A DNA stretch of 64,000 nucleotides from an uncultured Verrucomicrobiae bacterium (lineage in GTDB: Bacteria > Verrucomicrobiota > Verrucomicrobiia > Chthoniobacterales > UBA10450): the NCBI GenBank assembly GCA_963815455.1, contig CAWFGO010000003.1, positions 672,001-736,000 on the forward strand, given 5' to 3'. The translations under genes and the position numbers were made by a program. Positions within the stretch are counted from its first letter, which is position 1. Each line of letters starts with the position of its first letter. Below the pieces are notes generated by a model that was not told the origin of the DNA, ran no database searches, and saw only the letters and a program-made list of their open reading frames with translations. Below are positions 1-64,000 of the stretch, piece by piece.

Positions 1-630
1 GTTTTTTTCCGCGGCGATTGCATCGACAATCATTCGTCGCACCGTCGCGGCGCTCGGCGCGTCGAGGCGGCACACCAGCAACAGCCCAATATTATCGAAA
101 TCGCCGATCGCCCGGAAGATTTTGAAATATGGATTCGATGCGAAACCGGAAATCTGGCGCGCGGTAGCGGCCAGCATGGCCAGCTCCGCATCAACGCACG
201 CTTCGTTGCGATTACCGATCGGGCCCGGCCCGGGCGTGTCGCCCGGATAATCCGCGGTCGAACGAATCTTTAGCGGAATGCCTCTGATAACAGCGACGAA
301 CCGGATGGAGCTTTCCGTTGTCGATGTTCCCTGCGCCAGCGGGCGAATTGTCCACCAACCGTGTTCCTTGAATGCATCGCGAAGCGGGCCCGCGATATCG
401 TCATCGTACTCGGCGCGGCTAATTTCCTCCTGAGTGGAACAACTTAGCCCAACCAGATGATCGACCGCGATCCCGCGCTGCTGGGCGTAAAATTTCGCCA
501 GCGAAACCGATTCAGACAATGTCTTGTTGTAAATGACAATGGTCGAATCCGCGAGGGATGGATCGGCTCGAGCATCGAGCACGATTACGAGCACGATTAC
601 GACCGGAAGAAAAAATCGAAAACGTCTCAT
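1..630 (-). CDS. TIGR03790-like exported protein (runs off window start; not in ORF track)
   Basis: Manual translation from ATG at 630: MRRFRFFLPVVIVLVIVLDARADPSLADSTIVIYNK...SLAKFYAQQRGIAVDHLVGL...EEISR...NEACVDAELAML...NPYF...LLLVCRLDAP. Signal peptide plus motifs typical of the TIGR03790 family. Confidence 0.75.
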   Translation of the reverse strand, partial: MRRFRFFLPVVIVLVIVLDARADPSLADSTIVIYNKTLSESVSLAKFYAQQRGIAVDHLVGLSCSTQEEISRAEYDDDIAGPLRDAFKEHGWWTIRPLAQGTSTTESSIRFVAVIRGIPLKIRSTADYPGDTPGPGPIGNRNEACVDAELAMLAATARQISGFASNPYFKIFRAIGDFDNIGLLLVCRLDAPSAATVRRMIVDAIAAEKN

Positions 631-1431
631 TTACAGATGAAGCTTGAGGCCGTCATACGCGATGTGCGTATGCGCCGGAAGCCGCGATTCGGCCGCTTGC
701 GGGAGATCGTGGCAAACATGAGTGAAATAAGTCTCCTCCGGACGCACCCGCGCCGCCGCTTCGATCGCTTGACCGACACTCAAATGAGTCGGATGCGGCT
801 TGTCGCGAAGCGCGTCGATAATCAACACCTTCACTCCGGCGATAAGATCGACAATCGCTTCCGGCACCGCGCTGCAATCGCTTAGATAGGCAACGAGCTT
901 TTGCCCGTCGCGCGAGAAAAGATATCCGTTGACGACCGAATTGCCGTGCGGCACCGGCAACGGAGTAATGATTGTCGATCCTAGTTCGAACGGTCCAGCA
1001 ATGACGTGCGGTTCGGGTTTCAAGTAATAGGGAATCGGATTGCTCGCCTGAAAGGCGAACTGAAAAACGCGCTCCAAATCGCCCATCGTTTCGGGAGAAG
1101 CATAAACCGGCATCGAGCCGCGCGCGTGCGAGAACCGGCGCAGATCGTCGAAGCCCATGATGTGATCGGTATGCGAATGGGTGAAAACAACCGCATCGAG
1201 TCGCCGAATATTTTCGCGAAGAGCTTGGGTCCGAAAATCAGTCCCCGTGTCCACTACCCAGGCGCATTCGGGCGTTTCGACATAAATGGACGAGCGCAGC
1301 CGTTGATCGCGCGGATCAGGCGACCGGCAGACCTCGCAATCGCAACCGATCATCGGCACACCCTGCGATGTGCCAGTGCCAAGGAAAGTGAGCGTTAACC
1401 CCGACTTGAGCTTTGAATCTTGAATTGGCAA
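631..1431 (-). CDS. PhnP/YycJ-like metallo-beta-lactamase-fold hydrolase
   Basis: LGTGTSQGVPMIGCDCEVC N-terminus, THSHTDHIMG (HxHxDH) motif, THVCH and AYDGL C-terminal motifs. Confidence 0.9.
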   Translation of the reverse strand: MPIQDSKLKSGLTLTFLGTGTSQGVPMIGCDCEVCRSPDPRDQRLRSSIYVETPECAWVVDTGTDFRTQALRENIRRLDAVVFTHSHTDHIMGFDDLRRFSHARGSMPVYASPETMGDLERVFQFAFQASNPIPYYLKPEPHVIAGPFELGSTIITPLPVPHGNSVVNGYLFSRDGQKLVAYLSDCSAVPEAIVDLIAGVKVLIIDALRDKPHPTHLSVGQAIEAAARVRPEETYFTHVCHDLPQAAESRLPAHTHIAYDGLKLHL

Positions 1432-1489
1432 GCTGCCACTCTCAACTCAACCACTCCACCTCTCAACTCCTCAACCGCTCAACTTCCAG

Positions 1490-3152
1490 ATGCCCGCTGT
1501 TCTCAATCTCCTGCGAATCAAAAATCTCGCGCTCGTAGAGGAACTTGAGTGGCAGATTGCGCCGGGCTTCGTCGCGGTCACGGGTGAAACCGGCGCGGGC
1601 AAATCGATCATCATTGGCGCGCTGCAACTTGTGCTGGGCGAGCGCGCCGATAAATCGCTTATTCGCACTGGCACCGATCTGTGCACCGTCGAAGCCGTCT
1701 TCAGTGGAGCGGATTTGCAAAAGCTAAATCCGCAGCTGGTCGGAGCGGGGGTCGAGCCGTGCGAGGACGAGTTGATTATCAAGCGAACGATTTCGGCAAG
1801 CGGCGCCAATCGCCAGTTCATCAACGGTTCGCCAACGACATTGTCGATCCTCAAGAATCTCGGCGACGACCTTGTCGATCTGCACGGACCGCACGATCAC
1901 CAGTCGTTGCTCTCGCCGGAAAAGCAGTTGGGTCTGCTCGATTCGTTCGCGCGCGCAGGCGAGCAGCTCGACGAGTATCGAAAGCATTACCGCCAATTAC
2001 AGACACTTCTGGCCGAACACGCCGCTCTTAATACCGCCGAGACCGCCCGGGAACAGGAACTCGATCTCCTCCGTCATCAAACTCGCGAAATCACGGCGGC
2101 CAATCTGGTCGCAGGCGAAGAAGAAGAAATCGAGAACCGCTACAAACTGGCCAGCAACAGCAAACGCCTGATCGAACTGGCTGGCGCGGTTGCCAACAAA
2201 CTGTCCGAAGCCGACGAGTCCGTTCTATCGCAATTATCGGAGACGCAACGCCTGCTGCGCGAGCTGGAGAAGATCGACAATTCCATTTCGCAGTTTTCTA
2301 CCGGACACGAGAGCGCGGTGGTTGAGCTCTCCGAAATCGCGCGTTCGCTTTCCGATTATGCCCAGAAACTCGATCTCGATCCGGAACAACTGGCCGCGCT
2401 CGAACAGCGCGTTTCTCTCTTCGAAACTCTAAAGCGCAAATACGGCGGCTCAATCGCCGAAGTCATCGCGTTCGGTGAGCGCGCCGCCGAGCGAATGCGC
2501 AAGATCGAAGGACGCGACGCCGAGCTGGAACGCCTGGCGAAAGAAATTGACAATGTTCGCGCGCAGATGAATCGCGCTGGTGATGCTCTGCGAAAACTGC
2601 GGACCAAAGTCCGCGCCGAAACTTTCCGAAAATATCCGGCGCAATCTGCGCGACCTCGGATTTCGTCAGTCCGAGTTCGAAGGGAAACTAGACGCGCTGG
2701 ACCAGCCGCGCCCGAACGGATTCGATTCGGTGGAATTACTCTTCTCACCAAACCCGGGCGAGCCGCTCAAACCGTTGCGCGCCATCGCCTCGAGCGGTGA
2801 AATCTCCCGGCTGATGCTGGCGATCAAATCCGCATTGGCCGTGCACGACGAAATTCCATTGCTGGTGTTCGACGAGATCGACACCAACGTCGGTGGCGAG
2901 ATCGCGCACGCCGTCGGAGCCAAAATGCAAACGTTAGGCCGGGACCATCAGGTCCTGTGCATCACTCATCTTCCTCAAGTCGCCGCAACTGCTTCGTCTC
3001 ATTTTGTTGTGACAAAAGAAGTCGTCCGCGGCCGCACCTATTCGCAACTGCGCGAAGTCTCCGGCAAAGGTCGCCGCGAAGAAATCGCAAGGATGCTCGG
3101 CGGAAAAAGTGAATCGGCGCTGGAACTCGCCGCAACATTGTTGAGAGAATAG
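1490..3152 (+). CDS. recN: DNA repair protein RecN (one apparent +1 frameshift near 2608)
   Basis: Walker A TGETGAGKS and HGPHDHQ in ORF 1490-2800; signature ASSGEISR, LVFDEID and ITHLPQVAA in ORF 2580-3152. Removing one A in accaaagtcc joins the frames. Confidence 0.93.
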
Positions 3153-3197
3153 TGACTGCGAATCAGGCGTATACGGACATTTGCGTGTTTCAGAAAA

Positions 3198-3290
3198 GTC
3201 ATCCCGAGCGAAGTCGAGGGATACCGATGCGCACGCTTGAAGCGAACTCCGCGGGATCCTTCGACTTCCCTACGCTCCGCTCAGGATGAC
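3198..3290. repeat. GTCATCC...GGATGAC palindromic REP-like element, copy 1
   Basis: gtcatcccgagcgaagtcgaggga...gatccttcgacttc...gctcaggatgac forms a long imperfect inverted repeat between convergent recN and ArnT genes; related copies at 16756 and 21398. Confidence 0.8.
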
Positions 3291-3341
3291 ATTATTAGGT
3301 GGCGACCCCATCTGCTTTCCATCCGGTGTGTCGGCGTGCGA

Positions 3342-4814
3342 TCACCGCCTGATCAATACGTAGCCAGAGCCGCGCTCGTCTTTCCGCGCTTCTGATTTCA
3401 ATTCCGATAGCGCGGCATCGTGAAGTTGACGCATCAACATCGGCGCGTCCTCGGCCGGAACCACCAGCGCATCGACATTTCCGCGATTCCATTCGGCAAT
3501 TGCGCGCTCGGATTTCAGGAAATGCGGCCTGCGCAAGTAGAGAAGAAGTCCCTCATCGCTTCCCCAAACTGGTTCGTAGCGCCAGTGGTGTTTCTCCGCG
3601 TCGGCTCGGACTTTCTTACCGAAAGTGACAAGTGCATCACGATGATCGCGATAACCGGCAACGACCTTCGCCGTCGCGTAAACACTCGTGAACAGGATCG
3701 ACACGGCCAACGCAATCGCGGTCCAGAGATAGATACGACTGCGGGTTTGTTCGCTTCGCAAACCATGTGCGACCTGTGTCGCCAGAAGCAAACAGAGCGG
3801 CGGAATCACCGGGAAAATCCGGTCCACGCGCTTGGATGGAATCAGCGACATCGCCAGCAAACCGCCCAGGCTCCAGCAGATCAGCCAGAACGTTTCCGGC
3901 GATACTTGTCGAAACGCTTCGCGAAATTTCCAATTGATCGCGCGAAGATCGACAACTACCAGCGCGATCATCAGCACGCTCCAGGGGGCAAACTTGTGGA
4001 GGAGATGGGGCAAATAAAAATAGAATGGCTGGGGACGATGGACCGTTTCGCCAAAACGTCCCACGAACTCGTGCATCACAACCTCGTTGAAGAAACCGGG
4101 CTGAAAAACAATCCCGCCGGCAACCCACAAAAGAAAAATTCCCAGCGACGCCAGCCATGGCCACCAGCCGCAGCCACGCGCAGATGTGGGAATTTTGCGG
4201 CGCGACCACACAAAGATGAGAACGCCTGGAAACAAAAACGCATAAACAATCGGGCCTTTTATCAGCATTGCCGCGGTCAGCAGCAAGAAGAGCAACCCTC
4301 GGTCGCGCGTATCCCAGCTGCGCTTTTCTCGAATATGGGTCCAAATTTGCAGCCCGATCGAGAAAATCACCAGCGCAAGCGGCATGTCGGTACGGACAAG
4401 CGTGGCCAGGCGCGGACTTAGCAGATTGAATCCGAATGCGCTCAGCGCGATCAATCCAGCCACTACGCCGTAAGACGAAGTTGCGGAACGAAACAATAAC
4501 ATCGACATCGCAATCGCGGCGAAAAACGACGGCAATCGCCAAGCCACAGTCCACGATCGAGTCACCACAAAAAGGCCGGACGAAATCCATCCCACCAGCG
4601 GCGGCTTTGTTGCGACGTGATCGTGCGGTGTTTGTTGATAGAACCAGTGACCTTCCTTCACCATCTCGAACGACGTGTAGGCCTGCTTCGCCTGATCGTA
4701 ATTGTCGAGTTGCCAGGGAAGATTCGTGGCCAGAAAGAGGAGGAGCATCAACGCGCTGACGATCCAGAGCGTGCGCCGGTCTGTGAGAAGTGATTTCACA
4801 ATCTGCCCGTTCAT
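3342..4814 (-). CDS. ArnT/PMT (GT39/GT83)-like membrane glycosyltransferase
   Basis: Multiple TM segments; DNYDQAKQA, TKPPLVGW, WRLPS, RTDMPL and LIKGP motifs. Confidence 0.85.
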   Translation of the reverse strand: MNGQIVKSLLTDRRTLWIVSALMLLLFLATNLPWQLDNYDQAKQAYTSFEMVKEGHWFYQQTPHDHVATKPPLVGWISSGLFVVTRSWTVAWRLPSFFAAIAMSMLLFRSATSSYGVVAGLIALSAFGFNLLSPRLATLVRTDMPLALVIFSIGLQIWTHIREKRSWDTRDRGLLFLLLTAAMLIKGPIVYAFLFPGVLIFVWSRRKIPTSARGCGWWPWLASLGIFLLWVAGGIVFQPGFFNEVVMHEFVGRFGETVHRPQPFYFYLPHLLHKFAPWSVLMIALVVVDLRAINWKFREAFRQVSPETFWLICWSLGGLLAMSLIPSKRVDRIFPVIPPLCLLLATQVAHGLRSEQTRSRIYLWTAIALAVSILFTSVYATAKVVAGYRDHRDALVTFGKKVRADAEKHHWRYEPVWGSDEGLLLYLRRPHFLKSERAIAEWNRGNVDALVVPAEDAPMLMRQLHDAALSELKSEARKDERGSGYVLIRR

Positions 4815-4845
4815 GAATAGCCACGAAAAGGAATGCGACGCATCT

Positions 4846-5519
4846 CATTAACACCGGCCTTTAGGCCGGTGACCACGAACGCGGAACGCAAGAAGCCGTT
4901 TCAACGGCTTTCCTCCCCTCTCCACTTTAGCCCATGGCGTTCGATAAATTCCTTAAGTTCCTCTCCAAATGTCCGCACGCAGTGATGTTGTTCCTGCCCC
5001 GAAATGTACGCGGCGACTTCCCCAACATTCGATTCCGAGACTGAGAATGCTCCGTAACCTCGTCCCCACGCGAATTTTCCCGCGATAAGATTGTTCGCAT
5101 TGATCCAGTGCGAGGAACTCCCCTTGAATAATTGCACTACGTCCTCGATTGAGACGCCGGTTGGAAGGTCGATGAGGGCATGAACGTGATCGGCGTTCAC
5201 GTAATTGATCTTCACGTAGATGCCCTTCGACGCGGCGTACTCGCTGATATATCCAGACACACGCACCGCCGCGTCTTTGTTCAGGAGTCTTTCCCGGTTC
5301 AGAGTGCCCCAGATCAGATGCACCCAGCACTGCGAATAGGAATGCAACGACATCTCGGCGAGCCTAAGCCGTTAAAACGGCTCATGTCCATCCCCTGAGC
5401 GGAGCACCGGCCTGAAGGCCGGTGTTAATGGGAACGGCATGTCTTAAGAACAGAGTTGTCAGTAACACCTGTCTTAGACCTGTGCTTCCGCGCGCGCCAG
5501 TCAGCCGTTTCAACGGTTT
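4846..5519. repeat. Three two-hairpin (A+B) REP units flanking tnpA
   Basis: A=cattaacaccggcctttaggccggtg (4846-4871) with B=aagccgtttcaacggctt (4893-4910); inverted copy B' 5367-5382 and A' 5405-5430; degenerate A ~5459-5484 with B 5503-5518. Confidence 0.85.
4901..5353 (-). mobile_element. tnpA: IS200/IS605 TnpA-like (Y1 HUH) REP-associated transposase
   Basis: HLIWGT, DHVHALI (HUH), KGSSSHWIN, FAWGRGYGAFSVS, YISGQEQHH (catalytic Tyr); no tnpB; flanked by inverted REP units. Confidence 0.9.
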
Positions 5520-6853
5520 TCCATCATCGCGCCCAGCTCCTCGATAATCGCCCGGGCCGCTTTGTCGCTTGCACCACCTTGCCCGAGTTTGGCGATGACC
5601 GAGTCGAATTCAGCAATCATCTTTTCGCGAGCGCCCGCATCCTTCATGAGGCGCGACACAGTCTCGGCAATCGCGACCGGGCTTGCGCGATGTTGAATGA
5701 ATTCAGGCACGACTTCCTTGTTCGCGAGAACGTTCGGCATCCCGAGATGCTTCACGTTCACGACCATTCGCGCCGCGAGATAGGTCGGCCACGCGACTTT
5801 GTAAACGAGGACGAACGGCATCCGGAAATACGCGGCTTCGAGCGTTGCGCTTCCCGACGCTACGATCCCGACGAAAGCACGCTGCATGATTGCAGCAGTT
5901 TCACCGGTCGTGATTTGGAATAAGTGCTGCCCCGGGCGGAGCATCTCGTTCATTTCGGCGGCCAGTTCTTGCGACGCCGCGGCCACTTCAAAGCGCAATT
6001 GTGGTTTCGATCGCGCAAGCTCATTCGCCGCGGCGATCATGATCGGGAAAATCTTGCGGACTTCGCGTCGCCGGCTTCCCGGGAAAAGCCCGATCAGGTT
6101 CGGATCGCGTTCAATGTCGCCGGACCCGCCTGCGGCGGGCAGCACCTTCGCTTCACCCGCTGGCTCGGTTCGTATCGCAGTGTTTGAAGGGGCTGGGCGA
6201 TCCAGCTGGTTCTGCGAACCAGCTGCCCTTCGGGCGCGAAGCGGATCGATCTTCAAGCCACGCAACCGATCGATCATGGGATGACCGACAAATTCCGTGC
6301 GCAGGCCTGATTTATTGTAGAGCTCGGCCTCGAACGGGAAAATGCAGAGCATCAGATCGAGAAATTGCGCCATCTTCTCAATGCGTCCGCGGTTCCAGGC
6401 CCAGACCTGGGGGCTGATGTAGTAAATGATTTTTTGTTGGGGCGATTTTTCCCGGAGAGTGCGGGCAAGGCGCAAATTGAATCCCGGATAATCGATCAGC
6501 ACAACGGCGTCGGGCTTGGCTTTCTCAATTTCGCCGAGCGTTTCGTGGAATTGCTTTCGGAAATAACCGTATTTCTTGATCACTTCCCACAAGCCAAGAA
6601 CAGCCGCCTCACCCAACCAATCGGTGAAATTCGCCCCGGCGATCGCCCGCATCTGCGGACCACCTCGGCCGAAGAAATTAAGTCCGCCTTTGGACGGACT
6701 CGCCGTGGCGAGATCGACATCGCGCTTGCGCAGCGAAGACATCAACGCTGCGCCGTGATTATCGCCGCTCGCTTCGCCAGCGACGAAGTAGAGTGATTTC
6801 GCTTTCGGAGGGACGTGCTTTCGCACGTCCTCGCTTGTGTGATCATTCACCAT
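5510..6853 (-). CDS. lpxB: Lipid-A-disaccharide synthase carrying in-frame repeat insertions
   Basis: AGEASGD, LIDYPGFN, YYISPQVWAW, IFPFE, VGHP, LFPGSR, ASGSATLE, VVPEFIQ motifs; likely start ATG at 6853. Confidence 0.95.
   Translation of the reverse strand: MVNDHTSEDVRKHVPPKAKSLYFVAGEASGDNHGAALMSSLRKRDVDLATASPSKGGLNFFGRGGPQMRAIAGANFTDWLGEAAVLGLWEVIKKYGYFRKQFHETLGEIEKAKPDAVVLIDYPGFNLRLARTLREKSPQQKIIYYISPQVWAWNRGRIEKMAQFLDLMLCIFPFEAELYNKSGLRTEFVGHPMIDRLRGLKIDPLRARRAAGSQNQLDRPAPSNTAIRTEPAGEAKVLPAAGGSGDIERDPNLIGLFPGSRRREVRKIFPIMIAAANELARSKPQLRFEVAAASQELAAEMNEMLRPGQHLFQITTGETAAIMQRAFVGIVASGSATLEAAYFRMPFVLVYKVAWPTYLAARMVVNVKHLGMPNVLANKEVVPEFIQHRASPVAIAETVSRLMKDAGAREKMIAEFDSVIAKLGQGGASDKAARAIIEELGAMMENR
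6683..6712 (-). repeat. 30-nt double-hairpin coding insertion (copy in lpxB)
   Basis: ctcgccacggcgagtccgtccaaaggcgga on the coding strand; 26/30 identical to 46309-46338 in infB; encodes LATASPSKGG. Confidence 0.8.
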
Positions 6854-7333
6854 CGCAACACAGTTAACTCTCCCTGGTACGGCCAATCATCTGCGTTCGC
6901 GACGAGCCCGTGGCGAACGGGATTATTCCGAACATATTCCCATTTGTCGCCGTAACTTTCACCTGAGCGAAGCTGCCGATCCCAGTGATGGCGTTGCCAT
7001 ATCTCGCCCTTGATTTTGTCCATACTGCGCGTGGCGTTAGATTTCCAAAAACGCATCCAGCGTTCCAGGGATGACGGATTCGGATCGTTTGGCGCACAAA
7101 AAAAATGAATATGATCCGGCATAATCACATATCGACCAACGAGCCATTTGGACGCATTTTGCCAGGCGTTGATAATCGCTTGGTGAGCCGAATCCGACGC
7201 GAGGAGTTTGCGGCGATCATTAGTGCAAGTCGTTACAAAAACGATGATCGGTCGGTTATGTGCTTCAAGAGGGGCGAGATGAATCGGATGTTTCCGCTCA
7301 GGAAGAGGCGGACGTGCGGAAGCACGTCCCTCC
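6807..7333. repeat. Pair of inverted GGAG-type REPs (6807-6830 and 7310-7333) flanking a RAYT
   Basis: ggag-ggacgtgc-tttc-gcacgtcc and its reverse-orientation copy ggacgtgc-ggaa-gcacgtcc-ctcc. Confidence 0.85.
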
Positions 7334-7356
7334 GCTGATCTAGACCATTCGCTCAT
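6847..7356 (-). mobile_element. REP-associated tyrosine transposase (RAYT, Y1 HUH)
   Basis: FVTTCT, YVIMPDHIHF (HUH), IWQRHHWDRQLR, YVRNNPVRHGLV...WPY motifs; likely start ATG 7356. Confidence 0.9.
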
Positions 7357-7358
7357 GA

Positions 7359-8285
7359 TCACGAACGCGCATCGGTCGCGATTTTTTTCGTGATTTCCAC
7401 CGCCAGCTCCAGCGCAGCAGTTGCCTGAAAGCCTGAGACGCGCGGCTGACGCCCGGTGCTCGCGCATTCGATAAACGATGCGAGCTGTTGCTTAAGCGGT
7501 TCCTCGCGAGCGATCTGGACTTTGTCGCGCGTGATTCGTCCATCGACTCGCCGATAAATTTCGCCGCTCTGATTTTGATAATCGAGTGAGAGATAGGCGT
7601 CCTCCTGAAAAACGCGAATCTTGCGCATCCGCTCGGGACTGATCCGGCTCGATGTGACATTAGCCACGCAACCGTTCTCGAAACGAATCCGGGCATTGGC
7701 AATGTCTTCGCCTTTGCTCAACACCGGCACACCCACGGCGTCGATGCTCTGCACCGGCGACCGCACCAGATGCAAAATAATTTCGAGATCATGGATCATC
7801 AGATCGAGAACAACGCCGATATCGGTGCTCCGCTCCGGATAAGGCGAAAGCCGATGGGCTTCGATAAAGCGCGGATGAGTCAGACGCTGTTCGAGCGCGC
7901 TCAGGACCGGATTGAATCGCTCCACGTGACCCACCTGCAGGATGAGCCCCTTTCCCGCCGCCAGTTCCGCCAGCTCACTCGCATGGGCGGTGTTATCGGT
8001 GATCGGTTTCTCAATGAGCAGATGTATGCCGCGCTCCGAAAGCTTCTTCCCAATGTCGAAATGAGTATTCGTTGGTGTTGCGACAGATGCAGCGTCTATC
8101 ATTCCCGAAAATTCATCCAGCGAACCAGCCGCCTTGGCGCCGAACTTTTTCGCAATCGAATTGGCCCGCGCAAGATCGACATCATAAACCGCTGAGAACT
8201 CCGCCGACGGGATCTCCGAGTAAATCCGGGCATGATTGCTCCCGATATGGCCCACACCAATAACGCCAACACGCAAAGTCTTCAT
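7359..8285 (-). CDS. Gfo/Idh/MocA oxidoreductase (GnnA-like, lipid A operon context)
   Basis: GVIGVGHIG, LIEKP, VGHVERFNP, VVLDLMIHD motifs; upstream of lpxB. Confidence 0.88.
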   Translation of the reverse strand: MKTLRVGVIGVGHIGSNHARIYSEIPSAEFSAVYDVDLARANSIAKKFGAKAAGSLDEFSGMIDAASVATPTNTHFDIGKKLSERGIHLLIEKPITDNTAHASELAELAAGKGLILQVGHVERFNPVLSALEQRLTHPRFIEAHRLSPYPERSTDIGVVLDLMIHDLEIILHLVRSPVQSIDAVGVPVLSKGEDIANARIRFENGCVANVTSSRISPERMRKIRVFQEDAYLSLDYQNQSGEIYRRVDGRITRDKVQIAREEPLKQQLASFIECASTGRQPRVSGFQATAALELAVEITKKIATDARS

Positions 8286-8396
8286 CTCGTTTTGAACGAA
8301 ACGGAATTTCTTTGCTTAAAATTGAAAAATTCTGCTTCGGCGGTGCAACGATCCACACTAACTAGATAAAGTGGTTCAGTCACAAGTAGGAGCAAC

Positions 8397-9335
8397 TCAA
8401 CGCGGGCCATTTTTCAAAAACCAATCGTACGCGCAACTAATTCCATCACGAAGCGCAATTGTGGCGCGCCAGCCGAGTTTTGTCAGCTTGGTAACATCAA
8501 GAAGCTTCTGCGGTGTGCCGTCGGGCTTGGTCGTGTCCCAGGCGAGGTCGCCATCGAACCCGACGATTTCGCAAATTAGCTCGGCGAGCTCGCGGATCGA
8601 GATGTCTTCGCCGCAGCCGACGTTGATGATCTCGGGCGAATCGTATTTTTCGAGAAGGAAGAGGCAGGCCGAGGCGAGATCATCGACATGAAGAAATTCG
8701 CGACGCGGTTTTCCTGAGCCCCACACCACCAGCTCCCGCGCCTTATTTTTTTTCGCTTCGTGGGCCTTGCGCAGTAAGGCGGGCAACACGTGCGATGTCT
8801 CGAGATCGAAATTGTCGTTCGGGCCGTAAAGGTTTGTCGGCATCGCCGAGATGAAATTTGCGCCGTACTCACGAGCGTAAGCCTGACAGAGTTTGATTCC
8901 GGCGATCTTGGCGATGGCGTAGGCTTCGTTAGTCGGCTCGAGCGGGCCGGCGAGGAGTGCGCTCTCCGGGATCGGCTGGGGCGCGTGCTTGGGATAAATG
9001 CAGGAGCTGCCAAGAAACAGCAGTTTGCGCACGCCGTTTTCATGCGCGGCGCGAATGACGTTGTTTTGGATCGACAAGTTCTGAAGAAGAAATTCGACAG
9101 GATGATCGTTGTTCGCTTTGATCCCGCCGACTTTAGCCGCGGCGAGAATCACGACGACAGGTTTCTCTTCGCCGAGAAACTTCGCGACTACGGCTTCGTT
9201 CGTTAGATCGAGCTGGGACCGGTCGCGTTTGAGCAGGTTGGCAAAACCGTCCGCCTCGAGTCGCTGGACCAACGCGCTGCCGACCATTCCCTGATGGCCG
9301 GCTACGAAGATTTTATCGGATTTATTCATCGGCAT
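8397..9335 (-). CDS. fcl: GDP-L-fucose synthase
   Basis: AGHQGMVGSA, AAAKVGGI, LGSSCIYPK, YAIAK, NLYGPNDNF, REFLHVDD, KPDGTP. Confidence 0.96.
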   Translation of the reverse strand: MPMNKSDKIFVAGHQGMVGSALVQRLEADGFANLLKRDRSQLDLTNEAVVAKFLGEEKPVVVILAAAKVGGIKANNDHPVEFLLQNLSIQNNVIRAAHENGVRKLLFLGSSCIYPKHAPQPIPESALLAGPLEPTNEAYAIAKIAGIKLCQAYAREYGANFISAMPTNLYGPNDNFDLETSHVLPALLRKAHEAKKNKARELVVWGSGKPRREFLHVDDLASACLFLLEKYDSPEIINVGCGEDISIRELAELICEIVGFDGDLAWDTTKPDGTPQKLLDVTKLTKLGWRATIALRDGISCAYDWFLKNGPR

Positions 9336-9776
9336 TTAATCCGGGAAGAGCCGTAGCCCGAGAAGCGCTCCCGCGCCACGCATTCGTAAATCGGTGCTGA
9401 CGAGTTCCGGCGTTCTGGCAACCAGAGCCGAGGCGAGAAGCAGGCCATCAAGTGTGCGAATCGGCACAACAGGACTCGCTCGATAACAGGCCAGGACAAT
9501 TCGATCAAGTTCATACTCAACACGTCGCTCAAATGGAACGATGTCGAAGCTCGCGGCTTCGACATCTTTCCGAAATGTTGCATAGGTCGCTTCGGCCCGA
9601 TTTGCCGGAATGGCTCGCGCTAATTCCTTGGCCCAAAATACGCGGTGCATCTCCGCCAGGGTAAGCTGGGAAATGACAGGAGTCTCAATGGAAGTCCGCA
9701 TCGTTTCGCGAAAAATACCCGAATCGCGTTCCCGAACGTAAAGCTTGATGAGAGCCGACGTGTCCCAGAAGGCCAT
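9336..9776 (-). CDS. vapC: PIN-domain VapC toxin
   Basis: FWDTSALIKLY N-terminus, IRTLDGLLLASA and VSTDLR motifs; directly downstream of an antitoxin. Confidence 0.88.
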   Translation of the reverse strand: MAFWDTSALIKLYVRERDSGIFRETMRTSIETPVISQLTLAEMHRVFWAKELARAIPANRAEATYATFRKDVEAASFDIVPFERRVEYELDRIVLACYRASPVVPIRTLDGLLLASALVARTPELVSTDLRMRGAGALLGLRLFPD

Positions 9777-9779
9777 CGG

Positions 9780-10034
9780 CTAAAATCGATCGGCGCGATC
9801 TTCGTCCTGGATTTCCTGCGCACTCTTTCCGTAGCGGCCAGTCCAATTTTCTTCCCGCACCCTATCGAGTCCTTTAAGCCATCTCTCTCTATCGGTTTTC
9901 CTTGTTCGCTTTGGCACCGGCACGAGCTTGGCTGTTTCCTTACCATGGACGGTGATCACCACTTCCTCGCCACGGCTGGCAAGCTTCACCATTTCCGAAA
10001 GCCTGGCCTTGGCCTCCCGTAAGGTCGCAGTCAT
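9780..10034 (-). CDS. Phd/YefM family antitoxin
   Basis: MTATLREAKARLSEMVKLASRGEEVVITVHGKETAKLVP; likely start ATG 10034. Confidence 0.88.
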   Translation of the reverse strand: MTATLREAKARLSEMVKLASRGEEVVITVHGKETAKLVPVPKRTRKTDRERWLKGLDRVREENWTGRYGKSAQEIQDEDRADRF

Positions 10035-10051
10035 GTAGTCATTGTAGTCAC
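10034..10051 (-). promoter_or_regulatory. Putative TA autoregulatory operator (tgtagtca direct repeat)
   Basis: tgtagtca occurs twice (10034-10041, 10043-10050) at and immediately upstream of the antitoxin start. Confidence 0.45.
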
Positions 10052-10187
10052 AAATGGTTCGGGAGGCAAGCTGCCCGCCAGCCCCGCCGGCCAACCGCCT
10101 TCAACGAAGCCTGCGGCGTTCCAACACACCGCTGTGCTACGCCGATTAACATTTTCTTTTTTCCCGGTTTGCGCAATCGTTCGCTTG

Positions 10188-11069
10188 GTGAAGCAGTCCC
10201 GATCCCGTCTCCAGGTTCAAAAGACCTATAAGCTGTATATCGGCGGGAAGTTTGTCCGCGGTGAAAATGGGCGGGTGCTTCCGGCGCTGGATGCCAAGGG
10301 CGGGATGCTGGCCAACTTCTGCCGGGCGTCGAAAAAGGATTTTCGCGATGCGGTGGTGGCGGCGCGGAAAGCGTTTGGAGACTGGTCGAAGCAAAGCGCG
10401 TATCTGCGCGGCCAGATTCTGTATCGGGCGGCGGAAATGCTGGAGATGCGCCGGGGCGAGCTGCAAGGCGAGGTCGCCCGTTTCAACGGCACGGGAGGAT
10501 CGACATCGGCATCGGAAACGACGCTGGCCGTGGATCGGCTCGTCCATTACGCGGGTTGGACCGACAAGTTTGGCCAAATCTTTAGCGCGGTGAATCCGGT
10601 GGCCAGCTCGCATTTCAATTTCACCACGCCGGAGCCGACCGGAGTGGTTGTAGTACTCTGCCCGGACGAACCGCCATTGCTTCCGTTTGTTTCGCTGGTG
10701 GCGTCGGTGATCCTGAGCGGCAATTGCGCGGTCGTTTTGCCATCGACAACGAAACCGCTGGCGGCGCTTACTTTCGCCGAGATTATTGCCACAAGCGATC
10801 TCCCGGGGGGCGTGATCAACGTTCTGGCGGGCGATCGCGCCGAACTCGCGCCGCATTTTGCCAGTCACATGGACGTGAATGCGATTGTCGATGCCAGCGG
10901 CGACGCCAAAATCGGGCGGGAATTGCAGCAAGGCGGCGCCTTGAATATGAAACGGTACGTTCGTCGCGAATTGACGCCTGCTGATTGGCGCGGACGCGAC
11001 GCGGAAAATCCGTATTGGATTCTCGACACGATCGAAATGAAAACCGCGTGGCATCCGATCGGTGTCTAA
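10188..11069 (+). CDS. Short aldehyde dehydrogenase family protein (NAD-binding part only)
   Basis: KTYKLYIGGKF, HYAGWTDK, EPTGVV, SDLPGGVINVL, C-terminal EMKTAWHPIG; ~290 aa with no visible catalytic domain; start GTG 10188 inferred. Confidence 0.85.
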   Translation: MKQSRSRLQVQKTYKLYIGGKFVRGENGRVLPALDAKGGMLANFCRASKKDFRDAVVAARKAFGDWSKQSAYLRGQILYRAAEMLEMRRGELQGEVARFNGTGGSTSASETTLAVDRLVHYAGWTDKFGQIFSAVNPVASSHFNFTTPEPTGVVVVLCPDEPPLLPFVSLVASVILSGNCAVVLPSTTKPLAALTFAEIIATSDLPGGVINVLAGDRAELAPHFASHMDVNAIVDASGDAKIGRELQQGGALNMKRYVRRELTPADWRGRDAENPYWILDTIEMKTAWHPIGV

Positions 11070-11074
11070 CCGAC

Positions 11075-12244
11075 GTGCGCGCGCTCGTTCTCGTTCTCGA
11101 CAGCGTCGGAATCGGTCACGCGCCCGATGCGGCCAAATATGGTGACGAGGGCGCGAACACTCTCGGCCACATTTTCGCACGTGTGCCGGATTTGCGTTTG
11201 CCTAATCTGGTCGCCCTGGGGCTTCCGAAGATTCTCGACGCTAATTATTCCTGGGCCCGAAAACTTTCGACTCTTCCGCATTTCGCAAGTTTTGGGCGGA
11301 TGCAGGAAAGGTCCGCGGGCAAGGATACTACGACCGGTCACTGGGAAATAGCGGGAGTGATTGTCGATCATGCCTTCGCTGTTTTCGAAAGGTTTCCCTA
11401 CGAACTGGTGCGGGCGATTGAGCGCGAGGCGGGAGTAAAATTCATTGGCAACTACGCAAAGAGTGGCACGGCGATCCTGGAAGAGCTTGGACCTGAGCAC
11501 GTCTACACCGGCGATCCGATTCTTTATACCTCGGCCGATTCCGTTCTCCAAATCGCCGCGCACGAGAAAATCATGCCGCTGGAGAAGCTCTATGAGATTT
11601 GTCAGATCGCCCGGCGTCATGCCGATAATTTCCGGATCGGTCGGGTGATTGCGCGGCCATTCACCGGCAATGGGAAATTCACGCGCACGGCGAATCGCCA
11701 CGATTTCTCGATCAAACCGCCGCGCACTGTTCTGAATGCGATCAGCGACGCCGGGATTCCGGTTCTTGGCGTCGGCAAGATTAGCGACATTTTCGACGGC
11801 GAAGGAATCACGGAATCGCATCCGACGAAGTCGAATCGAGAGGGAATGGAGAAGATCGACAAGCTCTGGTCGAACCGGCAACGCGGACTTATTTTCGCAA
11901 ACCTGGTCGACTTCGACATGCTCTACGGTCACCGGCGCGATGCCGCCGGTTACGCGAAGGCGCTCATGGAATTCGATGAGTGGCTGGGCGGCTTCATCGA
12001 CAAGGTCGCGCCGGAGGACCTCATGATAATCACGGCTGACCATGGCAACGACCCGACATTTCGCGGCACCAATCACACTCGCGAGCAAGTCCCGCTATTC
12101 GTCCTGCACAACCGCGAAATGCGCGATCTCGGGACAAGATCGACATTCGCCGACGTAGCCGCGTCGCTGGCGGAGTTTTTCGATCTTCCCAAGGCGTGGA
12201 CGGCCGGCACGGCGTTCGAGACGCTAAAGCCGGCGGCCAGGTGA
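11075..12244 (+). CDS. deoB: Phosphopentomutase
   Basis: VLDSVGIG, GKDTTTGHWE, YTSADSV, RVIARPF, NLVDFD, TADHGNDP, HTREQVP. Confidence 0.96.
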   Translation: MRALVLVLDSVGIGHAPDAAKYGDEGANTLGHIFARVPDLRLPNLVALGLPKILDANYSWARKLSTLPHFASFGRMQERSAGKDTTTGHWEIAGVIVDHAFAVFERFPYELVRAIEREAGVKFIGNYAKSGTAILEELGPEHVYTGDPILYTSADSVLQIAAHEKIMPLEKLYEICQIARRHADNFRIGRVIARPFTGNGKFTRTANRHDFSIKPPRTVLNAISDAGIPVLGVGKISDIFDGEGITESHPTKSNREGMEKIDKLWSNRQRGLIFANLVDFDMLYGHRRDAAGYAKALMEFDEWLGGFIDKVAPEDLMIITADHGNDPTFRGTNHTREQVPLFVLHNREMRDLGTRSTFADVAASLAEFFDLPKAWTAGTAFETLKPAAR

Positions 12245-12280
12245 CCGAATTCTGGCACGCATGGCGCTCCATTTATCTCG

Positions 12281-13516
12281 ATGCACGTTCCCAGTTTGAT
12301 CGAAAAGAAACGCGACGGCGGCGAGCTTTCCGCGGAGGAAATCGAATTTCTGATCGGCGAATTCACCGACGACAAGATTCCCGATTACCAGATGAGCGCA
12401 TGGGCGATGGCGGTCTTCTTTCGCGGAATGACTGCGGCAGAAACGAGCCATTTGACCGATGCGATGATGAACAGCGGGCGCGTGCTGAAGTATCCGGAGA
12501 AGTCGCCACCGAAGATCGATAAGCACTCCACCGGTGGCGTGGGCGACAAGGTTTCGCTGGTACTCGCGCCGTTGCTGGCCTGCGATGAAGTCTGGGTGCC
12601 GATGATTTCCGGGCGCGGCCTCGGGATCACCGGCGGCACGCTCGACAAACTGGAAAGCATCCCGGGATTCAACGTGAACCTGGACGAGAAACGCGCGCTC
12701 AAACAACTCGATCAGATCGGCGTGTTCATGATTGGGCAAACGGACGACATTTGTCTGGCCGACAAAAAACTTTACGCGTTACGGGATGTGACTGGCACGG
12801 TTCCGTCGCAACCGCTCATCGTGGCCAGCATCATGAGCAAGAAGCTCGCGGAAAATCTCGATCGCCTGGTGCTCGATGTGAAATTCGGCAGCGGCGCGTT
12901 CATGAAAACAAAAAAGGAGGCAGAGCAACTAGCCGCAGCGATGACCAGCGTAGGCGAATCAATGAAGGTCAAGATGTCGTGCCTTCTCAGCCCGATGGAC
13001 GAACCGCTCGGACGCGCGGTGGGCAACGCGCTCGAAGTCGCCGAGTGCATTGAGATTTTGCAAGGCGGCGGTCCCAGCGATCTGGTGAAGCTGATTCTCG
13101 ATCTTGCCGAAAAAGTTTCGCACGCTCCGCGGAGCCAGCTGCAGAAGTGGCTCAAGGACGGAACCGCTTGGAAAAAATTCATCGCACTGGTTTATGCGCA
13201 GGACGGCGACGCGACAGCGTTGGAGAAGATTCTCGATGTGCACCGTGCGCCGGTCATTCGCCCGGTGCCGGCAAACAAGAGCGGAGCGGTAAAGAAGATG
13301 GATGCCGAGCTGATCGGGCGCGCATCGGTGTTGCTCGGCGGAGGCCGTCAAAAAGCCGGTGACAAAATCGATTTTGCTGTCGGCATTTCAGGGATCAAGA
13401 AAATCGGCGAGAAAGTCGAGGCCGATGAGCCTCTTTTGATCGTTCACGCGCGGACCGATCAATCCCTTACATCGGTGATGCCAATTCTTGAAAAGGCGGC
13501 AACGGTCGGAGGTTAG
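12281..13516 (+). CDS. pdp: Thymidine/pyrimidine-nucleoside phosphorylase
   Basis: DKHSTGGVGDK, SGRGLGITGGTLDKLESIPG, ADKKLYALRDVT, SIMSKK, DVKFGSGAFMK. Confidence 0.94.
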   Translation: MHVPSLIEKKRDGGELSAEEIEFLIGEFTDDKIPDYQMSAWAMAVFFRGMTAAETSHLTDAMMNSGRVLKYPEKSPPKIDKHSTGGVGDKVSLVLAPLLACDEVWVPMISGRGLGITGGTLDKLESIPGFNVNLDEKRALKQLDQIGVFMIGQTDDICLADKKLYALRDVTGTVPSQPLIVASIMSKKLAENLDRLVLDVKFGSGAFMKTKKEAEQLAAAMTSVGESMKVKMSCLLSPMDEPLGRAVGNALEVAECIEILQGGGPSDLVKLILDLAEKVSHAPRSQLQKWLKDGTAWKKFIALVYAQDGDATALEKILDVHRAPVIRPVPANKSGAVKKMDAELIGRASVLLGGGRQKAGDKIDFAVGISGIKKIGEKVEADEPLLIVHARTDQSLTSVMPILEKAATVGG

Positions 13517-14001
13517 CCAAAATCCGGCATAATCGGCTCCGAGTCCCGCTCAATCGGCTCCAATTCCAGTTCAATCGGTTCCGGGTCCGACGCAAACGGC
13601 TCCAAGTCCAGCGCGATCGGCTCCAGGGCATGAGCCAAGGGTTCGAAATCCGCCATTGGCACAGCGGCGTTGAGAGCCGCCTCCAATCGTTCCAGGCGGA
13701 CCGGTTTCGCTAGAATGGTCAAAGCGCCGGCGTGACATGCGTCATCGACGGGCGACCAACCGGAGACGAGAATCACGCGGGCTTTGGGATCGCGGGCGAG
13801 AATATTGCGGCAAGCTGTGGCCCCGTTCAATTTGGGCATCCAGTAGTCCATTAGGACAATGTCGGGCTGATGCTTGGTGTAGGCCTGGATGGCTTCCAAG
13901 CCGGAGCCGACCACCTCGACAACCTCGTGATTGCAGCAGCCGACCAACTCTGCAAGGGAGGTGCCGACACTCTTCTGATCGTCAGCGATCAATACGCGCA
14001 T
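13513..14001 (-). CDS. Single receiver-domain response regulator with repetitive acidic tail
   Basis: VLIADD, PDIVLMD (phosphoacceptor), MPKLNG, AKP; tail of six xxEPxxx heptads. Confidence 0.88.
   Translation of the reverse strand: MRVLIADDQKSVGTSLAELVGCCNHEVVEVVGSGLEAIQAYTKHQPDIVLMDYWMPKLNGATACRNILARDPKARVILVSGWSPVDDACHAGALTILAKPVRLERLEAALNAAVPMADFEPLAHALEPIALDLEPFASDPEPIELELEPIERDSEPIMPDFG
13529..13654 (-). repeat. Six degenerate 21-bp tandem repeats in the regulator tail
   Basis: Units such as tcaatcggctccaattccagt / tcaatcggttccgggtccgac encode DFEPLAH-ALEPIAL-DLEPFAS-DPEPIEL-ELEPIER-DSEPIMP. Confidence 0.75.
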
Positions 14002-14119
14002 GCCTCACATGCAGAAGCTTTCGTGCCAATTGCGGATTCCATGCCGGCGGAATGGAATCGTGACGAGTGACGAGTTTCACTGCTTTGACTGCGAGTCGTT
14101 TCCCGAGTTGAATTCGTGG

Positions 14120-14926
14120 ATGCGTTGTCTCGTCCTGCTGTGTGGCTTTCTCGCAACAGCAAATTGTAGGGCAACAGCCGCGGGCGACGCGCCTGCCCTG
14201 CAATCGAGCGGACCGGGGTCAGCGACCCCGGCTACAGCTGTGGCCCCAGTTGCAAAGGAAGCCAAGGCCCCGGTGGATCAACTTATCCCCTGGCTGCTGG
14301 ATGAGGATCGACAATTGCGCGGGGTCCCGTTCGGCGAAGTGATTTTCGATACGACGGGGAAACGGGTGCTGCCGGTCGATCGCAACAACGAGATCGATCG
14401 GCGTATCGTAAAAGCGATTAGCGCAGCGTGCGACGAAGCGCTGAAACGATTGAACGCGCCGGACAGCGCCATTCAAAAGGTGGGACGTATCAATGAAGTG
14501 AGCAGTTATTTTGAAGGAACGCTTCGCGAGTTACTCAACGCGACGCCGGGATTGGGCTGCGACTTTCCCCGAACGGCTGACGAAAAAGTGCAGCGCTCGG
14601 GTTATCCCGATTTGCGAATTGTCGATCTCGCCAGCAAACGCGTTTTCTACCTCGATCCGAAGCTTTACGCGGCGGGCAGCCGCAACAGCAGCTTCAGAAC
14701 ATTTTACTTCGAGCCCAAGGCGGCGACGAACAAGGTGCGCGATGACGCGGTGCACTTCGTAGTCGGATTCGAACACCAGGCGCGGGAGAAGAGCGAACAC
14801 TGGAAGTTTACGCGGTGGGACCTTGTCGATCTTGCCCAGTTCCAGGTGAAGTTGAAAGCCGAGTTCCAGGGAAGCAATCGGGATATGTATCGGCCGGAAG
14901 CAGTCGTTGCCACGAGCACAAAGTAG
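14120..14926 (+). CDS. Hypothetical exported protein with PD-(D/E)XK-like motif
   Basis: Signal-like N-terminus from ATG 14120; GYPDLRI...FYLDPK pattern. Confidence 0.7.
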   Translation: MRCLVLLCGFLATANCRATAAGDAPALQSSGPGSATPATAVAPVAKEAKAPVDQLIPWLLDEDRQLRGVPFGEVIFDTTGKRVLPVDRNNEIDRRIVKAISAACDEALKRLNAPDSAIQKVGRINEVSSYFEGTLRELLNATPGLGCDFPRTADEKVQRSGYPDLRIVDLASKRVFYLDPKLYAAGSRNSSFRTFYFEPKAATNKVRDDAVHFVVGFEHQAREKSEHWKFTRWDLVDLAQFQVKLKAEFQGSNRDMYRPEAVVATSTK

Positions 14927-14934
14927 ACGTCGTC

Positions 14935-14958
14935 GGCTCGACAGAGTCTCGCCCTACC
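14935..14958 (-). repeat. GTAG-type REP
   Basis: Reverse strand ggtagggcgagactctgtcgagcc; the first 12 nt recur at 25191-25202. Confidence 0.6.
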
Positions 14959-14975
14959 GTTAAGGTGTCATCCCC

Positions 14976-16193
14976 ATGATTACCAAGCCCGTCGAGACGT
15001 TTGAGTTCGATACGATTGACGATGTGGTGAGCGAGATCGCCAAGGGCCGCATTGTGATCGTGACCGACGACGCCGATCGCGAGAACGAGGGCGATCTGGT
15101 CATGGCGGCGGAAAAAGTGACGCCGGAGGCGATCAATTTTATGGCGACGCATGGGCGCGGGTTGATTTGCGTGCCGATCTCGAACGAACGCGCGGAGCAA
15201 CTCGGGCTGCAGCGAATGGTGACGCAAAATCGCGAAACCCATCGCACGGATTTTACCGTTTCGGTCGATGCCGCGCGCGGAGTGACGACCGGCATTAGCG
15301 CCTACGATCGCGCGACTACGATTCTCGCGATCGCCAATCCGAAATCGGCCCCGGAAGATCTGAATCAGCCGGGACACGTTTTTCCATTGCGGGCCAAGGA
15401 TGGCGGAGTGTTGCGGCGGGCGGGCCATACCGAGGCAGCTGTCGATCTTGCCCGCATGGCCGGGTTGCAATCGGCCGGCGTGCTCTGCGAAATTCTGCAC
15501 GACGACGGGACCATGGCGCGGTTGCCGGAACTGATGGAATTCCGGAAGAAGCACGGGCTGCGGATTTGCACAATCCAAAACTTGATCGCGCATCGGCGCG
15601 TTCGCGAAAAGTTGGTTGAACTCGAGCAGGTCGTGAAAATGCCGACCGATTACGGCGATTTCGATTTGCATCTTTATCGTTCGGCGCTGGACGGGCAGCA
15701 CCATCTCGCGCTGGTCAAGGGGAAGATCGACAAGGACAAGCCGACGCTGGTCCGGGTGCACAGCCAATGTCTTACCGGCGACGTCTTTGGCTCGCGCCGG
15801 TGCGATTGCGGGAATCAGTTGCACGCGGCGCTCCGGCAAATCGAGCAGGAAGGCAGCGGCGTTCTGGTTTACATGCGTCAGGAAGGCCGCGGGATTGGAT
15901 TGGCGGCCAAAATTCATGCTTACAAACTGCAGGAGGAAGGGCTCGACACCGTCGAGGCGAATGCCAAGCTCGGTTTTGGAAGCGATCTGCGCGATTACGG
16001 TCTCGGCGCGCAAATTCTTTTCGATCTTGGCGTACGGCGGTTCCGTTTCCTAACTAACAATCCGAAAAAAGTGGTGGGTTTGGAAGGCTACGGCCTGGAG
16101 ATGATCGAGCAGGTGCCGATTCGCACGGAAGCGAATCCGCACAATGCCAAGTATCTCGAGACAAAAAAGGCCAAATTAGGTCACATGCTTTGA
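14976..16193 (+). CDS. ribBA: Bifunctional DHBP synthase / GTP cyclohydrolase II
   Basis: DRENEGD, PGHVFPL, RAGHTEA, VRVHSQCLTGDVFGSRRCDCG, QEGRGIG, LTNNPKK. Confidence 0.97.
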   Translation: MITKPVETFEFDTIDDVVSEIAKGRIVIVTDDADRENEGDLVMAAEKVTPEAINFMATHGRGLICVPISNERAEQLGLQRMVTQNRETHRTDFTVSVDAARGVTTGISAYDRATTILAIANPKSAPEDLNQPGHVFPLRAKDGGVLRRAGHTEAAVDLARMAGLQSAGVLCEILHDDGTMARLPELMEFRKKHGLRICTIQNLIAHRRVREKLVELEQVVKMPTDYGDFDLHLYRSALDGQHHLALVKGKIDKDKPTLVRVHSQCLTGDVFGSRRCDCGNQLHAALRQIEQEGSGVLVYMRQEGRGIGLAAKIHAYKLQEEGLDTVEANAKLGFGSDLRDYGLGAQILFDLGVRRFRFLTNNPKKVVGLEGYGLEMIEQVPIRTEANPHNAKYLETKKAKLGHML

Positions 16194-16738
16194 AGGCCAC
16201 CATTTTCCTTTGTTTGTTCGCTCTGTTACTTGCGTTCGCCGGATGCAGGAAATCCGAAATCGCGGGCGAACCGAAGATGGACGCGTGCGCACTGCTCACG
16301 AGCGGGGAAATCGAAGCCGTTCAGGGATCACCAATCACAGAGACAAAGGGCAGCGAACATTCCGAAGCGGGCCTCCACGTTTCGCAATGTTATTTCGGGA
16401 TCGAGCAGAGCAAATCGGTGAGCCTGGCGGTAACGCAGGCCGATCCCGATAGCTCCGTTAAACGAACTCCGAGAGATTACTGGCAGGAAACGTTCGAACA
16501 TCGGGCCGTGCACAAAGAAAACGACGGCGACAGTGAAGAAGAACGCGAATCGGAAACCCCGATAAAGGTCGAAGGCATAGGCGATGACGCTTACTGGATT
16601 GGAAATCGCGTAGGCGGAGCGTTGTACGTGATAAAAAATAATGCCTTTATCCGGATCAGCGTTGGCGGCGCGGACGATCAGAAAACGAAGATCGACAAGT
16701 CGAAGACGCTGGCCAAAAAAGCGCTCGAACGACTTTAG
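16190..16738 (+). CDS. Hypothetical lipoprotein
   Basis: Lipobox LAFAGC; DACALLT...VEGIGDDAYW pattern. Confidence 0.75.
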   Translation: MKATIFLCLFALLLAFAGCRKSEIAGEPKMDACALLTSGEIEAVQGSPITETKGSEHSEAGLHVSQCYFGIEQSKSVSLAVTQADPDSSVKRTPRDYWQETFEHRAVHKENDGDSEEERESETPIKVEGIGDDAYWIGNRVGGALYVIKNNAFIRISVGGADDQKTKIDKSKTLAKKALERL

Positions 16739-16755
16739 GAGACGAAGCGCAGGGT

Positions 16756-16869
16756 TGTCACCCTGAGCGGAATCGGCTCCCACGCCGTAGCTTCATGCAA
16801 AGGCGGGAAGGATCCGGTGGAGTAATCGACAACCGAGGCACGGAAGTCCTCAGCTCCGCGCGGAACGGC
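16756..16869. repeat. Degenerate GTCATCC-type element with a nested small insertion
   Basis: tgtcaccctgagcgga...gaaggatc...gaagtcctcagctccgcgcggaacggc, interrupted by ccacgccgtagcttcatgcaaaggcggg (~16780-16807). Confidence 0.55.
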
Positions 16870-16966
16870 CGTGGTTAGGGCGCCGGCTTTCAATATCAAA
16901 AATAGGCGAGGGACACGTCCGCCCGATTACTGAAGCGCGATTAGAAGGCAACCCACAATCCGCCCT

Positions 16967-19900
16967 ATGAAAACAAATTCTTCGTCAGCAGCTGCGCGCG
17001 TCCTCCTGGTGACGCCGTTCTTAATAATCAGCCTGTTTTTTTTCGCGCTCGCATTCTCGAACTTGGTGGCGGGCGATTCCGGCCGGGCGATGACCAGCAG
17101 AAATTCCCCGGACGCCGTTGTCCCGACGAACTTCAGCGGCACATTCGATCCGCATGCCTATCCCTGCGCAACGGCGCGACATCATTTCATGGTGCCGGCC
17201 GGCCAGGCCCGCATTGTTGTTCATGTCGATGCTCTCCTTCCAGCCAACGATATCACCGTAACTTTGCTATACGGTCCCGATCCGCTGCCGGTATTCGTGC
17301 AAACGGAAGACACCGGCGTGGGTTCGGAGGTCCTTACTTACTCGCCGGGAGCAGTGCCGGCGGGCGAATACCAGGTGCAGATTTGCCAGGCCGGCAATGC
17401 GGCAGTGTCGATGCCCCCGTATGATTACAACGGAGTTTTCGCTTATGACGATGCCGGAGTCGGGACGCCCCCTCCGCCGACAGGGCCTCTCACTGCAGCG
17501 CCTCAGGACCCCGGCGCGAAAGTTGGTTACGAAAATTTTGAGCCACCGGGAGTTCTGACACCGACAGTCGTCACGAGCTCCGGTGGTGTAACGGTGGAAT
17601 ATCTGGGGCGCTACGCGATCGAGCCTTCGATCGGTGCGAACTGGAACACCGGCACGATCAGTTATCAAAGCGATCTGGAGACATTATTCGTTACCTTCGA
17701 CGATTCCTGTTCGTTAATGACTCCCAAGGCGACCTGGGTCAACCGGCCGGCCAATATCTCGATCCTGGTCGATAGCGATCCGATTCTTTTTACCGATCGG
17801 CAAACCAATCGGACCTTTGCCTCGTCGCTGACGCTACTGAGTCCGAGCACGGCGAAGAATGCTTATACCGATAACGACGGCCTGAACTGGACACCGACCC
17901 AGACCGGCGGCATCGCCTCGGCGGTCGATCACCAGACAATCGGTGGCGGGCCCTTTCATGCGCCGCTGATTCCGCCGCCGCCTCCGGCCTATCAGAATGC
18001 TGTGTATTATTGCTCGCAAGACATCGCCTTTGCTTCCTGCGCGCTGAGTGTTGATGGCGGCCTTACTTATGGCCCGGCCATTCCGATGTACGCTCTTACT
18101 GCCTGCGGAGGATTGCATGGACACGTCAAGGTGGCGCCTGATGGAACGGTCTATCTCCCGAACCGCTCCTGTAGCGGAGCCCAATCCGTTGTCGTGTCGG
18201 AGGACAACGGAACAACGTGGCAAGTGCGCCCGGTCCATACGCTCACCCAAAGTGCCGCTCCATCGACAGTGGGGAGTGGTGACGACCCGGCGGTTTCCAT
18301 CGACAGCGCCGGCAAGGTTTATTTCGCGTTCTCAAACTTCGGCACCCAAGCGGGCGTTGCCGTCTCGAGCGATCATGGATTGACCTGGACCAACATGGTT
18401 GACGTTGGTGCTCCATATGGCCTCAACAACGTCTGTTTTCCAGCCGCCACTGCCGGCGATGCCGGTCGGGCAGCAGTCACGTTCTATGGCTCGGTCACGC
18501 CTAACGGCGGAGCAAATGGAAATTCCAACAACGGAACGTTCAACGGGGTGTGGCATCTCTTTGTCGCTCACACCTTCGACGGAGGATCGACATGGACAAC
18601 CACAGACGTAACCCCGACGATGCCGATGCAGCGCAGTGGTCTGTTGCGCGGCGGCGGCGCCGATGCCTGGCGGAATCTGGCAGATTTCTATGATCTCACG
18701 ACGGACAAGGATGGCCGGGTTCTCGTTGGCTACAGCAACGGATGCGCCGGTGGAAATTGTGGACAGGCGCCGGTCAATCCTGACGGCACTTCTCCAGTAA
18801 AAGGCAACGCCTATAGCTCGGTGGCATCGATTGCCCGGCAGTCGAGCGGTCGCAGGATGCTTGCCGCCCACGATCCGGGTTCGCTCACATCTGAGCCGGG
18901 AATGCCATTCGTGACTCACTTGCGAAAAGGAAACAGCGTTAGCCTGATGTGGAATCAAGCCGACACCGGAAATTCGCCGATCACCGGATATCAGATACTG
19001 CGCAGCACAACGCCCGGGACCGAAACACCGTTCGCGACCGTGACAGGCACGCAAACTGGAGGCAGTTATACCGACACCACGGCGACCGATCGGACAGTGA
19101 CGTATTATTACAAGGTTGTCGCCCAAAATGGCGTGGGCAATTCATGCCCGAATAATGAGATCGCGGCGCCCTTTATTGGCGACACCTGCACAGGCCTCAT
19201 CATTCATCGCAACGATCCGTCGCACCCGGAAAGTACCGGAGGGGGCAGTGCCGGCCAGCCTCCCACTCCACAACTTCTGATCGATTACATTGCCGTGGGC
19301 GAACCGGCCGGCACCGATAATCTCGTGTTCAAAATGAAGCTGGTCGATTTGAGCACGCTCCCGCCGAATAGCCGGTGGCGTATTTCGTGGGATTGGTACA
19401 ACCCGACCCTCGACACGCAGCTCTATTACATCGGGATGAGGACCGATGAAAACGGCGCGGTCTCGTTCGAATATGGCACGCTGGCCGATGCCGGCGTTCC
19501 AGCCGTGCTCGTGCTTGGGGAGACGATGCGCGGTCCGTGTTTGCCGGAGACCAATTACTCGAGCGACGGCACGATTACCATGTACGTTCCCCGATCGGCG
19601 GTGGGCAATCCGCAGCCGGGCGACCTGTTAGGCGCAATCGCTGGCAAGACGATCACAGGCGATACGCCGGATACCAACACATTGGAACGTTCCACCTCGT
19701 TTGTGGATCACACATTCATCAAAGGCACGGCCGACACCGCCTATCCCGCCGCGACCTACACGATCGTCGGCAACACCACCTGTCCCTCGGGCGTTATCGT
19801 ACCGGTGGGCGCGGTGTCGCGCAAAACTCACGGCAGCGCGGGCGATTGGGATATTGATCTCCCACTCACTGGCAACCCCGGCATTGAATGTCGGAAGGGC

Positions 19901-20320
19901 CAGGGCGCCAATTCAAATCAACACAAGGTGATCGTGACCTTCAATAATCCCGTTACGATCAATGGAAATCCGCAGGCTACCGTCACATCGGGAAATGGGC
20001 AGGTCGACAACGTCGCCATTAATGGATCGGTAGTGACTGTCGATCTTAGCGGCATCGATAACGCGCAGACAATTGCGCTTACATTGAACAATGTGACCGA
20101 TGGCACAAACGCCGGCAACGTCACCGTGCCGATGAGCGTTCTCCTAGGCGATACCAATGCCAACCGCCTAGTTAACAGCTCGGACATCAGCCAGACCAAG
20201 GCGCAAAGTGGAAATGCCGTTAGCGCATCCAATTTCCGTGAGGACGTCAATGCGAACGGTGAAATCAACAGCTCCGATATCGCCGTAGTCAAAGCCCAAT
20301 CGGGGACAGCGCTTCCGTAG
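16967..20320 (+). CDS. Large secreted protein: Asp-box/BNR propeller, FN3 and C-terminal Ig-like + dockerin module
   Basis: Signal peptide; Asp-boxes SVDGGLTY, SEDNGTTW, SSDHGLTW, TFDGGSTW; FN3 (YQILRS...YYYKVVAQN); C-terminal VSRKTHG...GDTNANRLVNSSD...DVNANGEINSSD. Confidence 0.85.
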   Translation: MKTNSSSAAARVLLVTPFLIISLFFFALAFSNLVAGDSGRAMTSRNSPDAVVPTNFSGTFDPHAYPCATARHHFMVPAGQARIVVHVDALLPANDITVTLLYGPDPLPVFVQTEDTGVGSEVLTYSPGAVPAGEYQVQICQAGNAAVSMPPYDYNGVFAYDDAGVGTPPPPTGPLTAAPQDPGAKVGYENFEPPGVLTPTVVTSSGGVTVEYLGRYAIEPSIGANWNTGTISYQSDLETLFVTFDDSCSLMTPKATWVNRPANISILVDSDPILFTDRQTNRTFASSLTLLSPSTAKNAYTDNDGLNWTPTQTGGIASAVDHQTIGGGPFHAPLIPPPPPAYQNAVYYCSQDIAFASCALSVDGGLTYGPAIPMYALTACGGLHGHVKVAPDGTVYLPNRSCSGAQSVVVSEDNGTTWQVRPVHTLTQSAAPSTVGSGDDPAVSIDSAGKVYFAFSNFGTQAGVAVSSDHGLTWTNMVDVGAPYGLNNVCFPAATAGDAGRAAVTFYGSVTPNGGANGNSNNGTFNGVWHLFVAHTFDGGSTWTTTDVTPTMPMQRSGLLRGGGADAWRNLADFYDLTTDKDGRVLVGYSNGCAGGNCGQAPVNPDGTSPVKGNAYSSVASIARQSSGRRMLAAHDPGSLTSEPGMPFVTHLRKGNSVSLMWNQADTGNSPITGYQILRSTTPGTETPFATVTGTQTGGSYTDTTATDRTVTYYYKVVAQNGVGNSCPNNEIAAPFIGDTCTGLIIHRNDPSHPESTGGGSAGQPPTPQLLIDYIAVGEPAGTDNLVFKMKLVDLSTLPPNSRWRISWDWYNPTLDTQLYYIGMRTDENGAVSFEYGTLADAGVPAVLVLGETMRGPCLPETNYSSDGTITMYVPRSAVGNPQPGDLLGAIAGKTITGDTPDTNTLERSTSFVDHTFIKGTADTAYPAATYTIVGNTTCPSGVIVPVGAVSRKTHGSAGDWDIDLPLTGNPGIECRKGQGANSNQHKVIVTFNNPVTINGNPQATVTSGNGQVDNVAINGSVVTVDLSGIDNAQTIALTLNNVTDGTNAGNVTVPMSVLLGDTNANRLVNSSDISQTKAQSGNAVSASNFREDVNANGEINSSDIAVVKAQSGTALP

Positions 20321-20355
20321 CGGACATCCTAAACAATTGGTATTACCGCGCAGGC

Positions 20356-20385
20356 GCAGGGCGTTGGCTTGAGCCAACGCCCTGT
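20356..20385 (+). terminator. Stem-loop after the large secreted-protein gene
   Basis: gcagggcgttggc-ttga-gccaacgccctgt 13-bp stem; no U-tract. Confidence 0.5.
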
Positions 20386-20449
20386 GCTCCGGTGGCGAAG
20401 CATCTGGAGTTGTTGCCGAAACCGCGTTATTGCATTAAGCCGGTCTAGG

Positions 20450-20923
20450 ATGTCTACCGCCATTCAGCCGCGCCGCCGCTCTTTTGCCGAGGGCAAGCGT
20501 ACGTTCATGATCGTGGCCAGCCAGTTCAACGCGCCCTTTGTGCAGGGTCTCATCGATCATGCCACCCGAGAATTGCAGACCCTCGCGCCCAACGCAACGA
20601 CCTCACTTCAACGGGTGCCGGGCGCATTCGAGATTCCAGTCGTCGTGCGCCAATTCGCGCTGCAAAAAGCAGCGGATGCCATCATCGCCTGCGGCGTGAT
20701 CTTGAAAGGCGAGACGGGTCACGCGGAAAATCTCAGCCGCTCGGTGACCGACGCGCTGCAACGCATCGCGGTCGATCACGGCGTTCCCGTGATCAACGCG
20801 GTCCTTAGTTTCGATACCGAATCGCAAGCGCGCGAGCGTTGTCTCGAGGACCGGATCAACCGCGGGACTGAGGCCGCACGCGCGGCCGTGGAAATCGCCA
20901 ATGTGATGTCGGAGCTTCGATAA
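20450..20923 (+). CDS. ribH: 6,7-dimethyl-8-ribityllumazine synthase
   Basis: IVASQFN, VPGAFEIP, GVILKGETGH, RGTEAA; precedes nusB. Confidence 0.93.
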   Translation: MSTAIQPRRRSFAEGKRTFMIVASQFNAPFVQGLIDHATRELQTLAPNATTSLQRVPGAFEIPVVVRQFALQKAADAIIACGVILKGETGHAENLSRSVTDALQRIAVDHGVPVINAVLSFDTESQARERCLEDRINRGTEAARAAVEIANVMSELR

Positions 20924-20927
20924 TTTC

Positions 20928-21380
20928 ATGGGCAAGCGCCGCCGAGCCCGCGAAGTGGCCATTCAATACCATTTCTGGCGCGATCTCCAGGGCGGCGCCG
21001 GTCCCGAGCGGATCGATGATTTCTGGGAATTTTGTCCGGTCAAACCGAGCGTGCGCGAGTTTGCCCAGCCGCTTATCGAAGGAATGGTTACCCACCTGCC
21101 GGAGATCGACGACCGTATTCGCCGCTATTGCGAGAACTACGATTTCCATCGCATCTCCGCGGTCGATCGGAATGTCTTACGTCTGGCCATCTTCGAAATG
21201 CTGTATCGCGACGACATTCCGCCGGTGGTCTCGATCAACGAAGCGATCGAGCTGGCCAAGACTTTTGGCGGCGGTGAATCCGGCCGTTTCGTTAACGGCA
21301 TCCTCGACCGGGTGAGAAAAGATTTGACCAGACCGTCCCGTGAAGCGGTCGCGTCGTCGCAGAAGGAGAGCCCGGATTAA
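20928..21380 (+). CDS. nusB: Transcription antitermination factor NusB
   Basis: RRRARE, VDRNVLRLA, VSINEAIELAK, FVNGILD. Confidence 0.96.
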   Translation: MGKRRRAREVAIQYHFWRDLQGGAGPERIDDFWEFCPVKPSVREFAQPLIEGMVTHLPEIDDRIRRYCENYDFHRISAVDRNVLRLAIFEMLYRDDIPPVVSINEAIELAKTFGGGESGRFVNGILDRVRKDLTRPSREAVASSQKESPD

Positions 21381-21397
21381 GACCCGGCAAACAAGCG

Positions 21398-21473
21398 TGT
21401 CATCCCGAGCGGAGCGAGGAATCTCTCGAAGCTCTATGAGATTGAGAGATGTTTCGCTTTGCTCAACATGACA
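21398..21473. repeat. GTCATCC-type palindromic element, copy 3
   Basis: tgtcatcccgagcggagcgaggaatctc...gagatgtttcgctttgctcaacatgaca between nusB and ftsY. Confidence 0.8.
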
Positions 21474-21513
21474 GGCTTTGTGGTGGCCGCGCCTCTTACC
21501 CGCCGTCGCATCA

Positions 21514-22362
21514 ATGAAGTTCCTCGAAACCCTCGCCCAACAATTCAGCGGTAAGCCGATCGATTGGGACCAACTCGAAGAATCACTCATCCGCGCCGAT
21601 CTCGGCGTGCCGATGACTTCACGAATTCTCAAAACGTTGCAGGACCAGGAAGCCTGGTCCTTGCTCGGAATCAGCGACGTCATCAAAGTCGCCCGCGAAG
21701 AAATCTCCCGGATTCTGCCGAACAAACCCGCCCCGATTCGTCCAGGGCCAGGAAAACCCGTCGTGATCCTGATTGTTGGTGTGAATGGCACCGGCAAAAC
21801 AACATCGACAGCGAAACTCGCGCATTATCTACAACAAGATCGACATCGTATCATGCTCGCCGCGGCGGACACGTTTCGCGCCGCGGCGATCGAACAGCTC
21901 GGCATTTGGGCCGAACGCTTAGGCGTCGAAATGGTTCGCGGTCAATACAACGCCGATCCGGCTGCGCTTTGTTACGAGGCCTATCAGGCCGCCGCCAAAC
22001 GAAAGGCCGATTTCCTGCTGTGCGATACTGCCGGCCGGCAACACACCAAAACAAATCTCATGGCCGAGCTTCAAAAAGTGAAACGAACGCTGACCAAGCT
22101 CGATCCGGAAGCGCCGCCGGAGACGTTTCTCGTTGTCGATGCTACAACGGGAGGCAACGCCCTCAGCCAGGCCCGCGAATTTCATCATGCGCTTGGTCTG
22201 GCCGGACTGATTGTCACCAAACTCGACGGCAGCGGCCAGGGCGGCGTCGTCGTTGCCATTCAGGACGAGCTCGGAATTCCCGCGAGATTCATTGGCACCG
22301 GAGAAAAAATTGAGGACTTCGCGCCGTTCGACGGGCGCGAGTTTGTCGCCAAGATGTTGTAG
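21514..22362 (+). CDS. ftsY: SRP receptor FtsY (NG domain only)
   Basis: GVNGTGKTT, DTFRAAA, DTAGR, TKLDG, GTGE. Confidence 0.95.
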   Translation: MKFLETLAQQFSGKPIDWDQLEESLIRADLGVPMTSRILKTLQDQEAWSLLGISDVIKVAREEISRILPNKPAPIRPGPGKPVVILIVGVNGTGKTTSTAKLAHYLQQDRHRIMLAAADTFRAAAIEQLGIWAERLGVEMVRGQYNADPAALCYEAYQAAAKRKADFLLCDTAGRQHTKTNLMAELQKVKRTLTKLDPEAPPETFLVVDATTGGNALSQAREFHHALGLAGLIVTKLDGSGQGGVVVAIQDELGIPARFIGTGEKIEDFAPFDGREFVAKML

Positions 22363-22377
22363 CCGAAGTTCAAACCC

Positions 22378-23883
22378 GTGGGAGAGCCAATCAAAGAAAC
22401 GTTCGCGCCGGAAGACGGTGTTGTTCCAGTCGCGGCGACCGGTTTACGCGGATTTCTCGCGAAATTCACCGTCTTAAAGGGAGCTCAACGCGAGCTGTGG
22501 CTCACGTTTCTAATCAAATTTCTCATCTTCACGCCCTACATGCTCACGTACCTAACGATGAAACTGTGGCTTTCGAAAGATCTCGGCTTTAGCGATCAAG
22601 CAGCGGTGTTGCTCGTCACTTTGGTTTTTGGGACGGCGATGACGGTCTTTACCTTGCTGGTTGGCTCAGTCACAGATGCGATTGGATTGCGTCGAACCTT
22701 TTTCTTGGGCGCTACTATCTGCACGGTTGCTCGGGGCGTAATGGTCTTTGCTACAATTCCCTCGCTGGCGCTTGCCTGCGGCGTGCTCCCACTAGCGGTC
22801 GGTGAAGCGCTTGGCACGCCGGTGCTGCTGGCCGCAACGCGGCGCTATTCCACAATCGCTCAGCGCTCGATCTCGTTCTCAATCATCTACGCGGTGATGA
22901 ACATCGCCTACACCGCTGCGGGATGGATTTTTGATTACGTTCGTAAACTGAACTTGCATTTTAGCTTGTTTGGATTCGCGCCAACGACGTATCAACAACT
23001 ATTCATCGTCAGCCTTGCCTTCGAGATCGCGGTCTTTCCGGTGATTTATTTTCTCCGCCGAGGAGCGGACGATCCAGACAAAAGTGCGGTCGTCGCCCAA
23101 GCGTCCCGCAGTCGCGATACAGTGGCGGCATTCTGGAAGGGTATTACCGAAACAATCCGGCATAGTGCGGTCGACACGGCACAGCTTTTTCGCCGATTGA
23201 TCGGCCAGTCCGCCTTCTACCGCTTGCTTGTTTTCTTTCTCTTCATCGGATTTCTCAAAGCCATCTTTATTGCGATGCAAACCATCTTTCCGACGTTCGG
23301 CATTCGTGAGCTCGGTCAAGACGCTCCGGTTGGAAAAATTAACGCTATCAACGCAATCGTTATCATTTTCCTGGCGCCGGTCGTAGGCGCGTTGACGCAA
23401 AAGATCACGTCCTATCGAATGGTCGTGTTCGGTGGAACGATTTGTGCAGCTTCGGTTTTCCTAATGGCGTTGCCGACGGAATGGTTCGTGCCTGCCGCTG
23501 ACAGCGGTATCGGACAATGGTTCGGTCACGGCTACCTGGGATTATTCGGCGGTATTAATCCCTATTACATCATGGCTGCGCTCTATCTAATCGTGTTTTC
23601 GATTGGAGAAGCCTTCTACTCGCCACGCACCTACGAGTATGCAGCCGCAATTGCCCCGAAAGGGCAGGAAGCCTCGTACGGTTCGCTTGCCTACCTGCCA
23701 TTCCTTGTGGGCAAGCTCCTTGTCGCCCCTGGGGGCTGGCTGTTGGCCGCGTTCTGTCCCGAGCACGGCCCGCGCCGTTCCGAAATAATGTGGCTCATCT
23801 TTGCTCTGGCAGCTTCGGTTGCGCCGCTTGGGTTGATTGCTTTTCGTCGCTATATTCGTGTTCCCGAAGCCGGTCGAGATTGA
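22378..23883 (+). CDS. MFS (POT-like) transporter
   Basis: ~12 hydrophobic segments; GSVTDAIGLRR loop motif; SIGEAFYSPR. Confidence 0.85.
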   Translation: MGEPIKETFAPEDGVVPVAATGLRGFLAKFTVLKGAQRELWLTFLIKFLIFTPYMLTYLTMKLWLSKDLGFSDQAAVLLVTLVFGTAMTVFTLLVGSVTDAIGLRRTFFLGATICTVARGVMVFATIPSLALACGVLPLAVGEALGTPVLLAATRRYSTIAQRSISFSIIYAVMNIAYTAAGWIFDYVRKLNLHFSLFGFAPTTYQQLFIVSLAFEIAVFPVIYFLRRGADDPDKSAVVAQASRSRDTVAAFWKGITETIRHSAVDTAQLFRRLIGQSAFYRLLVFFLFIGFLKAIFIAMQTIFPTFGIRELGQDAPVGKINAINAIVIIFLAPVVGALTQKITSYRMVVFGGTICAASVFLMALPTEWFVPAADSGIGQWFGHGYLGLFGGINPYYIMAALYLIVFSIGEAFYSPRTYEYAAAIAPKGQEASYGSLAYLPFLVGKLLVAPGGWLLAAFCPEHGPRRSEIMWLIFALAASVAPLGLIAFRRYIRVPEAGRD

Positions 23884-23958
23884 ACCGCCTGCCGGCAAAT
23901 TTGTCCAAGAATCCGGACTGCATTAACTTCCTCCGCGGGAGACTCAATTCCCCCGCGA

Positions 23959-24564
23959 ATGGGTTTTCAAACAATGAATAACGCAAGATCAGATCAAAAG
24001 ACCGGCTCACGATGGAGCCTCTGGCTCAGCTTGGTCGTGGCAATTTCTGTCGTCGCCGGATCGATTTTTTTCAGTCATGCTCAAGAACAGAAAACGGAGA
24101 ACGAAAAAGTGGACTCAACGAAACCAGCTCCTAGCGAGGCCGAGCTGCGGAAGAAGCTCAGCGACAGTCAATATCGAGTGATGCGGGAATGCGGAACGGA
24201 GCCGCCGTTCAACAACCCGTATTGGAACAATCACGCTCCCGGCATTTATGTCGATCCTATCAGCGGCGAACCGCTGTTCAGTTCCACTGATAAATTCGAT
24301 TCCGGCACCGGCTGGCCCAGTTTCACCAAACCAATCGCCAAGGATACCGTCGTGGAAAAACGCGATCCATCTCTCGGGATGGAACGCACCGAAGTCCGCT
24401 CGAAGAAAAGTGATTCGCACCTCGGCCACGTGTTTCCAGATGGCCCCGGCCCGACCGGCCAGCGTTACTGCATTAACTCGGCATCGCTTCGGTTCATTCC
24501 GGTGGAAAAACTGAAGGAAGAAGGCTACGGGGAATACCTGGTTCTTTTCGAGAAAAAGAAGTGA
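23959..24564 (+). CDS. msrB: Methionine-R-sulfoxide reductase with N-terminal signal/TM
   Basis: [34 protein letters not shown]. Confidence 0.95.
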
Positions 24565-24607
24565 CGACGGAGGCGGTACTTTGCTTTAATCGCAAAAAAC
24601 CGCTTCC

Positions 24608-25195
24608 ATGAACGGCACCCGAATCACCGCCGACGATACGTCGCGGGTCAGTTTAGCCATCGGCTTCGGCGTAGCCGCGGTGGTCCTTATCGGAGTGGGC
24701 TACCTCGTTTTCTTTGGGTATTCGGTAAAGAAACAGACGGTCGGGTTCGATCCCAATCGGCCGATCCCCAGCAATGAAGTGCTCCGAGCCCGATTAAAAC
24801 CACAGCAGTATCGCGTGATCCGTGAGAATGGAACCGAGACACCTTTCCACAACGATTTTTGGGACAACAACCGCACCGGCATCTACGCCGATATTATCAC
24901 CGGCGAACCGCTATTCCTTTCTTTCGACAAGTTCGACAACAGCACAGGGCAGCTGACGTTCACGAAACCGATCTCGCCGGATCTCATCGTGGAAAAGCCG
25001 GATAATTCACATGGCATGCAGCGCACGGAGATTCGGGCCCGTCGGAGCGACGCCCACCTCGGGCACGTGTTCGCAGATCCGCAATCGCCCACCGGCCGGC
25101 GATATTCTGTTAACTCAGCAGCGTTCCGTTTCATTCCAATCGAACAATTAGAAGCGATGGGATACGAACAATATCGCCCGCTTCTGAACCGGTAG
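24608..25195 (+). CDS. MsrB-like paralog lacking the catalytic Cys
   Basis: GTETPF and HLGHVF are kept, but RYSVNSA and TGQLTF replace RYCINSA and TGWPSF; N-terminal TM. Confidence 0.85.
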   Translation: MNGTRITADDTSRVSLAIGFGVAAVVLIGVGYLVFFGYSVKKQTVGFDPNRPIPSNEVLRARLKPQQYRVIRENGTETPFHNDFWDNNRTGIYADIITGEPLFLSFDKFDNSTGQLTFTKPISPDLIVEKPDNSHGMQRTEIRARRSDAHLGHVFADPQSPTGRRYSVNSAAFRFIPIEQLEAMGYEQYRPLLNR

Positions 25196-25267
25196 GGCGA
25201 GATGCAGGTCACCGGCCGCGGCCGGTCGGACCGGCAAAACAATTCCACGGCATTGGGCAGCAGTTTG

Positions 25268-25292
25268 CGACGGTCGCGGACCGCCGCTACAG
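25268..25292 (-). repeat. GTAG-type REP
   Basis: Reverse strand ctgtagcggcggtccgcgaccgtcg: GTAG foot plus hairpin. Confidence 0.65.
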
Positions 25293-25302
25293 GAATGGCA
25301 CG

Positions 25303-26241
25303 ATGCCTAGCGATCCGCACAAATCGCACGAAACCTCCGCGCTCATCGCCGGCATCGCCGCTTTCGCCACCTGGGGATTGATTCCAGGCTATTGGAAACT
25401 GCTCAAAGCCGTTCCGGCTACCGAAATTCTCGCGCACAGATTCGTTTGGACCACCGTTTTTCTGGCGGTGCTCCTGAGCTGGCAGCGACGCTGGAGCGAA
25501 GTAAAGAGCAATGCCCAATCTCGACGCGCCGTTGTTTATTGCCTGGCCAGCGGATCGGCTGTGGCGACCAACTGGTTCCTCTTCATCTGGGCGGTGAACA
25601 TCGGCCACGTAATCGAAACCAGCCTCGGTTATTTTATGACACCGCTCATGAACGTCCTCTTCGGCGCGATTTTCTTTCGCGAACGGCTCACCCGTTGGCA
25701 GTTCGCGGCGGTCGCGCTGGCTGTGTTTGGCGTGCTGAATCTCACGTTCGGCTATGGCCATTTCCCATGGATCGCTCTCTCGCTGTGTGTGTCGTTTGGC
25801 CTTTACGGACTGCTCCGGAAAAAATCCGGCACCGCTGCGATCCCGGGATTATTTTTCGAAACCACTTTGCTCGTTCCGCTGGCGATCGTTTATCTCACGG
25901 TGTTGCAGGCAAACGGCAGCCTGATGTTTGGCCAGACGAGTTTGCGGTTGTCGATCCTACTCGTCGCCAGCGGTATCGTGACTGCGGTCCCCCTGCTCTG
26001 GTTTGGCTACGCCACACGACACTTGCGTCTGACGACTGTCGGCTTCCTGCAATACCTGGCGCCCACCGGCACATTTTTCCTCGGTGTCTTTCTTTACCAC
26101 GAACCGTTCACCCGCGGTCATCTCATCACGTTTAGTTGCATCTGGATCGCGCTCGCCATTTTCACCGGAGAAGCAATTTTGCGGTGGCGATCGACGCGGG
26201 CGAGACAGGCGGTTGCCGAATCTGTTTGCGAGCCGATCTGA
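25303..26241 (+). CDS. rarD: EamA/RarD transporter
   Basis: WGLIPGYWK, EILAHR, ETSLGYF, SFGLYGLLRK, GFLQYLAPT. Confidence 0.93.
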   Translation: MPSDPHKSHETSALIAGIAAFATWGLIPGYWKLLKAVPATEILAHRFVWTTVFLAVLLSWQRRWSEVKSNAQSRRAVVYCLASGSAVATNWFLFIWAVNIGHVIETSLGYFMTPLMNVLFGAIFFRERLTRWQFAAVALAVFGVLNLTFGYGHFPWIALSLCVSFGLYGLLRKKSGTAAIPGLFFETTLLVPLAIVYLTVLQANGSLMFGQTSLRLSILLVASGIVTAVPLLWFGYATRHLRLTTVGFLQYLAPTGTFFLGVFLYHEPFTRGHLITFSCIWIALAIFTGEAILRWRSTRARQAVAESVCEPI

Positions 26242-26294
26242 TTAGGCAGGTGCAGTTGCATGGATGTCGATCCTCTATTCTTGTTACATCGACA

Positions 26295-26816
26295 ATGACC
26301 AAAGACGACTTCGATTACGCGATCGAGAATACGCAGGTGATTCTCGCACCCGAGCAGCAGATTGCGACGTTCGGCAATACCAGTTTCAATTTCTATCTCA
26401 TTTCCGAATTAATGGATCGGGTCGATCAAGTCCGGGTCCGTAACGGAAAAATCCACGCCGAGCGGCCGCAAATTCTTACGCCGGAACATTATTCCAAGCT
26501 GTTGCTGGACGGTTTCGGCGACAAAGCACAGCGCTATGTCGATCAATTACGCGAACGTCTGCACAACATCGCGGTGCTGCGTTACGGCTTCCAATTTCGC
26601 AAAACGGATGTGACCGAGGAAACGCTGCGAGATTCGATGGACGCCGTGATTAGCCGCACCAAGCGCCGCGTCGAAAACGAAAACGAACCGCTCAGCGCCG
26701 TCATCCAGGGCGTCGATGACGCCTGGGAAGTATGCCTGCTCAAGTTCACCATCGACATGATCGAAAGGTCGAGCGGCAGCAACATCGGCGACTTTCGCAA
26801 ACGCGGACTTATTTAA
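26295..26816 (+). CDS. Hypothetical protein
   Basis: Host-like codon usage; MTKDDFDYAIENT...TFGNT...WEVCLLKF; start ATG 26295 inferred. Confidence 0.75.
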   Translation: MTKDDFDYAIENTQVILAPEQQIATFGNTSFNFYLISELMDRVDQVRVRNGKIHAERPQILTPEHYSKLLLDGFGDKAQRYVDQLRERLHNIAVLRYGFQFRKTDVTEETLRDSMDAVISRTKRRVENENEPLSAVIQGVDDAWEVCLLKFTIDMIERSSGSNIGDFRKRGLI

Positions 26817-26948
26817 GATCGACTGTTAAGAGCTTGATAACGATGAATCGCTCCTAGGTACAATCCGCCAGATTTCAACGCGTACGTTTTCCACAGTTCC
26901 ACTTAGCAGAGGCAGAGCAGCTGGTCGTTTCACCGGCCCGTTAAGACC

Positions 26949-28032
26949 GTGATCGCATCTCTCTACGATTTGCTCTCGCCGTTCCTGCCGGAAAGCGCGT
27001 CAACTACCGCCGCCGGCCTAACAGTGTGGGCTTTCGTAATCGGTCTCGTTGTATGGTTCTCGCACATGTTTTTTAAAGCCTTCGAGGACCATATCAAAGC
27101 CGCGATCAGATGGCTGTTCAAGACATGGGCGCGTGGCGCTTTTGTCGCAAGTTGGATCGGATTCATAGCGTTTGCCGCAATTTGTAAATCGGCAGTGATG
27201 TTTGCGACCGCACTTGTCGTCGCGCCGCTGCTAGTCCTGTTCCGATATTATCGTCGATTGGCGTTCTGGCTTGTGGCCGCAATCTCCGTGTTAGTTATGA
27301 CCGGTTCATTCGGAATTGATCAGTACCGCAAAAACAAGGATCGGCAGGCCGTAAGTGTGGTACTTTGTCCTGGCGTTCGAAAACAAAGGCATGGCTCTTT
27401 ACGAGCCCGAGGTTGAAAAGATCTGGGTAGATTGCAAACAGACGTTGCAGAATGACGTGTTTCGCGCCGTCTCCTGGGTGCAAATCAATCCGAAATCCGA
27501 AGAGTATAAGGTCAATCGATGGGATTTGACTCATCCGGAGCGTATTTTGGCGCAGGACTCCCCGGACGTTCTATTGAGGACATGGATTGTGGTTTTTGAG
27601 GGAGATCCAAAAACAGTCAGGGCGGTGTCGGAGTTGACCAAACTGGTCCCTCCGAGTTCGCTCGTACCGCTGGAAATCGAGCCGTCTTCGCAAACGCTCT
27701 ATACGCGCCTCGTCGACAGCGACTTTATGTCACTCGGTATTGCTGCATGGCTTTGGCGATCGCTCGAAGAGAAACACGCGGACCGTGTCCGTCCGTCGGA
27801 TTGTACTGCAGTCAACCAGCGTATTCTCAGTCTGGACTGCTCATTCCTCGAACGTAACCGACCCGATTCTCCGTTAATTTCAAAGGTGCGCGCGGCATTG
27901 GCCTCACCGACCGACATCGATGTCCGCGACCTCCTAAACGAATATCCGCAGCCGGACAACGCGAAGGCAGTAGCAGCGCAGGAGGAGGAGAAGAGCAACG
28001 AAATCGCAAGCAGGATCGCACCCGACGGGTAG
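26949..28032 (+). CDS. Hypothetical membrane protein (frameshift at ~27360)
   Basis: N-terminal TM helices (ORF 26949) join ORF 27355 after removing one G (gtgg), giving ...AVSVYFVLAFEN... Confidence 0.6.
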
Positions 28033-28043
28033 CAGTTGTACGC

Positions 28044-29910
28044 ATGAATCCAACCTCGCAAGTTAACAGTCCTACTCGTTCGTTGTCGGGGTCCATAACC
28101 CCCATTTGGTTGACCGCCAATTGGAGTTTTATTCTCGTGCTTGCTGTTCTGATTATTTCCGCGGCGTGGAGCTTTGTGACCCATGAGCGGTTTGTTCCCC
28201 GAGAATTGCAGGTACATTCCGCCCGAGAATGCCCTCTTCGTTGCCACCGGCCCGCTCGACTCGCTTTGGCACGCGGTTGACGCGCATTTCGGATCAGTAA
28301 TCCAGCCGCTGACGGAGGGCCATCCAAAAGAAGCCCACAAGGGATCGGTAAGGACAGCCGTTGAAAATCTCCAGGAAAATCTTGCTAAGAATAATTTGCC
28401 CGTCGCGCACCTTTCCAATTTCGCTGCCTACGGTATAGATGCCGCGCGCGGTATATTCGCCAGTTTGTATCGCGCCGATAACGAGACGATGGGCCCGTTT
28501 GTCTTCGTCATTCCGATTCTCAATCAGTCGACATTTAAAGACACTTTGCGGCGCCTCTACCCCAAGGACACAATGGAAGTGACGCAGATTCCCGGCATTA
28601 GTAAGACAGCGAATTCATTCAAAATAGCGGAGATTTACATGAGTTTTCCGGAGACAGGGATCGCTCTTCTCAGCGATAATCCCGAGCTTCTCGCCCGCAG
28701 TTTGCGCGATCGGTCGGCTAACCTCGAGTATGCGCGTCGCAATGACGATTTGTATGATGGAGTTCGACAATGCCTCGGAAGTCCAATCGGCACCGGACCG
28801 ACAGCTTTTGTCTTTGCCCGGCCCAATCTGCCAGGAGTTCTGCACATTAGCATTGGCTTGAATTTGCGAAAGGATGACGTGCTGCTCAAGGCTCAACTTG
28901 GCGTCCGCAGCAACGTCGTGAAACTCATCAATGATCTGCTCGCCCATCCACCCACCGATGCCGCTTGGTCGAAACGTCTTCCATCCGAGGTGGCGAGCGT
29001 CGTCCTGCTTCAGGACAAGACTCTCGGACAGATTATTGGCACACTGGGTTCGTGGTGCCCCATCATCAAAGATGTTCTTCAGAAGATGTACGGCGGGTTC
29101 TTGTGGAGTCTGCGAGATTCGCCGATGCTGTCGCGCGTCGTAATTGCCGTCTCGGGATATCGCGATGGCCTGCCCGAGGTGCTTACGGGGATCTGGGGAG
29201 ATCAGACGCAAATCGAATCCGAGCTACGAAAACTACAGATCCAATTCCGCCGGGACCGTGATGTCGAAATTCTAACGGCGGTGAACCTTACCATGGTAGC
29301 CGGTTCTTCTCTCGATCGGGTCTCCATCCTCTCGCCGGAGCCATTTTCCACGTTCGGCCGCTACACGCAGGGTCCGGAGGGTGAATTTAGCGGCCAGCCG
29401 ACAGCGCAGGATCTCGCGAATGAAACTTACACAAAGCAGGTTGCAGGACAGGTGATCCACTACGTCGCGCCGCGCCTGACCGCAAACGACCGCCGTTTTC
29501 GCAAGCAGTTTGAGAAATTAAGCGATGCCGAACTGGAGGACAGTGAGGGATTGGATCGGTATCGGATAGCCTACGTGTCGCATGAGGGTGCCGTCTGGCT
29601 GGCGACCAATATTAACGATCTCAAAACGCTACTCGCTGCAAGGAGCGACAGCTTGAGCAACAGCCCCTACTTCACTTCATCAACGCATCGCCAGAACGCC
29701 CGCGACAAGATGCAGATCTTCCTCAACATCGACCAACTCACAAAGTTCGGACTGCTAAGTCCGCAAAGCTCCATCGAAGACTTCGTCAAAGATTATTTGA
29801 TGGATCTGCGCGATCATCCGGCCGTGGCGATTGATCTACAGCCGTGCGGGGCCAGACGTGAGTGTCTCAGCATCTCCGTGCGATTCCTGAGTCGGGCGGC
29901 TATCCGGTAA
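28044..29910 (+). CDS. Membrane-anchored hypothetical protein, possibly DUF3352-like (frameshift at ~28200)
   Basis: TM anchor in ORF 28044 joins ORF 28183 after removing one C (cccc), giving ...RFVPENCRYIPPENALF... Confidence 0.6.
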
Positions 29911-29916
29911 ACAAAC

Positions 29917-30543
29917 ATGGGGCGCGCTGCAATATCATTGAATCGGGTGGAGAAGATCTACGGACGGTCTCAGGTCTTGTCTGTTTCTCAGCTCGACCTG
30001 GCTGTGGATGCCCGCGTCAGTCTGCGCGGGCCCAACGGCTCCGGTAAATCGACCCTGCTGCGGCTGATTGCAGGTATCGCTATCCCCACAAAAGGCTGTG
30101 TCGACCGCGATACGGCTCGCCTCGGCCCAAGACTTGGCTACGTCCCCCAGGCAGGCGGATTAACCGAAGAATTATCAGTTGAGCAAAACTTGGATCAACG
30201 CCGTCACCTCTGTGGCCTGCGCGGAAACGCGAAGGCGAAAGAGGAAGTGTTGGTTCGTGCGGGCTTGATGGACTCACGCGGGAAGCGCTTTGCGGAACTG
30301 TCAGGTGGACGGCAACGCCTAGCTGCCATGGCCGCGGCGCTCTACATCGAACCCAGCTGGCTTCTTATCGACGAGCCTTTTGCCAGTGTTGACACGCCAC
30401 GTCGAGCGGAAATCGAACGCTTGCTCGAAGAGTGGACACCTCGCCCCCACCTCCTAGTCGTGACCTCTCCCGAGTCGGAAGAGCTTCCGCTCGTTGGGTG
30501 CGAGATTATTTCATTAAAAGACGGCCATCTTGATGTTCGCTAG
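29917..30543 (+). CDS. ABC transporter ATP-binding protein
   Basis: GPNGSGKST, GYVPQ, LSGGRQ, LLIDEP. Confidence 0.88.
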   Translation: MGRAAISLNRVEKIYGRSQVLSVSQLDLAVDARVSLRGPNGSGKSTLLRLIAGIAIPTKGCVDRDTARLGPRLGYVPQAGGLTEELSVEQNLDQRRHLCGLRGNAKAKEEVLVRAGLMDSRGKRFAELSGGRQRLAAMAAALYIEPSWLLIDEPFASVDTPRRAEIERLLEEWTPRPHLLVVTSPESEELPLVGCEIISLKDGHLDVR

Positions 30544-31840
30544 CTTTAGAACGCTCGGTAAAGATCTTTTCGAGCTCCAGAAGACCGGACGAGGACTGAT
30601 GCTGGCGTTCATCGCCCCACCACTCATCGCCATACTCGTCGGCCAATTGAGTGTCCGACCTCAGAATCTACGGTTGTTGATCGCTGGCACTCCACACGAA
30701 ACTAATATCGAACCGATAGAGGATCTTGAAAAGGTGCTGAGGGAACTGCCAGGCATCCATGTGATCAGGAAACCGGAGTCCCCCAGCGACCCCCTTGAGG
30801 AAGCTAGGCGGGGACAATACGATCTTGTGATCGTCCCTAATGAGCTTGGCACCGAAGAAATCGCTGCTTATACAGCAAACACTGATCCCGCGCGCGTGGC
30901 GCAGTTAGCTGAGTTTGCGGGAACAATCGAACGAACGCTCAGCATGATGAGCGCAAACAAGGAAGATAGAGAATCGATCAGGGAGCTTGAGAACCATCTT
31001 AAAGAGCTTCGTGATGTAAGCATAGGCTTGGAACCACCGCCGCCTCTAACGTCATTTGAAAACGAGGAGCCCGCAGATCAGGCAAGGCCACTAACACGCC
31101 TTGCCAAGAAGATTGAAACGACACTCAATTCCATGAAAGAGTCGCAAAAGACGGCGTTCGCTCGCGAGCTCAGTGCAATCCGCATTATTCCGGCGCAGTC
31201 GCTTCATCCCTATTACCCCAGAGCGCGCGATCGCTCGGCGGCATTTCTGCCAATGACCATCGCGTTGGTCCTCTGCTTTTTTCCATTTATCATCGCTGCG
31301 CCTTCTTTAGTTCGGGAAAAAGAGTCGCATACGATTGAAGTCTTGTTGACCGCGCCGGGCATGACGCACAATTGGCTCTTTGCCGCCAAATGTTATCTCC
31401 CGATATTGGTCGCGGCCTTTGATGCTGTATTGATGTTGATCTGCGCCGAATTTTTTTATCAATACTATTTTAAGAGCGGATTCCCCCTCTTGGTCTTGTA
31501 TATGTTGCTCGCGACGTCAGCCGCTACCTTTCTTGGCTTGGCCATTTCCGCCGTCGTGCGTTCTACTATCCAGGCCACCGCGGCTTCCGCATTGTACTTC
31601 GTCTGTCTACTTCTTTTTAGCGGCTTCTTTGTTGATCTGGACCAAAGTGCAAGCGCCGTGCGCCTGATCGCCAACTGCCTGCCGCTGGCAACACTAGATC
31701 AGATAATAAAGGCTTGGATGTTCGGATCTCAGCTGCCTGGCCCGACAAGTTTGTCCGCGCGATTGCTGTTTGGTCAGACTTCCATCTTCGGAATCATTGC
31801 ATGGGTGAGCTACCGGAGGGTGTTCGTGAATCGCCTATAG
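30530..31840 (+). CDS. ABC-2 type permease
   Basis: N-terminal TM, large loop, VREKESHTIEVLLTAP motif, five C-terminal TMs, LLFSGFF. Confidence 0.85.
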   Translation: MMFASFRTLGKDLFELQKTGRGLMLAFIAPPLIAILVGQLSVRPQNLRLLIAGTPHETNIEPIEDLEKVLRELPGIHVIRKPESPSDPLEEARRGQYDLVIVPNELGTEEIAAYTANTDPARVAQLAEFAGTIERTLSMMSANKEDRESIRELENHLKELRDVSIGLEPPPPLTSFENEEPADQARPLTRLAKKIETTLNSMKESQKTAFARELSAIRIIPAQSLHPYYPRARDRSAAFLPMTIALVLCFFPFIIAAPSLVREKESHTIEVLLTAPGMTHNWLFAAKCYLPILVAAFDAVLMLICAEFFYQYYFKSGFPLLVLYMLLATSAATFLGLAISAVVRSTIQATAASALYFVCLLLFSGFFVDLDQSASAVRLIANCLPLATLDQIIKAWMFGSQLPGPTSLSARLLFGQTSIFGIIAWVSYRRVFVNRL

Positions 31841-31916
31841 CGTAATCATCGCCACGATTACGAGGCGCGTGATCTACATTGCATCACCCGAGGATGATCG
31901 GTTGTCGTTCGACATC

Positions 31917-32426
31917 ATGAACCTCGCCCCCTGCATTGGCTGCGGCGGACTCTTTCCGGAAATGGACGGGCCAACGCATCGGTATATGGAATCGTCGCCT
32001 GGCTGTTGGGCGGCGTATGGCGAAGTGCTGGCCCGGGAATACAGCGATCCGGCCTACGCCCCAAACCATCGCCTCAGTGTCGATGCTTACGCGGTTCAAC
32101 ATCCCGGCCGTCCTTCGCCGCAAAGCATTCAATCCGTGGCGGTCCATCTGATTCGGCTTTGTCTGTTGCTTGAATGCGGGTTGGAAATGGGCCGGGCCAA
32201 CGAAGCGATCCTAAAAGCGAGCGAGTCCAAGAAACAATTTGTGTGGCTGGAACCACCGCCCTCGCGCGGGACCGTGACCGTGGCCGAAGTCCGGCGCGCG
32301 ACCAATCCGGAAGAGCACATCATCCTGGTTCGACAATGGGCCGAAAGCGCTTGGCAGGCCTGGAGCTCGCATCATTCCCAGATTCACGCCTGGCTCCCAG
32401 CCGGCTTCGGGTCGCCGCAGAGCTGA
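31917..32426 (+). CDS. DUF5946-like protein
   Basis: CxxCG, SPGCW...HRLSVDAYAVQHP...WAESAWQAW pattern. Confidence 0.7.
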   Translation: MNLAPCIGCGGLFPEMDGPTHRYMESSPGCWAAYGEVLAREYSDPAYAPNHRLSVDAYAVQHPGRPSPQSIQSVAVHLIRLCLLLECGLEMGRANEAILKASESKKQFVWLEPPPSRGTVTVAEVRRATNPEEHIILVRQWAESAWQAWSSHHSQIHAWLPAGFGSPQS

Positions 32427-32495
32427 ACTTTCGGCTTTCGTCATTGCGCGCGTCTTGTCATTCTGCGCGTCTGCCATAGCAGTGACGCCCGGACC

Positions 32496-33236
32496 GTGAA
32501 AAATTATTTCAAGCTCAACGCGAGTCTGCTCTATTGGGTGTTCGTCGCCCCGTTCACCGGGCAATTCTTCAAGTTTTCGGCAATTTTTCGGCAAATGGTG
32601 TTCATCGGGGTGCGGGCGACGCCGATGGTCGCGCTGACCGCATTTAGCGTCGGCGTAACCCTGGCCATGCAAGCGGCGCATTCCCTGAGAGATCTTGGTG
32701 CGGAAGTGTACGTGCCCGATCTGGTGATGGTGACTCTCCTGCGCGAGATGGGACCGGTACTGATCGCGGTGATCGTGATCGGCCGGAGCGGTTCGGCGGT
32801 GGCGGCGGAATTGGGAACAATGAAAGTGTCGGAGGAGATTGAGGCGCTTGAAGTGATGGCGATTAACCCGGTCCAATACCTTGTCGTGCCCCGTTTTCTG
32901 GCCATGCTCGTGATGTTGCCGGCGCTTACCATCATTGGAAATTACGTCGGCGTACTCGGCGGCTGGGCCGTTTGCCGATTTGCCCTTGATTTCAACACCG
33001 CCGGCTATGTCCTGCGCGCCTTGAACAGCGCCGACACATGGGATTTATATTCGGGGATGATCAAGAGCGGCGTCTTCGCCTGGATTGTTATCACGATCGC
33101 ATGCAACGCTGGCCTGCACGTTGAGGGCGGCGCAGAAGGCGTTGGCCAGGCCACGACAGCATCGGTTGTGCAAGCGTTGCTGGCCATGCTGGTTACGAAT
33201 GCGCTGCTCACCGGAATTTTCTTTTTTGCGGGCTAG
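32496..33236 (+). CDS. mlaE: MlaE-family permease
   Basis: REMGPVL, GRSGSAVAAELGTMKVSEEIEAL, GGAEGVG. Confidence 0.93.
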   Translation: MKNYFKLNASLLYWVFVAPFTGQFFKFSAIFRQMVFIGVRATPMVALTAFSVGVTLAMQAAHSLRDLGAEVYVPDLVMVTLLREMGPVLIAVIVIGRSGSAVAAELGTMKVSEEIEALEVMAINPVQYLVVPRFLAMLVMLPALTIIGNYVGVLGGWAVCRFALDFNTAGYVLRALNSADTWDLYSGMIKSGVFAWIVITIACNAGLHVEGGAEGVGQATTASVVQALLAMLVTNALLTGIFFFAG

Positions 33237-33240
33237 TCAT

Positions 33241-34089
33241 ATGAATGGAGAAACCGTTATCGAGGTTGCCGATCTTGTCCGGCGATTCGGGGATCGCGCG
33301 GTGATCAACGATATTTCGTTCCAGATTCAACGCGGCGAAACGCTGGTGATCATGGGGGGAAGCGGTTGCGGGAAGAGCACGTTGCTGCGCCATATCATCG
33401 GCTCGATGAAGCCGACCTCCGGTTCGGTCAAGATTTTTGGGCAGGAAATCACGACCATGAACGAGCGAGAGATTGCAGGCGTGCGACGGCGCTTCGGAAT
33501 GTTGTTTCAATCGGGCGCATTACTCGCTTCACTAACCGTTGGAGAAAACGTCGCGCTGCCGCTTATGCAGCACACGCGAATGTCCCCGGATGAGATCGAC
33601 CAAATCGTGAAAGAAAAACTTCGAATGGTTGGCCTGAGCGGGTTTGAAAGTCTCAAGCCGGCTGAAATCAGCGGTGGAATGAAGAAACGCGTCGGCCTGG
33701 CGCGAGCACTGGCGCTTGATCCGGAATTACTCTTCAGCGATGAGCCGACTTCCGGGCTCGATCCGATCATGACGGCGGTTGTCGATCAGCTCACGCTCAA
33801 GCTAGGGCGCGGCAGCCACATGACCGCAGTGGTGGTGACGCACGACATGACGAGCGCGTTCCGGATCGCGACGCGCATGATCATGCTGGGTCACGGCTCG
33901 ATTGTAGCGCAGGGCACCCCCGATGAAATTCGTTCGAGCCCAAATCCCGAAGTGCAACAGTTCATCAATGGCGAAGCCGACGGCCCCATCCCGCTGAATC
34001 TTTCCCAGGAAGAACACGAGCATCATCAGTATGTGAAGCCGCGGCCGTTTTTTGGCGCGCGCTTCCGCTTCCACCACAAGACTCAATGA
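33241..34089 (+). CDS. mlaF: MlaF-family ABC ATPase
   Basis: GGSGCGKS, FQSGALL, ISGGMKKRVGLARALALDP, DEPTSGLDP, VTHD. Confidence 0.93.
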   Translation: MNGETVIEVADLVRRFGDRAVINDISFQIQRGETLVIMGGSGCGKSTLLRHIIGSMKPTSGSVKIFGQEITTMNEREIAGVRRRFGMLFQSGALLASLTVGENVALPLMQHTRMSPDEIDQIVKEKLRMVGLSGFESLKPAEISGGMKKRVGLARALALDPELLFSDEPTSGLDPIMTAVVDQLTLKLGRGSHMTAVVVTHDMTSAFRIATRMIMLGHGSIVAQGTPDEIRSSPNPEVQQFINGEADGPIPLNLSQEEHEHHQYVKPRPFFGARFRFHHKTQ

Positions 34090-34967
34090 AGAAAAATCTC
34101 TCCGATTATCTCGTCGCTTTGTCGGTCATCGTTTGCAGCATTGTCTTGCTCGCGGCATTGACGATGGCTCTCTCCGGTTATCAGCTTAACAAGCCAACGC
34201 GAACTTTGCAGATCGATTACGAGGACGTCACAGGCATCAAGGTGCACTCCGAAGTCCGTTACGCAGGCGCACCGGCCGGCCGCGTACTCGCGATGCGCCA
34301 TCTAAGTGCCTCCGAGCGGGACGCATCTGCGAATAAGCGGGACGCTGTCCGGGTGACGATCAGCCTGGATGAAAAAATTCCTCCCTTGCCGAGCGATGTG
34401 ATGGCGACACTCAGCTCAGACACTCTGCTTGCGCCAAAATTTGTCGCACTGTCCGCTGGAACGCCCGGCGGTAAGACGCTGGCCAATCATTCCATTATCG
34501 AAGGCCATCCGGCCTACGGCATCGAACAAATCACCGCAGCGGCGGGGCCGCTGATCGATCACGCCAACGTGTTGATCGACAACCTCAATGGCACAATCAC
34601 GAGCATTAAAGGTAACCTCGGCGAGTTCTTGCCCAAACTAGCGCCTCTGGCCACCTCGCTGAAGACCGATGTAGATGGTTTACAGAAAGTAGTCGCAAGC
34701 CTGGATGAAGTGGCAAAGAGCGCCGATACCGTTCTCAGCAGCGCGGACAAGTTTATTTCCGGGACTGACAAGGGGCTTCAAGATCAACTGAGAGAGCTAC
34801 ACGTTGTCTTGCTCAACCTGAAAGTGATTACGACGCACGCCAAGGCGATTACAACAGAGCTGGGCGAAAAACCGAACCGAATCATATTCAGCGGTAAGGC
34901 AAACAAGCTCACGCCAGAGTCGGAGATCATTAAGAGCCGCGAGCCGTTGCCGGCGAAGAAACCGTAG
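34086..34967 (+). CDS. mlaD: MlaD/MCE protein with helical tail
   Basis: N-terminal TM; DVTGIKVHSEVRYAGAPAGRV MCE motif; operon context. Confidence 0.88.
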   Translation: MKKNLSDYLVALSVIVCSIVLLAALTMALSGYQLNKPTRTLQIDYEDVTGIKVHSEVRYAGAPAGRVLAMRHLSASERDASANKRDAVRVTISLDEKIPPLPSDVMATLSSDTLLAPKFVALSAGTPGGKTLANHSIIEGHPAYGIEQITAAAGPLIDHANVLIDNLNGTITSIKGNLGEFLPKLAPLATSLKTDVDGLQKVVASLDEVAKSADTVLSSADKFISGTDKGLQDQLRELHVVLLNLKVITTHAKAITTELGEKPNRIIFSGKANKLTPESEIIKSREPLPAKKP

Positions 34968-35029
34968 CGCGTACCGTTGTTGAGAAATTGCCGAATTCGC
35001 TGAGCGTAAAGATCGAAAGGTTATCTTTT

Positions 35030-35431
35030 ATGCATGCGAAACTGCACCTTCAGACGATTGTCGTAATCCTCGCCATGTTTTCCCTGTTTTCTTCGGCCCG
35101 AGGTGATTCGTCGCCGGCGCCCGAGCCTTCAACCGGCATTGAAGGCGTGATCACGATCAGCCCAACGCATGGCGGCCCGATTAGAGAAGATGAGCCGGTT
35201 TCCAAAGGTCTCGCGAATATCGAATTCGAAGCAAGAAGTGAAAAAGGCACGGTGGCATCTTTCACCACGGACGATCAGGGCAGGTTTCGGGTCTCGCTGC
35301 CACCCGGGCATTACAGCGTTTCGCGCAAAGGCGTGAAACACAGAATTGGAAGATTCGGACCGTTCGAGGTGGATGTTGTTGCCGGAAAAATGAGCAAGGT
35401 GCAGTGGAACTGCGATTCCGGCATGCGCTGA
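35030..35431 (+). CDS. Secreted carboxypeptidase-regulatory-like (prealbumin-fold) protein
   Basis: Signal peptide; TDDQGRFRVSLPPGHY; CDSGMR terminus. Confidence 0.75.
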   Translation: MHAKLHLQTIVVILAMFSLFSSARGDSSPAPEPSTGIEGVITISPTHGGPIREDEPVSKGLANIEFEARSEKGTVASFTTDDQGRFRVSLPPGHYSVSRKGVKHRIGRFGPFEVDVVAGKMSKVQWNCDSGMR

Positions 35432-35443
35432 TCGTTGCCCGAG

Positions 35444-35923
35444 ATGCGCAAGGTCAATATCGACGACATCGCGGAGATGTCCTGGGCTTCACCGAAAGGC
35501 AAATTCGCCGGCGCGGGCAAGGAAGTTTCCGAGGCGCTCGGGAGAAACCCAACCTCGACGGACCTGAGGGACCGCCATCCGTTTGATGTCGAGATTCTCC
35601 GTATTCCGCCGGGCAAAACTCCCTATCCTCATCACTCGCACAGCGTGCAATGGGAATTGTATCATGTCATCGCTGGCAAAGGCGCCGTTCGTCATAAGGA
35701 CGGCACGACGGAGATCGAGCAAGGTGACGCTTTTCTCTTCAAGCCGGACGAGCCTCACCAGCTTTCAAACAACAGCGCGGAAGATCTCGTTCTCTACGTC
35801 ATCGCCGATAATCCGATGGGTGAGTCCAGTTATTATCCCGACAGCAAAAAATGGCTGGTGCGCTCACCCGAACGCAGGATTGTGCGCTCCGACGCGCTCG
35901 ATTACTTCGACGGCGAGGAATAA
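35444..35923 (+). CDS. Cupin domain protein
   Basis: PHHSHSVQWELY...GDAFLFKPDEPHQL cupin motifs; YYPDS. Confidence 0.88.
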   Translation: MRKVNIDDIAEMSWASPKGKFAGAGKEVSEALGRNPTSTDLRDRHPFDVEILRIPPGKTPYPHHSHSVQWELYHVIAGKGAVRHKDGTTEIEQGDAFLFKPDEPHQLSNNSAEDLVLYVIADNPMGESSYYPDSKKWLVRSPERRIVRSDALDYFDGEE

Positions 35924-35931
35924 TCACAGGC

Positions 35932-36651
35932 GTGGCCAGGATCGACAAAGCGGTGTTACTGGCGGCCGGGCGCGGGACGCGGATGAAAGAAATGACGGCC
36001 GAGCTTCCCAAACCGATGCTCGAAGTGCGGGGTAAACCAGTTTTGCAACACATCGTCGAAGGATTACGCAGTGCCGGCGTCCACCGGTTTTTGATCATTG
36101 TTGGTTACCGGGCCGAGTCGGTGCAGAATTTCTTCGGCGACGGCTCACGTTATAAGATCGAGATCCAATACACCACCCAGGCAGTGCAGGATGGGACAGG
36201 GCGCGTCGTGGATCTTGCCCGCAATTTTACCAGCGACTCTCCATTTGTTTTGAGCTACGGCGACATCCTGGTCGATCCGGCAAATTATGAACGCCTTGTC
36301 GAGCTTCCCGACGATGTCGAAGCAATCGTCAGCGTCAAGCGCAACCAGGACGTCAGCAAAGGCGGAGCGGTTTTCGTTAACGAGAGAATGGAACTTGTCG
36401 ATCTTCGGGAAAAAACGCGCCCGGGCGAAGCGACCAGTCCGTGGTATAACGCCGGAATTTACGCATTCCGGCCGAGCATCTTCGAGTTTACCCAAAAACT
36501 GAAGCCGTCACCACGCGGCGAGTATGAATTGACCGACGCCATTCGTGAACTGGCGCAATCGGGCAGGAAGGTGAAAGTGCTCGAGCTGGCCGGCGAATGG
36601 GCCGATGTGCGCGATCCTAAAATTCTGGCGCAGCTGAATTCCGGCTGCTAA
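35932..36651 (+). CDS. Sugar-phosphate nucleotidyltransferase
   Basis: AVLLAAGRGTRM...PKPML, YGD, NAGIY, SPRGEYELTD. Confidence 0.9.
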   Translation: MARIDKAVLLAAGRGTRMKEMTAELPKPMLEVRGKPVLQHIVEGLRSAGVHRFLIIVGYRAESVQNFFGDGSRYKIEIQYTTQAVQDGTGRVVDLARNFTSDSPFVLSYGDILVDPANYERLVELPDDVEAIVSVKRNQDVSKGGAVFVNERMELVDLREKTRPGEATSPWYNAGIYAFRPSIFEFTQKLKPSPRGEYELTDAIRELAQSGRKVKVLELAGEWADVRDPKILAQLNSGC

Positions 36652-36660
36652 GCCGGCTGA

Positions 36661-37035
36661 TTACGAAGCCCTGGCTCCGGCGCGGGCCTGAGCGCGAAGC
36701 ACAACGATGCGGTCCCTGACTTCCTCGCAGCGTTTTTGCTCGCGCACGGCCTCGAACTCTGGAAGGTGCTGCGCCTTATAGGCAGGCCGCGGCGCGTGGA
36801 GGCATGTCTCGACGAAATCATTGGCGACCGCAACGCTGTCGAGCTTGGCCAAGGTGGGAACTTGCTCTGCCTCGGCCAGCAAGTCGTCGCGAATGGCAAT
36901 GTAGGCATTGATTTCAGCGGAAGCGTGTTGCGAGCAGACCGGCTCCCTCTCCGTTATCGATTGCCGGAAATTTATCGAGGCGCTTTCCTGGATGATTGTA
37001 AGCGGCCGCGGAGGCTGCGGCTGAGTGATCTGCAT
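36661..37035 (-). CDS. Hypothetical protein
   Basis: 124-aa ORF filling the gap between nucleotidyltransferase and VOC genes; no motif recognised. Confidence 0.5.
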   Translation of the reverse strand: MQITQPQPPRPLTIIQESASINFRQSITEREPVCSQHASAEINAYIAIRDDLLAEAEQVPTLAKLDSVAVANDFVETCLHAPRPAYKAQHLPEFEAVREQKRCEEVRDRIVVLRAQARAGARAS

Positions 37036-37127
37036 GAACCATAAAGTAGCAGCTCACATGCCGTTACCGGAGAATGGCCGTCCGCACTCAAGATTGGCGA
37101 TCTCGGCCTGGCGCCCTAGCGTAGGCC

Positions 37128-37514
37128 ATGAAAGTTCCATTCACACTCGGGGTCGTTGGTCACTTCGGATTAGCAGTGCGCGATCCAAAAAAGAGCGCGA
37201 AATGGTTTGAGCGCGCGCTTGGTTTGCAGAAACAATTCGAATTCGGTGAAGGCGTTGCCATCGGCAACAAGAACGTGACGATTGCGCTCATGAAGGGCAA
37301 ACCGTCACCGGAAACGCTCGATCACATGTCGTTTCATCTGCCGACGATGTCGATCCTGCACAAAGCGCTGGAGCATTTGAAAGAGCTCGAGGTGGATGTG
37401 GAAGATCCCGGGGACGAAATAGGACCGGAAGCGCCTGGTTCGAGAAATATGGGCCTTTGGTTCCGCGATCCCGACGGATACCGTTGGGAACTGAGCGTGC
37501 AGGGCGGGAAATAG
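37128..37514 (+). CDS. VOC/glyoxalase family protein
   Basis: HFGLAV...LDHMSF...FRDPDGYRWEL. Confidence 0.9.
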   Translation: MKVPFTLGVVGHFGLAVRDPKKSAKWFERALGLQKQFEFGEGVAIGNKNVTIALMKGKPSPETLDHMSFHLPTMSILHKALEHLKELEVDVEDPGDEIGPEAPGSRNMGLWFRDPDGYRWELSVQGGK

Positions 37515-37602
37515 GGCAATTTGGCCCGCCGGCGCTTTCGTAAATTCGAGATTGCATTGTTCGCGCTGAGGCGACAGTCTCGAAAGACGAGACAGTTCCC
37601 AG

Positions 37603-38139
37603 ATGACAACGCCTTCTGATGACGAAGGGCTGCGCATGGTCAGGGATGACAAGCCGCGGCCACGGCTTTTCCAGGAGGGCATATCCGCTTCGGAGCGGGA
37701 TGTTGTTGCTGCGTCAACGACCCAGGGAGGGCGCTTCTTTAACGCTAAGCGCATCGCCGCTACGCTTGGGATCGTCGCGGCAGCGATCATTGTTGGTTTG
37801 GGTGTCATATACTGGAAAGCGTCAGATCGTTACCCGGTAGTCGTGGCCATCGGTTTACCCGATGGCGACGCCCAGGGAGATCCGCTGGCCAACAGAAGCG
37901 GACCGTTGGTCCCGGTCGAGCCGGCCATGCTGCAAGTCACTTCGATTGCTCTGGGCGAACCGCGCTTGGCGATCGTAAACGGAAGACCCCTGGCCGAAGG
38001 CGAATGGATGCTGGTCGACACGCGATTGGGCGCGGCCAGTGTTCGGGTAATTGCAATTCAAGATGGCCTCGTCCGGTTCCGACATGGCGGCGAGACCATC
38101 GACGTCAAACTACAGGCGGCGAAGCAAACGAAGCCTTGA
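37603..38139 (+). CDS. Membrane-anchored hypothetical protein with GspC/PilP-like beta domain
   Basis: Single TM; LQVTSI...LAIVNG..LAEGE...VIAIQDGLVRF pattern. Confidence 0.6.
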   Translation: MTTPSDDEGLRMVRDDKPRPRLFQEGISASERDVVAASTTQGGRFFNAKRIAATLGIVAAAIIVGLGVIYWKASDRYPVVVAIGLPDGDAQGDPLANRSGPLVPVEPAMLQVTSIALGEPRLAIVNGRPLAEGEWMLVDTRLGAASVRVIAIQDGLVRFRHGGETIDVKLQAAKQTKP

Positions 38140-38289
38140 TTTGCGAGTGATCGATGAATTGCCCGCAGGTCCAAGCGGTGGCCAAACGCGCCGCCTTCGC
38201 TACTTGATCGACATCGGCCACGGTCTCTGCGACGCGAATCGCTTTATCCTGTTTTATTCCAGGGTCCGCCGCTCGGCTGATGCGTGGAA

Positions 38290-41200
38290 TCAGACCGAAG
38301 CAGGCTCGTGTACTTTGCCGTCACCGGCTGGCGCAAGGGCGGCCTCGTGATGGGTATGGGCGCTGCGCAGGAACGGGACACGATCAAGCACCTGCTCCTG
38401 GAACCACTCGAGAGCGAGATAAATGACGGGCGTGATGTAGAGCGTAATCAATTGTGAAACAATCAAGCCGCCGACGATGACCAGACCGAGCGGCCGGCGC
38501 GAAGAGCCATCCGCGCCGAAGCCGAGCGCAATCGGCAGCGCGCCCATCAGGGCCGCGAGCGTTGTCATGATAATGGGCCGGAAACGTTCGACACTCGCCT
38601 CATGGATGGCGGCGCGGCGATCGTAACCTTCATCCAACCGATGAAGCGCGAAATCGACAATCATGATGCCGTTCTTTTTCACGATACCCATGAGAAGAAA
38701 GAGGCCGATCACGGAATAGAGCGAAAGGGTCGAGCCGAAAAGCCAAAGGGTCATCAACCCGCCGACGACGGCGGGAAAGAGCGTGGAAAGCACGGTGATG
38801 GGGTGCACGTAGCTCTCGTAAAGAATGCCGAGAATTACGTACATGACAAAGACGGCGGCGATGATGAGAAAGGGCAAAGCCTGAAAGAGTTGCTGGAGCA
38901 CGAGGCCTTCGCCCTGCAGCTCACCCTTGACCGTCGGCGGTAACACTTCCGCGGCCGTTTTCTTGATGTAATCGGTCACATCGCCAAGGGCGACGCCCGG
39001 TTTGGTATCGAAACCAAAGGTGACGCTGGTAAATTGGTTCGTGTGATTGACCGATTGCAGGCCCAAAGTTTCCTTCGATGTCGTAAGTGCGCGGATCGGG
39101 ATTAGTTTGGTGCCGTTGTCAGGCTTGACGTAAATTTGCCGAAAATCTTCCGGGCCCACGCGGGCTTTATCGTCCGCTTCGACAATCACCTGGTATTGAT
39201 CGTCGGCTTGTTTAATGAGGTAGACGTAATTCTGCGAGTAGGCGGCACGCAGCAGATTCTCGAGGCTGGCAACGGAGACGCCATATAGGCCGGCCCGGCC
39301 ACGCTCGATATTGATGTCGAGATTGGGCGTGTTGCGGAAAAGATCCGAACGCGGCGGACTGGCGAAACCATCGTAATCGCCCAGTTTCGCCCCCAGTTTG
39401 TCGGCGGCTGCATAAACTTCATCAGGATTGATGCCGCTTAGGACGTAGCTGTAGCGCCCGAAGGAACTGCCGGTCGCTCCGATGTTAATCTGCAGAACGG
39501 GTTGCGGATTAAGCGTCGGGAAAATTCCCGGGATCTCGCTGCACGCTTTTCGGAGTTGCGCCGCTACCGTATCGATATCGGGACGCTGGCTGGCGTCTTT
39601 CAAAAAGAGAACGGTGAAAACACCGGCGCCGAGTCCGGAGCGGCCCGCGACGGTGAAATATTTGTCGACCGCCGGGTTGGCTTGCAGAACGGGATCGAGT
39701 TTTTCCTGGAGCCGGCGTTGCTGATCGGGCGACGCCCCCTCCTGGACGATGAAAAAGCCGCGAATCGTCCCGCTGTCGCCGGTCGGCAGCAAGGTGAATG
39801 GGAGTTGCTTGAAGAAGAATCCGACTCCGAGCGCGCAGGCGAGGATGATCGGCAGGGCGAGCCAGCCGCGGTCGAGAAACCAATCGAGAGAGCGGCCATA
39901 AAACGCGAGGGTGGGTTGAAAGAACCGGCTGAAAAGCCGCTCCGTCCAGGTTTTGACGTGGCTGGGGCCGCGCTCTGCCAGAATCCGCGAACACATCAAT
40001 GGCGTAAGAGTTAATGAAACGAGACCGGAGGCGAGAATGGCGACAATGATGGTGATGGCGAACTCGCGGAAAATTCGTCCCAACAATCCCGGCATGAAAG
40101 CAAGCGGGATGAAGACCGCCGCGAGGGACAGGGTCATCGATAGGATAGTGAAGGAAATTTCGCCCGCGCTGTTGAGAGTGGCTTTGTAAATCGATTCCCC
40201 GGCCTCGGCCCGCCTAACGACATTCTCGAGAAAGACGATGGCGTCGTCGACCAAAAATCCGATGGCCAGGGTCAGCGCCATTAAGGTCAGGTTGTTGATC
40301 GAAAACCCGAACCACCACATGGCGACAAAAGTGATGAGGAACGACATGGGCAACGCGACCATGGGAATGAGGGTGTCGCTGGCGCGGCCGAGGAAGACGA
40401 AGATGACAAAAATGACGAGGACGAAGGCGATGGCGAGCGTGAACTGGACATCGTGCAGAGAATTCACGATTGACTGCGAGCGATCAAAGACCGGGATCAA
40501 ACGGATCGAGCCCGGCAACTCGCGTTGCAGCCCGGGCAATAACGCACGCACCGAACGGGCCACAGCGACGGCATTCGCGCCGGCCTGCCGCGAAACGGCG
40601 AAAACAATCACCGAGGCCGGCGGATTAAAATTGCGAACGAAGAAATGGCGCGACAAACGTTCGTTCTCCACCCCATCAACGACGCGGGCCACATCCCGGA
40701 GGTAAACCGGAGAGGCGTTGGCGTTTTGCTTGATGATGAGATTGCGATAGCCCTCGGCGGTGGCGAGCTGCCCGTTAGGCCGGAGCGTGATCGACTTGTT
40801 TACTCCGTCGAACTGGCCCGCGCCGGAGTAGGCGGTGCCGGCGCGGATCGCGGCCGATATGTCGGCGAAGGTCAGGCCGCGCGACGCCAGGGCCCCGGGA
40901 TCGACCTTGACCCGGATCGCGCTTTGAACGCCGTAAATATTAACCTGTGAGACCCCGGGCAAAATGTTAATCCGCTGCGAGACTTCGGTCGTGCCATAGC
41001 GATAAAGCTCGCCGTCGCTCAGCGTGTAACTCGTTAGGGCGACATACATGACCGGTTGATCGTTCGGATTGGACTTGGTAAAGGTGGGCGGGCTGGGGAG
41101 ATCGCTCGGCAACTGACCGGAAGCCCGTTGAATGGCTGACTGCACATCGGTGGCGGCGGCGTCGATCCCTTTGCTAAGATCAAATTGCAGCGTGATCGAG

Positions 41201-41592
41201 GTGTTGCCCTGCGAGCTGGTGCTCGTCGTAAGCGCGAGCCCGGGAATCTGGGTAAACTGCTTCTCCAGCGGGGTGGCGATCGTGTTCGCCATCGTTTCCG
41301 GGTTCGCCCCCGGATATGAGGCCTTTACCTGGATGACGGGGTAATCGACCGCCGGCAGATCGTTCACCGCCAGTTGATTGTAGGTCAGAACGCCGAAGAC
41401 GATGATCGATGCAGTCAGCAACATGGTCATGACCGGCCGCTGAATGAAAGGCCGCGAAAGACCGGAGGAGAATTGCACTAACTTCTTGGCCGGCGCGTGC
41501 TCACCTCCCAGCCGGCCGCGCTCAGCCGGCTTGTCTTCGCTCGCGCCGTTCGGCTGTTCGTCGTCTTGACCGTTGCCCTGGGAGTTCGCCAT
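38290..41592 (-). CDS. RND efflux permease (MdtB/C-like)
   Basis: LPAVDYPVIQV, GFLVDDAIV, GIVKKNGIMIVDF, RFRPIIMTT. Confidence 0.96.
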   Translation of the reverse strand: MANSQGNGQDDEQPNGASEDKPAERGRLGGEHAPAKKLVQFSSGLSRPFIQRPVMTMLLTASIIVFGVLTYNQLAVNDLPAVDYPVIQVKASYPGANPETMANTIATPLEKQFTQIPGLALTTSTSSQGNTSITLQFDLSKGIDAAATDVQSAIQRASGQLPSDLPSPPTFTKSNPNDQPVMYVALTSYTLSDGELYRYGTTEVSQRINILPGVSQVNIYGVQSAIRVKVDPGALASRGLTFADISAAIRAGTAYSGAGQFDGVNKSITLRPNGQLATAEGYRNLIIKQNANASPVYLRDVARVVDGVENERLSRHFFVRNFNPPASVIVFAVSRQAGANAVAVARSVRALLPGLQRELPGSIRLIPVFDRSQSIVNSLHDVQFTLAIAFVLVIFVIFVFLGRASDTLIPMVALPMSFLITFVAMWWFGFSINNLTLMALTLAIGFLVDDAIVFLENVVRRAEAGESIYKATLNSAGEISFTILSMTLSLAAVFIPLAFMPGLLGRIFREFAITIIVAILASGLVSLTLTPLMCSRILAERGPSHVKTWTERLFSRFFQPTLAFYGRSLDWFLDRGWLALPIILACALGVGFFFKQLPFTLLPTGDSGTIRGFFIVQEGASPDQQRRLQEKLDPVLQANPAVDKYFTVAGRSGLGAGVFTVLFLKDASQRPDIDTVAAQLRKACSEIPGIFPTLNPQPVLQINIGATGSSFGRYSYVLSGINPDEVYAAADKLGAKLGDYDGFASPPRSDLFRNTPNLDINIERGRAGLYGVSVASLENLLRAAYSQNYVYLIKQADDQYQVIVEADDKARVGPEDFRQIYVKPDNGTKLIPIRALTTSKETLGLQSVNHTNQFTSVTFGFDTKPGVALGDVTDYIKKTAAEVLPPTVKGELQGEGLVLQQLFQALPFLIIAAVFVMYVILGILYESYVHPITVLSTLFPAVVGGLMTLWLFGSTLSLYSVIGLFLLMGIVKKNGIMIVDFALHRLDEGYDRRAAIHEASVERFRPIIMTTLAALMGALPIALGFGADGSSRRPLGLVIVGGLIVSQLITLYITPVIYLALEWFQEQVLDRVPFLRSAHTHHEAALAPAGDGKVHEPASV

Positions 41593-41595
41593 AAA

Positions 41596-42780
41596 CTAAA
41601 ACTCCGTTTGGGCGTCGCCTTCGCCGATCCCGTTCCGCAACGGTTTTTCTGTTTCTTTGGCGATCACTTTAGTTCCCGGCGCCAGTTGTAGCTGTCCTTG
41701 GACCACAACCGTTTCACCGGGTTGCACGCCTTTCTGGACCACTGTGAGGTTATCCTGCTTTTGTCCGGGCGTTACCTGTCGCAGATCGAGAGTGGAATCT
41801 TTTTTTACTACGAAAATGTAGGGACCGTTCTGGCCGATCTGCACGGCCCCGTTTGGAACCAGCTTTGCCTCCTTGATGATGTCGAGAATCAACCGGACGT
41901 GGACGAACTGCGAGGGCCAAAGCGCATGATCCGAATTCGGCGTCACGGCGCGCGCCTGCACCGTTCCCGTTCCGGGCTGCAAGGTGTTGGCAATAAAATA
42001 GAGGTCGCCTGCCCGGGCCGGGATGCCGTCGTTCTCGGCATCGGTCAGCACTTTGAGATTCGGATTTCCAAGATATTTCCGAACGAGTGGTAAATCGGGT
42101 TCGGCAACGGTGAAGTCGGTATAGATTGGGTCGAAGTTGTCGATCTGCACCAGCACCGCGCCGCTGCTGCCCGCGGTTACGGTGTTGCCGACGTCGACCT
42201 GGCGTAAACCGACGCGCCCGTCGATCGGCGATCGAATGGAGCAATAGTCGAGATTCACCTGCGCCGCCTCAACCGCTGCCTCGGTCCGCATGGCATTCGC
42301 TTTCGCCGTATCGAGATCCTGCGGCGCCGTGACCTTCTTGGCTTGCAATTCCAACTGTCGCTTCAGATTCGCTTCGGCAAGCACGTTGTCGGCTTTCGCC
42401 GCGTCCAAGGCGGCTTGATATGGCCGCCGATCAATCGTGAAAAGGAGATCGCCTTTCTTCACGTAGGCGCCGTCCTTGAAATCGCGCGAGACGATCTGGC
42501 CACCGACCTGGGACTGGATCTGGACGGTCTCGTTGGCCGCGCAGGTGCCGATCTCATCAAGATAAAGCGGGACATCTTTGGTGATCACTTTGGCAACGGA
42601 GACTGGGCGCGGCGGCGGCCCCGTCTGCTTCTCCGCGGTGCTGCAAGTGCGCACGAGGAAAAGGACTGCGATGAGCCCGATCGCGCCGATACCCAGGTAA
42701 GTCCACTTCCGGCCAAACCGGCGTTCGAGATTCCCGACCGCCTCGCGTCCAGCGATATTCATCTTCTTGGCGGAAATCAT
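41596..42780 (-). CDS. RND periplasmic adaptor (MdtA-like)
   Basis: N-terminal TM; VKKGDLLFTID, IRSPIDGRVG, LWPSQFV. Confidence 0.94.
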   Translation of the reverse strand: MISAKKMNIAGREAVGNLERRFGRKWTYLGIGAIGLIAVLFLVRTCSTAEKQTGPPPRPVSVAKVITKDVPLYLDEIGTCAANETVQIQSQVGGQIVSRDFKDGAYVKKGDLLFTIDRRPYQAALDAAKADNVLAEANLKRQLELQAKKVTAPQDLDTAKANAMRTEAAVEAAQVNLDYCSIRSPIDGRVGLRQVDVGNTVTAGSSGAVLVQIDNFDPIYTDFTVAEPDLPLVRKYLGNPNLKVLTDAENDGIPARAGDLYFIANTLQPGTGTVQARAVTPNSDHALWPSQFVHVRLILDIIKEAKLVPNGAVQIGQNGPYIFVVKKDSTLDLRQVTPGQKQDNLTVVQKGVQPGETVVVQGQLQLAPGTKVIAKETEKPLRNGIGEGDAQTEF

Positions 42781-43265
42781 TGTTTTCGCCTCTTCGTCGG
42801 TTGGTGCCCGTTCCCGGAATGCGCCGCAGCGTTGGCGGCCTTTTGCTGGATCTCAGCCAGAACGCGCATGCAGGTTTGCAATTCGAGAACAGGAATGTCG
42901 GACAGCAACTCATGTCGAAGGTCCGCCGCCGTGGAATTGATCTGCGCAATCACGCGTTGGGCCCGGCGACCGAGATGCACCGTCTTGCATCGGCGGTCAT
43001 GAGAAGCGCTCCGGCGCTCGACCCAACCTTCGTCCTCGAGTCGATGCAGCAACGTCACCAGCGACGGCTCTTCAATTCCAAGCCGGGATGCGATCTCCGC
43101 CTGGGTGAGGACGTCAGGAGAGAGCGACAGGTGCAAGAGTGTTCGCCACTTTGCCTGGCTTAACCCCATCGGCTTGAGCCGTTCGTCCAGTTTTAGCCGC
43201 CAAGCCCGAGCCGTCCCATGCAACAACGGCCCAAACATTTCGTAGTCCGATTCCCCCATAACCAA
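42777..43265 (-). CDS. MarR/SlyA-family regulator
   Basis: GLSQAKWRTL, TQAEIA..LGIEEPSLV..L..LE..GWVER...DRR. Confidence 0.92.
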   Translation of the reverse strand: MVMGESDYEMFGPLLHGTARAWRLKLDERLKPMGLSQAKWRTLLHLSLSPDVLTQAEIASRLGIEEPSLVTLLHRLEDEGWVERRSASHDRRCKTVHLGRRAQRVIAQINSTAADLRHELLSDIPVLELQTCMRVLAEIQQKAANAAAHSGNGHQPTKRRKQ

Positions 43266-43352
43266 TCGTTCGCATGCTAACTATTGCCGATCCGCCTCCC
43301 TGTCAACCGCTCCCGGCGTCTCCGCGCCTATGTCGTAAGAGCAGCCCCGAAC

Positions 43353-44775
43353 TCACGGTGCGTCCACCGCGAACAGGAGCGATCTATGCCCCCGATAATC
43401 TTTGATCGATAAGACGCGACGGGGCGAATTTGGACCCCACTGGCGGGCCGTTTCCGCAGCAGTTTCGTTTTCCGGCTGCACTAGAAAATAGCGCGCCTCG
43501 GCGGGCACCTCTTCCACGCGGCTCACATAAACGATCTCGCGATGCACATAAAACAGGAACGGTTGATAATTAGGATCGACAGCGAAAAGCCGTTCCGAAT
43601 CGGGAACGACGGCCTCGATCTGGGCGCCGATCGTCCTCACTTTTTGTCGCGCCTGCAAACGCGGAACAATCACCACCCCATAAATACAAATGCACACGCA
43701 GGTAAGAGTCACCATCCCGATGATGAGTCGTTGACGACCGTGCAGCGAAAAAGATTTCCCGCCGAGCCATCGCGGCCACGCGGCCTTCTCATCGTTCAAG
43801 ATCAACGCCACCAACCAGGCAAAAGGAGCGATGAGTGGCATCGTGTAACGGGGCAACGATCCGGGAATAAGATCGACAATCACCAGTGGAATCGTGATGC
43901 CCCAGATCAGCGCACCCTGTAGCCGGGATCGGTGCTCCCGGCCCCCCGCGAGCGGAACAAGAACCAGCCACGGCGAGAAATAGCCAAGACTACGCGGGAT
44001 ATTCATTGCCCAACTCGCCACATTAAAGCCTTCCGGAGCGAGGCGTCCGGAAAATTGTCGCGACCAAACGAGGGCCGTGTGCCCGCCGCCAGTCATTTGG
44101 GCGAACGGAATCGCCCAGGCCGCGAAGATCGACATCATCACGATCAGCCCGATTGCATGCGGCACGTTCCAAATCGTTCGCAGTTCCCGATCCTTCCATA
44201 GAATTGCGAGCATGATCGCGTAAAAAAAGAAAAGGTGCAGCGGACCTTTGGCGAGCCAGCCGAGGCCGAGAAAAATCCAGGGAACAATCCAGGTGAGCCA
44301 CGCCGATCGTTTGGCTCTCCACCAGCTCAGCCAGCAAATGAACGCAATCGCGAAAAGCGACGCGTAAAGCGCTTCGATCTCGATCAAGCGTCCCTTCTCG
44401 ATGATCCCGAAATTCGTCAGCCAGATCAACGCGGCGATTGTCGATCCTCCGGTGCCGAGACTTGCGCGCGCGACCGTAACGAACACCAGCGCGACGGCGA
44501 GGACACATAATGCCGAAGGCAAACGAGCCGTCCATTCGTTGCGTTGGCCAAGAATCCGAAACGACGCAGCCACGAGCCAGTTGATCAGCGGAGGTTTGCG
44601 CAAGTACAGGATCGCTCCCGACTCTCGGAACTATGTAATCGCCGCTGTCGATCATTTGGATCGCGGGAAATATCCGCCGGCCTTCTTCGCCTTTAATCTC
44701 GAGCGATCCGAGGGCCGGCAAATAGATCGCCGCCCAAACCAGCAGAACAACCACCAGACTGCGCACTTGCGTCAC
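43353..44775 (-). CDS. Second ArnT-like glycosyltransferase (frameshift at ~44610)
   Basis: EIKGEEGRR..P...M..SGDYIVP in ORF 44023-44820 joins RKPPLINW, ARLPS, LAKGP in ORF 43353-44603. Confidence 0.82.
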
Positions 44776-44883
44776 GGTTTGATGTTCACTGTTACGCCTC
44801 ACTCCTTCAAACACAATCAAACCGGCACCTTGACGAGTGGCCGGTTAAAAATTAAGTTGGGGCTCTAGTCCGCGCGCTGATCA

Positions 44884-44911
44884 GGGTGGGAATTAGTGTC
44901 CCACTCTTTTT
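44884..44911 (+). promoter_or_regulatory. nusA-operon leader hairpin / terminator-like attenuator
   Basis: gggtggga-attagtg-tcccactc followed by ttttt, ~20 nt before the nusA ATG; possible -35 ttgacg at 44830. Confidence 0.6.
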
Positions 44912-44933
44912 AGTCTGCGGGCTGAATGCTTTT

Positions 44934-46229
44934 ATGAATGCGGAATTTATAGCGATGCTCGATTACCTGGAGCGGGAGCGCGGGATCAAACGCGAAATCC
45001 TGATCGAGGCGGTCTCGAATGCCTTGCTCTCGGCCTCGAAAAAGAGCGTGGGCGCATCGCGCGATTTACACATCGATATCAACCCGAAGACGGGCGAGAT
45101 TCGGGCTCTGGCAAATCTGGTCGTGGTCGATCAAGTGTCGAACCCTCAGGACGAGATCGACCTTACCAAAGCGCGCCGGGTCAAGGCGGACGCAAAAGTG
45201 GGCGACACGGTGGAAGTGGAGGTAACGCCGCGAAATTTTGGACGCATCGCCGCCCAGACCGCCAAGCAGGCAATGATGCAGCGCATTCGCCAGGTTGAGA
45301 AGGAGATGATTTACGAGGAATTCAAGGATCGCGCCGGTGAAATCGTTAGCGGCACAGTGCGACGCTTCGATCGCTCCGACGTCATTCTCGATCTTGGAAA
45401 ATTCGAAGCGGTGATGCCGCAGCGGGAACGCGTGGTAGTGGAAGATTACAACGTGGGCGACCGGCTCCGGGCTTATGTGGTCGCCGTTGAAAATGGCATA
45501 CGTGGCCCCGAGATCATCGTGTCGCGCAGCCATCCGAATTTTGTTCGCCGCCTTTTCGAACTGGAAGTAAGCGAGATTGCCGATGGCACAGTCGAAATAC
45601 GCGGGATTGCCCGCGAGGCCGGTTACCGAACCAAGATCGCGGTCTGCAGCGCGAACGAGAAAGTCGATCCGGTAGGCGCTTGCGTCGGTATGCGCGGTTC
45701 CCGGGTGAAAAACATCGTGCGCGAGCTGAATAACGAAAAGGTGGACATCATTCGCTGGAGCTCGGATCCGCGCGAATACGTTCTCGAAGCCCTCAAGCCG
45801 GCCAAGATCAAGAACCTCAATTTCGATATCGAGAAAAAGAGCGTCCAAATTTCGGTGGACGAAGATCAGCTTTCGCTCGCCATCGGAAAAAAAGGGCAGA
45901 ACGCGCGACTGACTTCACGGCTGACCGGTTGGGAAATTAACATCGACAAGGACACTTCGGCCACGACCGCGGTTGAACAGAAAGTCGCGCACGCGGCGCA
46001 AACGCTGGCCAGCGCATTGCCGATCACCGAAGGACAGGCGCTCACGCTGGTGAAATCGGGCTTCACCAACCTGGAGGGTTTGCGCGACGCTGACGTAAAA
46101 GATTTTGTAGATATCCTGGACGTGGACGAAACCAAGGCGCAGGAAATCCACGACGCCATTCACGGAGGAAAAGAAGCGCCGAAAAAGGAAGCACCGAAGG
46201 AAGAACCGCAAAAAGCTGGCTCTGCTTAA
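44934..46229 (+). CDS. nusA: Transcription termination factor NusA
   Basis: FGRIAAQTAKQ, REAGYRTKIAV, DPVGACVGMRGSRV, LAIGKKGQNARL. Confidence 0.97.
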   Translation: MNAEFIAMLDYLERERGIKREILIEAVSNALLSASKKSVGASRDLHIDINPKTGEIRALANLVVVDQVSNPQDEIDLTKARRVKADAKVGDTVEVEVTPRNFGRIAAQTAKQAMMQRIRQVEKEMIYEEFKDRAGEIVSGTVRRFDRSDVILDLGKFEAVMPQRERVVVEDYNVGDRLRAYVVAVENGIRGPEIIVSRSHPNFVRRLFELEVSEIADGTVEIRGIAREAGYRTKIAVCSANEKVDPVGACVGMRGSRVKNIVRELNNEKVDIIRWSSDPREYVLEALKPAKIKNLNFDIEKKSVQISVDEDQLSLAIGKKGQNARLTSRLTGWEINIDKDTSATTAVEQKVAHAAQTLASALPITEGQALTLVKSGFTNLEGLRDADVKDFVDILDVDETKAQEIHDAIHGGKEAPKKEAPKEEPQKAGSA

Positions 46230-46260
46230 AACGCACGAGCCATGAGAAAGATTTTTGACA

Positions 46261-48514
46261 ATGCCAAGCAAGACGACCAGCAAGACCCGGAAACCGGCTG
46301 CGCACAAGCTCGCCACCGCGAGTCCGTCCCGTGGCGGACCGGCGAAGTCGGCCGTCACGCGCAAACCGGCCGCGTCAAAAGCAAAAGCAGCGCCTAAGAA
46401 AACCGAGCCGGAAAAGAAAACGGTTCGCGCTCACGTCGCCGTGCCCGCGAAAACGGAGCGGGAGGCCGCGCCGAAGCCTCATTCGAGACCTGCGCCGGCG
46501 AAAACCGCGCCATCTGTTTCGCTGATCGACAAAGCGCCCGGTCAAAAGGACGGCAAGGATGGACCGGTGAAAACAAAGACCACGGTGCTGCCGCCGATTT
46601 CGAAAATACTCCCGACACTCGGACCTGCGACTGCCGCGAAAATCGAACCACCCGCCGCGCCCAAGCCCGAACCGGTGGAGGCAAAACCGGCTGTGGTAGC
46701 GGGCGATGGCGCCGTCGCAACCGAAGAGGAAGCTCCGCAAAATGTCATTCACATCAAGCCGCCAATCATCGTTAAAGAATTGGCGGCGCAGCTTGGCATA
46801 AAACCGCACCAACTCATTGCCGAGCTAATGGGGTTCAACATTTTCGCGAATATCAATCAAACGATCGAACCCGATATCGCTTCGAAGATCGCGGAGACTC
46901 ACGGTTTCGTTCTGGAAAAGGAGCGGCGGGAAAAAGGAGGCGGCGTTCACAAAGTCGAGCAAGCCGTGGTCGCGCCGCCGCCGCCGGTCATTAAGAAAGC
47001 TGAGGAACTCAAGCCGCGGGGTCCAATCATCACGTTCATGGGACATGTCGATCACGGCAAGACGTCGCTGATGGATGCGATTCGCAAAACGCGGGTTGCG
47101 GCGGGTGAAGCCGGCGGAATCACCCAGCACATCGGCGCCTACAGCCTCGAATACAAGGGCCACAAAATTACGTTTATCGATACGCCCGGCCACGCCGCGT
47201 TCACCGCGATGCGCGCACGAGGCGCAGATGTCACCGACATTGTGGTTCTGGTTATCGCGGCCGATGACGGGATCATGCCGCAAACCATCGAAGCAATTAA
47301 TCACGCCAAAGCCGCGCCGCATGTGAAGATCATGGTTGCGCTTAACAAAATCGATTTGCCGGGCGCGAACATCGACAAGGTAAAAAAACAACTTCAGGAG
47401 AACGGGCTCTCGCCGGAAGATTGGGGCGGCGAAACAATCGTGGCTCCAGTGTCGGCCACGCGAGGCACCGGGATCGATCACCTGCTGGAAATGATGGCGT
47501 TGCAAGCCGAAGTGATGGAACTGAAGGCGTCGCCGACGGCCACGCCGCGCGGCACCGTCATCGAAGCGCAAGTCGAGGCCGGGCGCGGCCCCACCGCCAC
47601 TGTCATCGTGCAAATGGGCACGTTACAAATCGGCGACCCGTTTATTTGCGGCGACTACAGCGGGAAAGTGAAATCGCTTCTCGACGATGAGGGAAAGCCG
47701 GTGAAGGAAGCGGGACCTTCGACGGCGGTAAAAGTGCTCGGCTTCACCGGTCTGCCCAACGCGGGCGACGAACTTTTGGTGATGGAATCCGAGCGCGCGG
47801 CCAAAACATTGAGCGACGAGCGGACTCGAGGCGAAACGCGCTAACAAGTTAAGCGCGCCGCAGCGTGCCACACTGGAGAGCCTGCTCGAAGCCGCTGACG
47901 GCAAGAAAGTTTTGCGAATTGTTTTGAAGTGCGACGCCCAGGGCTCGCTCGAAGCGCTGGTCGGCGCGCTGCGGCAGATCGAAAGCAAGAAGATCGATCT
48001 CGAAATCATTCATTCCGCAGTCGGGCCCATTTCGGAGTCGGACATTTTGCTGGCCAGCGCGTCGAACGCAGTCGTCGTCGGTTTCAATGTCAAAGTCGAG
48101 GCGATGGCGGTTTCGGCCGCGAAACGGGAAGGCGTGCAGGTCAAGCTTTACAGCATTATTTACGAATTGATCGATCAGATCAAAGAAGCGATGGCCGGCA
48201 TGCTCGATCCCGAGCATCGCGAAACTGTCATTGGTCACGCCGAGGTAAAACAAGTTTTCGAGTTGAGCAAGGGAATCGTTGCCGGTTGCCTGGTCACCGA
48301 CGGCCGGATCGCCCGCACCGCGCGCGCCCGGGTTCTGCGGAAACGCCAGCCGGTTTACGACGGCGGCCTCTCGACTCTGCGCCGTTTCCAGGACGACGTG
48401 AAAGAAGTGCGCTCCGGCCTGGAATGCGGCATCAAGCTCGGCGATTTCAGCGAATATCAGGTTGGCGACATGATCGAGTGTTACCAACTCGAGCAGATCG
48501 CGCAGAAATTGTGA
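46261..48514 (+). CDS. infB: Translation initiation factor IF-2 (frameshift at ~47825)
   Basis: [32 protein letters not shown]; second ORF has DAQGSLEA and ECGI. Confidence 0.95.
46309..46338 (+). repeat. 30-nt double-hairpin coding insertion (copy in infB)
   Basis: ctcgccaccgcgagtccgtcccgtggcgga, encoding [10 protein letters not shown]. Confidence 0.8.
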
Positions 48515-48515
48515 C

Positions 48516-48586
48516 CTGTAGCCACGGCGCTCTGGCGCCGTGAATCTGGACCGAGAGAGCGCCCCGACAGAGCGGGGCGGCTACAG
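48516..48586. repeat. REPIN: two inverted GTAG-type REPs between infB and rbfA
   Basis: ctgtagcc-acggcgctctggcgccgt ... cgccccgacagagcggggcg-gctacag. Confidence 0.8.
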
Positions 48587-48596
48587 ACAACTAGGA

Positions 48597-48946
48597 ATGA
48601 AACATCGACAATTGCGCGTAAACGAGTTGGTTAAAGCGTGAGCTGAGCAGCATCATCGCGCGTGAAATCAATTTCGAAGGCGCACTGGTCAGCATCAATG
48701 ATGTCGATGTGACGCCCGATCTGAAAAACGCCCACGTGTTCGTGAGCATTCTCGGGCCGAGCCAACGGTGCCAGCGTGATCGACAAACTGGAAGCGAATC
48801 GGCCCGCTCTCCAGGCCGAACTCTCGCGCCACGTGGTGATGAAATACACGCCGCACCTGGTCTTTCATCTCGACAATTCCATCGAGCGCGGCTCGCGCGT
48901 TCTTGAGATCTTGCAGAAAATCGAGAAACCCAGCGAAAACGAGTGA
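48597..48946 (+). CDS. rbfA: Ribosome-binding factor A (frameshifted, likely read errors)
   Basis: MKHRQLRVNEL, VDVTPDLKNAHVFVSILG, MKYTPHLVFHLDNSIERG found across frames. Confidence 0.88.
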
Positions 48947-49931
48947 GCGCCAGCAACGTTTGAGCAAATCGGCAAGGCGTTGCGCGACCATCAGCGCTTC
49001 GCGATTTTGAGCCACGTCCGGCCCGATGGCGACGCGCTTGGCAGCCAGCTCGCGCTCGCCCTTTCGCTTGAAAGAGCTCGGCAAAGATGTTCGCGTTTGG
49101 AACGAAGATGGAATGCTCGAAAAATATTCCTTTCATGCCTACGCCGAGTTGATGACCAAACCGCCCGCACGCCGCGAGGATGTCGATGTTGCCATCGCGC
49201 TCGACACCGCGATTCAAAACCGACTCGGCAACCGCGTTCCAGGCGGTTCGCTCCGCCAAAATCTGGATCAACATCGATCATCATCCAAGCAATCCGGGCT
49301 ATGGCGATCTGGTTCATATCGATCCAACCGCGCCGGCGACCGGACAAATTGTTTTCGAACTGATCAAGGATCAAAAACTGCCGATCGATCCGCGACATCG
49401 CCGAGAATCTCTACGTCGCGATTTCGACCGATACCGGCTCGTTCCAATATCCAAACACGACCGCGCGCACATTCGAGATCGCGGCCGAGCTCGTTCGTTG
49501 CGGGGTCGATGTCGGCCGGGTCAGCCAGTTGCTTTACGAGAATTATCCGCGCCGCCGGATCGAGCTGCTTCGGGAATTGCTTCGCACCATGCGATTCGAT
49601 GCTCGACGGCCGGGTGCGCCAGTTTTAGTCTGAGCCTGAAACCGGCAGCCGAACTCGGCGTTCTGCCGGAAGACAACGAAGGACTTGATCGATCATCTTC
49701 GCGCCATTCGCGGGGTGGTCGTCGCGGTTTTTTTCGAGGAGCTGGCCGACGGCAAAGTGCGCGTCAGCATGCGTTCGAAAGATGAAGCGGTCGATGTCTG
49801 CGCAATTTGCCAGAAATTTGGCGGCGGCGGTCACACACTGGCGGCCGGCGCGCGCGTGCGCGGGCCGCTGGCCGAAGTGGAAGAGCGAGTCTTGGAGGCA
49901 ATTTGTGATGTCGTTAAATCGCAACACCTGA
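48943..49931 (+). CDS. nrnA: DHH-family phosphoesterase NrnA (multiple frameshifts)
   Basis: SHVRPDGDALGS, INIDHH, STDTGSFQY, VRVSMRS, FGGGGH..AAG across frames. Confidence 0.85.
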
Positions 49932-50636
49932 CGGCGTCTTGCTGGTGGACAAAGCCGAAGGGATGACATCGCACGACGTTGTGGCCCTGGTCCGTCGCCA
50001 ACTCGGGATCAAAAAAGTCGGCCATTGCGGAACGCTCGATCCGATCGCCACCGGTTTGCTTTTGCTGACCATCGGCCGCGGCACAAAAGTCCAGGATCTG
50101 CTCATGAGCGAGGACAAGGAATACGCGGGAACATTCGTCCTGGGAGTAACGCACCAGCACGCAGGATCGAGAAGGCGAAGTAACTCAACAAGCGTCCGGT
50201 TCCCGCGCTCAATGAAAACCAAATCCGCGCCGTCGTTTGAGAAATTTCGCGGCGATTTTTATCAAATGCCGCCAATGGTCTCGGCGAAAAAACATGGAGG
50301 CGTGCCTCTTTACAAACTGGCGCGCCAGGGAAAAGTGGTCGAGCGCGAGCCGCGTCTGGTTCACGTTTATCGTTACACAATCGATCGGATCGCTCTTCCC
50401 GAAATCGATTTCAGCGTCGTTTGCAGCAAAGGCTTTTACGTCCGCACCTACGTGCACGAGATCGGCGAGACTCTCGGTTGCGGCGCGCATTTGAAATCGT
50501 TGCGCCGGAGAAAGTCCGGCCGATTCGATGTCGCGAACGCGATCAGCGTCGACAAATCAGAAACGCGCCGCGCGAAGAAATTGTGCAAGCCGGCTTCTGA
50601 AGCCTGCCGGAAGTTTCGCGGATGCGAGGAGCGTGA
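49908..50636 (+). CDS. truB: tRNA pseudouridine(55) synthase (multiple frameshifts)
   Basis: DKAEGMTSHDVV, VGHCGTLDP, QMPPMVSA, CSKGFYVRT; probable true end LSLPEVSRMRGA* at 50636. Confidence 0.9.
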
Positions 50637-50641
50637 GGAAA

Positions 50642-51254
50642 AATGACGAAGCTCGAATGACGAATGACGAAGGAATGACGAAATCGAAGGGCGTCATACG
50701 ATGATGAGTTCATTTTGGCTTGATGACGGGATGCCGCTTGTTCGTGAGGAATCTGACGCGAAACCTGTTTACGACTTGGAGGAGCGGACGGCGCGATTTG
50801 GTGAGGCGTAATCGATTTTGCAAAGACGATTCCGCAAGGACCGACCACCGGACCGAATCATCAGTCAACTGGTCGGTGCTGGAACAAGCGTGGGAGCGAA
50901 CTACGTCGAAGCCGACGATTCGGTGTCAAAGAAGGAATTTCTAAAGTGCATCGGCACGTGCAAGAAAGAGGCACGTGAGACGAAGCATTTCCTGCGCATG
51001 GCGGTTCGAGCTGTGCCAGAATTGAAATCTGAAGCACGAAAACTCTGGCTGGAGGCCAGGGAGTTGCACCTGATCTTCGCGAAGATCTGGAGGAGCGGGC
51101 AACAAGGGAAATGACGAATCTCGAATGACCAAGGAAGCCCAAATTCGAAGTCTGGTCTGGCCACGGTTAATCGGTTCCCTCTTGCTTCGGGCTTCGTCAT
51201 TATTTCGTCATTCGTCATTCGTCATTCGTCATTGGAAGGGCGTCATTCGTCATT
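50642..51254. repeat. GAATGAC heptamer arrays around the four-helix-bundle gene
   Basis: Direct arrays at 50642-50688 and 51109-51149; inverted (GTCATTC)n array at 51186-51254. Confidence 0.88.
50730..51114 (+). CDS. Four-helix-bundle protein (TIGR02436 / 23S rRNA IVS-like), frameshifted in read
   Basis: YDLEERTARFGE..IDFAK...QLVGAGTSVGANYVEA...SKKEF...KEARETKHFL...EARELHLIF across frames; start uncertain. Confidence 0.85.
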
Positions 51255-51260
51255 GTTTTG

Positions 51261-52251
51261 ATGGAAACGCTGCGATCCATCTCGGATCTATCGCACCTCT
51301 CCGGCCCTCTCTTCCTCGCCATCGGCGTTTTCGACGGCGTCCATCGCGGACATCAGGCGGTCATTTCCACTTCCGCGCGGCACGCCCAGGCAGAAAACGG
51401 AACGCCTGTTGTCGTGACCTTCGATCCTCACCCAATAAAAGTATTGCGTCCGCAGGACGCGCCGCATCTCCTTACCGCGACCCAGCACAAGATCGCTTTG
51501 ATCCGCGACCTCGGCGTGGGCCATCTCCTCATCATCACCTTCGATAAACAATTTGCCGCCACCGAGCCGGAAGATTTCGTGCAGCAACTCGTCGACGCAT
51601 TCAAATCCGCTTCGCGAAATTTGTGTCGGCCATGAATGGTCGTTTGGGAAAAATCGGCGCGGTAATCTCGATCTCCTCAAAAAACTCGGCGCGCGTTCCA
51701 ATTTCAACGTCGTAGGAATTCCGCCGGTCACGATCAATGGCGACATCGTAAGCAGCACGGCGATCCGGCAAGCGGTGGAAAGCGGCAATTTGGCGAAAGC
51801 AGCCGAGATGCTGGGCCGCGAATACACAATTCTCGGAACCGTCGTCCATGGCGATAATCTCGGACAAAAGATCGGGTTCCCCACGGCAAACCTGAGCGCA
51901 CACAGCGAGCAATTTCCGCCCAACGGGGTCTATTTTGCCGAAGCGACCCTGGATGGCGCGAAATATCCGGGCGTCATAAATCTCGGTTATCGGCCAACGA
52001 TCAGCAGCGATCAATCCGAGCGCGTTCTCGAGATTCACCTGCTGGATTTCAAGAGCGAAATTTACGGAAAAGACCTCGAAGTCCGCTTCCTCAAATATCT
52101 CCGACCGGAAAAGAAATTCGAAAACATCGACGCGCTCACCCGTCAGATCGATCTCGATGTTCAACAGGCACGTGAGCTCTACTCGTCGATCGCGGTCTCG
52201 TATCAGGAAAAGACTTCACCGAGTGTCGATAGTAGGCCCGGCCCCCCCTAG
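51261..52251 (+). CDS. ribF: Riboflavin kinase / FAD synthetase (frameshift at ~51595)
   Basis: IGVFDGVHRGHQ, TFDPHP, VSSTAIR, GFPTAN, EIHLLDF, LRPEKKF. Confidence 0.94.
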
Positions 52252-52284
52252 GTTACTGTCCGTCAATTCAATGCAACCCTAGCC

Positions 52285-52308
52285 TGACCCCTTTTCCTTT
52301 TCCTTTCC
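52285..52308 (+). repeat. Solo TGACCCC end motif with stuttered flank
   Basis: tgacccc followed by ttttcc-ttttcc-tttcc, at the boundary between ribF and the toxin/immunity array. Confidence 0.55.
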
Positions 52309-52337
52309 AAGATCGTCGAGCATTTCCTGTCATCTGT

Positions 52338-52982
52338 TCAAAAGAGATGCAGCCCTTGTTTCGATCTCTTTCGATTGTTTGGCCGCATCGAGGGAGGAAG
52401 ACTGCAATATGTTATTAGAAGATTTCCGAGCTCTAGGAGAGCGGCGGTTTTTTTCCCAACTTGCTTGGGCAACTCGGCTCCCGATTCCCGGCCGGTCGGG
52501 TCGATAACATAGAACTGCGCGCGCATACCTTCGAACATTATCTCGTCGGAATTCGCTTCGGGCCGCGCATCGCCTATCATTGCTGACCAAGTCTTCTCGA
52601 TTGCACGCGCTGCCGCAGCAGGCAACGAAGCTTCACACTTTTGAACTTTGATATGAGTCGGCACCTTCTTGTCCCGGGCAAAGGGCCAGAGCATTTGGGG
52701 TGGCTCGGCAATGGTCACGCAAAACTGGTTCCGCTTTGAATCGCACCGATGCACTGAGATGACTCTTTCGACACCCCAATAACCAGGTATTTGCACCATT
52801 CGTGCAATTTCGCCTCGCGCTACAAACAATTTACGTCGCACCAGCTTGTCATAACTTGTATCAATGCCGAAGGCAGAGCTGAATGGGACGAGATGATCGT
52901 CTGGGGTCATGCCGGGGCAGCAACTTGCGGCCGCGAAAATTAGACTGCCCACGATGCTCGAAACTAAATATTTCCTCGCCAT
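52338..52982 (-). CDS. Putative orphan immunity protein (exported), homologous to 56711-57347
   Basis: Signal-like N-terminus; AIEKTWSAMI...LLELGNLLITYC aligns by eye with AVQRAWASML...FTDLGFALADYC. Confidence 0.65.
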   Translation of the reverse strand: MARKYLVSSIVGSLIFAAASCCPGMTPDDHLVPFSSAFGIDTSYDKLVRRKLFVARGEIARMVQIPGYWGVERVISVHRCDSKRNQFCVTIAEPPQMLWPFARDKKVPTHIKVQKCEASLPAAAARAIEKTWSAMIGDARPEANSDEIMFEGMRAQFYVIDPTGRESGAELPKQVGKKTAALLELGNLLITYCSLPPSMRPNNRKRSKQGLHLF

Positions 52983-53155
52983 TTTGGCCTTCCTCCCATC
53001 ATGATGGGATTACTCTCTTAACACATCGCCCATCGCCCGAGTTTGGGTATATTTTCTTTTAAAGCCGATTTGGGCAACACGCCCTATAGATGCGGCCCCA
53101 GCTTCCCCCCAGGCCTGAACTCAGTCCCCCAGCCTGAACTCAGTAATTCCTTAGA

Positions 53156-53647
53156 TCATTGGGATTTTGACAGAATCTCCTTCTTTAGGAATTCTAAACG
53201 TGTGTGGAGGTTTTCGGCATTTTCCAAGCTAGGGGGAACATTGACCGGTATCAGCTGATCGACTGAACGTCCTGCTCTGGCCGCTTCAACCCACTCGCGC
53301 ATCGCCCCAATATAGGCATCTAGAGCGCAAGCCGCGTTTGGAGCATTTTCGGTGGTAATGTAAGCAGGTGGTAAATCTCCCACGATTACCCAAAGCCATT
53401 CGTCTACGTCGCTACGCGAGGGGACGATATGGAATAGAAAAACCCCGACCACACCGCCAACTCCAAGGCCCAGAAAGGACTCACGTATGCCGCGATTCCA
53501 GGCAAACGAAGAAAGAAAAGCTTTCGCCTCAGCTAGCATTCCACGTAACAGCACCGAGTCCTCTTGGTCTTCACCCTGCATTAGATTGGCGGAAGTGAGC
53601 TTTGAGAATTCAATAGCTTCTCTCCTCTTACTACGGTTTGGTTCCAT
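53156..53647 (-). CDS. DUF4826-like protein (possible immunity cassette)
   Basis: WLWVIVGDLPPAY motif; start ATG 53647 (the upstream ORF extension is translated repeat). Confidence 0.65.
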   Translation of the reverse strand: MEPNRSKRREAIEFSKLTSANLMQGEDQEDSVLLRGMLAEAKAFLSSFAWNRGIRESFLGLGVGGVVGVFLFHIVPSRSDVDEWLWVIVGDLPPAYITTENAPNAACALDAYIGAMREWVEAARAGRSVDQLIPVNVPPSLENAENLHTRLEFLKKEILSKSQ

Positions 53648-53653
53648 AAATTC

Positions 53654-54879
53654 GGGGGAAAGGAAAGGGGAAAGGGGAAAGGGGGTCAGAAAGGGGGTCA
53701 GAAAGGGGGTCATGTCTTTATTCTTGTCGGGGAAAGGGGAAAGGGGGTCAGAAAGGGGAAAGGGGGTCATGTCTTTATTCTTGTCGTGCTCGGGCTTCGA
53801 TCTCTTTCAGATGCTTGGAAAGTTGCGCTTGGTTAGCCAGGTCATCAATCCGGCTGCACAGCCGACTGACATGGCTGTCGTTTCCCATTGCCAACTGCTC
53901 TCCTATCCAGCGTAGTGAAACCCCGGTCCGGTTCTTGATTAAGTGACCAATCGCGCGCTTGCGCCAATCGCTCTTTTTAAGTTTGGGCAGGTCTCTCTTC
54001 TCCAGGTTCCACTGCTTCAACCCAGCTCTGAGTAAACGCTCAGCGCTCCATGCCCCGTGATCGCCCCAAGTCTCCACCGGCCCCGATTTTCGCAGCCCGG
54101 CATCGCTCAATCGATCCATTAGCCTCAGCGCCCGATCTCGAAATTGCTCGCCGCCCAAAATCCAGCCCCGCCGCAATTCACCCGGCAATGGACCGAGGCT
54201 GCGGCCCGGCGGGTTTTCTTTGGCGCGCTCTTGCAGCCGCTTTACGTATTGTCGCCGGTGGGAGCCGCGATCACTCCAGCCCAGCTCACCTAAGACCGTT
54301 TTCACTTCCAACCAATTCGGCCGGTTACGAGCCCCCGGCCCGTACCAGTTGAAACTGCTCCAGCGATAGCTGCTTAAAGGTCTCTTGCTCGTCAAATGCG
54401 CCCGGGCCGGATTGAGATGAATGTAGTCCGACACCGTTGCCAGGTAGCCCCGCTCTTCGGGATCGATCAGCAGCGATTTATAACGTCCGGCAAAGAGATG
54501 TCCGCTCAAACGATGCCGGCGATTGTAGCGGGCCGTGTAGGTGGCTTGAAACCAATGCATCCCACGCACCAGATTGGCTTTCGGGGTCTCTACCAGCAGG
54601 TGGTAATGATTGCTCATCAAGACATAGGCGTGCACTCGCCAGCCAGTGCGCTGACAAATCTCGCCCAGTGTAGCCAGGAACATTTCCCGATCCCTGTCAT
54701 CGAGGAAGATCGCTTCCCGCCGATCGCCCCGGCAAAGCAGGTGATAAAGCGCCCCCTCAAATTCTATCCGCGGCATTCTGGCCATCGAACAACCATTAGC
54801 TGATTATCCCACAATGACAAGAATAAAGACATGACCCCTATTTTACTTATTTTACTATTTGACCCCTATTTTACTATTT
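53654..54879 (-). mobile_element. Y1 HUH transposase element with 23-bp inverted ends and stuttered flanks
   Basis: ggggtcatgtctttattcttgtc at 53706-53728 and 53763-53785; its exact reverse complement at 54816-54838; partial end duplications outside both ends. Confidence 0.85.
53775..54785 (-). CDS. Y1 HUH transposase (RAYT-like) with C-terminal HTH
   Basis: YHLLCRG, YVLMSNHYHLL (HUH), GHLFAGRYKS, YIHLNP, YRWSS; C-terminal SLRWIGEQL..VSR. Confidence 0.9.
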   Translation of the reverse strand: MARMPRIEFEGALYHLLCRGDRREAIFLDDRDREMFLATLGEICQRTGWRVHAYVLMSNHYHLLVETPKANLVRGMHWFQATYTARYNRRHRLSGHLFAGRYKSLLIDPEERGYLATVSDYIHLNPARAHLTSKRPLSSYRWSSFNWYGPGARNRPNWLEVKTVLGELGWSDRGSHRRQYVKRLQERAKENPPGRSLGPLPGELRRGWILGGEQFRDRALRLMDRLSDAGLRKSGPVETWGDHGAWSAERLLRAGLKQWNLEKRDLPKLKKSDWRKRAIGHLIKNRTGVSLRWIGEQLAMGNDSHVSRLCSRIDDLANQAQLSKHLKEIEARARQE

Positions 54880-54885
54880 CGAGCT

Positions 54886-55302
54886 TCACCGAGATCTAGA
54901 CCGCGCACGAACAGCATCGGGTCTTCGCTCATGAAGCGGCCGATAGTCGGATGATAGGCACGGGCGCGATATTCGTGAGAACCCGAACTGTGGCGCATAC
55001 TCGCGGCCGGTGAAGAGGAAGCGATTATTAATCAGTGACGAGGGATGAGTGATGTGGGACGAGTCGTAAATTGTGGGCGTTCCAAATGCGTCATACCGAT
55101 ATGATTCGAGGATTGTTCCATCGCCGCCAGTGACCACGATCACGCTGCCCTCGTGGTCCTGCATCGGGTATTGGCCAGACCCGTTGTTGCTCCGGGCGAT
55201 GATCTCATCGATCCCGCGCCCGTACACATTGGTCGAGGGCGTGCCGCCGCTGGGATCGAACTCGTAGATCGGACGTTCCCCGTCGTAGATGTAATAGGTC
55301 AA
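54886..55302 (-). pseudogene. Orphan RHS core fragment truncated before its toxin tip
   Basis: TYYIYDGERP...QDHEGSV...YRYDAFG...NRFLFTGREY; stops after EDPMLFVR at the transposase end. Confidence 0.8.
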
Positions 55303-55341
55303 GAGGTGATGACTGACACAATTTGAATTAGCTTTTCGCCC

Positions 55342-55668
55342 TCATTCGTCAGTTCTCCATTTCGACCGACTTATTCTGTGAGTATCGATAAAACCATCTA
55401 TCTTGCCTGAACAACGGTTCACGTGCACGCTGTAAACGGGGATTGCCTCACGCCGGTGCGGATCATTATACGACACTGCATACAAGGGAACCTTCGGCCC
55501 GGATTCAGGAACGAAAGTATCTTTGATGACTCGAATCGTGTAGTCCCGCGGCAGGGTGATTTTTCGTCGATTGATCTCGGCATTGGCTATGCCAATTACC
55601 TGTTCGTTGCTCAGGTACGTGCAGCAGCCAGAGAGAAAAAACGCGCACATCAGAAGCAGTGGTTTCAT
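55342..55668 (-). CDS. Putative lipoprotein immunity protein for the HEXXH toxin
   Basis: Lipobox FLSGC; start overlaps the stop of the upstream toxin module. Confidence 0.7.
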   Translation of the reverse strand: MKPLLLMCAFFLSGCCTYLSNEQVIGIANAEINRRKITLPRDYTIRVIKDTFVPESGPKVPLYAVSYNDPHRREAIPVYSVHVNRCSGKIDGFIDTHRISRSKWRTDE

Positions 55669-56730
55669 CAGTGTCCAGCGTCCCAGCGATTGATGGGAAC
55701 ACCCTTGTAAGATTTGCGATCCTCTAGCTTTAAACCTCGCCTCACAGGATTTTCATTATCGCGCACATTATGACCTCGGTATTCATTTTCGTCTCTTCCT
55801 CCCGCAAAGTGGCCAACCTCGTGAAACACGGTTGTCGCACGCCCTTTGACTCCATCGGGCGGCAATTCTGTCGGATGGTGGTTAAAATCTGCTCGGCTCT
55901 TTGGATCAAGAAAAGCGGGGTCATGGGGATCAAGCCGGAGAATTTTTTCCTTAGGATAGAATCCGGTCGGATGTGTCTTGTCGGTGGCCGCAACTCTCAA
56001 ATCTCCTGGCATATTAGCTAATTCGTTGCCTCGTTTGCTCGTCGACGAACCAAGTTTTATCGCTTCATTAAACTTCGCTTGCGCGGCTGCGCCAAACGAT
56101 TCATCAAAGAAAAATTCAATCAGCCCTAATGGATCAAATCTATCAAGCGGATCGTTAGAGCAGTATCGAAACAGGTTTAGCTCGCCTTGATCAGGAGACT
56201 TCCAGAATGACCATTCCTCTTTCGATTTGCCGCCTTCGGGAGCCTTGGCGTCGGACGAATCTGCGACCGGCTTATCGAGGCCGATCCGCCGCACAAACAG
56301 ATTCGGATCTTCGCTCATGAAGCGGCCAATCGTCGGATGATAAGCCCTCGCGCGGGACCCGTAGAAGCCGAACTGCGGCGTGTACTCGCGGCCAGTGAAG
56401 AGGAAGCGATTGTTGATCGCAGTGGTTGATAGTTGATTGTTCGACGGATCGCGAATGGTCGGCGCGCCGAAGGCGTCGTAGCGGTACCATTCCAGGATAG
56501 AGCCGTCGCCGCCGGTGACCACGATCACGCTGCCTTCATGGTCCTGCATGAAATACTGACCCGAGCCGTTATTGCTGCGATAGAGAATCTCATCGATCCC
56601 GCGCCCGTAAACATTGATCGAAGGCGTGCCGCCGTTCGGATCAAACTCGTAGATCGGCCGTTCCCCGTCGTAGATGTAATAGATCACCGAACTGGCGCCG
56701 GTGGTTCGCTTCACGCACCGGCCCTGATCG
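55668..56730 (-). CDS. Orphan RHS core + HEXXH (M91-like) metallopeptidase toxin tip
   Basis: RHS core from GRCVKRT to DPLGL; tip contains FHEVGH...NENPVRRGLKLEDRKSY; no convincing start codon. Confidence 0.8.
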
Positions 56731-57347
56731 CGAAATCTTCTAGCCAGCGCATGAGCTTTTTCCGCTTCTCGGGTCTTTCGGCCTCCGGAGTCTGGCAATA
56801 ATCTGCAAGCGCAAATCCCAAATCTGTAAACTCTTTCGGCAATCCTTTTGTTGGACTCCATATTTGACCGTAAACGCCACCCAAGCCGGTAATCCAAACG
56901 GAAAATTCAACATTCCAGCCATCTCCGCCCTAACTTATTTTGTGGATACCGCGTCTTGAGAAGCATACTTGCCCAAGCGCGCTGAACCGCCACTGCAAAA
57001 TCTGCGTCGATAGGGACGTTAACCTGGCTTTCAGAAATAGGACCGCGCTTGCCACGAGATATCTTAATAAGCGTGATGAAATTGTCTATCGACCGCTCGT
57101 GATCATAGTTCTTGTAACCTTTTCCCCAGACCGAAACCGCGAGATCACCGACTGCCGAACCGTTGCAAATCATATGACCCTTGCCCCATTTATTTCCCAG
57201 TAGTCTCTGCACGGCTGCTTCATATTCACGTCCGTCCGGCGACACTGGAATGAGATATCTCGGTTCCGTCTGATGTTTTTTCAATTGTATCGGTTCCACC
57301 GCAATCACCGATGACGTGAAGAAAACAAGAATGAAAAATCGCTTCAT
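56711..57347 (-). CDS. Cognate immunity protein of the full-length RHS (frameshift at ~56930)
   Basis: Signal peptide; a frameshift after YPQNKL continues GGDGWNVEFSVW...DLGFALADYC...RAGA* to 56711. Confidence 0.7.
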
Positions 57348-57368
57348 TAGTGATTCCCAAGTGCCGAC

Positions 57369-60300
57369 TTACTTTCGTTGTAGGCCCGGCAGCTTAACAG
57401 CCGGTCTTTTCTCGACTTCTTCCCACTTTCCATTCTTTAACCTTTCGGTGACTGAATCCGCGTGATGATCACGCTGTCGCGCGTCATCAGACTGTCGATA
57501 GCGCTCCGTAATTTTTCCATCTTTTGAAGTCGTGTAAACTGTGGTGTTGGATTTATCCCCATTGTTCTTGTCTGGGGGGCTTGTCAGCGTGCCCCTCGGG
57601 TCCGGTCGCCCTTGTGGGTCGGTTGTGTTGCTATTGGTGTGAACGTGGGCAAATGAGTCCCTCTTGCCGTTTTCGCCGCCGGGAGGATCCGGATACAATA
57701 TCCTTTGGTGAGTCATGTCCCCGTTAACGGGCTCACCGACGCTCGTATCCTTCGAATATTGAATGCGACCATTAAGCGGCCCGATCGTCTTGCCGCGCTC
57801 CAAGCCAACGCCTTTTCCGTCGCTATTATTATTGCTAATATCTCGGACGACTTTGAGGGCTTCGAGTGAAACACGATCCACTTCTGGACTCACCACAGTT
57901 GGAGCCAGCCCCATGGGATCGCTAAGGTCCCACGGATCGTTTTTGACGTACCGATAGAGATTGTAATCGTCCGCATCGAAGAGTTTAGGGTCCTCAGACA
58001 TGAACCGCCCGATGCCGGGATGATAGGCGCGGGCGCGGTATTCATAGAAGCCGAAGAGTGGAATGTATTCCCTGCCGGTGAAGAGAAAGCGATTATTGAT
58101 CTGTGTCGTCGGGAATGAAGTTCCGGCACCGTCCTTGATCGACATCGGCGCGCCGAAGGCATCGTAGCGGTACCATTCCAAGAGCGCGCCGTTGCCCCCC
58201 AGAACGGCAATCACACTTCCCTCGTGGTCCTGCATGAAATGCTGACCCGAGCCGTGATTGCTGCGATAGAGAATTTCATCGATACCGCGCCCGTAAATAT
58301 TCGTCGAAGGTGTGCCGCCGTTTGGATCGAACTCATAGATTGGTTTCTCGCCATCATAAATGTAATACGTGACCGACATTCCCGGCCCATCTCCCCAGGT
58401 GCGCCGCACCAACCGGCCCAGTGCATCGTAGCCCAGCCGGTAGAGATGCAGCCCGCTGGCGTCGGTCATCGACACGCGCGCCAGCCGCGTGTCGTTTAGA
58501 TAAACGTAATTCACACCCTGATAAGCGCTGATCTCGTGATTCGCCCCGTTCTGGATCGACGTGTCCCCGTGAGCGATCGTGTATTGATTCAGGCCATTCG
58601 GCTCGTAATTGAACGGCTCGCCGTCTGCCGTCACGCCCGCTTCGCCGGTCCGATTGCCCGCTTTATCGAGCGCGTAATTCAGACTGCGCCTGGTTGCGGA
58701 CTGCGGCGCTTGGCCACCGCCTTCATTGCTGTACGTTTCCTCAGCAATCGTCGAATCAGCCATGCCGGTTTTGTAAGCAATCGCTCGCACCGTCTTCTCT
58801 CCATTCAGCGGCACTCCCACATTGAAACTCCCACCGGATGAAATCAACATCCCATTGGTGCTGCTGGGAATAGTTCCGTTGGTCGTATAACGGATCGACG
58901 CGCCAGCGGTCGAACAGGTGACGGTGACCGATTGCGAAACCCCGTAGAGATTACACCCCGGGGGATTGAGCACCGGAGTGGCTACTTGATTTCCCGGTGG
59001 CGGCGTGGGCGTGGCGCTCGGCGTTGGCGTCGGGCTCGATACCGGCAACGCGTATTCCGCGCGCTGGAGTTCGCCATCGAGATAATAGCCAAACCAATCG
59101 ATCGCCGCCGTGTCTTCATCGCGGTTAACCGAACTCAGCCGGTTCATCATATCGTAACCGTACACTTCGCGCGTAAACCAATTCCGCGTCGTAGGGGTGC
59201 CGTAGGGCATCGGCATCGCGCTGGGAAGGTTGACTTTCAGCGCCCCGATGCGATTCAGCGCATCCGGCTCGTAGTCGATCCAAGTCCCGTTTGCGAAACT
59301 GTCGCGCCTGGTAACATTTGAGGCTTCATCGTACCCGTATTGATATGAAGGACTCTGGCCACCCGTCGGCAAGATCGTCTTGAGCCGGCCCAAACTGTCG
59401 TAAGTCTGGGTGTAATCGTATCCGACTCCGGGAACCCAAAGATGCCTTACTCGGCCGTCATTATCGTGTTCGTAAGACACGGCTTGCGTTGTGCTTGGAG
59501 GCGGGGAAGCAATGCCTGTTCCTGCGTTCACCGTTGCCACTTTGTTGTCGGCATTATCAATATCTCCAGTGACATTTGCATCGCACCGGAAGTTGCTTGA
59601 GCTAACGGGCTGACCGATCTGCGACTGAATCATGCTGGCATCGCTCGAAGTAACCGAGCCGGTGGCGTTCGCGTCGCCCCATAAAACTCGCATCGGAATT
59701 GCGATCTCGTCAGAAATTCCACCATCACTGACCGAGAGCATCACGACAAGCTTCTGCGCCGTGCTTACGTTCACCAGATCGATAGTGATGGCCGTTCCGC
59801 CCGTTTCTGTAGACGCAGATGTGGTGGCGCTAACAGTGCCGATTCCGGCCGATACGATGGCATTACCGTTGAGGTTCACCAGGTGCTGGAAAGTAGCGAC
59901 GATCTTATAAGTCCCGCCGTTTCGGCTTTCAATTCCCGGGTCTCCCGTTAGTGGCAACGCAATGTCAAAATCACCTGCGCTCCCGTGCGTCCGCCGAGAG
60001 ACGACACTCGGTCGGTCAATCAACGGAACCGGAGTGGGCGCGGCACCGGGCATCGTCTGCTGATCCAGCGTCATCCGTCCGGCATCGTCGTAGCCCCGCA
60101 CGACAGTTGAGTATGGATTCTGAGCAAAAGTCAGCCGCCCGGCCCAATCGTAATCAAAATCGCTGAAATCAATTCCGTTGCTCCAGCGCATCGCGGTCTT
60201 CCGGTTGCGCGAGTCGTAGGCGAACGTCTGGATCGCGCCGCCGGGCGCGCGCCGGGCGATCAGGTTCTTATTGCCATCGTAGGTCCAGGTCTGGGTATCG

Positions 60301-63110
60301 CGGGTTCCTCCCGGTAGAGGCGGTGGATAGGTCATCGTTTCCTTTAACCCTGACGGCTCGTAGGTGAAGTCTGTCTCATTTCCATTCCCGTCTCTGACCT
60401 TCGAGAGCAGGCTCGCGCCGTGAACGCCAGCGGAATGATAGAAAAACTGGGTGATCACATAATCGCTGTCCGGCCCTTCCCCGAGCATCGGCACTTTGTC
60501 CATGGTGATTCGATTCAGCCCATCATAAGTCTTGAACGCGGTGGTGCCGTCCGGGCGAATGATGCGGGTTAGATTCAGCCCGTCCTCATAAAAAAACTGC
60601 GTCCGGTGATTGAGCGGCTCACGGACTTCCGTTTTTCGGTTTCGACTGTCGTAATCCGTTTCGGTCACCCAATGCGAGGGACGTGGATCGATCACTCTGG
60701 TCTGATTGCCAACGGCATCGTAAGCGAAGCTGGTTATCGAAGTGTCGGACCCACTGCCGACAGTTGTGGACAATTTACGGAAGTCGCCATCGTAGTTGTT
60801 TGTAGTGATAATGCTCTGCTCCTTCGCGACGTGCTGGCGGACAGAGTTGGTTGTGTGCGAGTACGAATTATTCTGGCTGGTCGGATCGCCGGTCGTCGGC
60901 TTGTAATCGAACGTTTCGAAATGCCCGAGCGGGTCTGTGATTTTGGTCACCCGGCCATAATCGTCATACTCATATCTCGTTCGCTGGCGTAGCTCATTTT
61001 CCTCCCAAATTTTATCCCCGTAAATATTGAACCCGAACGATTGATATCTGCCGTCGGGATGGGTGATCTTGGTCACCAGCCCGCGCCCGGGGCAAGGCTG
61101 ACCAGTATTTGGCCCTTCCACCGCAATGTCGTACTCATACGTCGTCGTGTTCTGGCGCGGATCGGTTTCCGTCTTGACCCTGTCGATCCACGCATTGCCG
61201 GCAATCGGATCATTCGGCTCGTAATAGCTGTAGGTCGTTTTCGGCTCCGACTCGACCGGCGCTGAACTCCAAGTCGGGTTCCATTTCTTGATTAGCAGGC
61301 CGCGCGAATCGTATTGATAATGCACATAAGCGCCGTTCTTCATCCGGTGCCAACTGACTTGGCCGTGGCCGTTCCCGTCGTCGTAACCGACTTCCTCATA
61401 AGCTAGCAACGTGCTGCCATTAGCCGCCGAATCCTTGTAGTCGGTGCGTGTTATTCGGTGCAGGCCGTCACGCGTGTGCTCTGTTACGCTGCCGCGTTCA
61501 TCGGTGACACGATGCACATAGTGCGGATCGCTTTCGTAATCGTAGTGAATCGTCTTCCCATCGGGATGAATGATGTCGGTGATTTCACCGATCCCCTCGG
61601 TCGCATTGGGTCCCCACGCATGACGCATATAGCGTGTGGTGTAGAGGGGATCACCAAGCCCGCTGCTAGTGCGAGCATCGGTAACGCGATTCACGAAGTT
61701 TTGAGAGTCGTAATCCAGGTAAGTCGTGTGCCCCTCGAAATCCTCGTACGATAACAAGAGCTGTGGGTCGTCGCAGCCGCCGCAGGGCTCGTCTGGCGCG
61801 CAAGGTGGCAGCCGAGTGTACTGAAATGTTCGGGTCAGACTTACCCGCGTTGTCTCCTCCCGAGAGTCCCAGTTCCCGGCAACGCTGGAGATGATGGTAT
61901 TTCCGTCAAAGGTTTCCTCCCGTTTTATCACTCCATGTGGAACACTCGAGACCACTCCATTATGTGGATTCCTGATCGTTCCGCTCTGATACCCGTACTG
62001 GATTCGTCGCATGGCCCCGCCTTGATGCCGCATGTCGTCGGCAGTCTTAAGAAGTGGCCATTCTCTTGGATTTGCTTGGCCGTTGACCCACTCCGCGATG
62101 TTGTCTTCCCGATAAGTGTAGATAGCCGACGTGCCATCGCTGTAATGCACTTCGCTTAGCATCATCTTTTCGCGGCATCCGAAAATGCATCCCCCGCCTG
62201 GATAGATCGGGCAATACTGATAGGTAACATTGTCGATTCGGTTCCCGCGGCCATCAAAAGCCTCCACTTTGATGAGCAAGCGTGGATTCCAATAATCAGT
62301 GCTCCATGGGTTATCGACGTACGTAAATAGCAGAAACCGGCCCCCGGGTTCAGTGACTTTCCAAACTTTGCCATAGTTATCATAGTCGATTGTTGTGGTT
62401 TTTCCGAAAGGATCGGCAATAGCAACTGCACGATGACTGGCCGAATCAAAAATGACTGTCCCACCGTCGGCCATGCGAAAATGAGTAGCGTCCTCCCACT
62501 TTTCTGAAGTCCCTCGATCCCAGCCGCACGTGCCGAGCTCGGCACCGCTGGGCATGAAAACAATACCTGAAAAGTCTGGCCGAGGCGCTTCGCCAAGCCA
62601 CATGTACTCATGAGTCCAACCTGGACAGATGCGAGGCGACCCGTCCTCGGGCGTGGTTCGGCTGTTCCAGTAGCGAGTCATTTTAAGAGGATATGCGCCG
62701 ATGCAGCCCGGCACGACAATGTCGTCGATCACGCGCTTGGCATTCCTGGAAAGAGGGTCGTAATTCCCCCCAGTGGTGATCTGCCCGTTGAAAATTCCGG
62801 CCACACCGGTGGGACTGTTCTGGCCAAAAGCAAGTTGGGGCGACCCTCCATCAGCAGGCGCTTCTTCCATGGGACCCTCCGGCTCCTCGGGTGCTTCTGT
62901 GCAGTTAGTCGCTACGACCTCTTCTTGCGCAAACATCCGCGGCGCAGGCATTGCAACCACGAGCGACCCAACCAGTGCGCTCAGCCAGAGCACTCGGGCA
63001 AGATTTTTCGTGCTGAAGTTAACACTCGCCGCGGCGAGCCCGATGCGGAGGCTTCGCGATATTGGAATCACGGAAGTGCATCTTAAGGCAACGGATAACA
63101 GATATGGCAA
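57369..63110 (-). CDS. RHS/YD-repeat polymorphic toxin with internal dockerin and FN3-like inserts and a JAB/DUF4329-like tip
   Basis: Many YD repeats; RHS core FTGREY...RARAYHP..GRFMSEDP...DPMGL; tip E...HVHT...SPPD; hydrophobic N-terminal leader. Confidence 0.92.
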   Translation of the reverse strand: MPYLLSVALRCTSVIPISRSLRIGLAAASVNFSTKNLARVLWLSALVGSLVVAMPAPRMFAQEEVVATNCTEAPEEPEGPMEEAPADGGSPQLAFGQNSPTGVAGIFNGQITTGGNYDPLSRNAKRVIDDIVVPGCIGAYPLKMTRYWNSRTTPEDGSPRICPGWTHEYMWLGEAPRPDFSGIVFMPSGAELGTCGWDRGTSEKWEDATHFRMADGGTVIFDSASHRAVAIADPFGKTTTIDYDNYGKVWKVTEPGGRFLLFTYVDNPWSTDYWNPRLLIKVEAFDGRGNRIDNVTYQYCPIYPGGGCIFGCREKMMLSEVHYSDGTSAIYTYREDNIAEWVNGQANPREWPLLKTADDMRHQGGAMRRIQYGYQSGTIRNPHNGVVSSVPHGVIKREETFDGNTIISSVAGNWDSREETTRVSLTRTFQYTRLPPCAPDEPCGGCDDPQLLLSYEDFEGHTTYLDYDSQNFVNRVTDARTSSGLGDPLYTTRYMRHAWGPNATEGIGEITDIIHPDGKTIHYDYESDPHYVHRVTDERGSVTEHTRDGLHRITRTDYKDSAANGSTLLAYEEVGYDDGNGHGQVSWHRMKNGAYVHYQYDSRGLLIKKWNPTWSSAPVESEPKTTYSYYEPNDPIAGNAWIDRVKTETDPRQNTTTYEYDIAVEGPNTGQPCPGRGLVTKITHPDGRYQSFGFNIYGDKIWEENELRQRTRYEYDDYGRVTKITDPLGHFETFDYKPTTGDPTSQNNSYSHTTNSVRQHVAKEQSIITTNNYDGDFRKLSTTVGSGSDTSITSFAYDAVGNQTRVIDPRPSHWVTETDYDSRNRKTEVREPLNHRTQFFYEDGLNLTRIIRPDGTTAFKTYDGLNRITMDKVPMLGEGPDSDYVITQFFYHSAGVHGASLLSKVRDGNGNETDFTYEPSGLKETMTYPPPLPGGTRDTQTWTYDGNKNLIARRAPGGAIQTFAYDSRNRKTAMRWSNGIDFSDFDYDWAGRLTFAQNPYSTVVRGYDDAGRMTLDQQTMPGAAPTPVPLIDRPSVVSRRTHGSAGDFDIALPLTGDPGIESRNGGTYKIVATFQHLVNLNGNAIVSAGIGTVSATTSASTETGGTAITIDLVNVSTAQKLVVMLSVSDGGISDEIAIPMRVLWGDANATGSVTSSDASMIQSQIGQPVSSSNFRCDANVTGDIDNADNKVATVNAGTGIASPPPSTTQAVSYEHDNDGRVRHLWVPGVGYDYTQTYDSLGRLKTILPTGGQSPSYQYGYDEASNVTRRDSFANGTWIDYEPDALNRIGALKVNLPSAMPMPYGTPTTRNWFTREVYGYDMMNRLSSVNRDEDTAAIDWFGYYLDGELQRAEYALPVSSPTPTPSATPTPPPGNQVATPVLNPPGCNLYGVSQSVTVTCSTAGASIRYTTNGTIPSSTNGMLISSGGSFNVGVPLNGEKTVRAIAYKTGMADSTIAEETYSNEGGGQAPQSATRRSLNYALDKAGNRTGEAGVTADGEPFNYEPNGLNQYTIAHGDTSIQNGANHEISAYQGVNYVYLNDTRLARVSMTDASGLHLYRLGYDALGRLVRRTWGDGPGMSVTYYIYDGEKPIYEFDPNGGTPSTNIYGRGIDEILYRSNHGSGQHFMQDHEGSVIAVLGGNGALLEWYRYDAFGAPMSIKDGAGTSFPTTQINNRFLFTGREYIPLFGFYEYRARAYHPGIGRFMSEDPKLFDADDYNLYRYVKNDPWDLSDPMGLAPTVVSPEVDRVSLEALKVVRDISNNNSDGKGVGLERGKTIGPLNGRIQYSKDTSVGEPVNGDMTHQRILYPDPPGGENGKRDSFAHVHTNSNTTDPQGRPDPRGTLTSPPDKNNGDKSNTTVYTTSKDGKITERYRQSDDARQRDHHADSVTERLKNGKWEEVEKRPAVKLPGLQRK

Positions 63111-63358
63111 GCATTTTCTTGAAACTCCCCTCGGATATTTCTTTAATTCCTGTTGTTTCTCATAACATCTGGAATTTCAATTTCCACAAACATGTCCTGC
63201 CTACGGCGGCTTTGCATCGCAACAAGCGCCCCCGGTTAGCGGCACCTATCGGCCACGATTTGATTTTGGAGCAAATTCGGCACGTTCCCCCGGGCAAAGA
63301 TAGGCTTTGCCACTTGGAGAATTCTTCATAGAGTCGTGCGCTTCATCCCCACGCGTTT

Positions 63359-64000
63359 ATGACTTTTATTGCTTTGAGTATTCTTGATTCCGGTGTGCCG
63401 CTATCGATGGTCTGCGCGGTTGTCGGACTCGCCTTTGCCTTTTTTTGATTGCGAGAGTAAGCCGCTTATCAGCCGGCAATGAGCGGATGCGCCAGATTTC
63501 AGGCAGCGGTTCAAGAGGGAGCTAAAGCCTACCTAAACCGCCAGGTGGTTACCATCAGCGTGATCGCGGTCGATTATTTTTCTCCTGCTCTTTTTCTTCA
63601 AAGACCATCCGACCGCGATCGGATTCGTGGTCGGCGCGTTCTGTTCGCTTTCGGCCGGCTTCATCGGGATGCGGATCGCGGTGATCACGAACGTTCGCAC
63701 GACGCAGGCGGCCATGAGCAGCCTGACAGCGGCCTTGCGGGTAGCGTTTAATGGCGGCGCGGTGACCGGCTTGCTCGTGGTCGGCCTCGCCCTGCTGGCG
63801 GTGTCGATCTTTTACACTTTCGCCAGCGAAAATGGTGGGGCACGACATGGCGGTTCGCAGCCTGATTGGTCTGGCCCTGGGGGCGAGCCTGATCAGCGTA
63901 TTCGCCCGGCTCGGGGGCGGCATTTACACGAAAGCAGCGGACGTGGGCGCCGATCTGGTGGGTAAGATCGAGAGCGGTTTGGAAGAAGACGACCCGCGGA
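63359..64000 (+). CDS. hppA: Membrane-bound H+/Na+-translocating pyrophosphatase (partial, frameshifted)
   Basis: [50 protein letters not shown] across frames. Confidence 0.92.

Follow-up and report, generated by a model that had tools for sequence, protein, structure and literature searches.

How the downstream ends of RHS toxin modules come to be joined is the question raised by a locus in which a full-length RHS gene is followed by an orphan module, a cut RHS fragment and immunity-like genes, with a transposase gene in their midst. The usual model of RHS displacement relies on homology (for the analogue in Vibrio see PMC5361080), and its weak step is the non-homologous 3' joint of the foreign toxin tip and its immunity gene. 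The window analysed here, a stretch of 64,000 nucleotides from an uncultured Verrucomicrobiae bacterium (contig CAWFGO010000003.1, positions 672,001 to 736,000), had been read before from its letters alone, and that sequence-only reading proposed that four modules of the array end in short motifs related to GGGGTCA, at which an HUH transposase would insert, excise or capture toxin and immunity cassettes in the manner of an integron.

The gene at 53775-54785 (minus strand, as are all features below unless otherwise given) encodes a 336-aa Y1 HUH enzyme (H60-x-H62, Y121; all three residues are invariant across 46 homologs) that matches PF01797 (Y1_Tnp) with an E value of 1e-12 and ends in a fold like that of DnaA domain IV. 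In the predicted fold, for which the alignment-based model (pLDDT 90) was used and not the single-sequence model (pLDDT 35), residues 246-336 align with DnaA domain IV (Z 11.6, rmsd 2.6, 90 residues aligned), and the closest solved structure to the whole is 4ER8, a TnpA-REP/RAYT protein (Z 16.1). Bac_DnaA_C is found in 7 of the 46 homologs, the window protein itself not among them, and the NF047646 score of the latter, 58.8 bits, lies below the cut-off of 80. The gene is enclosed, just as the sequence-only reading had it, by perfect 23-bp inverted ends with the tip GGGGTCA (53763-53785 and 54816-54838). An IS200/IS605 TnpA was ruled out by the length of 336 aa, by terminal inverted repeats (TIRs) in place of subterminal hairpins, and by an NF033573 score of 22.6 bits against a cut-off of 55; no tnpB-sized neighbour is present at the window locus. 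An identity as RAYT or REPtron was likewise rejected, the gene being flanked by TIRs and not by GTAG-tagged REP hairpins. With its Y1_Tnp core, DnaA-type helix-turn-helix and TIRs, the enzyme is a TIRYT, or TnpA-Y1 of subclass 2.1, a known family of Y1 HUH proteins whose cutting and joining activity is putative here. The same Y1 HUH core and C-terminal DnaA-type helix-turn-helix characterize the published TIRYT/TIRtron (Di Nocera 2013, PMC3733652) and subclass 2.1 (Quentin 2018, PMC6006769), the second largest TnpA-Y1 group, found in 14.9% of strains (PMC6006769), and the published TIRs resemble those of the window in their GGGGWSAS consensus and in occurring both as dispersed solo copies and in clusters. 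Neither PMC3733652 nor PMC6006769 uses the word "rhs" in its main text or gives a neighbourhood pattern, mechanism, cargo or role for TIRYT; the new part relative to the known TIRYT is the link to the ends of toxin/immunity modules.

The TIRs are 23-24 bp long and consist of the tip GGGGTCR, 10-11 nt of variable middle, and a TTGACA-like inner end; they agree with the consensus GGGG[AT][CG]A[CG], base 8 being T in the window and G in 76% of relatives. The element is best explained as a TIRtron, a TIRYT gene between GGGGTCR TIRs, and the remaining motifs of the array, taken earlier for short guide sites, as relic TIRs of sister elements. In most elements the TTGACA-like hexamer of the left TIR lies 53-57 nt ahead of the start codon, and that of the window probably occupies the position of a -35 box and may serve as part of a promoter. 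The TIRs fold weakly (hairpins of -1.2 kcal/mol on average), 44 of 53 TIRYT elements lack a target-site duplication, and identical element ends are joined to differing flanks. Outside the tips lies a 13-nt purine-rich zone that resembles a degenerate tip; a guide-selected CC cut site was ruled out, as no CC peak appears there. TIRs of different types nest within one another.

The array itself begins with the full-length RHS/YD-repeat gene (1913 aa, 57369-63110) and, at 56907-57347, a 146-aa gene that from its position is probably the immunity gene of the main RHS. Two junctions of the window are without a TIR, namely the one after this gene and the start of the orphan RHS core with toxin tip at 55668-56730 (TIGR03696), the 56711/56730 junction having been rightly described as free of the motif. 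A 108-aa lipoprotein-like gene follows (55342-55668; no family match in Pfam or NCBIfam), by position a candidate immunity gene, and 21 nt past its stop stands a degenerate TIR (55298-55320) that matches a TIR family of relatives and at whose inner end RHS homology begins. The frameshifted RHS core fragment at 54886-55302 has TIRs on both sides and no toxin tip, ending about 25 codons short of the core end, as the earlier account of a fragment bounded by motifs and cut before its tip had described. A purine-rich linker joins this cut core to a duplicated TIR tip (54860-54866), which together with the element's own left TIR (54816-54838, tip 54 nt ahead of the TIRYT start codon) makes up the GGGGTCA reported to occur twice. 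Beyond the TIRYT gene the right end is compound: on the plus strand at 53682-53785 are the right TIR (53763-53785), a complete second copy of it (53706-53728) and further tips at 53682, 53694 and 53744. Next comes a single-gene module between TIR tips (53156-53647), a 163-aa gene with 336 homologs that was not found among 300 other genomes of the family; the protein has no Pfam match, and the name "DUF4826-like" survives only as a lead from Atlas clusters in which 14-25% of members carry that domain. The second of the four motifs, GGGGGACTGAG, is present where it was reported, within a linker duplicated at 53113-53144 (no strand assigned), but is not a TIR, having no relatives in the genome; the true, degenerate tip, to which that linker is external, lies at 53085-53099, 56 nt past the stop of the 163-aa gene, and agrees with the TIR family seen at L088 and L122. 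At base 15 this TIR is interrupted by the end scar of an IS1182-type DDE element (53045-53084, the lower bound approximate). The 214-aa orphan gene at 52338-52982 has no Pfam or NCBIfam match and is probably an immunity gene, a 29% homolog sitting directly after an RHS toxin tip at G000:C3:221101. The first motif is indeed a TIR tip (52282-52291), 46 nt past the stop of this gene and behind a purine-rich linker; at base 10 its TIR is interrupted by the end scar of an IS3-family element (52249-52281). A last degenerate TIR (52223-52246) has its inner end some 50 nt from the point, in ribF, at which homology to an empty-site genome resumes. In all, three of the four non-toxin genes are followed by a TIR, with mixed types and variable junctions; four TIR types are represented, of which the resident enzyme matches only one.

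At RHS-selected loci of relatives a forward TIR follows 29 of 61 immunity genes and a reverse TIR follows none, compared with 0 of 244 control gene ends and 19 of all 3506 called gene ends of G000, counts that overstate independence because the genomes are related. The predicted enrichment of motifs at module ends therefore holds for the full TIR; it fails for the bare 7-mer (236 observed, 205 expected), which was dropped as a signal. No TIR is detectable at the other 32 immunity gene ends, a type of junction also present in the window. A recount with a narrower search window gave 28 post-immunity sites in 17 of 34 genomes, with 26 different TIR middles and a median distance of 43 nt from the stop, and 21 of the 28 had no partner TIR within 1.4 kb. 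An RHS core lies within 3.1 kb of 23 of 60 TIRYT loci, and in all 23 the nearest pair is co-oriented; at the non-RHS loci the upstream gene is on the same strand in 16, on the opposite strand in 14 and missing in 7, which rules out a general strand bias of TIRYT as the cause. The remaining 37 loci are without an RHS core and many adjoin housekeeping genes; the element, for which simple transposition without any link to toxin genes had been posed as the contrary case, is also found among ordinary genes in the manner of a simple IS. Orphan RHS segments start beside a TIR in 25 of 86 cases, against 34 of 2867 for random positions, and the points of the RHS sequence at which they do so are many; the other 61 starts have no detectable TIR. 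A dedicated RHS-linked clade of TIRYT was ruled out, the RHS-linked copies being scattered over the tree with 11 changes, at least 10 of them forced by well-supported branches. The proposed tie of the HUH element to toxin/immunity module boundaries is strongly supported, far beyond the window.

The island at 52173-63295 is absent from the same-genus genome G001, as are all eight RHS islands of G000 that were tested, and for six of the eight a TIR relic lies no more than 190 nt from the end. As identity to G001 is only about 78%, island ends are placed to within 100-200 nt. Two of these islands are solitary modules (1.7 and 2.5 kb) without a full RHS gene. The relic at the ends of L005 and L006 is mostly an IS3 scar with a weak tip, L004 has nothing but the scar, and the island of L001 runs on for 0.9 kb beyond its TIR. 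A composite transposon was ruled out, since none of seven island starts carries a matching TIR ahead of the RHS gene. A duplicated unit is found in G021, where one 2.8-kb segment of core, toxin, immunity gene and TIRYT gene, its left end within the RHS core and its right end inside the right TIR, occurs at two loci (L078 and L109) with 96.8% identity; this is the one case of cargo plus one element copy at a second site. The orthologous loci L166 and L172 differ in toxin and immunity gene, with the left break just past the core end and the right break adjoining TIR relics in both, and among the orthologous L206, L208 and L210 the right breakpoints lie away from TIRs in two of the three. Breakpoints in RHS homology had earlier been set against breakpoints at the motifs; one end falls in RHS homology and the other at TIRs.

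We lean, with modest confidence, toward the view that RHS modules move by way of a non-homologous joint made by TIRYT, the other end often being made through RHS homology. A somewhat unlikely account is that TIRtrons are plain mobile elements with a preference for purine-rich sites and for older TIRs; RHS arrays would tolerate them, they would decay to solo TIRs and cause local deletions, and toxins and immunity genes would be exchanged by RHS homology alone. Such a preference would suit the many flanks of one element end, the tip-like purine-rich zone, the nesting of TIR types, the scatter of RHS-linked copies, the TIRs beside toxin-antitoxin and restriction genes, and the damaged look both of the cut RHS fragment in the window and of the tnp-RHS fusions. 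By itself, however, it leaves unexplained why TIRs after immunity genes are all forward, why co-orientation is complete with RHS and without bias elsewhere, why mostly solo TIRs sit right past the stop, why island ends carry them downstream and not upstream, and why the duplicated G021 unit ends in one.

DDE elements (IS3, IS1182-type and IS4-type) occupy many of the module TIRs and could make some of the joints. The IS3 end of the window is the same as that preceding intact IS3 orfA/orfB at L004, L013 and L020, and a 34-nt "long motif" after immunity genes, considered as a single element, proved to be a TIR tip plus this IS3 end. The IS1182-type end recurs at nine other sites in six loci, mostly just inside TIRs, and the element of this type in L101 carries DUF772 and DDE_Tnp_1_6. 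That such elements, merely attracted by TIRs, make the joints in general by adjacent deletion or cointegration we regard as highly improbable: IS3 scars do lie in the downstream TIR at L002, L003, L005 and L006 as well as in the window, and L004 ends in such a scar alone, as IS1182-type ends lie inside TIRs of six other loci, but most post-immunity TIRs have no IS scar, the IS is on the inner side whereas the module joint is at the tip, and the G021 unit has no DDE element.

An integron in the strict sense, with TIR tips as recombination sites and TIRYT excising and inserting cassettes of one or more genes plus a TIR through strand exchange between the TIRs of an ordered array, would be in keeping with the directly oriented TIRs behind consecutive genes at L012, L083 and L088 and in the window, with single-gene modules between tips (one of them the gene not found among 300 other genomes of the family), and with the hexamer of most left TIRs as a possible portable promoter. 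We consider it improbable all the same, and the integron-like system with an HUH recombinase is not supported as first put: the enzyme varies in position, with no fixed integrase-attI platform and no RHS-dedicated clade, one array holds four TIR types, junctions cut RHS genes at many places, most orphan starts have no detectable TIR, the hairpins are weak, most TIRYT copies lie away from RHS cores, and no cassette was found to recur, identical and with precise TIR-to-TIR ends, in a second context. Integrons and the rAID-1 arrays of Bacteroidales (bioRxiv 10.1101/471110) resemble the arrays described here in co-oriented low-GC immunity genes, in repeated intergenic sites, which here are of mixed types and follow about half of the immunity genes, and in a linked recombinase gene; the XerD-like tyrosine recombinase of rAID always stands at the 5' end and is confined to that setting (bioRxiv 10.1101/471110), whereas the window has no IntI or XerD tyrosine recombinase at a fixed array end, and TIRYT, an HUH enzyme of no relation to it, may stand at any place in an array and elsewhere too. 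A wider version, which we think doubtful, would make TIRYTs the recombinases of a new integron-like HUH single-strand gene-capture system, in which a TIR tip would serve as end and target alike, every TIR would come with a -35 box, and the cassettes, collected in several phyla, would be genes for polymorphic toxins, immunity, toxin-antitoxin pairs and defence; in other arrays the same part might be played by GTAG REPs and RAYTs.

By the reading that we favour, a TIR landed behind an RHS immunity gene would give the module a non-homologous handle. From HUH chemistry, TIRYT would cut single-stranded DNA a few bases outside the TIR tip and attach the freed end to other DNA, dealing with each end singly. 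The sites at which TnpA-REP/RAYT cleaves single-stranded DNA are short and lie to either side of its repeat, at distances that vary, and the enzyme carries out strand transfer (PMC8266576); a like habit would fit the variable joints outside the TIR. Compared with TnpA-REP/RAYT and its REP/BIME, TIRYT has TIRs instead of GTAG hairpins and an extra DnaA-IV domain, and the TIRYT gene itself moves. The module, part of an RHS core with toxin tip, immunity gene and TIR, with or without the TIRYT gene, would be excised or captured at its TIR, perhaps through a circular intermediate, its other end coming from recombination in the conserved RHS core or from another imprecise joint. Over successive rounds, in which further TIRtrons and DDE elements enter old TIRs, arrays like that of the window could arise. 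The position of TIRs right behind immunity genes suggests that the enzyme may help bacteria acquire or swap toxin-immunity modules. As in classical RHS C-terminal displacement, orphan core-tip-immunity modules follow a full RHS gene and one break lies in the core; the other, non-homologous break is here marked by the end of a defined mobile element. The transposase of IS26 is a DDE enzyme that acts on double strands. The translocatable units of IS26 (PMC4196232, PMC4894685) resemble the TIRYT unit in combining cargo with one element copy, and its insertion of new copies beside old ones, giving direct-repeat arrays, is likewise matched. TIRYT differs in being an HUH enzyme with toxin/immunity cargo whose homology often gives one end; the TIRYT-RHS unit, to judge by this analogy, works like an IS26 translocatable unit and is not a member of that class (HUH, not IS6-family DDE). 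No link of Rhs or other polymorphic toxin-immunity modules to Y1 or REP-associated tyrosine transposases was found in the openly accessible literature searched, and a 2026 Stenotrophomonas Rhs preprint has no occurrence of "transposase". Now that an enzyme and a 23-bp site can be named for it, the 3'-joint step becomes testable in vitro and by strain comparison.

TIRs also adjoin toxin-antitoxin and restriction genes, and they offer an easy means of locating immunity and defence genes. Fusions of tnp and RHS genes were observed as well. In genomes from outside the family the association is weaker (4 of 26 and 2 of 21 of those having both genes; none in G317), and the same layout is found in another phylum, at L262.

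The 11.1-kb array of the window is an island, since ribF and hppA lie only ~94 nt apart in a genome of the same genus (G001), the host genome (G000) being 3.6 Mb in size. On the minus strand it carries an RHS gene (57369-63110; 1913 aa), an immunity-like gene, an orphan core-tip-immunity module, a cut RHS core, a Y1 gene and two single genes. Immunity roles are suggested by position, and the 214-aa gene is the only immunity-like one whose homolog immediately follows an RHS toxin elsewhere. A protein family search matched neither of the two toxin tips; the orphan tip has an HExxH motif, which hints at a metallo-enzyme. The RHS protein contains internal dockerin-like and Fn3-like inserts, and the region with the dockerin recurs in dozens of paralogs across G000. 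Beside the array, ribF (51258-52251) reads in two frames, which a frameshift or an error in sequencing may explain; the stop it now uses falls within a relic of a terminal inverted repeat (TIR). Between truB and ribF lies a four-helix-bundle gene of the 23S rRNA IVP family (50637-51250), with arrays of short repeats in inverted orientation on either side and several paralogs in G000.

The Y1 gene encodes a 336-aa protein with a Y1_Tnp domain in which H60, H62 and Y121 are invariant, and its closest named relatives belong to Chthoniobacterales and other Verrucomicrobiota. Its predicted structure (pLDDT 90) matches TnpA-REP (Z 16.1), while residues 246-336 match DnaA domain IV (Z 11.6). Perfect 23-bp inverted repeats bracket the gene; protein and repeats together fit the TIRYT/TIRtron type and subclass 2.1, as described in PMC3733652 and PMC6006769, and on the three features tested the element is a TIRYT member. 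In relatives the TIR reads GGGGTCR, then 10-11 nt, then a TTGACA-like end, and in most elements the left tip lies 53-57 nt ahead of the start codon. The inner ends of 106 TIRs resemble the DnaA box (39 within 2 mismatches, versus ~13 in shuffles), a likeness that would be consistent with binding by the DnaA-IV-like domain. Membership of rAID, as outlined in bioRxiv 10.1101/471110, was rejected.

The sequence-only reading had taken four short motifs behind modules as marks of a possible HUH-driven, integron-like cassette array. Three of these sites are confirmed, as whole TIRs or as tips; the remaining one, the second, lies in a duplicated linker, and a genuine though degenerate tip is found 30 nt away. 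The bare 7-mer does not hold up as a signal, as it is not enriched (236 versus 205); the longer TIR families are real and clustered in the genome. DDE elements have left their ends inside two window TIRs, an IS3 end (52249-52281) splitting one at ~base 10 and an IS1182-type end (53045-53084) splitting the other at ~base 15, and TIRs in other genomes are interrupted likewise; that DDE elements made the joints seems to us highly improbable. Three DDE families (IS3, IS1182-type, IS4-type) were seen inside TIRYT TIRs, in the window and at L004, L013, L020, L079, L100 and L101. IS1397 offers a parallel for IS targeting of REPs. PMC3733652 names REPs as known IS targets.

Among 151 family genomes, a tally that takes in the unpublished G008, G141 and G161, TIRYT occurs in 51 and RHS core in 69. 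Sixty TIRYT regions were taken around higher-scoring matches; unpublished genomes were excluded, as were ~13 loci that were weak or at a contig edge. In 23 of the 60 an RHS core lies within 3.1 kb of TIRYT, and all 23 have their nearest pair in the same orientation, an additional, more distant copy at L078 being inverted. A second set of 60 loci was chosen on RHS alone among 150 matches listed (45 more lay beyond), passing over loci already taken or at contig edges. Flanks were long enough at 51 of them, and in 20 of these a strict forward TIR lay no more than 2.5 kb from the last core, with a peak at 1.0-1.5 kb. By a model trained on other loci, forward TIRs stand at 29/61 immunity ends and reverse TIRs at 0/61, as compared to 0/244 control gene ends and 19/3506 called gene ends of G000. 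A narrower recount gives 28 TIR sites behind immunity genes (17/34 genomes, 26 TIR types, 21 of the sites solo), counts across kin genomes not being independent. The RHS-TIRYT link was gained or lost many times, because RHS-linked enzymes are scattered over the tree (11 changes of state among 46 proteins). We did not find such a link to RHS toxin/immunity modules in the literature searched, the supplements of two TIRYT papers, which could list neighbours, aside.

Beyond the family, TIRYT and RHS lie within 5 kb on the same strand in 4/26 genomes of the phylum and in 2/21 of the phylum of a Desulfuromonadales genome, in each case among genomes listed with both genes; no co-location was found in genome G317. 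At 20 further loci outside the family, picked partly for known co-location, a loose pattern finds a tip-like motif at 7/40 immunity ends (reverse, 0/40), and the full layout is present again at L262, a locus chosen for its RHS array alone. GTAG-tagged REP-like hairpins stand behind several immunity genes in the L262 and L268 arrays (phylum of G318), alongside a short Y1-like gene in the former, and REP/RAYT may mark modules there as TIRs do in the family. A second hairpin repeat of ~30 nt occurs behind immunity genes or just inside TIRs (L155, L169, L170, L184, L194, L198, L202, L204, L209, L210, L071, L073).

Orphan RHS segments begin in several ways. Some follow an inverted TIR tip and a linker of 10-25 nt; others come after the inner end of a forward TIR, or after the initial ~23 codons of TIRYT; others again have no TIR there. 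A TIR was detected at the start of 25/86 segments versus 34/2867 random positions. The figure of 25/86 is a lower bound, since frameshifted main genes are counted among the 86 and degenerate sites such as 55320 escape detection, but most starts lack a detectable TIR. No target duplication was seen in 44 of 53 elements. The two outer flanks share a few terminal bases (1.8 versus 0.7 by permutation), a 13-nt purine-rich zone lies outside the tips, and identical element ends stand on different flanks, sometimes with 4-12 shared bases before the join. These features fit ends joined singly, near but not exactly at the tip, much as TnpA-REP cleaves at a variable distance from its repeat (PMC8266576). 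Fusions of TIRYT to RHS core DNA, ~23-28 codons into the gene, recur in unrelated genomes (L098, L205, L262), and the MITEs of L106, L185 and L190 have their breaks in this region too. The array is not a member of the integrons, as it has no fixed platform and its junctions often break genes; the same two points make a true HUH integron, as a dedicated system, unlikely.

One 2.8-kb unit of G021 (RHS core, toxin, immunity, TIR tips, TIRYT) is present at two loci; it starts in RHS homology and finishes inside the right TIR. L166 and L172 have the RHS gene (88%) and the downstream flank in common; the stretch in which they differ runs from shortly behind the end of the core up to a point beside TIR relics, which are weak at L166. 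All eight G000 RHS islands compared are missing from G001, two of them being solitary modules without a full RHS gene. For six of the eight, a TIR relic lies no more than 190 nt from the end; of the other two, one stops at an IS3 scar alone and one runs 0.9 kb beyond its TIR. No TIR was found at the upstream end in the seven examined, nor a clear one at three G000 RHS loci outside this comparison (L007, L009, L010). We lean towards the view that the TIRYT-RHS arrangement works most like an IS26 translocatable unit coupled to RHS homology. At L008 (G000:C1, island 6335-8859) a solitary RHS module sits between ~50-nt direct repeats of chromosomal flank, such as the integration of a circle would leave.

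At 37 of the 60 TIRYT loci there is no RHS; their neighbourhoods, judged from a selection of 82 scanned proteins, consist of housekeeping or of defence and toxin-antitoxin genes. This distribution speaks against a dedicated system. So do 20 metagenome stretches with the window's exact TIR, which have the same ends on different flanks and, on mostly short contigs, no RHS match. An insertion hotspot and nothing more is a reading we hold to be possible though rather doubtful. Five G000 loci (L011, L012, L013, L017, L020) have TIRs beside toxin-antitoxin pairs (DUF433/PIN, MazF, VapBC, HigB) and beside IrrE/Beta-protein and type I restriction genes, and the island at L012 ends 150 nt past its last TIR.

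Follow-up and report, generated by a model that had tools for sequence, protein, structure and literature searches.

How can a toxin-like protein of the Rhs family carry a dockerin inside its shell, and what would that dockerin hold on to? The question arises from the window, a 64,000-nt stretch of the genome of an uncultured Verrucomicrobiae bacterium (G000, 90% complete). Its first-pass annotation described an Rhs gene with two foreign modules in the YD-repeat run, and proposed that the shell is tethered by a dockerin to a cohesin-type surface scaffold (Table 1).

Table 1 Features of the window and domain C genes of G000. Plain positions are those of the window; C1 and C3 are contigs.
Feature	Position	Strand	Basis
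Rhs/YD-repeat polymorphic toxin-like gene, 1913 aa	57369..63110	-	Pfam, NCBIfam, AlphaFold2/Foldseek
Sec-like leader, aa 1-61	62928..63110	-	judged by eye; TTG start uncertain
Insert 1, X-dockerin, aa 1023-1207, in place of an 11-15-aa hairpin turn	59490..60044	-	alignment, model
Ig-like X module, aa ~1033-1141, predicted all-beta	59688..60014	-	profile, model
Dockerin-like double Ca-loop/helix domain, aa ~1144-1196	59523..59681	-	profile, Pfam, Atlas, model
Insert 2, PT linker + Fn3_assoc/CHB_HEX_C module, aa 1355-1472, second variable loop	58695..59048	-	Pfam, alignment
Rhs-associated core ending DPMGL (predicted autocleavage site)	57906..58166	-	NCBIfam
Variable C-terminal putative toxin domain, 178 aa, HxH motif	57369..57905	-	no Pfam match
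Putative immunity gene, hydrophobic N-terminus, 21 nt downstream of Rhs	56907..57347	-	position; no family match
Orphan Rhs core + different C-terminal domain, HExxH-like motif	55668..56897	-	NCBIfam; 75% DNA identity to main core
Putative immunity gene of orphan, lipobox-like N-terminus	55342..55668	-	inferred
Second, broken orphan Rhs-core fragment	54886..55302	-	DNA identity to cores
Y1/REP-associated tyrosine transposase-like gene	53775..54785	-	Pfam, NCBIfam
Paralogous C-terminal X-dockerin of the secreted protein at 16967-20320	19826..20317	+	sequence homology
Domain C genes with signal and PEP-CTERM, intact (L004, L005, L006, L007 label the four domain C loci)	C1:59829-60587; C1:322718-323533
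Putative cohesin-XDoc adaptors (domain C + XDoc fusions)	C3:75296-76450; C1:1028689-1030635
Domain C copy split across two frames	C1:13701-14470

An Rhs toxin-like gene and its locus

The Rhs gene is a single open frame, and all eight quoted motifs that were checked lie where the first-pass annotation had placed them, including YDDAGR...TMPG (aa 1007-1022), VSRRTHG (aa 1037, window 60002), WGDANATG (aa 1144), CDANVTGD (within aa 1173-1188), TQAVSYEHD (aa 1208, window 59489), VATPVLNP (aa 1376, window 58985), and SIRYTTNG (aa 1405). Pfam matched RHS_repeat (2e-38), CHB_HEX_C_1 (1e-10, aa 1389-1455), Fn3_assoc (2e-9), and Dockerin_1 (E 0.003, aa 1145-1188), and NCBIfam placed Rhs_assc_core at aa 1649-1735. 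The locus has YD repeats with an Rhs-associated core ending in DPxG, a variable C-terminus, a small gene downstream, and orphan modules, together the marks of an Rhs/YD polymorphic toxin; cleavage at DPMGL is presumed from what is known of the family. The hydrophobic Sec-like leader reported in the first pass was recognized again by eye, and the orthologues have clear Sec-type leaders and terminate in mutually unrelated tails. The protein is likely a Sec-exported polymorphic toxin. Since neither its tail nor the putative immunity proteins had a Pfam match, the toxin and immunity roles are assigned from gene position. An orphan tail in genome G026 (L003:2837-4006) shares an HxH-like motif with the tail of the window protein and has a weak Prok-JAB match (E 0.007).

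A toxin gene followed by a small gene, orphan cores, and another small gene is the typical order of a polymorphic toxin locus. The Rhs cores of the window array share 71-80% DNA identity, and the signal-like or lipobox-like N-termini of the two putative immunity proteins hint at toxins acting outside the cytoplasm. No relationship was detectable between 56907-57347 and 52338-52982. The transposase-like gene trails the Rhs/orphan array in G027 (L002:12443-13483) as it does in the window, and a short tandem low-complexity repeat (TPF/LSP-like) occupies window 53650-53770, at the 5' end of the 53156-53770 frame.

Neither PAAR nor VgrG, which the first pass had not recognized in the protein, was found there by Pfam or NCBIfam, and searches of G000 (90% complete) for VipB, PAAR, and VgrG found none. 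The genome does have exosortases and secretins. With no PAAR, VgrG, or clade N-terminus in the protein and no T6SS markers found in G000, T6SS delivery was rejected. Membership of the teneurin-like proteins was rejected as well, as the protein has no TTR, FN-plug, and NHL propeller and has only ~100 aa ahead of its shell region.

The two shell inserts and their distribution

The YD run is cleanly broken at two hairpin turns, as the first-pass annotation had noticed. Its claim that insert 1 is a dockerin needs narrowing: of the ~185 inserted residues, about 110 make up an X module of Ig-like type and the dockerin takes only the final ~55, so that the unit is an X-dockerin (XDoc). The homology claimed with the C-terminus of the 16967-20320 protein was borne out (E 1.5e-27). 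Among solved structures, a profile of 55 XDoc modules matches dockerins (2ccl_B, 6.5e-9) as well as 2b59_B, the X-dockerin of CipA, the latter over positions 62-165. In the HMM scan proposed in the first pass, RHS and CHB_HEX_C_1 matched, but Dockerin_1 scored 18.1 bits in the whole protein and 21.1 bits with the module alone, both below the Pfam cut-off of 22.9. PF00404 at E<=0.01 matches 54 of the 55 family copies (best 2.9e-11), and Atlas places insert 1 at 0.96 beside Dockerin_1 clusters of Verrucomicrobiota. The duplicated Ca-loop and helix with D1 and D12, by which dockerins are defined, is found in the window copy. At the sequence level, insert 1 is confirmed as an Ig-like X plus dockerin module of the dockerin family. 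In G000, 49 frames match the XDoc profile, and the module is C-terminal in 45 of them, in line with the first-pass statement that dockerins are normally terminal. The other four comprise two Rhs proteins, one fusion with domain C (see below), and one partial, apparently broken gene.

Insert 2 proved to be what the first pass had read, a PT linker followed by a chitobiase-C/FN3-like module, with the Fn3_assoc/CHB_HEX_C_1 signal within aa 1389-1460. Among the 30 best loci of the window's Rhs clade, several of which stop short of this site, 10 have PT+Fn3 here (read by eye) and four have acidic linkers (L183, L189, L191, L199). The Fn3/CHB module is repeated in tandem, in three to four copies or more, in L198 (G268) and L200 (G339), as a stalk-like outgrowth of the shell. 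Other Rhs proteins of G000 show a third decoration, a jelly-roll/CBM-like insert of ~160 aa that interrupts the YD run (C1:438442-441621, C1:463179-465308, and C1:466201-467598; L010, L011).

In an AlphaFold2 model of aa 640-1738, the strands flanking the inserts have pLDDT ~89-90, insert 1 forms a beta domain of its own with two helices (pLDDT ~40-73), and insert 2 is modelled at pLDDT 61-90 with weak linkers. Foldseek searches with this model returned Rhs cores first (E 2.8e-37; TMq 0.19-0.53 for Rhs/Tc matches). The computed volume of the inserts and tail together is about 60,000 A3, at 1.21 A3/Da. The cavity measures 25,000 A3 in the T6SS Rhs core and 37,000 A3 in the larger BC shell, according to the available part of bioRxiv 2024.02.26.582050. 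Because the inserts and toxin exceed these cavities and tandem Fn3 arrays occur at site 2 in relatives, we infer that both inserts project outward from the shell.

The count of Rhs plus dockerin architectures called for in the first pass gave an XDoc at the same Rhs turn in at least 9 of 355 family genomes and 6 of 36 genera, a lower bound with four candidates scored per genome. The window's Rhs clade was matched in 66/355 family genomes. Seven of its 30 best loci have the XDoc (~190 aa) and the other 23 have an 11-15-aa turn; the XDoc is therefore dispensable in this clade. XDoc occurs without Fn3 in G002 and G027, Fn3 without XDoc in G026, and both together in the window protein only, among the loci compared in the clade. 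Both inserts are modular, with gain and loss. In a tree of 27 cores with the inserts masked (L198, L200, L197, L194, and L195 left out), the window protein groups with seven XDoc carriers (support 0.925), and one carrier is set apart.

In a second Rhs clade, the XDoc lies at a different loop, between YDxYG and FAFTG, in five of seven matched genomes: G000, G208 (three copies including an orphan), and G071, with fragments in G022 and G082. The matches in the remaining two genomes were ordinary terminal XDoc modules. Judged from the sequences, the insertion in this second clade is independent. The G000 representative (C1:593872-596535, L008) carries its XDoc at the loop adjoining the core, and its tail resembles that of an Rhs fragment at C1:1670971-1672095.

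Domain C, a candidate cohesin partner

The suggestion that a cohesin scaffold is shared with other secreted proteins is partly supported, in altered form. PF00963 found no cohesin in G000 (90% complete) or in five XDoc-rich relatives; it was positive in 13 of 201 phylum genomes, none of them in the sampled rows of the order of G000. What was found is an XDoc-linked PEP-CTERM candidate with a predicted cohesin fold. An XDoc fusion protein led to this ~160-aa domain, denoted domain C, which has 573 library matches; among the best 150 of these, 110 end in a PEP-CTERM-like tail and six are XDoc fusions. Domain C was detected in 67/355 family genomes with a 19-row profile, a tally that takes in the unpublished G173, and in three of five further family genomes with an 84-row profile. 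A scan of genome contigs with a single domain C protein returned the query's own record alone. Given the signal peptide, the PEP-CTERM tail, and an exosortase in the genome, the domain C protein is likely anchored to the cell surface by its tail.

The AlphaFold model of domain C has pLDDT 97. In a VIA-align comparison with 48,161 chains, ranks 1-17 were cohesins or cellulosome components (Z 13.5-9.9), led by 6kgc_A (Z 13.5, rmsd 2.3, 135 of 163 aligned), and the first unrelated fold scored Z 9.8. Rank 16, titled 'protein-protein interaction module', we take to be a cohesin. By sequence, domain C does not match PF00963, and HMM searches of the PDB gave weak matches, mostly antibody light chains, and no solved cohesin. 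An hhalign comparison with a poor 8-row cohesin-like alignment was not significant (probability 0.04), and the Atlas lead was 0.80 to a cluster with 19% Cohesin. With no sequence-level match to cohesins, the assignment rests on the predicted fold, by which domain C would be a cohesin-fold family missed by Pfam.

Of 83 distinct full-length domain C genes, two were fusions and 80 had enough flank for comparison. In 37/80 loci, a same-strand XDoc has its end no more than 800 nt upstream of the domain C gene; an XDoc lies downstream in 3/80 and on the opposite strand in 1/80, and 43/80 have no XDoc gene just upstream. For comparison, the upstream arrangement applies to one of the 27 PEP-CTERM genes of G000 that lack domain C, and it recurred in two of four held-out domain C loci. 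The loci are related and partly hand-picked, so that the adjacency count does not amount to a statistical test. One PEP-CTERM protein without domain C (G000 C1:1115660-1116568, L068) is encoded directly downstream of an XDoc gene. Complex predictions of XDoc with domain C gave 0.69, 0.27, and 0.19, a median of 0.27 against a mark of 0.32, with controls not folded, a result that weighs on neither side.

Surface docking, its rivals, and known systems

Our main reading, which we put at about one chance in two, is that the window protein is a polymorphic toxin, exported by Sec and tied to the surface of the producing cell through dockerin-cohesin coupling of its loop-borne XDoc. It would be exported by Sec and cross the outer membrane via a secretin system. 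The shell would fold around the C-terminal domain, which would be cut off at DPMGL, and both inserts would point outward. Ca-dependent XDoc-cohesin binding would then retain the loaded cage on the outside of the producing cell, as it would the ~45 other proteins with an XDoc, and the Fn3 module on its PT linker may act as a spacer or contact module. The toxin would be freed against neighbours, with the producer protected by the downstream gene. The XDoc may have moved into a loop because a caged, cleaved, and swappable toxin fills the C-terminal position that it normally holds. This would bear on how Sec-exported Rhs toxins stay at the surface or find their targets without a T6SS.

Somewhat more tentatively, we propose an undescribed cellulosome-like display, in which PEP-CTERM cohesins and adaptors would serve dozens of XDoc-tagged proteins. 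Rhs proteins would have joined it at least twice by taking the tag into shell loops, their loaded cages docked on the producer or aimed at relatives with the same cohesin; if true, this would be a scaffold-docked route of toxin delivery independent of a T6SS. Domain C would supply a candidate partner for many 'orphan' dockerins of these Verrucomicrobiota, which would indicate cohesin-dockerin display in Gram-negative cells, with anchoring by exosortase.

A released cage might instead use its dockerin to attach to cohesins that other cells of its family display, so that the toxin is directed at close competitors. The 10 Rhs-borne dockerins vary more at recognition positions 10/11 than terminal copies do, and XDoc and domain C are almost confined to the window's family among 61 relatives examined. 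G124 and G190 (90-95% complete) have Rhs+XDoc, and neither domain C nor PF00963 was found in them. Polymorphic toxins are mostly used among relatives, according to the available text of PMC4436062. However, the producer's own cohesins would capture the cage first, and at least seven of the nine Rhs+XDoc genomes encode domain C themselves (G000, G002, G177, G185, G186, G205, and G027). We consider kin-targeting unlikely as the leading account; it is compatible with docking on the producer and does not exclude it.

A shade less probable is that the XDoc works without cohesins, as a Ca-stabilised binder of matrix or envelope or as a secretion-recognition tag, and that domain C, though of cohesin fold, has another ligand. 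Domain C has no sequence similarity to cohesins, only about two intact anchored domain C genes face 49 XDoc proteins in G000, and the nearly invariant Trp (W39) of the XDoc could bind a glycan; many non-cellulosomal dockerins are not known to have a partner. However, gene adjacency (37/80 versus 1/27), the repeated fusion of XDoc with domain C, and the cohesin fold of the latter all indicate a pair, and the internal position of the XDoc in the window protein speaks against a cleaved C-terminal sorting signal.

It is more improbable still that the XDoc-cohesin system is real and the window copy is decaying, carried along in a loop that tolerates it. Besides its score below the Pfam cut-off, the window dockerin carries Thr at position 5 in each of its two loops, a pattern that sets it apart from all 45 non-Rhs copies; most clade members do without an XDoc, and the site-2 loop also accepts acidic linkers. 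Against decay, D1 and D12 are kept in both loops of all 10 Rhs-borne copies, on cores only ~40-45% identical, and insertion took place at two different loops with the frames intact. An assembly chimera or mis-joined genes, a refutation the first pass had allowed for, we give next to no weight and rejected, since the same turn is occupied in nine of 355 genomes, the junctions are identical in the alignment of same-site orthologues (eight other genomes, five other genera), and the GC of the inserts is similar to that of their flanks.

Docking on the producer, our preferred reading, has partial parallels. The T6SS Rhs effectors (8QJA, 8QJB-D, 7Q97, 7PQ5, 8H8A/B, Tse5, and Tse15) share with the window locus the YD shell, a core ending in DPxG, a variable C-terminus, and immunity and orphan modules. 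In contrast, the window protein has a Sec-like leader, no PAAR or VgrG, and no T6SS markers found in its genome. Their surface is 'very smooth' and undecorated in the available part of bioRxiv 2024.02.26.582050, whereas the window protein has folded domains in its shell loops. YD shells, in contrast to these smooth cages, thus tolerate folded domains at defined loops.

Bacterial teneurin-like proteins (PMC13018210, available part) and WapA-type toxins are Sec-exported YD shells with immunity genes, as proposed here. Adhesion modules are thought to govern surface display of the teneurin-like toxins (same part). These modules lie N-terminal to the shell (PMC13018210 and PMC6425310, available parts), whereas those of the window protein lie inside the YD run and its N-terminus is a leader and plug alone. 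The word dockerin does not occur in the available text of PMC13018210, nor do dockerin or cohesin in that of PMC3482391.

The first-pass annotation regarded the delivery mode as undescribed. This has to be softened, as Rhs+dockerin+cohesin proteins are described in cellulosomal clostridia, which makes the idea less unprecedented than claimed; the insertion within a loop still differs. In the available parts of the sources, ScaO/ScaP of Clostridium alkalicellulosi fuse Rhs with dockerin or X-dockerin and cohesin, and binding of type II cohesins has been demonstrated for the ScaP2 XDoc (PMC6780208); Acetivibrio cellulolyticus has an unconventional scaffoldin with Rhs, dockerin, and cohesin (PMC3413522). 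ScaO/ScaP thus share Rhs repeats and a dockerin or X-dockerin with the window protein. However, in that available text their dockerin is listed before RhsA, whereas here it interrupts the YD run, and they belong to Gram-positive, SLH-anchored cellulosomes with Pfam-type cohesins, unlike the window system; a toxin role does not come up in that text. In the literature covered, from which subscription papers are mostly absent, we found nothing on dockerins inserted within YD shells or on cohesin, dockerin, and PEP-CTERM combined.

Cellulosomal XDoc/cohesin anchoring (CipA XDoc 2B59; 6KGC, 1OHZ) resembles G000 in the X plus dockerin tag on many secreted proteins, the single-cohesin anchors, and the cohesin-dockerin adaptors. 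For Planctomycetes, a 'planctosome' built on cohesins and dockerins has been put forward (PMC6461901, available part). From both, G000 would differ in its PEP-CTERM/exosortase anchor, a cohesin invisible to PF00963, and clients that include Rhs toxins. In the TcB-TcC shell of Tc toxins, the RHS cocoon docks via an attached beta-propeller (PMC6425310, available part), a likeness to the docking proposed here. The docking domain and partner are different there, and the window protein is one polypeptide with no TcA implied. The available text of PMC13483458 also mentions PT-TG toxins that contain cohesin and dockerin domains.
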